NCBI GenBank assembly: GCA_964016885.1 | Contig: OZ024742.1 | Span: forward strand, 275,962,001-276,026,000 | Origin: Eledone cirrhosa | Lineage: Eukaryota | Length of the DNA: 64,000 nucleotides | Direction of reading: 5' to 3' | Part shown: positions 1 to 64,000 of the stretch, piece after piece | How the letters are laid out: every line of letters begins with the position of its first letter | Numbering within the stretch: the stretch's first letter is position 1 | The notes under the pieces: model-generated | Databases searched by the model: none | The model's input: only the letters and a program-made list of their open reading frames with translations | What the model was told of the DNA's origin: nothing | Position numbers and translations under genes: made by a program

Positions 1-262
1 AATGATGCACATATACGGTATTAATACAAGACACACCATCATGAACAATATATGCATCACTCCAACAACATATATGTATATACATACAAAATAGAATTAA
101 TATGTCCCTCTTTTTTATCCTCTTCTATCTGTGAACCTCATTTTTGTGTTTCCTCTACTGATGAAGGACTAATGTCTGATATGTTGAACTTACCTTTTTC
201 CTTTAAGCGCAAAACCAATAAGACTATTGTTGAATCTCTGTGTTCGCTCTTTTTTAAAAGTA
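1..262 (+). mobile_element. Probable 3' end (pseudo-LTR) of a Penelope-like element with a degenerate hammerhead motif
   Basis: CTGATGA-AGGAC-TAAT-GTCT-GATA at 158-181 (GAAA mutated), in a pyrimidine-rich context ending at (TA)n. No protein homology was seen. Confidence 0.4.
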
Positions 263-270
263 TATATATA

Positions 271-2100
271 TGTAGTAAGAGTCGCCAGGCGTCTTCTGCC
301 AGCCGCGTTTGCCTGGCAATTAAAACGGTAACTACTAACTTTGCCTAATTCTTTCGTTTATTCATTGACATGTCAACTATACTGTTCTATATATATCCAT
401 GATTGTTAATTAAATATTACACACCAGTATCATCGCTAATTTGGTAACCCTGACGTGATACCAACACGCAGCCGTTCATTGTTATAAGTGGTCACCCCGA
501 AAAAAGAAAAAATAGCAGAATCTGGTGTTGTGTCAGTAACATTACGAATACACAGCAAATTTATTGACAAACTATGAAAATACTCAGTCAAAGAAACGAA
601 CACACCACGCACATGTGAAATTTTCGCACAGACAGACTTTTTCTCTCACGCATCAACTAACTGTCGCATTTCACGATATATATATATATATGTTTCTCGT
701 TTCTTACAACGAACACTTTAAAAAAAAAAAAAAAAAAAAGAAATTTGATATTTTTTTTAAAACATTTCAACAGGAACATTTATTTTCGATGAACCATTGC
801 CTTTTGTTTTCATCGTTTTCTTCATCGTTCAAGTTTTTTTTTTTTTCCAAAGTTCACACCAATAATTATGCTAAGTGAAGCCTTTCTTTTTCATCATTGT
901 CACTTTCACACTTGCACTATCATTTTCTCGCGCATTAGAAATATTATTTTTTTAAACCTAACTTAACCTTGTATTGGCACGTGTAGGCAGCACAAATTCT
1001 CGATTCACAGCGATATCTCGACTCACAGAGATAGCCGCACGCCAGAGATAACGTTTCTCGCCAAGGATTCTTCAGCCTTAAGCTATATTCACCTATTTGC
1101 CGGTTTAAAAATTTACCACGTAAATTTGCCGTTGAAAACTGCGCATTTATTCAGAATGCTTATTTCTTTGGTCGCTGGCCTCTTGACCCTTCCAGGTCAA
1201 CGCATTCTCAACATCGACCATCAACTTCGGCTGTTATTTCTAGCACTTTGCGCAACTCATTTTTTCCGAAAAAAATTTTTTTTACTGTGAATTTAAACAC
1301 CGAATACGCTCACTCAGCGAGACAACAACATCAACAGCAACACAGCTTCACCAACAACCAAAACCAACAGAACAAGCCAGAGAATTTATTTTTGCAGCAC
1401 TCTTCCTGTAAGAAAATCCATTCGGAGGTTGGAAATTTCACGATATACGACAGAACAGAAACCACCTGCATTCATTCTCTGGAACACACTTTCTTTCCTG
1501 CTGTCATGTGATTGCACACCTGTGAACTATATTTTGTACATTTGAACTTTGAGCTCTTCTCTTACTTTATTACATTGTATCTTTGGGTGATGGATAGATA
1601 GATGTCCAGTCGTTCTCTGGCCAAGAGTGGTTGGCTACCTTGATATCTATCATTGATTTTTGCAAACATTCTTTTGTCGTAATTTTCATGCCTGTTACAA
1701 CATTCTCGCCAACTTGCTACATATTTCATTCGATTTTTATATTCTAAAATTCTGGCGGGAGGTTATGTAGCAGTAGCCTCCCTTGTTGTGACTCACAACC
1801 CCAATAGATTAACAACATCTAGACGGGAAGTAGAACCCTTTCTGTAACTTCCGGCAGAGCCCTATAAAACGAATAGCTTTCGGCTCTCTCCCACTGATTT
1901 GCCCTTCCGGCGCCTGGCCTTCGCCAGGCGTCTTCTGCCAGCCGCGTTTGCCTGGCAATTAAAACGGTAACTACTAACTTTGCCTAATTCTTTCGTTTAT
2001 TCATTGACATGTCAACTATACTGTTAAATTGTTGATTAAATATTATACACACAAACCATGTCTCTTTGTTACATTCATACACACCCAGTTCATTCGCAAT
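271..2100 (+). mobile_element. Non-autonomous LTR retrotransposon (Gypsy/CsRN1-like, no coding capacity)
   Basis: Direct repeat 282-386 = 1921-2025. Both LTRs start TGTAG (271, 1766). PBS TGGTAACCCTGACGTGAT (442-459) matches the tRNA-Trp 3' end with 2 mismatches. Purine tract GGCGGGAGG at 1754-1762. TA-repeat flanks. The 5' LTR is internally deleted. Confidence 0.75.
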
Positions 2101-2156
2101 ATATACATCATGGTTGACTATACAAAATGACCAGTTCTATCCAGTGGTGAACCAAC

Positions 2157-2168
2157 AAACCTAAATGA

Positions 2169-2208
<40 letters not shown>

Positions 2209-2662
2209 GTAGTTAAGAAAGCCACAACAATGCAGAGGGAAATCTCGAGGTAGGAAGTGAATGATAGATAGGAGAAACAGGTGAAAGTGAAAATTGAGAG
2301 AGACAAAGATGAAAACAAAACAAAGGTAGAAGGGTTACCGTAGTGGAGATTTAATCCCAATATTTCGGGCTCACGCCCGAGATTTAATCCCAATATTTCG
2401 GGCTCACTGTTGATGGGCGTGAGCCCGAAATATTGGGATTAAATCTCCACTACGGTAACCCTTCTACCTTTGTTTTGTTTTCATCTTTGTCTCTCTCAAT
2501 TTTCACTTTCACCTGTTTCTCCTATCTATCATTCACTTCCTACCTCGAGATTTCCCTCTGCATTGTTGTGGCTTTCTTAACTACGTATTTTACACATTTC
2601 ACAATGCTTCAAGCAAACTTTAACACCCTCTTATATATATATATACGCATTCATTTAGGTTT
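2157..2662 (+). mobile_element. Penelope-like pseudo-LTR with an inverted partial copy (long hairpin) and a minimal hammerhead-like motif
   Basis: Arms 2205-2378 and 2415-2588 are reverse complements. CTGTTGA-T-GGGC-GTGA-GCCC-GAAA at 2407-2430. (TA)n on both sides. Confidence 0.65.
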
Positions 2663-2669
2663 ACATATA

Positions 2670-4665
2670 CAGTATATATATGAAAAATAATAATCCCCAA
2701 GTTTCAATACATTGATACATTATTTAATTGATTTACACATATGTTTCATTCAAATACAGAAGGATGTAGCATTTAATTCCTTTGTAGAGAAATCTTCAGA
2801 AGCACTAGATAATATAAAAAAAGATATTTATTTGCCGATCACATATTCTTGTGTATCCAGATTTCAAAAATGTAAACAAGTTTTATATTTTAGGGAAAGC
2901 GTTTAAAATTATGGAAGACTAGATATGTAAGAAATTTTTTTTTAACTGCATAAATTTTCTAGTGGTTACTTGGATTATCATATTTAATACTCATATTTTG
3001 ACTTTAATATATTATAGGAGTGGAGTTAGGGCTTATCAATTTAATACCATTTATTCCCTAAAGTTACAATCAAATTTAATTTTAAGTATATAGTATTCTA
3101 GTTCGTATACGTTCATTTTTTAATTATTATTTGTAGCTAAATATTCTGCTAAATCAATGTTAATACTTATTCTTATTTATTATACTATAGTATTTATGTC
3201 CTTGGGGAAAATGTTTTCCTAAAATTCCAAAGAATATCTGATATATGGGACGCTATTTGGACTCCGTATGGAGGATTAAACCATATACATTTTTTCCTTC
3301 TATTGCTTTTTCTATTATTAAATTGTCAAGAGATTTTCCAGTGGGTTAATATTACTAATATTCTTATTAAAATTATCATTTTTTCGATTAATTTTCCTAT
3401 TTCTGCTATTTTTTTTATAGTTTTATTATTTTTATTGGTATTATAATTAGGTTTAGATATACATTTATGTGTAAAAATCTTATTATTAGTTCATTTAGTT
3501 GTAGGGTTGAATCATATTTTATTGTTATAGCCTGACCTAGCAAGAGTTTCATTATAATATATAGCATTTGGGGTGAAAATATCTTTATTGGCTGAAAGTC
3601 TCGAGATTCTACCTGATATATTATTAACGATAGATTTAATAATAGATTTAGAGTGATTTGAATTTTTATGCACATAATATAGGAATTCACCAGGTTTATG
3701 ATAGAGTGTAAAGAGTTTATGATTTAAATACTGTGTAACATCTAAGAAGTTAACAACCTTTGTATTGGTTTCTATTGTTATTGCTAGGTTAGATTTTTAA
3801 AAGAATTTATACATGCTTTTTCACTCTCTCTAAGGCAGAATTGCTGAAATGTTCAAAAGTGAAGAGCGCATCATCTCTATATACACCACCTCCCATTGTG
3901 GGTAAATTTGTTAATAAGAAATAGGCCTACAAGATCCGATATATGGGCTGTGTCACCCGAACCCATGGTAATGTTGGAGTTATTGGACGATTTTTTTTCT
4001 AGTCCTAAGATTTCCATTAAATACTATAATGTTACATCTAGCTGCTGTAATTATATCTAATGCTAGTTTGGTTAAATTAGTGTATTCTACAGCCACATAG
4101 AGTGCTTTGTTAAGGATGGTAGGTGAAATAGAAGCATAATAATTATCAATATCAAGCTGTAAGAATTTTACTTTATTCTTGTTATCTAAATTAACAAACC
4201 ACTCAATAACCTTGTTAGTATTACCCCATAGATTAAGTGCAGCTTTTTGTTTAATATCGGGAATAATTCTATCCAATATATTCTTACTTATTTTTCCTAT
4301 AATAGTCGTAACCCTTTAGGTAAATAATTCTAAAGAATTAATTCATCTTACAGATTGATATATTATAGCTAATATAAGCTTCCATAATTTTTCTTTTGTT
4401 TTTTTTTTCATAAAATACTATATACTTAAAATTAAATTTGATTATAACTTTAGGGAAAAAATGGTATTAAATTGATAAACTAGTTTACATTTTTCAAATC
4501 ATATCTGGACACACAAAAACATGAGGTCAGTAAATAAAGATCTTTTTTATATTATCTAGTGATTCTAATTATTTCTCTAAAAAGTATTAGAATGAAACAT
4601 ATAAATCAGTTAAATAATGTGTTAATGTATTGAACCTTGGTAATTATTATTTTTCATTTATATAT
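2670..4665 (-). mobile_element. Degenerate Penelope-like retroelement (RT remnant)
   Basis: ORF 3980-4276 has NLWGNTNKVIEWF and FLQLDIDNYYASIS. Downstream on the minus strand: TMGS, GGVYRDDAL, VNFLDVT, YVHKNSNH and WFNPPY motifs, with many stops and frameshifts. Confidence 0.8.
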
Positions 4666-4966
4666 CCTCTGTGATTTTGTAATACTACGATGACTGGAAA
4701 TTTACAAATTGGGTTTAACTTTGAACTATCTTTCGCCAAGCTTGATGTGGATAAAATTACATTTGTGTTTTAAATATCTGACTGCCTTATACAGTTGTAT
4801 CATTAACTCATATAATCTACCTTATATATATTTCTTTAGTATTGATGAGTACCCAATACCACAGGAAAGATTAACATTTATTTTATTAAGGCCAAGTTTG
4901 AAATTTTTTGTTCTGGGGTTTATCCTGTGTACTCCAAAGTAACAAGACATGAACCTGTCCTTAATA

Positions 4967-5356
4967 ATTGTTTCTACTTTGGGCACAAGGCCAGCAATTA
5001 CCCAGTACATTACTGGTACTTTATTTTATCGACCCCGTAAGGATGAAAGATAAAGTTAACCTCGGCGCGATTTGAATGATTTCTAATTTAGACACAAGGC
5101 CAACAAGTGAGGGAAGGGAGATGAAAATGTGTAATGTAAGGGAATGTTTGATTTAATTCCAATGCCCATTATCTATGTTGGCAGTATCGGTAGAGGGTCG
5201 GATACCATGCTTTCGAGCATAGTTACGTCCCTTTACGATCTGAGTTCAAATCCCGCCGAGGTTGACTTTGCCTTTCATCCTTACGGGGTCGATAAAATAA
5301 AGTATCAGTAATGCACTGGGTAATTGCTGGCCTTGTGCCTAAAGTAGAAACAATTA
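4967..5356. mobile_element. Two tRNA-derived SINE copies (Meta-domain type) in inverted orientation
   Basis: 4967-5076 (-) and 5178-5356 (+). Core GAGGTTGACTTTGCCTTTCATCCTTACGGGGTCGATAAAATAAAGTA and B-box-like GAGTTCAAATCCC. Same family recurs at 15466-15640, 25120-26080, 39881-39973 and 45974-46530. Confidence 0.75.
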
Positions 5357-6169
5357 TCTATGTTTTGGAGAAAAGGCTGATAAAAGCGAACAGAACAATC
5401 AAATGCATCTGTTTGTCTAAAACAAAGTTATTTTGTCAAATATTGGATTTGAAACTACATTGAAATCATTGGATAATTCTTGGAAATCACAAAGTTAACA
5501 ATAAGGGAACCACGAGAAATTCATGGATTACAGAATATGTGTTTAACATGTTTTATATGAAAAAGAGACTGATAGGCTAATGATGTGAGTGAAGAATTTA
5601 GAATGAAAGTGATGACAGATATGATAGACTGCATAGTCAACTGACTTGGGAGCCAGCATTAGCAAAAATTGGTTACAGTCTGCTCTGCTGTTATAGAAAT
5701 GTGACCAAATGAGTGGATGAGAGCTGGCAGCATAGACTGGCTATTTACGTCAGAATTAATGAATACTAGAATTTTTTTCCATACACTGACATGTATGTGT
5801 ATATGTGTGTGCGTGTGTGTCTATGCATATGCATACATTTATATTTACGAGTATATAAATATAAACGTGCAAACACAGACACACTTAGAAAAATACATAC
5901 ATTCACACAAACACACATACACTCACACACATCGTACTTTTTCACCATTCCGTTCCTTCCTTTTACACACACATTCACACAGGCAGCAAGCATAAAGAGA
6001 GAGGAGTAGTCTGACTACCTCATACCACTCCTCTCTCTTTACATCTTGTGACAGAATCACAGAAATTTATATATAGATTAACATGACATTGCATACAATA
6101 TAAAAATAACAAACTAGCTAATGTGTTATTTCACTACACACCCACACACACGTCACATCACTTCATTTT

Positions 6170-6450
6170 TTTCCTTGGCTCACCAGGGCCATGAAGGTGC
6201 CATAGTAGTGTACCACTTCCCACAATCCAGCACTATTGTGAGCTAGGACTTGGGTTGTTGCAATGTCTTTGTCAGTCCATTCCATGATGTTATCCAGTCA
6301 TTTCTTCTTCGGGCTCCTTTACCCTGAACATCTCTTTGGAGGATGGTTTTGTTTATCCATCAGATCTCACCTGACCATACCATCTCATTTTTCTTTTCTC
6401 CATAGAGGTAAGCATATCTTCATAGTTTCTCATGCTAGTAAGGGCTAGAG
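6170..6450 (-). mobile_element. RTE (BovB-like) LINE 3' fragment
   Basis: Minus-strand translation PKKK*LDNIMEWTDKDI resembles the RTE ORF2 C-terminus. Confidence 0.5.
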
Positions 6451-6619
6451 AAATCATCATGGACCAAGTCAGTAATCAATCAAACTTACTGTCTCAGATA
6501 TGCCAGGTAAAAAGCACTTTGATTACATGTTACTGCACACTATAGAATGTACTGAGTGCATTTTATCATGGCATCTGCACTAGGTATATTGTCATATCTT
6601 TTATATATATATATATATC

Positions 6620-7555
6620 TCTACCTAGCATTTGACAGGCTTACCTGCTCCATAAACTTGTGGGCTTTTAGGAAACAAAGGATAGATGCACAGCATGTGT
6701 GTGTGGTACAAGCCATGTACAGTGGTGCAGCCAGCAAAGTGAGAGTTAACATGGTATACAGTGAGGAATTCAGCATGAAGTTGGGAGTTCACCAGGGGCC
6801 TTCTATCCTCAGCCCTCTCAGGTTCATTATTGTCAATCAAGCCATAACACAGATGTTTAAGACTAGCTGCCCATATGCATACTGAATCTGGGGCAGAATT
6901 AGAGACAAAATTCTAGACTTGGGAACAAAATCTAGAATAAAAAAACCTTTAAATTAATTGGCAAATACTAAAGTTCAAATAAATAGAAAAGAAAACAGAG
7001 CCCTGATACCTTCAGGGAAGTGGCATTGCTGAGTATGCAGAAAACGAGTAGGTAGAAAAATTCTCGTCTATGTACCAAATATAAATTATGAGTACATGAC
7101 ATGTAATAGGAACTCACAGGTGAGCAAAAATTGCAAGATTTGTATGTAGCTAATGACAGGAGCAGTAAACAACAAAAGGCTCACATGAAACAAGCTCTAT
7201 CCAATGCTCAGGTGGTTCCCTAAAAGTAATTGACAGCTTCTGTTACTTGGGCAACCAATATAGCAGTATAGGTAGGTGTTCAGAAATTATAGTAGCCATA
7301 GTGAGAACCATATAGAAAACGTCCAGGGAGCTACTACCACTGCTGACCACAAAGTGTTTCTTCTTCAAAATGAAAGGCAGATAATATGACACCTGTAATG
7401 AACTGCTATGCTGAATGGAAGTTTAAATTTGTGCAGAATACTTATGAAGTTTGGAAAAAAAATGAGGCAAACATGCTCTACTCAGATGGATGTGTAATAG
7501 TAATATACATGGATGATGAAAAACCAGTGAATTGAGAGAGAAACTATGCATCTGG
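6620..7555 (+). mobile_element. Degenerate RTE LINE RT fragment
   Basis: AFDR..LWAFRK..VQAMYSGAASKVRVN..SEEFSMKLGVHQG..LSPL.FII (ORF 6556-6885), followed by DSFCYLG-type motifs. Confidence 0.8.
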
Positions 7556-7859
7556 AAATATGTTAGATAGAAAACAAATATGTAATGTGAAAGATTATTT
7601 TTATAAAAAATATCACAATGGTAAATTATCTCACCAATGAAGATATATTTGTGGTTATATAAAAGATAGTTTTAGAAGGTTATTATCAAACATTGTAATA
7701 TCTTCTTTTTTATAGGATGACTTTTGACATTGATATGTATTAATATTGATCTGTATTAATATAAAAATGTGTATTAAGAGACACTTTTTACAGAATGATT
7801 TACCACAGATATCAAAAACCTTGGAACAATGATGATGATGATGAAAGTGACATCACTAT

Positions 7860-9120
7860 TTCTAGAGAATGATTTACTACAGATACCACAGTGTTATGGC
7901 TTTTCAAAGTTCTCCCACAATATGCATGGGTGTGTGTTTAGTTAAGGCTTTATTTTCAGAGAATGATTTACCGCAGATATCACATTGATATGGCTTTTCG
8001 CCTGTATGAATATGTTTATGTATAATTAAGCTACTATTTCGAGAAAATGATTTACTACAGACATCACAAGGATATGTTTTTTCTCCTGCGTGAATATATT
8101 TATGTGCTGTTAAGTCACTACTTTGAGAAAATGATTTACCGCATGTGTCACAGTGAAACGGCTTCTCTCCTGTATGAGTACGTATGTGAATTGTTAAGGG
8201 AGTTTTATCCGAGAATGATTTACCACAAATGATACAGTGATATGGCTTCTCACCTGTGTAAATGTGTTTATGCCTAGTTAAGACATTTGTATGAGAGAAT
8301 GATTGACCACAGATATCACAAAGATACAATTTATCTTTTGTATGAACAAGTTTGTGTTTAGTTAAGTCACCATTTTGAGAAAATGATTTGCCACAGATAT
8401 GGTTTGTCTCCTGTATGAATACGTCTGTGACAAGTTAAGGTTCCAGCCTGAGTAAATGATTTACCACAGATATTGCAGTGATATGGCTTCTTTCCAGTAT
8501 GAATGTTTTCATGTGCTATCAAGGAAGCTGGTTGAGCAAATGATTTACCACAGACGACACACTGATATGGCTTTTCTCCTGTATGAGTATATATGTGTCT
8601 AGTTAAGGCTCCATTTCTAGAGAATGATTTACCACAGATATCACAGCAATATGGTTTTATGCCTGTATGAATGTTTTTGTGAAATATCATGTGAGCTCTT
8701 TGAGAGAATAATTTATCACAGATGACACAGTCATATGGCTTTTCTCCTGTATGAGTATGTATGTGTAGAGTTAAGGTCCATCAGTAAAGAACGATTTACC
8801 ACAGATATCACAGCAATATAGCTTCTTTCCCGTGTGAAAATTTTCATGAGATATGAAGTTAGATTTTTGTGAGAAAGATTTACCACTAATGTCACAGTTA
8901 AATGATTTCTTCCCTGTATTGATACATTTATGTAAAGCTAACACAGTATGTTGAGAGAATGTTTGTCCACAGATATCACAATATGATTTCTTTCTTGTAT
9001 GAACATGTTTGTTTAGTTAAAGCACCATTTTGAGTGAATGATTTCTCACAGATACCACAGTGATGTGGCTTTTTCACTCTTTGGACATATTTGTGATAAG
9101 TTAAAGCACCATTTTGTGGA
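7860..9120 (-). pseudogene. C2H2 zinc-finger pseudogene, tandem paralog of the gene at 21453-23480
   Basis: ORFs 7904-8329 and 8367-8690 are separated by a frameshift and there are further disruptions upstream. The last fingers match the intact gene (HTNVLTRH, DKTPLT, QSSDL, RNSSL, ENKALTKH..IVGEL*). Flank 7557-7740 is homologous to 18648-18820. No N-terminal leader. Confidence 0.85.
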
Positions 9121-10336
9121 CACGAGTAACAAATTGTCTATCTGGGTGCCAAAAGCAAGGAATTGGCAGGAGGTTTTCCCATTGATATAGCTGCTGCTTC
9201 TTCTTATCAACCTTAGCCCTACTTTTCCACCTTCGTTTTTTTATCTTTGCCCTTTAAGCTGTATTTACCTTTCTGTTAACATTATACCTAAATTAACTGC
9301 ATGCATGCATTTGGTCATCTCCTCCACTCCCAGTTATACTGATTCATTTAAATCTACACCTGATCTTGCTTGGGTAACGGTACACTATGATATGCATATG
9401 AACTTTAAAAATCAGGCAAAGTGCAGTGGTATCCAACTATGCCCATAGGGGCCCAAGTGAATATATACCTGTTGTGTGCATGTATGTGTGTTTATGTGCA
9501 TACATATGAGTCTTTCCATATGTATCTACTTACATGCCTAAATAATATAAATGGATATGTATGTGTGTACCATATATATATATATATATATGGTACCAAA
9601 TCAAGCACTCTATGCACAGGCAGAGTGTATATAATAGGAAAAAACGAGTAAGTTTCATTTACATATAAAAGATAATTATTGTGTTACGGGTGTTTTGCAG
9701 AGGATTGGCTCAAGGTCACTCATAGGAGTTATAGACCCAACTCCACTACTGATTTGTTCCTCAGACTGGTGATATGACAAAAAAAAATATTTTTGTTGTG
9801 GTTTCTGAGATGAAAAGGTGTATATATAAGCATCAACTTTTGTTTGGGCATATGTGGGTATTGTGGTGTAATTGATGGGGCAGCTATGCAGGTGTATATT
9901 CACAGATATTCATGTGCAGGTGCATGCAAGTGTGTAAGGATTCATATGGGTGTAGGTGTGCGTGTGGGCATGTATTGGTATGTGTTTGGACATTCGAAAG
10001 ACTGGCTTTGGTATAAACAGGAAACTGAAAGGGAGAGTGACCCTATTGGCAGATGAGGGTGCCATGCTTGGACGACCTGGTACTAGTTCATAGTATCATT
10101 AATAACAATTCAAGTTTTGGGCAAAAATATATATGTAAGTGTATATGTGTGTGTATATATATGTATGTATGTGTGTCTGTGTGTATATATATATGTGTGT
10201 CTGTGTGTGCATGTATATAATTCTATGTGTATGTGTATGTATGTATAACTATACTTTTATATGCATGGGTGTACCCATGGGTAAGTCAATATAGATATAT
10301 TATGCCTATATGTGTGTATGAACGAATATAGACACC

Positions 10337-10870
10337 TGTGTCACACTAACACTACAGTATGTCTGTCACACTATCACTACAGTCAGTCTGTCACACTAAC
10401 ACTACAGTCTGTCTATCACACTAACACTACAGTCTGTCTATCACACTAACACTACAGTCTGTCACACTAATACTACAGTCTGTCACACTAACACTATAGT
10501 CTGTCACACTAATACTACAGTCAGTCTGTCACACTAACACTACAGTCAGTCTGTCACACTAACACTATAGTCTGTCACACTAACACTACAGTCAGTCTGT
10601 CACACTAACACTATAGTCTGTCACACTACAGTCTGTCACACTAACACTACAGTCAGTCTGTCACACTAACACTACAGTCTGTCACACTAACACTATAGTC
10701 TGTCACACTAACACTACAGTCAGTCTGTCACACTAACATTACAGTCAGTCTGTCACACTAACACTATAGTCTGTCACACTAACACTACAGTCTGTCACAC
10801 TAACACTATAGTCTGTCACACTAACACTACAGTCTGTCTGTCACACTAACACTACAGTCTGTCTATCACA
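10337..10870. repeat. Minisatellite, 21/25-bp unit TCTGTCACACTAACACTACAG(TCAG)
   Basis: About two dozen head-to-tail units with recurring variants (ACTATAG, extra TCAG/TCTG) and no unique spacers. Confidence 0.95.
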
Positions 10871-10917
10871 TACATGCTTGGTTATACCTGTCTGGGTACC
10901 TGAACAATACACTAAGG

Positions 10918-11174
10918 CAGAGGTCCCCAACCACCAAGCCACAAAAAAATAATTAACTTGTTTAATATTATATAATAGATAAATTGAATATTGGACTTTA
11001 ATTTAAAAGATTTGTTTAAATATTCAATATTCATCTATTTTAATAAATTGCTCTTTTTATTATTGCTTTCTTTATTGAAATGCACTTAAATAACACATAT
11101 GTGCAACTTCCAGTTCACGGAAAGATTGTCTGGCATGAAGCTGGTCCGTGGTATAAAAAAGGTTGGGAACCTCT
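10918..11174. mobile_element. hAT (Charlie/MER5-like) MITE
   Basis: Termini CAGAGGTCCCCAACC ... GGTTGGGAACCTCT around an AT-rich core. TSD not resolved because a CR1 piece abuts the right end. Confidence 0.6.
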
Positions 11175-11175
11175 A

Positions 11176-11695
11176 TTCAGAGACATGCAACCAAGCGAAT
11201 ACCATCCATCAGGCATCTACCATATTCTGAATGCTTTGCTTCCCTGAGCATGGATACATTGAAGCTCCGACGTCTGGCAACTGACTTGGTAAACACCCAC
11301 ACAATTATTAACCATCTTGCCAACAACAACAACCCTGAGTACCTTTTTGATTTCCATGTGTCTAACACACGTGGGCATGCCAACAAAGTCAGAAAACAGC
11401 ACAGCTCCCATGACTTTCGGAAATATTTTTCACGCTCAGAGTTGCTGAAGCATGGAACAAACTACCTGCATCAGTTGTTAGCTGTCAAGACACTGCATCT
11501 TTTAAAACCTCCATGCTTCCTGAGATTCGCCAACACACCTAAGATTCCCCCTCCATACACACACACATGTATATCATGACTCATACACTATTCAATTCCC
11601 TGACATTTGTATATTATTCTATGTACTATACATGAACCTTTGATGAGTTGTAGTGCACCTGAGCACTGTACACAATAATTTCATTATTATTATTA
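11176..11695 (+). mobile_element. CR1-clade LINE 3' end
   Basis: QRHATKRIPSIRHLPYSE..LKLRRL..NTRGH..HDFRK, then a 3' UTR ending in (ATT)n. Confidence 0.85.
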
Positions 11696-11839
11696 GAGGA
11701 TATGAATCGATAAAGGGTTATATTCAAATGGCTAGGTGTATGTAGGATTGTCTATATGTTCCCATGAAAACTTTTTGTGGATATGTGTGGCTATATAACT
11801 GTCTGTGTGTGTGTAAACTGTTTTATAATATGCGTGAAT

Positions 11840-12950
11840 TTATCATCAAGTGCGTAACTGACAGAAATAGAATATATATGCATCCAAAAGATTCACTCAT
11901 AAATTGTTGATCACCATCCAGATGTCCCTTTATTCTTCTTTGCCACTTTTTGTTTGTCCAAGTGAAATATTTAGGAATATCAATATACAATATTGTTTTG
12001 TGCCAGTGGGTCTCTAATATTCAGTTGAAAATATTCCGTCAACTTAGTCATTGGCCGTCCCCTAGAAACAATACTTTCTTCCTGCCCTTGCTCATACACG
12101 ACCAGGTAAATGGCAAGGCTACTTTTCAACTGGCGGTTTTCGATGATGTAATGGAAATTTATAGATTCTCCAGAATGCTTCACTGGCTGAGATGTACCGT
12201 GCATTGATATAGGTCTCAATCTCATTTGGGGCATGGACACAATTTCCTTGATCATCCTTAATAGTGAAAGTGATCTTGTCTGATCCCTTTGTGATGTACT
12301 TATATAAGTACTTAACAGCCTTGACACTGTGGACAACCTCACAATTGATGTGGCAGTGATATCTGAGAGGAAAGGGTTGTATGGAACAATCCAACGATTA
12401 TCAACAGTAAATTCTTGACCTTTAAGTTGGATTGTATGAGTGTGACCACCATGCTGTCTATCCCTTCTTCTATACTCCGGAAAGGAATTTTCAGCAACAA
12501 ATGTGGTTTGTCTGAATGCCTTGGGATAACTTTTTGAGCAATGGCGTTGTTGTCCTAGCACTTCCATACATGAGCACATCATATTAGCTTGTCCACATGG
12601 GCCATGAATGTTGCAGGATGTGATGATCGTATGCAGAATTAATCTCACAGTACACTACCTGATCAATGGCATCAACAGTTTTGGGCTTGCTATCTTCAGC
12701 CATTATCAGCAGAATGAGTGAGGCCTTGTTTTCTGCCACTCTATTGTAGCAGAATGAGCCACAACTTTTCCTAGGACATTTTTTTTCAGTATGTCATCCA
12801 TGAGGCTGTCATACTTGATCTTGAAGACTCTTGCACAAATATCAGGACGGTCTCTAGGTTCTTCACCAGGGGGAAAACTATTTTTTATTTCATCCCAGTT
12901 TCTGTTAGTTGTTACCGTGATGAAATAAGATGGCTTTCCCATGTGTCAAA
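11840..12950 (-). mobile_element. Helitron Rep (HUH) domain fragment, frameshifted
   Basis: GKPSYFITVTTN..W.EI..DRPDICARVFKIK..IEWQK; HGPCG..CSKSYPK..PEYRRR..DNRWIVPYNP; HINCEVVHSVKAVKYLYKYITKG; YISASEAFWRI. Confidence 0.9.
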
Positions 12951-13204
12951 CCACAGTCATCGAATTCTGAAAGCACTCACTGTAGAAGCGAAGGGAACCA
13001 TAGATTGAAGGAGGAAGAACAATTCTCCGGCCTGCACTTGTTTCAGATGTTAGACTGTGCCCATGCTGAGGTACCACGATTAAAGGATTTTCTTGACCTC
13101 AATTCCAGTACATATATTTTAAAATCTAGTACTTATTTTATTGATCTCTTATATTCTCTTTGAAACGTGTGTGTGTCTATGTGTTCATATGTATGATGGT
13201 ACCC

Positions 13205-13440
13205 TATTGCTTGCGACAAGGATTCTTCCAGCTAGGTTTCTCAAATGGAACTGCCTGAAATTAAGGTGAGAGTGTCTGAGCATTTCATAAACACGTATAA
13301 CAGAGGGTTTCAGGGTGGGACTACATTGGTTTTTCGACTTATTAGCAGAGTACACTTTTTTTTACTTCAGTGGAAAGAAGAAAGGCGAAATAAAGTGTCT
13401 TGCTCAAGAACACAACACACTGATGGGATTCGAACTCATT
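13205..13440 (-). mobile_element. SINE with tRNA-like head (GAGTTCGAATCCC, TTCTTGAGCAAGACACTTTATTTC core)
   Basis: The core is shared with the SINEs at 26432, 33154, 57682 and 59385. Confidence 0.6.
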
Positions 13441-13671
13441 GTGCATGCGCAGTATGGACAAGACTTTGTGCATGTGCAATTCAGACCAGACTTCGCGCAT
13501 GCACACTTCGGACCACTTTGTGTGTGTGTGTGTCCGTTAGATGTATTATTGCATTTCATGAATTACGAAGAATTTGCAAGTTACTTCACCCGGGGAGGAT
13601 TAATAATAGCTTCACTAACTTCGGAAGACGATTTGTGTGTGGTGTGGTATGTATATATATAAATATAAATA

Positions 13672-14605
13672 GTGGACACCTTCCGTTACTTGGGTGACAA
13701 AATCAGCAGTGAGGGAGGGTGCTCTGAAAGTACAGTAGCTAGAGTCAGAACGGGATGGGAAAAGTTCAGAGAGCTTATACCACTATTGGCCGCTAAAGGG
13801 TTCTCTCTAAAAATGAAAGGCAGGCTGTATGATGCCTGCATACGAACAGCAATGTTACATGCAGAGGAAATACACAGACTGGAGAGAAACGAAGCTTGCA
13901 TGCTCCGCTGGATGTGTAATAGTAATATACGTGAACGGCAAAGCATAAACGAACTAAGGGAGAAATTAGGAATAAGAGGAATCAGATGTTGTTTACTCGA
14001 GAGAAGACTACGTTGGTACGGTCACGTGATGCGCATGAAAGACGACAGCTGTATAAAAAAGTGCAGGGCAATAAAAATAGACGGTAGCCACGGAGTAGGC
14101 AGACCCAGAAAAACCTGGGACGACTTGATAAATTCCGACCTCACACACTTACACCTCTCCAAGACAATGTCACTGGACCGAGATCTTTGGCGCTACACAG
14201 TCATACAGAAGACCCACCTTGCCTAAGTACAAAGCGAAACCTACAGTTAGTAGGCACCTCTAACAAAATACAACCCCGTCCCACTACCCCCACCCCATCC
14301 ACACCACCCCTTAAATGTGAAGTTATGTTGGTACCACAACATCCAGTCCGAAACAAATGAGGTCGTGTAGGTGTCACAACAAAAAAAACACACAGTCCAC
14401 GCTGTAATGTGGCCGTGTAGGTAACAGTAAAAACCTCCCAGTCCACACTGTAAACGTGGTTGGTGTTAGGAAGGGCTTCCAGCCGTAGAAAACGCGCCAG
14501 ACAGTCCTATACGAGCAGGACAACAAATCTTGCCTCAAGTGGGAAAACTCCCATCCAAACCCATGCAAGCGTGGAAGATGGACATTAAACGATGATGATA
14601 ATGAT
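13672..14605 (+). mobile_element. 5'-truncated RTE LINE (ORF2 C-terminus, 3' UTR, GAT tail)
   Basis: ORF 13672-14226 DTFRYLG..RLRWYGHVMRM..GRPRKTW. 3' UTR contains GTTAGGAAGGGC..CAGCCGTAGAAA and ends in (GAT)n. Confidence 0.9.
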
Positions 14606-15799
14606 ATATGTGTGTGTGTGTGTCTGCATCAGACATAATTTATATGTTATTACATTTATATATATCTCATCAATGGGCATAAAACAGTGCTTAATCTAAA
14701 CTATAATAAAGTAAGAAGCACGGGACTGTGTACGGTTTATAATTTTTTATCCCCTTAGTAAAATAAGTTGGATTACTTTGAATAAATAATAAATGAATAT
14801 TACATAATTTATCTACTAAATTTCGTGGCTGTTCATTAAATATATTTTATTACTTATTTAAAGATTCACTTCTTTAAAATGTTCAAATGTCAACACTTCC
14901 GGTTAGCGATCATTTAATTTCCTTAATGAGACGTTTTATTTTCGGCTGTTATTTGTAGTATGTACAGAGACCACGAACAAACTCATTTGTATGTGGGAAA
15001 TATCAGAAGTGCGCTCACTTCCTTGATGGAATCAGTCTTGACCTCTTTCTTACTTACTAACACTTTGCTCTTTACTAGGTTTACTCTGCGTTTTTGATTC
15101 TAAGTTCTGTTTCCACAACTAGAATTTCTTCTGAAGCTCTTCCACAGATTCAGCTATAAGAGCAAGGTCGTAAGCATACAGAAGTTTCCATAGACAACCA
15201 GTTCTAAATTTCTCTGTTATCGCTTGGAGAACCATAACAAGAGGGGGCTGAGGACAAAGCTTTGATTAATACCTATAGCAAAACTATTCACATGTTCTCA
15301 TGTGGTCATTTTATCAACACACTGACCTTTAACCTCAGTCAAACTGAGATACCAATTCTTTTGTTTGAGTTAACAATGTCGCCAAAAGGATTTACTGCTT
15401 TCATTTAAAAGAAAATTATCAATGGCTATGTGTTTAATGTTTTCTGGATGCACAATCCTTATAAATATGTTTCTACTTATGGCACAAGGCCAGCAATTAC
15501 CCCAGTGCATTACTGGTGCTTTATTTTATTGACCCCATAAGGATGAAAGGCAAAGTTAACCTCGGCGGATTTGAACTCAGAATGTAAAATCTCTATGCTG
15601 CAAAGTATGGTGACTGACACTCTACCGATACTGCCAAACAAATACTATAATAACAGCAATAGATATAGCAGTAACAACAATGGCAGCAGTAGAGAGAACA
15701 ACAACAACTTTGACAGAAGTAGATATGACAACAATAACAACAATGACAGTAATAGTACACACAACAATAATGATAGATTTAATAAGAACCCCTTGGAGA

Positions 15800-16900
15800 A
15801 TCTATTCTTGAACCTGTCTAACAAAACAACCAGGATGTACAATGTTTATTCCACTAAATTGCTGTTCAACAAAAGAGTCTGCATACCAAAACAGATAGAT
15901 GACCAAACAGAAGCACATTTCACCATAGCTAGGAATAAAATAAGACAGATAGTGAAACAATACACAGAACAGACTAGAGGTCCAACAACTTGGGAGAAAA
16001 CCTGCAAGCCTGCAATAGCCTCATGCAGTGCACAACAGATAGTGAGTGTATATACCTACAGACAAATGTGGCAGAATGTCAATAGACATCAAGGCTATGT
16101 AACCCCACTTCATCAACACAAGTGAAAAAACAACACAAACACATGAGGAAAGAGAAAGGATCCTTAATGCTCACATGATGATGTAGATTAACATCTCAAG
16201 ACCAAATAAATGCACAGCCAATAACTTCCAGCCTCTAACAATGACTCACCACCCTTGTATGGGCTCTGCAAGGAACATAAAACTGCTATTGACCCTATTA
16301 CAGGACCACCAACAACACATGTCTGCATAATATAGCCAGCAACTACAGGATATCCTACTGGTTATGCATCTCATAATTAAGATGTCCCCAGATGTGTGTG
16401 ACAGCACAGGACCTCCTCAGCAGAATCAACGATTGCAACCACACTGAAGACCTGACAAACTGCATAATAGGCAGTATGGATGTAGTGTCCCCCATACCCA
16501 TCCAATGACATTGATTTTGCAGTAGAAAAATGTGAGGAGATAATCAGTGAGAGTTCTGTGACATTGACATGGACAAATTGGGCCTCCTACTTAGACTTAC
16601 ATGTGACACAGAATATCTAGATAACCATGACCATAACAGTTTCTGCCCCAGTAGACCAATAACAGATGGACCAGAGCCATACACACACCCGAGAACAATG
16701 ATCAGGTGAGAAAGATGATTACACATGCTGTAGGGGCTAGTACTAAAGGGCCACACATTCAAATTTAATAAGAAAACATACACCCAAGACGAAGGAGCGG
16801 CCATTGGTGTCAGCATAGTTGGTGATGTTGCCAACCTATTTATGGTATGGTGGGAAAGGAGAAAATTATTTATAGAAATATAAAAAATATACTGAAGCAA
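15800..16900 (+). mobile_element. Degenerate Penelope-like RT of a second lineage
   Basis: Plus-strand motifs LYGLCKEHK, IIGSMDVVS and HTFKFNKKTYTQDEGAAIGVSIVGDVANLFMVWW, with frameshifts. Confidence 0.7.
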
Positions 16901-18964
16901 AAACCAAACCAAACCAAACGGAATATATTTTACTATTTTTTGGCAATATTAGGACAACATGATTCTCCCCAAATATAACAATATCTGTTTCAACACACGA
17001 TTTCATATCAAAAACCTTGCAAAACAAATACATTGCCACTAATATGTCCCTTCCCTAGGATGGACTGGGTATGTCTTATCATGTAAAGTGAGAGAGCATG
17101 TGTTAGGCTATATGTTGTTTGTTATGGAGATGTGGACATTCAACATTGAGGGAGCCAAAAATGTCTCATGGAGGTGGCCTTGATGGTGAGTTATGTTTGG
17201 CAGTATGTTATGGGATGTGTCCGGTTCTCCATGAATGGGTTAGACAGAACAGGAGCACTGGAGAAAGGTGACAGAAATACACATCATTATCATGAAATTA
17301 CAAGTTTCCATGTCTGCCTGAGTCGGATGGGATGTCATGCTTTGAAACTAGGCCAGACATGGGGCAAGGGATGCAACCTAAATGCCAATTGACACGGATG
17401 GGGGATAGAAAGATGGAAGTACTGGTTATGGGGATGACCCTGAAGCAAGTGGGTGGCATCTGACATCATGGAATCTATGTGGCTTTCCTTGCTGGAGAGG
17501 AAATGTGAGTCATGGATGTGTGAAGTCACATTCTCAAGCAGCATTGCCATTTGTACAGTGGGAGAAATCTTTTGTAGCAATGGTAGTACCTTCGTGAATT
17601 TTTTCCAGCTAGGAAGAGGGTTATGGGTTGGACAGGGAAAGTTGCACCAGAGTATGCCTGTCCTAGCTTTCCACGTTGGCATGGGTTAGGTAAAGAAGTG
17701 AAAGATGATGATATATCATCATCATTTACTGTCCTCTTTCCATACTAGCAAGCGTTGATCAGGTTGTCACCGACTAAGTCAGTGCACAAGTGGGGCTACA
17801 GATGGTCCTCTATCTCACTTACTTGCAATCCCACAATCTTTCAGGTGATCAGGGACATCTCACTTACAAAATGTTCCTATACTTAATTGAGTGCATTTTA
17901 TCATGGTGCCAACACAAGGGAGGTTGTCATGTTTTGATACAGCTGAAAAGTTCACCCAACCTTTTGTTTGGCAAATTTTCTATAGCTGGTTGCCCTTCCT
18001 CTAACCAACCACTTTACAGTGTACTGGATGCCTTTACCATGTAAATCACCAACACTAGAGATGTTGTCTTGTCTTTGACACAGCTGAAAAGTCCTCCTGA
18101 GCTTTTGTTTGGCAGTTATTGTCTCAACTGGTGAACCATCCTTATCCTATAGGAGGGGTGGAAAAAGAAGTATGTAATGAGAAGTTCTGTGACAAGAGTT
18201 ACTGAGAGAAGTGGAGGGTTTATAATAGGTGTATTATAGTGGTATGTGGGGATATCAAACTTAAATCTGATTATTGTATAATGAAATATTTTCTGTTATG
18301 GTTTGTGTACATATTTCTAACATCTGATTTATAAGAATACACTTCTAAGCTATTTATTCATAATGTAAAATATTACCATCCTTTTAAGTCTGCTTTCTCA
18401 TACTTACATGGTTTGGATGGAACTTTTCCAGTTATGTTCCTTTGTCATCTACTGTCAGATGCAGTATTTTAAAATATGCTATCATCACTTCTGCCCAGGT
18501 CTCCCTCTACTGCAGCTTCCTTCCACTCAGATCTCTTGACAGTTCTTCACCCAGTGATTACCATCTGTATCCATACCATCACAATTCTCTCTCTTATACA
18601 CTGCATCTGATTTCTTTTATACACACCCAATTAATCTATGCTTCTAAAAATATGTTAGATAGAAAACAAATATGTATTGTGAAAGAATAATTTTATTAAA
18701 AATATCACAATGGTAAATTATGTCACCAACACAGATATATTTGGTTTTATAAAAGATAGTTTTAGAAAGTTATCAAACATTGTGATATCTTTTTTTATAG
18801 AATGACTTTTAACGTTAATATAACTTGTGTAGTTAACACATTTTTTACAGAATGATTGACTACATATCAAAACCCTTCCTAAAAAGGAAAGGTGTTAAAC
18901 AATGATGATGAGGATAAGATGATGACATAGCTTCTCTCCAGTATGAACACATATGTATTTAGTT

Positions 18965-21457
18965 AAGAATTGGCGCAACTGACGGAGTGAGGTTGGTGGA
19001 GGAAAATCCTCTATAGCTTTAACGCTCTCAGGAATAGGTCAAATACCGTCAGCATCAATGACGTGGCCCCAAAAATTCAGAGATTCGGAACCAAAAACAC
19101 ATTTTGATGGATTAATCTGAACATTGTAATTCTTCAATCGAGAAAATAGAAGTTCCAGATGGCGCAAATGTTGCTCTGGAGAAGAGCTAGCAACAAGGTC
19201 AACAATATATGTGTATACAAAATCGAGGCTGCGAGTGACCTCATCCATAAATCGCTGGAAGGTGTTAGCAGCATTTCTTAACCCGAAAGGCATGGTGAGA
19301 AATTCAAAAGATCCAAATGGCGTAGTTATAGCCGTTTTCGGGATGTCGTCTTTGTTGACAGGAATCTGGTTGTAGGCTCGTATCAAATCGAGTTTCGAAA
19401 AAATGTTACAACCTTGCAACGAGGATGCAAAATCCTGCAGATGAGGGATAGGATACCGATCTGATACGGTCATCGAGTTCAATCGTCTATAATCCCCTGT
19501 GGGTCTCAAATTGCCAGAAGATTTTGGCACCATATGTAATGGAGATGCCCACAGGCTCGTGGAAGGACGAATAATTCCGAGCTGTAGCATATGATCGAAC
19601 TCGGACCGTGCTGCTTTCAGTTTGTCCGCTGGCAATCGACGGGGAGGCGAAAAAACCGGAGTGCCAGTAGTAGTAATGAAATGCTCCGTGGCGTGGTTCG
19701 GATCAGTGACTCTAAAATTTCCATGAGTCAGTTGCGGGAACGATTTCAACAATCCATGATATGGGTTTCCGGAGTTAGCAATGAAGAATGTCGGGCTAAC
19801 TGTAGAAACTTCTGCTGTCCTGCCACAAAGAGAAAAACCAGTAATATCGTCGACTAGGTGTTGGTGACGGACGTCCACCGTCAAAGAAAAATGGTGCAGG
19901 AAGTCCGCGCCCAAAATCAGGTATGGCAGGTTGGCAACAGTGAAAACCCATTTGAAATCCCGACGAAGTTTTCGAAACTGAAGAGGAAGCGAGATCTGTC
20001 CAAAAGGTTCAGATTGGTGACTGGTTGACAGCTTGCAATTCAATCGACGACTCGGGAGGAGTTACTGTCATACAATTAACAGGCCAAATACTGCACAAAG
20101 CTCCTGTGTCTACGAGGAAGGCTCTTCCAGGCAGGAGGTCCTCTATGAAGAAATGGCGGTTCTGTTGTGTCTCGCAGAGTTCACTTGCCGCCTTTAATGA
20201 CTCTGATCTGCATTTCCCGAAGCTGAATATTTACATGGGAGGCCGGCAATGTTTTGCCTTATCCACGAAGGTGGCATGATACCAGCAAAATAATGGATTG
20301 CTGGCGGGCGAAGTAGTATGCTGACGTGGAGTCGCAAAAGAACACAAACGACTCCTAGACCGCCGGGAATACAGCCTATTCTCTCTGCATAAACGAGTGA
20401 TTTGCTGCGTCAAAGCGTCAATAGCTTTTAACATGGCATCCTCGCGTGTCGAGACGGGCTGGTTCGAAATTGAAGAAGAAGCAAGTAAATTAGGACCACT
20501 CATTGTCAATCTATATCAACTTGGACGTACAAAAATAAGTGATATTCGCGTAAAAAGAATGCAGAAATTTCTTTAGTTGTTCAGAACAACGGGAAAACAG
20601 CACAAATTTCCCTCAACATCCATAAAGGCAGGAGACCAGAAAAAAAAAAATTGTTCTCAAGTGTCCATAACAGGGAAAATAATCCGGCGAATTTGTAACA
20701 TCATGGCAGAAACTCTCAAAAAAATATATATCGACAGCATCTCACGCTGCTCAGTTAAGGTTGGGAAAAGACAGCATCACGTGATGCGTTTCGGAGCAGA
20801 AAGACAATTGGCAGGAAAATTATTGGCCATTACAAAAAATAAGAATTCTTTTTAACTTTTGGTTTGTCTGCTTAAAAAAAAAATGTTCAAAAATGTTGGT
20901 AATCATTTTTTCTTTGTTTTTTTTATATATTCACTGCCCAGAGAATAGCATAATAGAAGATATGTGTTTCGCTTATAAATGTTCAACCACATGTATTATC
21001 AGAAGGTTGCCATTTTATAGTTCGATGTTCGGGGTTAACCACTTTAGGAGAGATGGTCACCATTTTAGAAGGCTGCGTTGTTTTACGGTTTAGAGGGGAT
21101 TTCGATTCCCTAGCTTGGCTGCTCGACATCTCTTCTATTTGTTGTTAGGTGTAGGTAAACAATTAAGCAAAAAGAACATACCTCAAGCTTATATGTACAT
21201 GAGCATTTTAATCAGAGCAATAAACAAAACAGGTTATCATATCAGTTACTCCTTGATTGGTAATTCGTAATTATCATTAAGTGGCAGTGTTCAAACATCC
21301 TGTGACCACATGGTGCAATATCGCTGTTTCGCCACAGTGAAACGCGTCTGGTCACCTCAAGAGACAAAGTCGAAGAGTGTGTATTCAGCTATGTTAGAAC
21401 TAATGGCAGTTAATCGACTGCCTCCAAAGTCAAAGCTAGGTGGCGTGATCTTCTACA
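18965..21457 (-). mobile_element. Truncated CsRN1-type Gypsy element (5' LTR, deleted gag, protease, RT)
   Basis: LTR about 21043-21457 begins TGTAGAAGATCACGCC. PBS-like TGGTTAACCCCGA. Gag CHCC motif CWYH..C. Protease DTGA. RT ORF 19039-20043 ([29 protein letters not shown]). Ends abruptly before RNase H. Confidence 0.92.
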
Positions 21458-23480
21458 GTTCTCCTACAATATGCATTTGGTTGTGTTTAGTGAAGGCTTT
21501 ATTTTCAGAGAAAGTTTTACCACAGATATCACAGTGATATGGCTTTTCACCTGTATGAGTACATTTATGTATCATTAAAGTACTATTTCGAGAAAAAGAT
21601 TTACTACAGATATCACAGGGATATGGCTTGTCTCCTGTATGAATATATTTGTGGGTTATTAATTCACTACTTTGAGAAAACGATTTACCACATATGTCAC
21701 AGTGAAATGGCTTCTCTCCTGTATGAGTACGTATGTGATTTGTTAAGGGGGTTTTATCAGAGAATGCTTTACCACAAATGACACAGTGATATGGCTTCTC
21801 ACCTGTATGAATGCGTTTATGTCTAGTTAAGGCATTTGTATGAGAGAATGATTTACCACAGATATCACAAAGATACAACTTATCTTTTGTATGAACACGT
21901 TTGTGTTTACTTAAGTCACCATTTTGAGAGAATGATTTGCCACAGATGTCACAGTGATATGGTTTCTCTCCTGTATGAATACGTTTGTGACTAGTTACAG
22001 TTCCAGACTGAGAAAATGATTTACCACAGATATCGCAGCGATATGGTTTCTCTCCTGTATGAATACGTTTGTGTACAGTTAACATAGCATTTTGAAAGAA
22101 TGACTTACCACATATGTCACAGTAATATGGCTTCTCTCCTGTATGGATGCTTTTGTGTATAGTTAACATAACATTTTGAGAGAATGATTTCCCACAGATA
22201 TCACAGTGATATGGCCTGTCTCTCATATGAATATTTTCATGAGCTACCAAGTTTGATCTCTGGGAAAAAGATTTAGCACAGATGTTGCAATGATAAGGCT
22301 TCTCCCCCGAATGAATACGTTTATGTATAGCTAACACATCATTTCGGGAGAATGATTTACCACAAATATCACAGTGATATGGCTTCTCTCCTGTGTGAAC
22401 GCCTTTGTGTTTAGTTAACCCACCTCTTCCAGAAAACGTTTTACCACAAATACCACAGTGATATGGTTTTTCTCCTTTATGAATACATTTGTGTTTAATT
22501 AACCAAATTCCTTTACAGAATGATTTACCACAGATATCACAATGATAGAGTTTCCTTTCTGTATGAATGCGTTTGTGCGTAGCTAATCTACATCTTACAG
22601 AGAATGATTTACCACAGATGTCACAATGATATTGCTTTTCTCCTGTATGAAGGAGTTTGTGATTATTGAAGCTACTTCTGAACGAGAATGATTTACCACA
22701 GATATCACAATGATATGGCTTCTCCCCTGTATGAATACGTATGTGATTAGTTAAGTTATTACTTTTAGAGAACAATTTACCACAGATATCACAGTGATAA
22801 GGTTTTTCTCCTGTATGAATACTTTTGTGTTTGGTTAAGTCATCACTCTGATAAACAGATATACCACAGATATCGCATTGAAATGGCTTTACACCTGTAT
22901 GTAGCTGTTTGTGTTTCTTTAAGACTGCATTCCGAGAAAATGATTTACCACAGATATCACAGTAATATGGTTTTATGCCTGTATGAATGCTTTTGTGAAA
23001 TGTCAAGTGAGATTTTTGGGAGAATGATTTACCACAGATATCACAGTGATATGGCGTCTCACCTGTATGAGTACGTTTGTGTTCAATTAACTTTCCATTT
23101 GCAGAAAATGATTTACCACAGATATCACAGTGATATGGCTTCTCACCTGTATGAGTACGTATGTGTATAGTTAAGCTTATATTTGCAGAAAATGTTTTAC
23201 CACAGATTTTACAGTGATATGGCTTCTTTCTTTTATGGGCAAATTTGTGTTTAGTTAAACGAGCATCTTCAGAGAATGATTTACCACAGATATTACAATG
23301 GTACGGCTTTTCTCCTGTATGTTCATGAGAATTCAGTTTATATTTTTTGGACAATAATTTACCAGTGATATCACAATGGTATGATGTTTTTACTATTTCA
23401 TTCAGTACCTCACTCGGAGAATCATTTCTTTCAGACTCCGATTTAATCTTAATCTGTTTCTCCCATAATTCATTTTCCAT
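21453..23480 (-). CDS. C2H2 zinc-finger protein, 675 aa, 22 intact fingers plus 1 degenerate finger, short N-terminal leader
   Basis: Uninterrupted ORF with 28-aa CxxC..H...H repeats and TGEKP linkers. Splice acceptor TTTCAG (23565-23570) lies about 85 nt upstream of the ATG. The stop codon lies inside the LTR. Confidence 0.93.
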
Positions 23481-24840
23481 AATATATCCTTTTTATATCT
23501 ATTCTGTAGATGTTAAATATAGATGACACATCTGATGTAAGGAATTCTTTAATGCCAATGTCGTCTGAAATAATAAAAAATTCTATAAGATATATAGAAT
23601 ATTTGAAATGTACAGATTCAACAATGGAAAGTTTACTACATTTCTATATTAATAAACTAAAAGTATAAACATTGACCTGAAGAATCAATGATTACTTTTA
23701 TTGAAAGAAGCAGCATCACTGGAGCTTTAGGAGATAAATTATTTTTTTTCTTTAGGAAATGCAACATTCCTTTTTCTGTTAATGAGATACCATATTTAAT
23801 TATATCACCCCCACTATTTACCTTTTTCTGTGTTTGTGAGGTGAACTGCTTAACAAGACAGTCATACCTGCTCCTATATATTATTTATTCATGATCAGGT
23901 TCATTACCAGACTTTATTTTCTTTCAAAACTTGCTTGAATCTACTTGAAAACATTCTGGTTTCATAACATCGACCCACCTGAAATTACCTATTCATATTT
24001 AAATGAGAACACCAACGCAAACTTAATAACAGCAGTGACTGAGATAAGAAAAGTAATATTTACTAAGAAGAATAGAGAGAAATTGTGGAAGAAAATGCTC
24101 TTAAAATTTTTTCTGAAGTATCAGGATTTCATCACAATCTTTCAAATGATAGGATGGCATGGTTTAGAAAAGTCAGATAAATTTCAAACAATATGTGTCA
24201 AACAAGCCCATTAAGTGAATCATGTACTGAACATTGCTGCAGATTTATTTTTTTATACAGGGATGAGAGACTGTTCCAGGTTAGTATGGCCTAGGGTTTA
24301 ATGTAGTCTGAAAATTATCACTTCCATACCATTACCAAAGATATATGTTTCAAATCATCTCTTTTTATACAACAAATAAAATACATGGTAGATTAACAGT
24401 AATATTTCTGTAAAAGAGAAAACAAATTGTACGCTGTGATGGACTAATCCCAAAACAAACTCTTCTTTTGGCCACTATAAAATACCCTGTTCAAAGCACG
24501 TCAAAAAGAACACGAAAAATCAATTTCAACTCAAGCTCCAACGTCAGACGGATATAAGTGTAAAAATATACCAAAATACTAATAAATTTTAAAAAGTTAT
24601 GATCATTATGTGGGATAATTGTCCCGTAATTCCCCCTTTTTTGTTTTTCCTTCATTCACTTCATCGTCGTTTAATTCCGCTTTCCTTGCTTGCAACGGTT
24701 CGACTGGTAATTACAATTTAATCAAAACATCCGGTAAAGCTTATCCGTTGATTTTACTTTCACTTTATAGGAATCTCCCCTCAATGATACCCCCAAAGAA
24801 AATACGAGTGAATAAAGAGAATAACTATAAGATAAAATAC

Positions 24841-25115
24841 CTCGTATAAATCACTGCTAATGTTGGGAAATCAGTAATGGTCGTTGAACGTGTTGCTGAA
24901 TGGAGAATATTTATCAATACTATTTCTCTCCCAGTGTTTCCTTCACCCTATGTATATGTTATAGTAGATAAATATGACTACGTTATAATAACTTTATGCA
25001 TCATGCTAAATAGATTATTCTACAGATAGATGTGATTAGGTTGGAATAACTGCAAAAGTTCTTTACCAACAACAGGCGCAGAATGAAGTCAACATCCGGT
25101 TGAACATGCGCATTA
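24841..25115 (-). promoter_or_regulatory. Putative non-coding first exon and promoter of the ZNF gene
   Basis: Possible donor GAG|GTATTT at 24841/24840, local CpG enrichment, ETS-like CCGGATGT and NRF1-like TGCGCATG near 25092-25112. Inference only. Confidence 0.35.
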
Positions 25116-25119
25116 GTAA

Positions 25120-26080
25120 ATAATTTCTACTTTTGGCACAAGGCCAGCAATTACCTCAGTACATTACAGGTGCTTTATTTTATCAACCCCTTAAGAATGA
25201 AAGGCAAAGTTAACCACGGCGGGATTTGAGCTCAGAACGTAAAGGGACATGACTCTATGCCGCAAAGCATTTTGTCCGCCGCTCTACCGATACTGCCAAT
25301 CCAGTAAATAATTGTTTCTACTTTTGGCACAAAACCAGCAGTTATTGCAGTGCATTACTCGTGCCTTATTTTATCGACCCCGTAAGGATGAAAGGCAAAG
25401 TTAACCTCGGCAGGATTTGAACTCAGACCGTAAAGGGGCGTAACTATGCTACAAAGCCTGACGTCCGGCCTTCTACCGAAACTGCCAATCCAGTAAATAA
25501 TTGTTTCTACTTTTGGCACAAGGCCATCAAATACTCAGTACATTACTGGTACTTTATTTTATCGACCCCATAAGGATGAAAGGCAAAGTTAACCTCGGCG
25601 GGATTGAACTCAGACCGCAAAGAGACGTAACTATGCTGGAAAGCATGGCGTCCGACCCTCTACCAAATAATTGTTTCTACTTTTGGCACAAGGCCAGCAA
25701 TTATCCAGTACATTACTGGTACTTTATTTTATCGACCCCATAAGGATGAAAGGCAAAGTTAACCTCGGCGGGATTTGAACTCAGAATGGCAAGGGCCGTA
25801 ACTCTATGCGCCAAAGCATGGCGTCCAACCCTCTACCGATACTGCCAATTCACCGTTGGACGCAGATCTAACAGTCACGAACACGTGCAGAGTTGAACGT
25901 GTATGTGTATGTAGGGGGAAGGGGTCAATATATTTACCTATCAACTATAATTGTTTCTATTTTTGGCACAAGGCCAGCAGTTAACCAGTGTATTACTGCT
26001 ACTTTATTTTATCGACCCTGTAAGGATGAAAGGGAAAGTTAACCTCGGCGGGATTTGAACTCAGACCATAAAGGGCCATA
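25120..26080 (-). mobile_element. Head-to-tail array of Meta-type SINEs (4 contiguous units plus 1)
   Basis: Units of about 185 bp start with AATTGTTTCTACTTTTGGCACAAGGCC on the plus strand and are separated by (AGT)AAAT. Confidence 0.85.
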
Positions 26081-26431
26081 ATAATAGCCAATGTGTATTT
26101 GTCCGTCACGCACAAGAGATAACTGAGGAAGGAAGGGGTGATGACAAACTACACTACAGGAAGCAGCGTCTAACATTTGCAACACTTTGTGTGTATATGT
26201 ATAGCGAATTGGCTACACACATTGGCTGTTATGATTATGTGAGTGTTTGTGTGTGTGTATATGCATGTTTGTACAAATTATATTTAAATATATCTGTGTG
26301 AGTGTATATATGTTTGTGTGTGTTTATTTAGAAAGTTGCATAGACAATAGAATTACAAACACACACACGCATCTACACATACATATATATAAACAGACAC
26401 TTAGAAAAAATAATTATTACATACATATATG

Positions 26432-26825
26432 GAGGCACATGGCTTAGTGGTTAGAGCATTGGGCTTGCAATCGAAAGGTTTTGAGTTCAATTCTCAGACC
26501 TGGTGATGTGTTGTTTCCTTGAGTAAGACACTTTATTTCACATTGCTCCAGTTTACTCAGCTGTAGAAATGAGATGATAGGACTGGGGTCCCTATCATTC
26601 CACTGCAAAGTGGTCGTGGAGGTGCCACGGTAAAAAAGCACCCAGCCCACACTGTAAAGTGGACGTGTAGGTGCCACGGAAAAAAAGCACCCAGCATTCA
26701 CTGTAAATGAGGTTGCTGTTAGGAAGAGATTCAGCTGTAGAAATCAAGCCAGAATCAGTTCCCGTCCCACTCTTGCAAGCAGGGAAAAGTGGATGTAAAA
26801 TGATGATGATGATGATGATGATGAT
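26432..26825 (+). mobile_element. tRNA-derived SINE with RTE-derived 3' tail
   Basis: A-box TGGCTTAGTGG, B-box GAGTTCAATTC, CCTTGAGTAAGACACTTT core, tail shared with the RTE 3' UTR, (GAT)n end. Near-identical to 57682-58015. Confidence 0.85.
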
Positions 26826-27623
26826 ACACACACATCTATGTGATGACTGAGGAAGGAGGGGTGGGGGGGGGGGGGTAAGAAGCTAGAAATCCAGCGATCT
26901 AAGATACGTCACACTTGTGTGTGAGTATGTGTAGTGAATTGACTACACACATTGGTTGTGTTTGTGTGTTTGTATCACTTGTGTGAGAAAGTGCAAAGAA
27001 ACCAACCAACAAACAAACAAACATCTCTTTTTTATATTCTGTATAGATATTACAATTAACCATCATTTTTGACGGCACGAGGCCAGCTAGTCAATATATA
27101 AAATGTGTGTGGAAAACATCTTTGACAGGGTACCAACGATTTATTATCTGGCAGTCTTTAAGGAAACTGGGAGTAGATGAATGGTTCATTTGAGAGCAGT
27201 GCAAGCCATGTACAGGTGCTGCCAGTAAAATATAGTATGTAATGAGCTTAGTGGGGGAATTTAATGTGAATGGGTGTTTATCAAGGCCTAGTCCTCATGC
27301 CCCTCACATGTCAACAATGATGCAGAGGGCTTTGCAGCCTCCATCTCGGACGTGTGATCCATTCTCTGCCAAGTGTAAGTGGCCCCTATCCTCCTGTCGG
27401 ACATCTGCTTCACCATCAGGTTCAGGCTCCAGCAGCTCACAACCCTCTCGAGTAGACTGGGCATGATTAACGCCCATCCAGCCCTCCCCCTGCTGAGGAA
27501 CTGCTTTGCCATGCCGAAGCTCCTCTAAACACTTTGCAGCGCTCCTTGCTACAGCCACCCATCTCTTCTCGATGACCTCGACACTTGTATCCGAGTAGCA
27601 GCTGTCAAAATCCTTCTGTAGCA

Positions 27624-28160
27624 ATAATAATAATAAAAATATTGTGTACAGTGCTCAGGTGCAATACAACTCATCAAAAGTGTATGTATAGTACATAGGG
27701 TAATGTACAAATGTCAGGAAAATGAACAGTGCATGATATACACGTGTGCATGTGTATGGAAGAGGGGGGGGGGGCATCAGGTGTAGTTTTGGCGAACTTC
27801 GGGAAGCATGAGGGTTTTAAAAGATGCAGTGTCTCAGCAGCCAGCAACTGACGCAGGCAGTTTGTTCCATGCTTTAGCAACTTCAAGTGTGAAAAAATGT
27901 TTCCGAAAGTCATGGGAGCTGTGCTGTTTTCTGACTTTGTAGGCATCTCCACGTGTGTTAGACACATGGAGATCAAAAAGGTGCTCAGGGTTGTCGTTGG
28001 CGAGATGGTTAATAACTTTGTGGATGTTTACCAAGTCCATTGCCAGACGTCGGAGCTTCAATGAATCCATGCCCAGGGAAGCAAGGCGTTCAGAGTATGG
28101 TAGGTGTCTGATGGAGGGTATGCGTTTGGTTGCACGTCTCTGAACAGTTTCCAGGAGGAA
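27624..28160 (-). mobile_element. CR1-clade LINE 3' end
   Basis: LETVQRRATKRIPSIRHLPYSERL..WNKLP in ORF 27834-28328, with (ATT)n tail. Further copies at 38855-39190 and 56268-56566. Confidence 0.85.
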
Positions 28161-29010
28161 ACTGTAAATGAAGTGAAAATCAACACCACGTGCGTTATTT
28201 GTATAATGATAAAGTCTGAATGGTTGAGTATAAAAGAAAATTATAATTATGAATGAAAATGAAATATGAAAGTAGATATGATAAAACTGATTCAGGTGAA
28301 CCTCATTGATTTGTATATATAAATTCATAATGGTTTATTAGTGGGGCATCTCTTTATCTCCTTTCCACATATCTACAGGAATTTCATATATTTAAATTCA
28401 GAATGATTTATTAGTAAAAGAGAGTATTTAAAATTAAATTAGGTTTGATAGAGATTAAAGAATATTATTGTAATTGATTTAAACCGTTCATATAATTTTA
28501 TCAATATTGAAGCTTGTCTTCCCTTCTGAACAATGGAGCCACTATGTGGTTTCATGATATACTAGAAATAGCAGACAAATGACTCTCACATCAACCTTGT
28601 CTATCCCTTCTGTTATTTCTCATGAACAAGAGAACCTCTATAAGGTCTCTCAAAGTAGGGAGTGGTGACTAATCTTGCCAAGGCTAAGTCACAAGAGCAA
28701 TTAAAGAGCTTAAATGTGGCGAAGCCACAGGGGAAGATGAGTCTGGCCCAATGTTAAAAGCCTTAAATAAAGAAGGTATTCTCTGGCTGACTCGTGTGTA
28801 CCAGGTGGCCTGGATCTCTGGAAAGACACCTAAGCAACTTCTTCACCCACTTATTCCTGAGAAGGTCGGGGCAGAGTCCTAAATCACTCCTTCCAACAGG
28901 TCCTGTCAGAAGCAACGGTCTCCAATTCTTTATTCATCTTTTTTGTTGACGTATCTATCTGGTTGTTTAGGATGGAACTGTTCCATGTAGCTCATGTACT
29001 GGTCTTTTAA

Positions 29011-29219
29011 CCCTTTAGCATTTACATCGGTTATATCTGGCCAGAATTCTCTCACCTCTTTCTGTTCAAACCGGCTGCTGATACTGATGTTAAGATATTG
29101 TTCACAAAATAAATAACAAAAATCTCATAAATTCCATATTATGTGAGATAATTATGTAAGATAAAGCCTTTACCTCAAAAATACAATAGTATATATAGAG
29201 TAATGAAAATGCTAATGGG
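29011..29219. mobile_element. piggyBac-type MITE
   Basis: TTAA|CCCTTTAGCATTT ... AAATGCTAATGGG|TTAA. Confidence 0.8.
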
Positions 29220-29229
29220 TTAAATATCA

Positions 29230-30140
29230 TTTTGCTTCTTTTCTACATTTATGTAGCAGAATAACCTCCATAATTGTTCTGATTTCTCACAAGCATAAGT
29301 TCTGCAGGTGAGTTCTGTTCTAGAACAGTTGGATTAAGAGTACTTTGGTAAACTAGTAAAATCTTTTGTATTACTTCTCTGGTGGTTACTTCCATTTTGA
29401 AAGTACCTACAAATCTTACTGCTTATTCATTGGACTGAGGATGATAGGGAGGTGCATAAATATGTCTTATGCCATTGGTTTTGATGATGTGAACTGAGGT
29501 CCATTATCTGATATTGGGGTTTATGGCAAAATTGACTGAATACTTTAGTTTGTGAATTGTGGATAAAGTTGAAATATCATTCATCATGAAACTTTTAGGC
29601 TATTTGAGAAAACATCAACTAGTAATACAGATATTTACCATTTGTAGGACCAGCAAAACCAATGTATACTCTGGACCATGCTTTTTTCTGGTACTAGCCA
29701 TGACTACCAGTCAGACCTTCTTAGACACCTCATTTGTCTCCACATAACTATAACAAATATGTGCTAAATTGTTCGTTAATGTTAAGCCAGTACATGTAAT
29801 GTTTTGCATATGATGTATACTTTGGTGGCTCATATATAATTGCTTTAAATCTAGATTTTGTAATTTTTTAGGAAGACCGACTCTGTCACCAAATATGCAG
29901 CAAGGATTCACTAATGATAAAGACTCACGTCATTAGCAAAACTTTCAAGTCTTCTGGACAGAATTTCATTGGCCAACAGATTCATAACTGTAAGGTTGAA
30001 TCTTTTTTTGTTGTTTCTTCAGTCATATTCACTGGCACAGGAACAGCATTTATTGAAGTAAATAAAACATTTTGTACATCATTTTCCACACAAATGGAAG
30101 CAATAATAGCAACTTCTACAAGCAAAGTTCTCCTTTCCTG
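29230..30140 (-). mobile_element. Old Gypsy integrase remnant from a different family
   Basis: Minus strand has DNGP and YAPPYHPQSNE*AVRFVGTFK motifs. Heavily decayed. Confidence 0.6.
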
Positions 30141-31720
30141 TTAGTCTACTCATCCCACTATATCTCTTGTGTACCCAAGATTTACATTGTGTACATTGTA
30201 TAGAGTTTATGCCTACTCCTTTTCTGCATATTGAGCATGGCCACTTCCCTGAGGGAATCTAGGTCCTGTCTTCTTTCCTACTCACTAGCACTATAGTTTT
30301 GTTTAAGTTTACCCTCAGACTTTTTGATTCCAAATCCAGTTGCCATAATTGTAATTTATTTTCTAGCTCTTTTTTGGTTTCAGCTATAAGGACCAAATCA
30401 TCTGCACAGAGAAGTTCCCATGCGCAGCCGATTTTAAACTCTTCTGTTACGGCTTGAAGAACTATAATGAACAGCAGAGAGCTAAGAACTGAACCTTGAT
30501 GAACTCCTACCTGTACCTTGAATTCCTTGTTAAACTCATTTTATACTCTCTTTACTGATAGCTCCTCTATACATATCTTGCACTGTTCTTACAAGCCATT
30601 CTCCTATACCTAATTTCCTTAAGGATTCCCAGATAATAGATTAAGGTACTATGTCAAAGGCCTTCTCTAGATCAACAAAAGCTAAATATAGTGGTTTAGT
30701 TTTGGCTAGGATCTTCTCTTGTGGTTGCCTCACTAAAAAGAGGGCATCAGTAGTACTTTTCCCAGGCATGAAACTAAAGAGCATCTCATCTAGTTTGACT
30801 CTTTCCCAAATTAGCTGTGCTATATAACTCCTTCCATCACTTTCATAACTTGTCTATTAGTTTTATTCCTCTATAGTTGCTCCTTTCTAGAACATCACCT
30901 TTGCCTTTGTAGCAATATATGATTGTATGCTGCGCCAGTCATTGGGTGTGGCCCCGTCCTGTATTACCTGATTGACTATATGGGTTACTATTTTGACTCT
31001 TACCTCTCCTGATGCTTTTAGCATCTCAGCAACTATTTCTGATGGTCCTGTAGTTTTACCATTTTTCATCTCCTTGATTGTGTCTTTAACCCTAAAACTA
31101 TCAACTTCAGTAGCTGGTCCTTCCTTTAGGTGAGTTGGGGATAGTTTCTCTTCCTCCCTTTCATTCTCTACATTCATCAACCTCTCATAGTAACATTTCC
31201 AGGCCTCTTTCTTTTGGGTATCATTGGTGCTAAGTGCACCAGCATCATTTCTAACACATTTTCCCCCAACAACATCTTGATTCACACTGACAAACTGCCT
31301 TGCAATATGTAACACTTCACTCCCCAAGACATTGACAAATTTACTTTCTTCAGCCTTTCTTTGAGCTGTGTATACCTGTCACCTAGCTTCTTTCTTAACT
31401 AATTGGTACCAGAAGGGCAGATTTGGAGGTAGCACCCTACCTCCAAATGCTGGCAAACAGCATGTCACAAATCTTCATTGTCTTTTGTTATCTTTGTCGT
31501 GAGGTTCAGGTTATTAAGGTCAGTCTTTACTATTTCATTCCATATCATCCAAGGCCTGCCTCCTCCATGAGTCCCATCCACTGAGATTTCTCTGCACTTT
31601 TTCATTCAGGTGTAATTGTCCATATGCATGACATGTCCAAACCAATACAGTCTTCTTTCTTGCACAATGCATCAGATCCTTTTACACCTAGTTTTCCTCT
31701 CAGTTCAAGTATCTTATGAT
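30140..31720 (-). mobile_element. Degenerate RTE LINE fragments
   Basis: ORF 30887-31327 KKEAWKCYYERLMNVEN..KTTGPSEIVAEMLKASGE; FVDLEKAFD; VGVHQGSVLS; ADDLVL. Confidence 0.8.
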
Positions 31721-33068
31721 GCTCATGTAATATATAAATATATTTATGAAGCAACACTCTTAAGTTACTGCCATCTATCTCTCCATTGAATGAATGAATA
31801 TTGTAAGCTACTACAACGCAAGTTGACAGATAAGTGGTCAATCTTCCTTTGATGTAATGGTAACGTAGCTGTCCATCATACAGCAGATTTAAGTTCAATT
31901 CCTATGTTCACTTTTTATGTCTCTAGGTGTTGTACACCCAACTTGCAGCAGCTTATGTACAATAATTAAGCTAACGTACTTTCAAAATTCAAATTTACTC
32001 AATGCTTTGCAAAATGTTTACACACACACACATATCCACTTTTAAAAAAAGAAATAAAACAACAACAAGGCTACAATGAAAATAAATTAATTTATTGAAT
32101 TTAAAATTTCTTCTTTAAGAGAAAGAAAGAAAAAAATAAACAGCAGACAGAGAAATGATTGCTAAACAGGAATAAAATAACAATGATATAAGAGTTAATT
32201 TAGGGCTGACATATAGTTAAATGTTGGTTAACATAATGTAAGGATAAAGGTCCCATAATTCCTTGTGGTGTCGTAGAGGCACTGTCAAATGGCACGTCTA
32301 GGGCACATTTAAACCTGACAGAGCCCAATCCTCTCCAGGTCTGAACACAACCGAATTTTTTCTATAGAGAAAGAATCGACCTCAGTACTGGACTGATGAA
32401 TGGCAAAGTTGACACTAGCGGGATTTGAACTCAAAGCATGTAATGAGGTGGGACGAATACTGTAAAGCATTCTATACAACATCTTATTGATAATACTGTT
32501 ATATGTGGACTAACAATGTAATGAACCCTACAAATTATATAGTTTAATGTACAAGGGAGGAAGGGGCAATGCCCATGACAGTTTTTAAGGCCTCTGAATT
32601 TGGTGGGAAGCAGGAAGGTATCCACTCTGAAACCGGAGACCTGGTCTGAATGCTTGCAACAAGTGTGTGAGTTGAAACTCTGTCGGTTCCAACAATGTGT
32701 GTACCAGTGTAACAGTAGTCTGACCAACAGAACATCCTGCTTGTGAAAATAACATGCAAATACCTGAACTTTCCAAACTACATAATGTAGTTCTCAGGGA
32801 GATTCAACACAATGTATTGTGTTGGACCTCTGATAGTACCAACAATCAGTGTTTCAGTTGTTCAAACAACAAAACAGCCTGCACATGAAATTAATGTGCA
32901 AGACGCTGAGCAATCAACAAACATGTAATTCTCAGTACCTGTCCACTCAACAATGTTTTTTTTAAAAATAGACATGTGCGTTTTTTGGCTGTAAAATTAG
33001 TTGTCATCCTGATGTCGTTACCAAATTATGGTATAATATGATTGAAATATTTCATTTTGATCTATAGT

Positions 33069-33122
<54 letters not shown>

Positions 33123-33153
33123 CAGTGATATATACAGTATATATATTAGTGAA

Positions 33154-33372
33154 GGCGTGTGGCTGAGTGGTTAGAGAATTGGATTCGCAATCGTAAGGTT
33201 GTGAGTTCGATTCCTGGACCAGGTGATGCGTTATGTCCTTGAGCAAGACACTTTATTTCACGTTGCTCCTTCTACCTGGAGTTGCGTCCGATAGATAGTA
33301 TTAGCAATTGGAAAGACCAACGGAAACATTGTTCCCTCGGTCCAATTTGACGAAAGTCGATCGTTCCTTTTC
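33154..33372 (+). mobile_element. tRNA-derived SINE, short tail variant
   Basis: TGGCTGAGTGG A-box, GAGTTCGATTCC B-box, CCTTGAGCAAGACACTTTATTTC core, TA-repeat flanks. Confidence 0.75.
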
Positions 33373-33439
33373 TATATATATATATATATATATATACTCA
33401 TATTTATAATGTATACATACATCTATATATACATACTGG

Positions 33440-34460
33440 CTGGGGGTTTGCATCTCATTTACATACCAAGTGCATTTTATCATGGCACCAGCACTAGAGA
33501 GGTCGTCATGTTTTTGTCTCTACTGGAGCATCCTCCCAACTCTTTGTTTGGGAAGCTCTATGACTAGAAGCCTTTTCTATCACCAACACTAGAGAGGTTG
33601 TTTTGCAATTGACACAACTGAAGGGTCCTCTCAAACCTTTTAGGCATGGTTTCTACAGCAGGGTACCTTTCCTGTCACTAACCATCATGTACTGGGTGCA
33701 TTTTCGTGATTAGAGAAGTTGTTGGTTATAGTCCCAACGGAAGAGCACTTTCTGCTTTGTGATGTTATTTTTTTGTGGAGGGTGATAGGAGAGGGGTTGA
33801 CTGATAGTATATGGGGAGTGGGGATGTAGTGATGGAGAAATAACTAAGGGGTGCACAGGGGGTAGGTAGAGTAATGAAGGTATCTAAGGTCTTTAGATGG
33901 GGAAGTAGCTAAGGAGTGGTACTTGAGGAAGTTTGGATGGCAAGGATGCTGTAGTGGTTAGGATAGCTGTTGGGGAATGCTAGTGGAAAGGGATGACACG
34001 AGGATGGGCTAGGTCATATTTTATGCTTGTGGCCGGATGTTCAGAATCACAACATAGCACCAGCCCACATGTTCCTTTGTCATCTCAATTGTGAAGTTTA
34101 GTTTCTTCAGGTCAGTCTTCACTACCTTGTCCCAAATCTTCCTGGTTCTCCCTCTCCAACAGGTCCCAGGCACTGGGATTTCTCTGCATTTCTTTATGCA
34201 ACTGCTGTCTTTTATACACATCACAGTTTTGCATGCTGCATCAGATTCCACTTATGCTAAGTTTTTCTTTCAGTTTACTTATGCTATGTCACTCATTCTC
34301 ACTAACATTACACATTCATCGGAGCATATGCACTTATTTTCTTTCCAGCCTTCACAGGTCTTCTCCAGTCAAGGCCCATATTTCACTGTCATGTAGCACT
34401 ACTGTTCGCAAACAGGCATCATACAATCTATTCTTCACTCTGAGAGAGAATTCATTTGTA
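33440..34460 (-). mobile_element. RTE LINE 3' fragment with repeated 3' UTR units
   Basis: ORF 34021-34251 KDSSCIKKCREI..GRTRKIWDKVVKTDL. Confidence 0.7.
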
Positions 34461-35163
34461 GAATCCATGCCAAAAAGGGTTCAGAGGACTCTTCAGTTCT
34501 GTCAATGGCACAGCAACCTCTCTAGTGTTGGTGAGCTACATGATAAATGCACCCAGTGCACACTGTAAATTGGTTTTTGATAGGGAGAGCATCCAGCTGT
34601 AGGAAACTTGCTAAACAAATGGTTGGGAAACTTTTCAGTTTTGTCAAAGACTTGATGACCTCTCTAGTGTTGTTGCCATGATAAAATGCACCCCCCTGGT
34701 GCCCCCAGTAGAGTGTGGAAATATATTGAGATGCAGCCACCCTGACCCATCTCAGATGCCAGTAGTACTGAGGAAATACTGACTTGGCCAGCAACATGCT
34801 GTCCAACCCTTACTAGCAAAATATTAAATGATGTGTATATACATACATATATACATGTGTATATACATTCATATATACATGTGTATATACATTCATACAT
34901 ACGTATATATATTAATACATACATTTATATATACATATAAACATACACACACACACATATACATTATATATATATGTATGTTTATAAGTATTGAAAACAA
35001 CAGTGAAGAGAAATATATGCTTTTGTGGATGTGTTAGCATGTATATGTGTGAGATTGAGTGAGCAAGTGTACATATATGAACATGTATGTATGCATATTA
35101 GTAGTATGCACATGTTTATTGGTGTTTAGTTGACAGTTGCAGCATGGTGCAGTAACAGCGTCC

Positions 35164-60130
<24,967 letters not shown>

Positions 60131-60258
60131 CTTGAAGAAATTCAGGAATTTCTTGACCAGATTCTAAAGCTAAAAATATAAAAATATATATATATAACAA
60201 TGATGATGTTGATGATATGAAAGATACAAAAAAATTTAACAATGATAATATATATATA

Positions 60259-60469
60259 TAAATCTCGTATTTTTGAGTTGTTAAAATTCCTTCACCTACC
60301 TTTATCTGTTTTCGTATTTGAAAACAACTTACTATATATATCATCATCATCATCATTTTAAAGCGGACGTAAAATGATGATGTTGATATATATAGTAAGT
60401 TGTTTTCAAATACAAAAACAGATAAAGGCAGGTGAAGAAATTTTAACAACTCAAAAATACGAGATTTAT
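60259..60469. repeat. Near-perfect hairpin with arms of about 100 bp
   Basis: 60259-60360 is the reverse complement of about 60369-60469 with a few mismatches and a short loop. Confidence 0.85.
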
Positions 60470-60554
60470 TACACTAAACTGTTCATAAGGCTACATACAA
60501 TTTTTAATAGCATGAATTCCTTAATACGAGTGTTCATGTAAACTCATAGAGCAA

Positions 60555-60858
60555 ATATTACATTGAAATAAGACCAAATACTGTTAATTGTATCATATTC
60601 TAATTAACACACATTTCTTCCATCATACATGATACATACTTAAACTATAAGTTAATTAATTATATAATCCAATAATTGGATTCATCAGAAATATTAAACA
60701 TAAATAACATTATTACTCTAACAAGAAGATTCTGTATAAAATTACACCATAACGTTATGGTATAATTTTGTAAAATTATATAATTAATTAACTAATAGTT
60801 AAGTGTGTATCCTGTAAGATGGAATTAACAGTATTTGGTTTTATTTTCAATGTTATAT
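60555..60858. mobile_element. Foldback/MITE-like element
   Basis: Nested inverted arms 60555-60589/60823-60858 and 60618-60668/60775-60824, with an internal palindrome at about 60738-60769. Confidence 0.55.
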
Positions 60859-61969
60859 ATATATATCATCATCATCATCACCGTTTTACGTCAATTTTTC
60901 CACGTTAGCATGGGTATACATATATATATATAATCAGATAAAAAGAATTATAACAGTGATAAAAGTATTAGAAATTTAAGGGAGGGAAGGGAGACTTTTT
61001 TACACACACCTATATATCAATATGTAATTTTAACAATATATTCCAGACAATAACAATAAGCATTTTATGTCCATTCTCCTTGCTAAAGCAGGAGTTTTCA
61101 GTCTGGGGCTCCATGAACTAGGTTCTAAGTTTCAAGTCCTTTGATGAAAATATAATACACACACACTACTCTAAATATAAACATTTCTCTCTTTCGACTT
61201 ATTATCACTGTATAACAATCTGAGAATGGAGTAATTGAAGGTGGTAGTGGTGGATATGGGGTAAGATCTAATTCAAATAAAAGGTATCTTTGGGAGAGAA
61301 AAGGTTGGAAACCATTCAGTTTGACAAGCTGCATACAGATTATGAGGTGCTTTCCGAAACAATGTTTTGCAGGCAGATGCCCTTCTTGGCATCAATCCTT
61401 TTAATCGCTTCTTACAATATACAAGAATACAGTGCACCAATTGTAAACTGGATACACACAGCAAACAGATAAAAAGTAAGATTATCTTATAGTTAAGGCC
61501 ACAGCTCAAAGACTGGCCCTTCTCTTCAAGGTCAGAAACTACTGACCTTTTACAAAGCTTAGTTAAGACACACAATGGAGTAGTAGTACTCATCCCACAT
61601 AATCTTGATAGATCTTATATCTATGGGTTAGGGATTGGCCTGGGGCTAAACAACCACCTCCACAACAACAAAAATAAATAAATAAATAGATAAACAGAAA
61701 TAAAGACAACAAGAATATTTGTTTCTGTTATTTCCAAGAGTTATAGGAAGTTCTTGAAGAACCATTAAGTTAGATTTGTTGTCTGACCTCTTAAATGCCA
61801 GTGTTTGACACCAAAATCTTAGTGTCAGTTGAAGAATTACTTAAAACAGGAATTGTCAAATAACTTGACACAGTCTTAATGTATTTTTTTTCTACTTCTC
61901 TGGTTTGTTTGCAAGTCCTATACAGAGGAATGGCAAACATTTACAAACAGAAATAATGGTGATGATACT

Positions 61970-63630
61970 CATCATCATCGTCATCATCGTCATCACCACC
62001 ATTTAACGTCCATTTTCTATGCTAGCATAGATAGGTTAGACAAGTTGTCCTGAAAGACAAGTCAGATTAAATGACTGTGTATTGCTCATATAGAACTGGT
62101 TCTGGCTTGGTTTCTATGGCTGGATGCTTTTCCTAACACCAACTGTATTTACGGTGTGGACTGGGTGCTTTTTATCATGGCACCAAAGTGAGCAACTGGC
62201 AGGTTTGACTGGGTGCTTTTTGTTGTGTCACCAACACAACCACTTTACAGGGTGTATTGGGTGCTTTTTGTCATGTCACAAGCACAACCACCTTCCAGGG
62301 TGGACTGGGGGCTCTTTTGTCATGTCACTAGTATGGGCACCGTAAATGGTGGACTAGACACTTTTGTTGTCACCAGCATAGTCACCTTACAGGGTGGATG
62401 GGGAGCTTTTAGTAATTTCAGCAGCAATGTGTGTATGTGTGGAGGGGCGTGTCCAGCTTTCCACGCTTGTATGCATGGGTTGGACAAGAGAGGTGTATCA
62501 GATAAGGAAAGTGGAGGGGGAGGTATGTTGGATGGAGATTGGAGAGGTTGGTCTAAGGTGGGGTACTTAACTGGTGAATGGTGGAGTGTTTAAGATGTGG
62601 AAGGTGTATGGAAGGGAATAGGAGGAGAAGTGATGCATACTAGTGACTACTAATTAACCATTAGATGTTTGCTTCATCCCATGCACATGGGAAGGCAGGT
62701 CTTCTGCAGTACTGCATAATGCCAGAGATCTTGATTCTGTGTTATCACCTTTGAAAGGAGCAATTGTGTGAGATCAGCATTTATCACTTCATCCCAAACT
62801 TTACTACTCCATAGCTTCCATCAACTTTGAGTGCCCTGCACCTTTTTATACAGCTGTTATTCTACCTACGCATCATATGCCCATACAACTGCAATCTTCT
62901 CTCCTGCGCACTGCCTCTGATTCCTCTTGTGCTCAGTTTCTCTCTTAGTTTGTTTATGCTTTGCTGTTCATGTATATTACTGTTACACATCCATCAGAGC
63001 ATGCAAGCTTCATTTCTTTCCAATTTCTATAGGTCCTTTGCACGCAGTGCCCAGGTTTCACTATCATGCAGCACTGCTGTTAGTATACACCTATCATACA
63101 ATCTGCTCTTCATTTTGAGTGAAAAACCTTTTGTAACTAGCAGTGGTAGTAGCTCCTTGAACTTTTAATCCTGTTCTCACTCTGGCTACTGAACATCTGC
63201 CTCCACTGCTAATTTGGTAACCCAGGTAACAATAGTTGTCAGCTGCTTCTACGAAACCCTCTAAAAATTTGACAGAGCTTGTTTCCTGTGAGCATTTGCT
63301 GCTTACTGCTCCTGTGCATCAACCACATGCAAAGCCTACATTCTATGCTAGTCTGCCTGAGATCCCGCTACATCTCTTGTGTACCCATAGCTTGCATTTG
63401 GGATAGATTCCAAGTAATACTTCCAGGTTAGGAATCTTTTTCTCTAGTTCTGTCACAGATTCAGCTATAAGAGTTAGATCACCAGCATTCAGGAGCATCC
63501 TGTTTTAAACTCTTCTGTTATAGCCTGTAGGGCAATAATAAACATGAAAGGGCTAAGAACAGAGCCCCGATGAACCCCCACTTGCATGCTAAACTCTTCA
63601 CTATAGTCATTGTTAATTTTAATCTTGCTG
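61970..63630 (-). mobile_element. Degenerate RTE LINE 3' half with tandem 48-bp UTR units
   Basis: Minus-strand VGVHRGSVLSPFMFII, YCYLG and ERNEACML motifs. 3' UTR is homologous to 54920-55750. (GAT)n tail. Confidence 0.8.
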
Positions 63631-64000
63631 ACTTGGGAGAGGGTGAATAGGGCTATGTGAAAATGATAAAGTGGAAGGGAGAGGAAAAGAAAGAATTGTT
63701 TTTAAAGGTTGGTCAGATATTTTTTACTGAAATAAAGAAGAGAAAATAAGATAAGGTGAAATGGATCAGAGGCAATGGAGGAAAGAATACAATTATGATA
63801 AGAATCTAGTAGCTGATGATTTCATGATCCTTGCAAAGTCTTTCAAATCATTATTCACGCCCCAGTCATGTTTTGGAGTGTTTTCAAAGACATATCTGAA
63901 TGTATGAGATTTATTTGGAATTTTTTCAAGGAGTTTGTCCAGGGACATTTGGAATTTTATGGTATCTGTTTCTGTTTTGATGTGTTTTGGTATGATATGA

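What the first reader, a model, noticed from the sequence alone, without database searches (positions are those of the whole stretch)
21043..21480. Gypsy LTR inserted inside the last codon of a ZNF gene rebuilds the same Leu and stop and replaces the 3' UTR
Seen: the ZNF ends GGA GAA C|TG TAG, and TGTAG is the first 5 nt of the LTR (same start as the LTRs at 54431 and 49209). The paralog without the insertion ends GGA GAA CTT TGA (7904-7915), also IVGEL*. The paralog-like 3' flank is displaced to about 18648-18965. The LTR carries ATTAAA on the minus strand (21207-21212). Inference: the insertion left the protein unchanged but swapped the 3' UTR and poly(A) site for sense LTR sequence. This could link a putative TE-binding ZNF to the silencing of that TE family (for example by piRNAs).
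Basis: partly seen in the sequence, partly recalled or inferred. Interest (0 to 1): 0.75.

Follow-up and report, generated by a model that had tools for sequence, protein, structure and literature searches.

The report
Retrotransposon supplies zinc-finger gene's stop codon
A jumping gene sits in the very last codon of a zinc-finger gene and its first letters spell the same amino acid and a stop, so the protein ends as its sister genes do; this is likely a lucky insertion that survived, and it probably does not help silence the jumping gene.

Summary
Observation confirmed. A 675-aa, 22-finger C2H2 gene ends GGA GAA C|TG TAG, and TGTAG starts a 415-bp sense LTR of a CsRn1-clade Gypsy element. 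All 11 empty paralogs of this type stop at the same place (9 of 11 CTT TGA), so the protein was not truncated. The rebuild needs no special mechanism: the LTR ends (TGTAG, TTTAG) always give one residue and a stop in that phase. No GAAC or zinc-finger targeting was found, and only about 20 of 2027 coding positions spare all fingers.

The old 3' UTR and its conserved AATAAA survive 2.5 kb downstream, behind a deletion of the element's 3' half. An unlabelled, probably RNA, run holds a contig identical across that deletion junction, so the UTR may be lengthened rather than swapped. The LTR's ATTAAA is conserved but aligns with a TATA-like box in the sister family. A sense insert is the wrong orientation to make silencing piRNAs. 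Expression of the zinc-finger gene itself is not shown. The scan earlier noted an LTR-supplied stop in a zinc-finger gene on other DNA. A neat, rare, but ordinary-kind event.

The parts
21453..23480 (-). C2H2 zinc-finger ORF, 675 aa, 22 intact fingers; only C2H2-type repeats, no KRAB, SCAN or BTB among the 25 Pfam rows shown; last 5 nt (TG TAG) come from the LTR
23563..23570 (-). Likely splice acceptor (TTTCAG|A) opening the exon that holds the whole ORF; conserved in 4 of 4 paralogs aligned; upstream exon not located
   Evidence: sequence conservation; splicing inferred
21453..21458 (-). Hybrid last codon and stop: C from the host, TG TAG from the LTR (the T can be read as host or LTR)
21458..21461 (-). 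Left target-site 4-mer GAAC (right copy lost, so the duplication cannot be seen at this locus)
   Evidence: 4-bp duplications in other copies
21043..21457 (-). 5' LTR, 415 bp, TGTAG...CTAAA, sense to the ZNF; family has 408 first-look candidates in the genome, nearest copy about 95% identical
21207..21212 (-). ATTAAA, 241 nt after the stop; conserved in 28 of 29 aligned copies; aligns with TATAAA of the sister LTR family; candidate poly(A) signal and/or TATA box
21176..21184 (-). GAG|GTATGT, conserved in both LTR families; G/T-rich downstream element and/or splice-donor-like motif (untested)
21030..21041 (-). Primer-binding site, variant of the tRNA-Trp type (TGGTTAACCCCG; other copies TGGTGACCCCG)
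   Evidence: PMC2582038 section 6
18966..21029 (-). Leader, short gag, protease and reverse-transcriptase part of the element; broken by frameshifts near 20239 and 20007, a 3-bp loss near 19199 and truncation at 18966
   Evidence: RVT_1 E 7e-29
18964..18967 (-). Deletion junction with TT microhomology; removed about 2.5 kb of element (rest of pol, 3' LTR) and about 43 bp of host UTR with the old TGA; single copy in the genome
   Evidence: bridged with 0 differences by run X2
18197..18965 (-). Original 3' flank/UTR, 83-86% identical to that of intact paralogs
18692..18697 (-). Original AATAAA, kept in 3 of the 4 paralogs whose UTR aligns there (TATAAA in the window paralog)
7904..9116 (-). Broken paralog without the insertion, ends GGA GAA CTT TGA

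Best explanation
A CsRn1-clade Gypsy element sits in sense in the last codon of one zinc-finger paralog and supplies its stop, and it likely got there by untargeted integration and survived because the protein stayed the same. Shown: the junction, the ancestral CTT TGA end in paralogs, the family's termini and random 4-bp targets, the later loss of the element's 3' half with about 43 bp of host UTR, and the intact 22-finger ORF. Inferred: integration after the C of GAAC; either LTR end would give one residue plus TAG in this phase (CTG or CTT, both Leu), and almost every other coding position would have cut fingers and been removed by selection or left a pseudogene. Inferred: the gene likely still works, with a changed last exon that would end either at the LTR's ATTAAA box (UTR about 270 nt, close to the ancestral length) or, on read-through, at the old AATAAA 2.8 kb after the stop. 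The LTR may also start its own RNA that uses the host poly(A) signal. No anti-TE role is needed.
For: Empty paralogs: 11 of 11 MHIVG-type ends among 29 loci examined stop at the same position, 9 CTT TGA, 1 CAT TGA, 1 ATT TGA, so the last Leu is not even strictly required. No targeting: GAAC at 0 of 39 independent target sites outside the window (1 GTTC); C2H2 motifs within 1.5 kb at 0 of 47 other parsed LTR loci (7 of 55 not parsed); PMC2582038 section 6 also reports no target preference for the clade. Built-in stop: sense end TGTAG and antisense end TTTAG both give 1 residue then TAG in phase 1; 20 (sense) and 19 (antisense) of 2027 coding positions keep all fingers, 1 each gives the identical protein. 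Continued constraint: the element differs from three agreeing copies at 50 of 1731 sites and has 7 frameshift-size indels in 2.5 kb, while the 2025-nt ORF has none and keeps all zinc ligands of 22 fingers; P(intact) under neutrality 0.0001, 0.01 or 0.05 if all, half or a third of that divergence arose after insertion. Read-through or LTR-started RNA: run X2 holds 18807-20196 with 0 differences.
Against: Under uniform integration an exact rebuild is rare: my rough estimate is 0.001-0.02 per genome (about 6000 suitable sites in 3 Gb; 500-10000 insertions; assumed numbers), so luck plus a very large scan is being invoked. The right target-site copy is deleted, so the integration point is inferred. 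No listed contig bridges the ZNF-LTR junction (table cut). The kind of run X2 is not on record. Its pieces at the ZNF 5' end differ from the window (7 of 146 letters), so expression of this ZNF is not shown. Private changes in the last 150 codons (4 silent, 6 replacement) look more like those of the broken paralogs (4/8, 8/10) than of the two intact ones (4/0, 3/2), on small numbers. Part of the element's divergence may predate insertion, and gene conversion between paralogs could keep an ORF open.
Confidence: 0.65

Rival explanations
1. The insertion silenced or destabilised the gene (heterochromatin on the LTR, or decay of an mRNA with a 2.8-kb or spliced 3' UTR) and it is a young pseudogene whose ORF has not yet broken.
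For: No piece identical to this ZNF's coding region is listed in the probable RNA run, while the element's interior is. Private replacement changes are 6 against 0-2 in intact paralogs. Two close neighbours are already frameshifted. A donor-like GAG|GTATGT lies about 270 nt after the stop.
Against: ORF and all zinc ligands intact although about 3-9 disabling hits were expected; contigs fragment in finger arrays, so absence from a cut table is no evidence.
Confidence: 0.15
2. Co-opted sensor: the sense Gypsy sequence makes the ZNF mRNA a target of the family's antisense piRNAs, so ZNF output would rise when piRNA control of the family lapses.
For: Geometry fits a target (sense, 0.4-2.5 kb of family sequence). 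Ping-pong signatures on protein-coding mRNAs occur in molluscs (PMC6128900, passages). ZNF repertoires of several animals, octopus among those tested, are predicted to prefer TE sequence (PMC10547256, passages).
Against: No small-RNA data here; no evidence that this ZNF binds this family; the LTR is no better conserved than the broken interior (3.4% against 2.8% divergence); any sense insertion has this geometry.
Confidence: 0.08
3. One reading: the LTR-derived UTR is a source of piRNAs that silence the TE family.
For: TE insertions in host 3' UTRs can trigger piRNA immunity (PMC13226689, passages and section 12).
Against: That route needed the antisense orientation; the sense construct did not silence (same section). 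This insert is sense.
Confidence: 0.04
4. The element integrated further down the UTR and a second deletion or recombination brought the LTR's first base against GAAC; or the junction is an assembly error.
For: The right target-site copy is missing; the locus has had one deletion already; the sister element 28 kb away also has GAAC next to TGTAG; the left junction is not bridged by any listed contig.
Against: The LTR is complete to its first base, which a random deletion would rarely respect; its first 40 bp match its own family at 99%; host sequence is colinear on both sides; the right junction is single-copy and bridged in run X2.
Confidence: 0.06
5. The family targets GAAC sites or zinc-finger gene ends as safe harbours.
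For: Both elements in the window sit at GAAC.
Against: 0 of 39 other independent sites are GAAC and 0 of 47 other parsed loci are near fingers.
Confidence: 0.02

Closest known systems
CsRn1 clade of Ty3/Gypsy LTR retrotransposons (CsRn1, PwRn1, AgCR; PMC2582038, section 6 read in full and passages)
   Same: TGT...AAA termini, tRNA-Trp PBS, 4-bp target duplication without preference, CX2HX9CX3C Gag motif in sister copies, PR-RT-RH-IN order with GPY motif, about 5.1-5.6 kb
   Different: This copy is 3'-truncated and frameshifted; no phylogeny against named members was run
Sense LTR insertions that end host transcripts (TE-derived termination sites in human genes; PMC3517506, passages)
   Same: Sense LTR directly behind a coding sequence with a candidate poly(A) box
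   Different: Here the LTR also gives the last codon and stop; termination is not shown; the host signal survives downstream
ERV internal regions in extended 3' UTRs and last exons of human genes, e.g. ERV3-1 in ZNF117, TMEM161B (bioRxiv 10.64898/2026.04.29.721355, passages)
   Same: Retroelement gag/pol sequence embedded in or right behind a terminal exon, also in a zinc-finger gene
   Different: Invertebrate Gypsy element; exact rebuilding of the host C-terminus
Tirant insertions in host 3' UTRs that trigger piRNA immunity (PMC13226689, passages and section 12)
   Same: LTR element inside a host 3' UTR
   Different: Those are antisense and silence; a sense fragment did not; this one is sense
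Expanded C2H2 zinc-finger clusters of coleoid cephalopods (PMC12513265, PMC10547256, passages)
   Same: Tandem clusters of long finger arrays with frequent duplication and pseudogenes in a ~3 Gb, 36% GC genome
Prophages that rebuild the 3' end of the gene they enter (e14 and phage 21 in icd; recalled, no call)
   Same: A mobile element supplies the host gene's last codons
   Different: Those are site-specific and carry a copy of the gene end; here the element is untargeted and the match is 5 nt

Membership tests
CsRn1-clade Ty3/Gypsy | LTR termini TGT...AAA or TGT...ATA | tested here: met
   TGTAG...CTAAA in this copy and the family
CsRn1-clade Ty3/Gypsy | PBS complementary to tRNA-Trp (TGGTGAG/CCCCGT/A) | tested here: met
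   TGGTGACCCCGACGTG in L007 and L018; variant TGGTTAACCCCG in this copy; compared with the paper's motif, not with this genome's tRNA
CsRn1-clade Ty3/Gypsy | 4-bp target-site duplication without preference | tested here: met
   4-bp duplications at solo LTRs and full elements, varied sequence; not visible at this locus because the right end is deleted
CsRn1-clade Ty3/Gypsy | Gag CHCC motif CX2HX9CX3C | tested here: met
   Present in 3 of 4 other copies examined; in this copy a frameshift falls inside the motif
CsRn1-clade Ty3/Gypsy | PR-RT-RH-IN order with GPY/F motif | tested here: met
   PR, RT and GPY motifs in order in sister copies; this copy holds PR and part of RT
CsRn1-clade Ty3/Gypsy | Groups with CsRn1 in an RT tree | not tested
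   No named reference sequences were fetched
LTR-derived transcription termination site | LTR in sense behind or in the gene, with a poly(A) hexamer and G/T-rich downstream element | tested here: met
   ATTAAA at 21207-21212, then CA and GTATGTTCTTTTT
LTR-derived transcription termination site | Host transcripts actually end in the LTR | tested here: inconclusive
   Only contigs were laid; they cannot show ends; one probable RNA run covers sequence beyond the LTR
Genic piRNA source silencing a TE | TE fragment antisense within the host transcript | tested here: not met
   Gene and element are both on the minus strand
Genic piRNA source silencing a TE | piRNAs map to the insert and silence in trans | not testable with these tools
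   No small-RNA run among the 23 runs listed
TE-repressing zinc-finger protein | Tandem C2H2 array | tested here: met
   22 fingers
TE-repressing zinc-finger protein | Repressor domain such as KRAB or FiNZ | tested here: inconclusive
   None among the 25 of 28 Pfam rows shown; the 58-aa N-terminus found no relative at E <= 0.001
TE-repressing zinc-finger protein | Binds the TE | not testable with these tools
   Needs ChIP or binding assays
Site-specific safe-harbour element | Recurrent insertion at one motif or gene class | tested here: not met
   0 of 39 other sites GAAC; 0 of 47 other parsed loci near fingers

The most novel reading that the evidence does not exclude
A transposon-sensing circuit: the zinc-finger mRNA carries up to 2.5 kb of sense Gypsy sequence, is cut by the family's antisense piRNAs, and is released to make a repressor of that same family when piRNA control fails; the TAG built into both LTR ends is what let the element be wired in without touching the protein.
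Probability: 0.05. Interest if true: 0.8.

Novelty: new member of a known kind. Interest (0 to 1): 0.3.

Why it matters
It is a clean natural example of a retrotransposon end supplying a host gene's last codon and stop, with many empty paralogs as controls. It shows that CsRn1-type LTR ends (TGTAG and TTTAG) end any reading frame they enter in one phase, in either orientation. The locus offers a tidy test of competition between an LTR poly(A) box and the displaced host signal. If the sensor reading were true it would link zinc-finger and piRNA defence in an invertebrate, which is an open question, but nothing here shows it. Four full-text searches listed no report of an exact LTR rebuild of a last codon; only titles and abstract starts of those lists were seen, and the library lacks most subscription papers.

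Tried and rejected
Protein homologue searches gave no orthologue: the C-terminal region returned generic C2H2 proteins at no more than 60% identity among the 120 listed; the N-terminal 58 aa returned nothing at E <= 0.001. The run search listed 23 runs, none holding half the words and none on record as RNA of this organism; shares of 0.06-0.19 were not used as evidence. Runs X5 and X15 (other organisms, RNA guessed) had no cover on the LTR and little on the flank; this is not evidence of an empty site. Run X1's piece 18692-18994 has only 29 letters beyond the deletion junction, below the 31 needed, so it is not counted as a bridge. No second laying was obtained, so whether X2 is RNA, and whether the three RAD runs of other individuals carry an empty allele, stays open. 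An early idea that this copy had a private gag deletion was dropped: a full-length family copy has the same short gag. A GAAC target preference was tested and rejected. The 5'-LTR labels printed for the first family were mis-parsed on an internal CTAAA/TGGT motif and were not used; target 4-mers for that family were read, and L071-L072 (partial) were left out. dN/dS over the last 150 codons (0.16 and 0.34 against the two intact paralogs) does not separate the time after insertion. No binding-motif prediction was attempted. The look-up of earlier notes by place gave nothing. No supplements were read; Additional file 1 of PMC2582038 lists LTR termini and might show TGTAG in named members.
Full report
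Setting. The window lies in a 3.0-Gb animal genome, G000:C3:275962001-276026000, at about 36% GC. The long clustered C2H2 arrays resemble those of coleoid cephalopods; that is a recalled resemblance, as no call names the organism.

The observation. The minus-strand ORF 23480-21453 encodes 675 aa with 22 complete C2H2 fingers and ends MHIVGEL. Its last bases are GGA GAA CTG TAG. A genome search with the next 419 bases found 408 candidates and scored 40. In the 30 loci fetched, the shared sequence begins at TGTAG (or a one-letter variant) and ends at CTAAA, with unrelated flanks. So the LTR is 21457-21043, and TG TAG of the gene is its first five bases. A PBS follows, so it is a 5' LTR in the same direction as the gene. 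The two LTRs near 49-54 kb belong to a sister family and share only the first ~69 bp.

The ancestral end. A motif search found three empty paralogs, neighbouring stretches gave three more, and a search with the old 3' flank gave 29 loci. Eleven of these 29 show an MHIVG-type end, and all 11 stop at the same position: 9 with CTT TGA, one CAT TGA, one ATT TGA. None continues with further fingers. The insertion therefore did not truncate the protein, and the last Leu is not strictly required in the family.

What happened on the far side. The element runs from 21457 to 18966 and stops inside reverse transcriptase. Host sequence resumes about 43 bp after the insertion point, with TT shared at the junction. 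One deletion thus removed about 2.5 kb of the element, the right target-site copy and the old TGA. The junction is single-copy. Beyond it the old flank is 83-86% identical to intact paralogs down to about 18197 and keeps AATAAA at 18697-18692, present in 3 of the 4 paralogs that align there.

The element. TGT...AAA termini, a tRNA-Trp-type PBS, unselective 4-bp duplications and the CX2HX9CX3C Gag motif (3 of 4 other copies) match the CsRn1 clade as described in PMC2582038 (section 6 read in full; passages). No tree was built. This copy is broken by two frameshifts in its coding part, a 3-bp loss and the truncation.

Is the rebuild more than chance? Both LTR ends carry TAG at bases 3-5 (TGTAG, TTTAG). 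Entering after the first base of a codon, either end gives one residue and a stop; after C both give Leu. Of 2027 coding junction positions, 20 (sense) or 19 (antisense) keep all fingers and 1 each gives the identical protein. There is no targeting: GAAC is the target at 0 of 39 independent sites outside the window (26 of the first family read, 13 of the sister family; one is GTTC), and 0 of 47 other parsed LTR loci have a finger within 1.5 kb (7 of 55 not parsed). That both window elements sit at GAAC looks like coincidence. With uniform integration an exact rebuild would be rare, roughly 0.001-0.02 per genome on my assumed numbers. Given an insertion that spares the fingers it is about 1 in 20. 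A rare survivor found by a very large scan is the simplest reading.

Is the gene alive? The element differs from three agreeing copies at 50 of 1731 sites (13/381 LTR, 4/154 leader, 33/1196 coding) and has 9 private indels, 7 not multiples of three. The ZNF ORF has no break. Under neutrality the chance of that is 0.0001, 0.01 or 0.05 if all, half or a third of the divergence arose after insertion. Against this, private changes in the last 150 codons are 4 silent and 6 replacement, closer to the broken paralogs (4/8, 8/10) than to the two intact ones (4/0, 3/2), on small numbers. Expression is not shown.

The 3' end of the RNA. ATTAAA lies 241 nt after the stop, is kept in 28 of 29 aligned copies and is followed by CA and a G/T-rich stretch, so it is the LTR's best poly(A) candidate. 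This LTR has no AATAAA. But the box aligns with TATAAA in the sister family, so it may be the TATA box or serve as both, as described for some LTRs in PMC3601003 (passages). Such a hexamer occurs in 45% of shuffles. Sense LTRs are strong terminators of human genes (PMC3517506, passages), and ERV interiors also occur inside long 3' UTRs (bioRxiv 10.64898/2026.04.29.721355, passages).

One laying of contigs was obtained (4 of the 23 runs listed). Run X2 holds 18807-20196 and 20266-20529 with no difference. Its kind is not on record. It looks like RNA: 88 million letters against 1394 million for X1; only this copy's letters at 11 of 13 listed places in 19024-19969 where X1 shows other copies (at one of the 13 a second contig differs; one further place is not counted); and depth falling from 26 to 5 in the bin that holds the splice acceptor, against 175 to 113 in X1. 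If it is RNA, transcripts run past the LTR box or start in the LTR and reach the old UTR, so the swap is at most partial. X2 may come from the assembled individual. No listed piece bridges the ZNF-LTR junction, and X2's pieces at the ZNF 5' end differ from the window, so they are probably from a paralog. Contigs cannot show ends.

The piRNA idea. In Drosophila an antisense, but not a sense, Tirant fragment in a 3' UTR silenced the element (PMC13226689, section 12 read in full; passages). This insert is sense, so it is a poor source of silencing guides. It could be a target of antisense piRNAs; molluscs show ping-pong signatures on coding mRNAs (PMC6128900, passages). TE binding by non-mammalian zinc fingers is so far a prediction (PMC10547256, passages), and cephalopod C2H2 genes number over a thousand (PMC12513265, passages). 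Nothing ties this protein to this family.

Earlier notes. One unchecked note on another genome describes a Gypsy insertion giving a shark zinc-finger gene an LTR-derived stop. It shows that the kind of event recurs; I did not test it.

Verdict. Real and well controlled, but of a known kind: a sense LTR insertion tolerated at a gene's 3' end. The exact rebuild is a rare coincidence helped by the TAG in the LTR ends. Interest 0.3.

Noticed in passing
window 48853-54431 (-): Full-length sister CsRn1-type element, 356-bp LTRs differing at 7 positions, GAAC duplication on both sides, broken frames, and a repeat inserted in gag (about 53104-53435); it lies in sense between exons of a tetraspanin-like gene.
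   Followed up: partly
window 59188-58766, 45600-45130 and about 35231-35164 (-): Exons of a tetraspanin-like gene (resemblance recalled, not scanned); it ends about 12 kb upstream of the ZNF on the same strand.
   Followed up: no
window 21176-21184 (-) and the same place in the sister LTR family: GAG|GTATGT is conserved between two LTR families that are otherwise far apart; it could be a poly(A) downstream element or a splice donor, which in read-through RNA would sit 270 nt after the ZNF stop.
   Followed up: partly
window 7904-7860 and paralog ends: The family's C-terminus G-x-L-stop seems to come from an old short insertion in a TGEKPY linker; degenerate finger sequence continues in the 3' UTR of all paralogs.
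   Followed up: partly
G000:C3 about 228.2-228.4 Mb and 275.7-276.0 Mb: Two clusters of the same ZNF subfamily 47 Mb apart, with intact and frameshifted members mixed; one ORF has 34 fingers (L037/L038), and two genes in the first cluster have almost identical upstream regions.
   Followed up: partly
L002 and L003 (G000:C4): The same solo LTR with the same flanks at two places 65 Mb apart, which suggests a segmental duplication.
   Followed up: no
L004/L005 and L016/L019: Full elements of the family with LTR pairs 99.0% and 96.7% identical, so the family was active over a span of time.
   Followed up: partly
window 11980-12654 (-): 224-aa frame resembling a Helitron Rep/helicase piece (recalled resemblance).
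   Followed up: no
window 20193-20198 (-): A second ATTAAA inside the element's gag/protease region, at the place where run X2's identical contig begins or ends (20196); may be chance.
   Followed up: no
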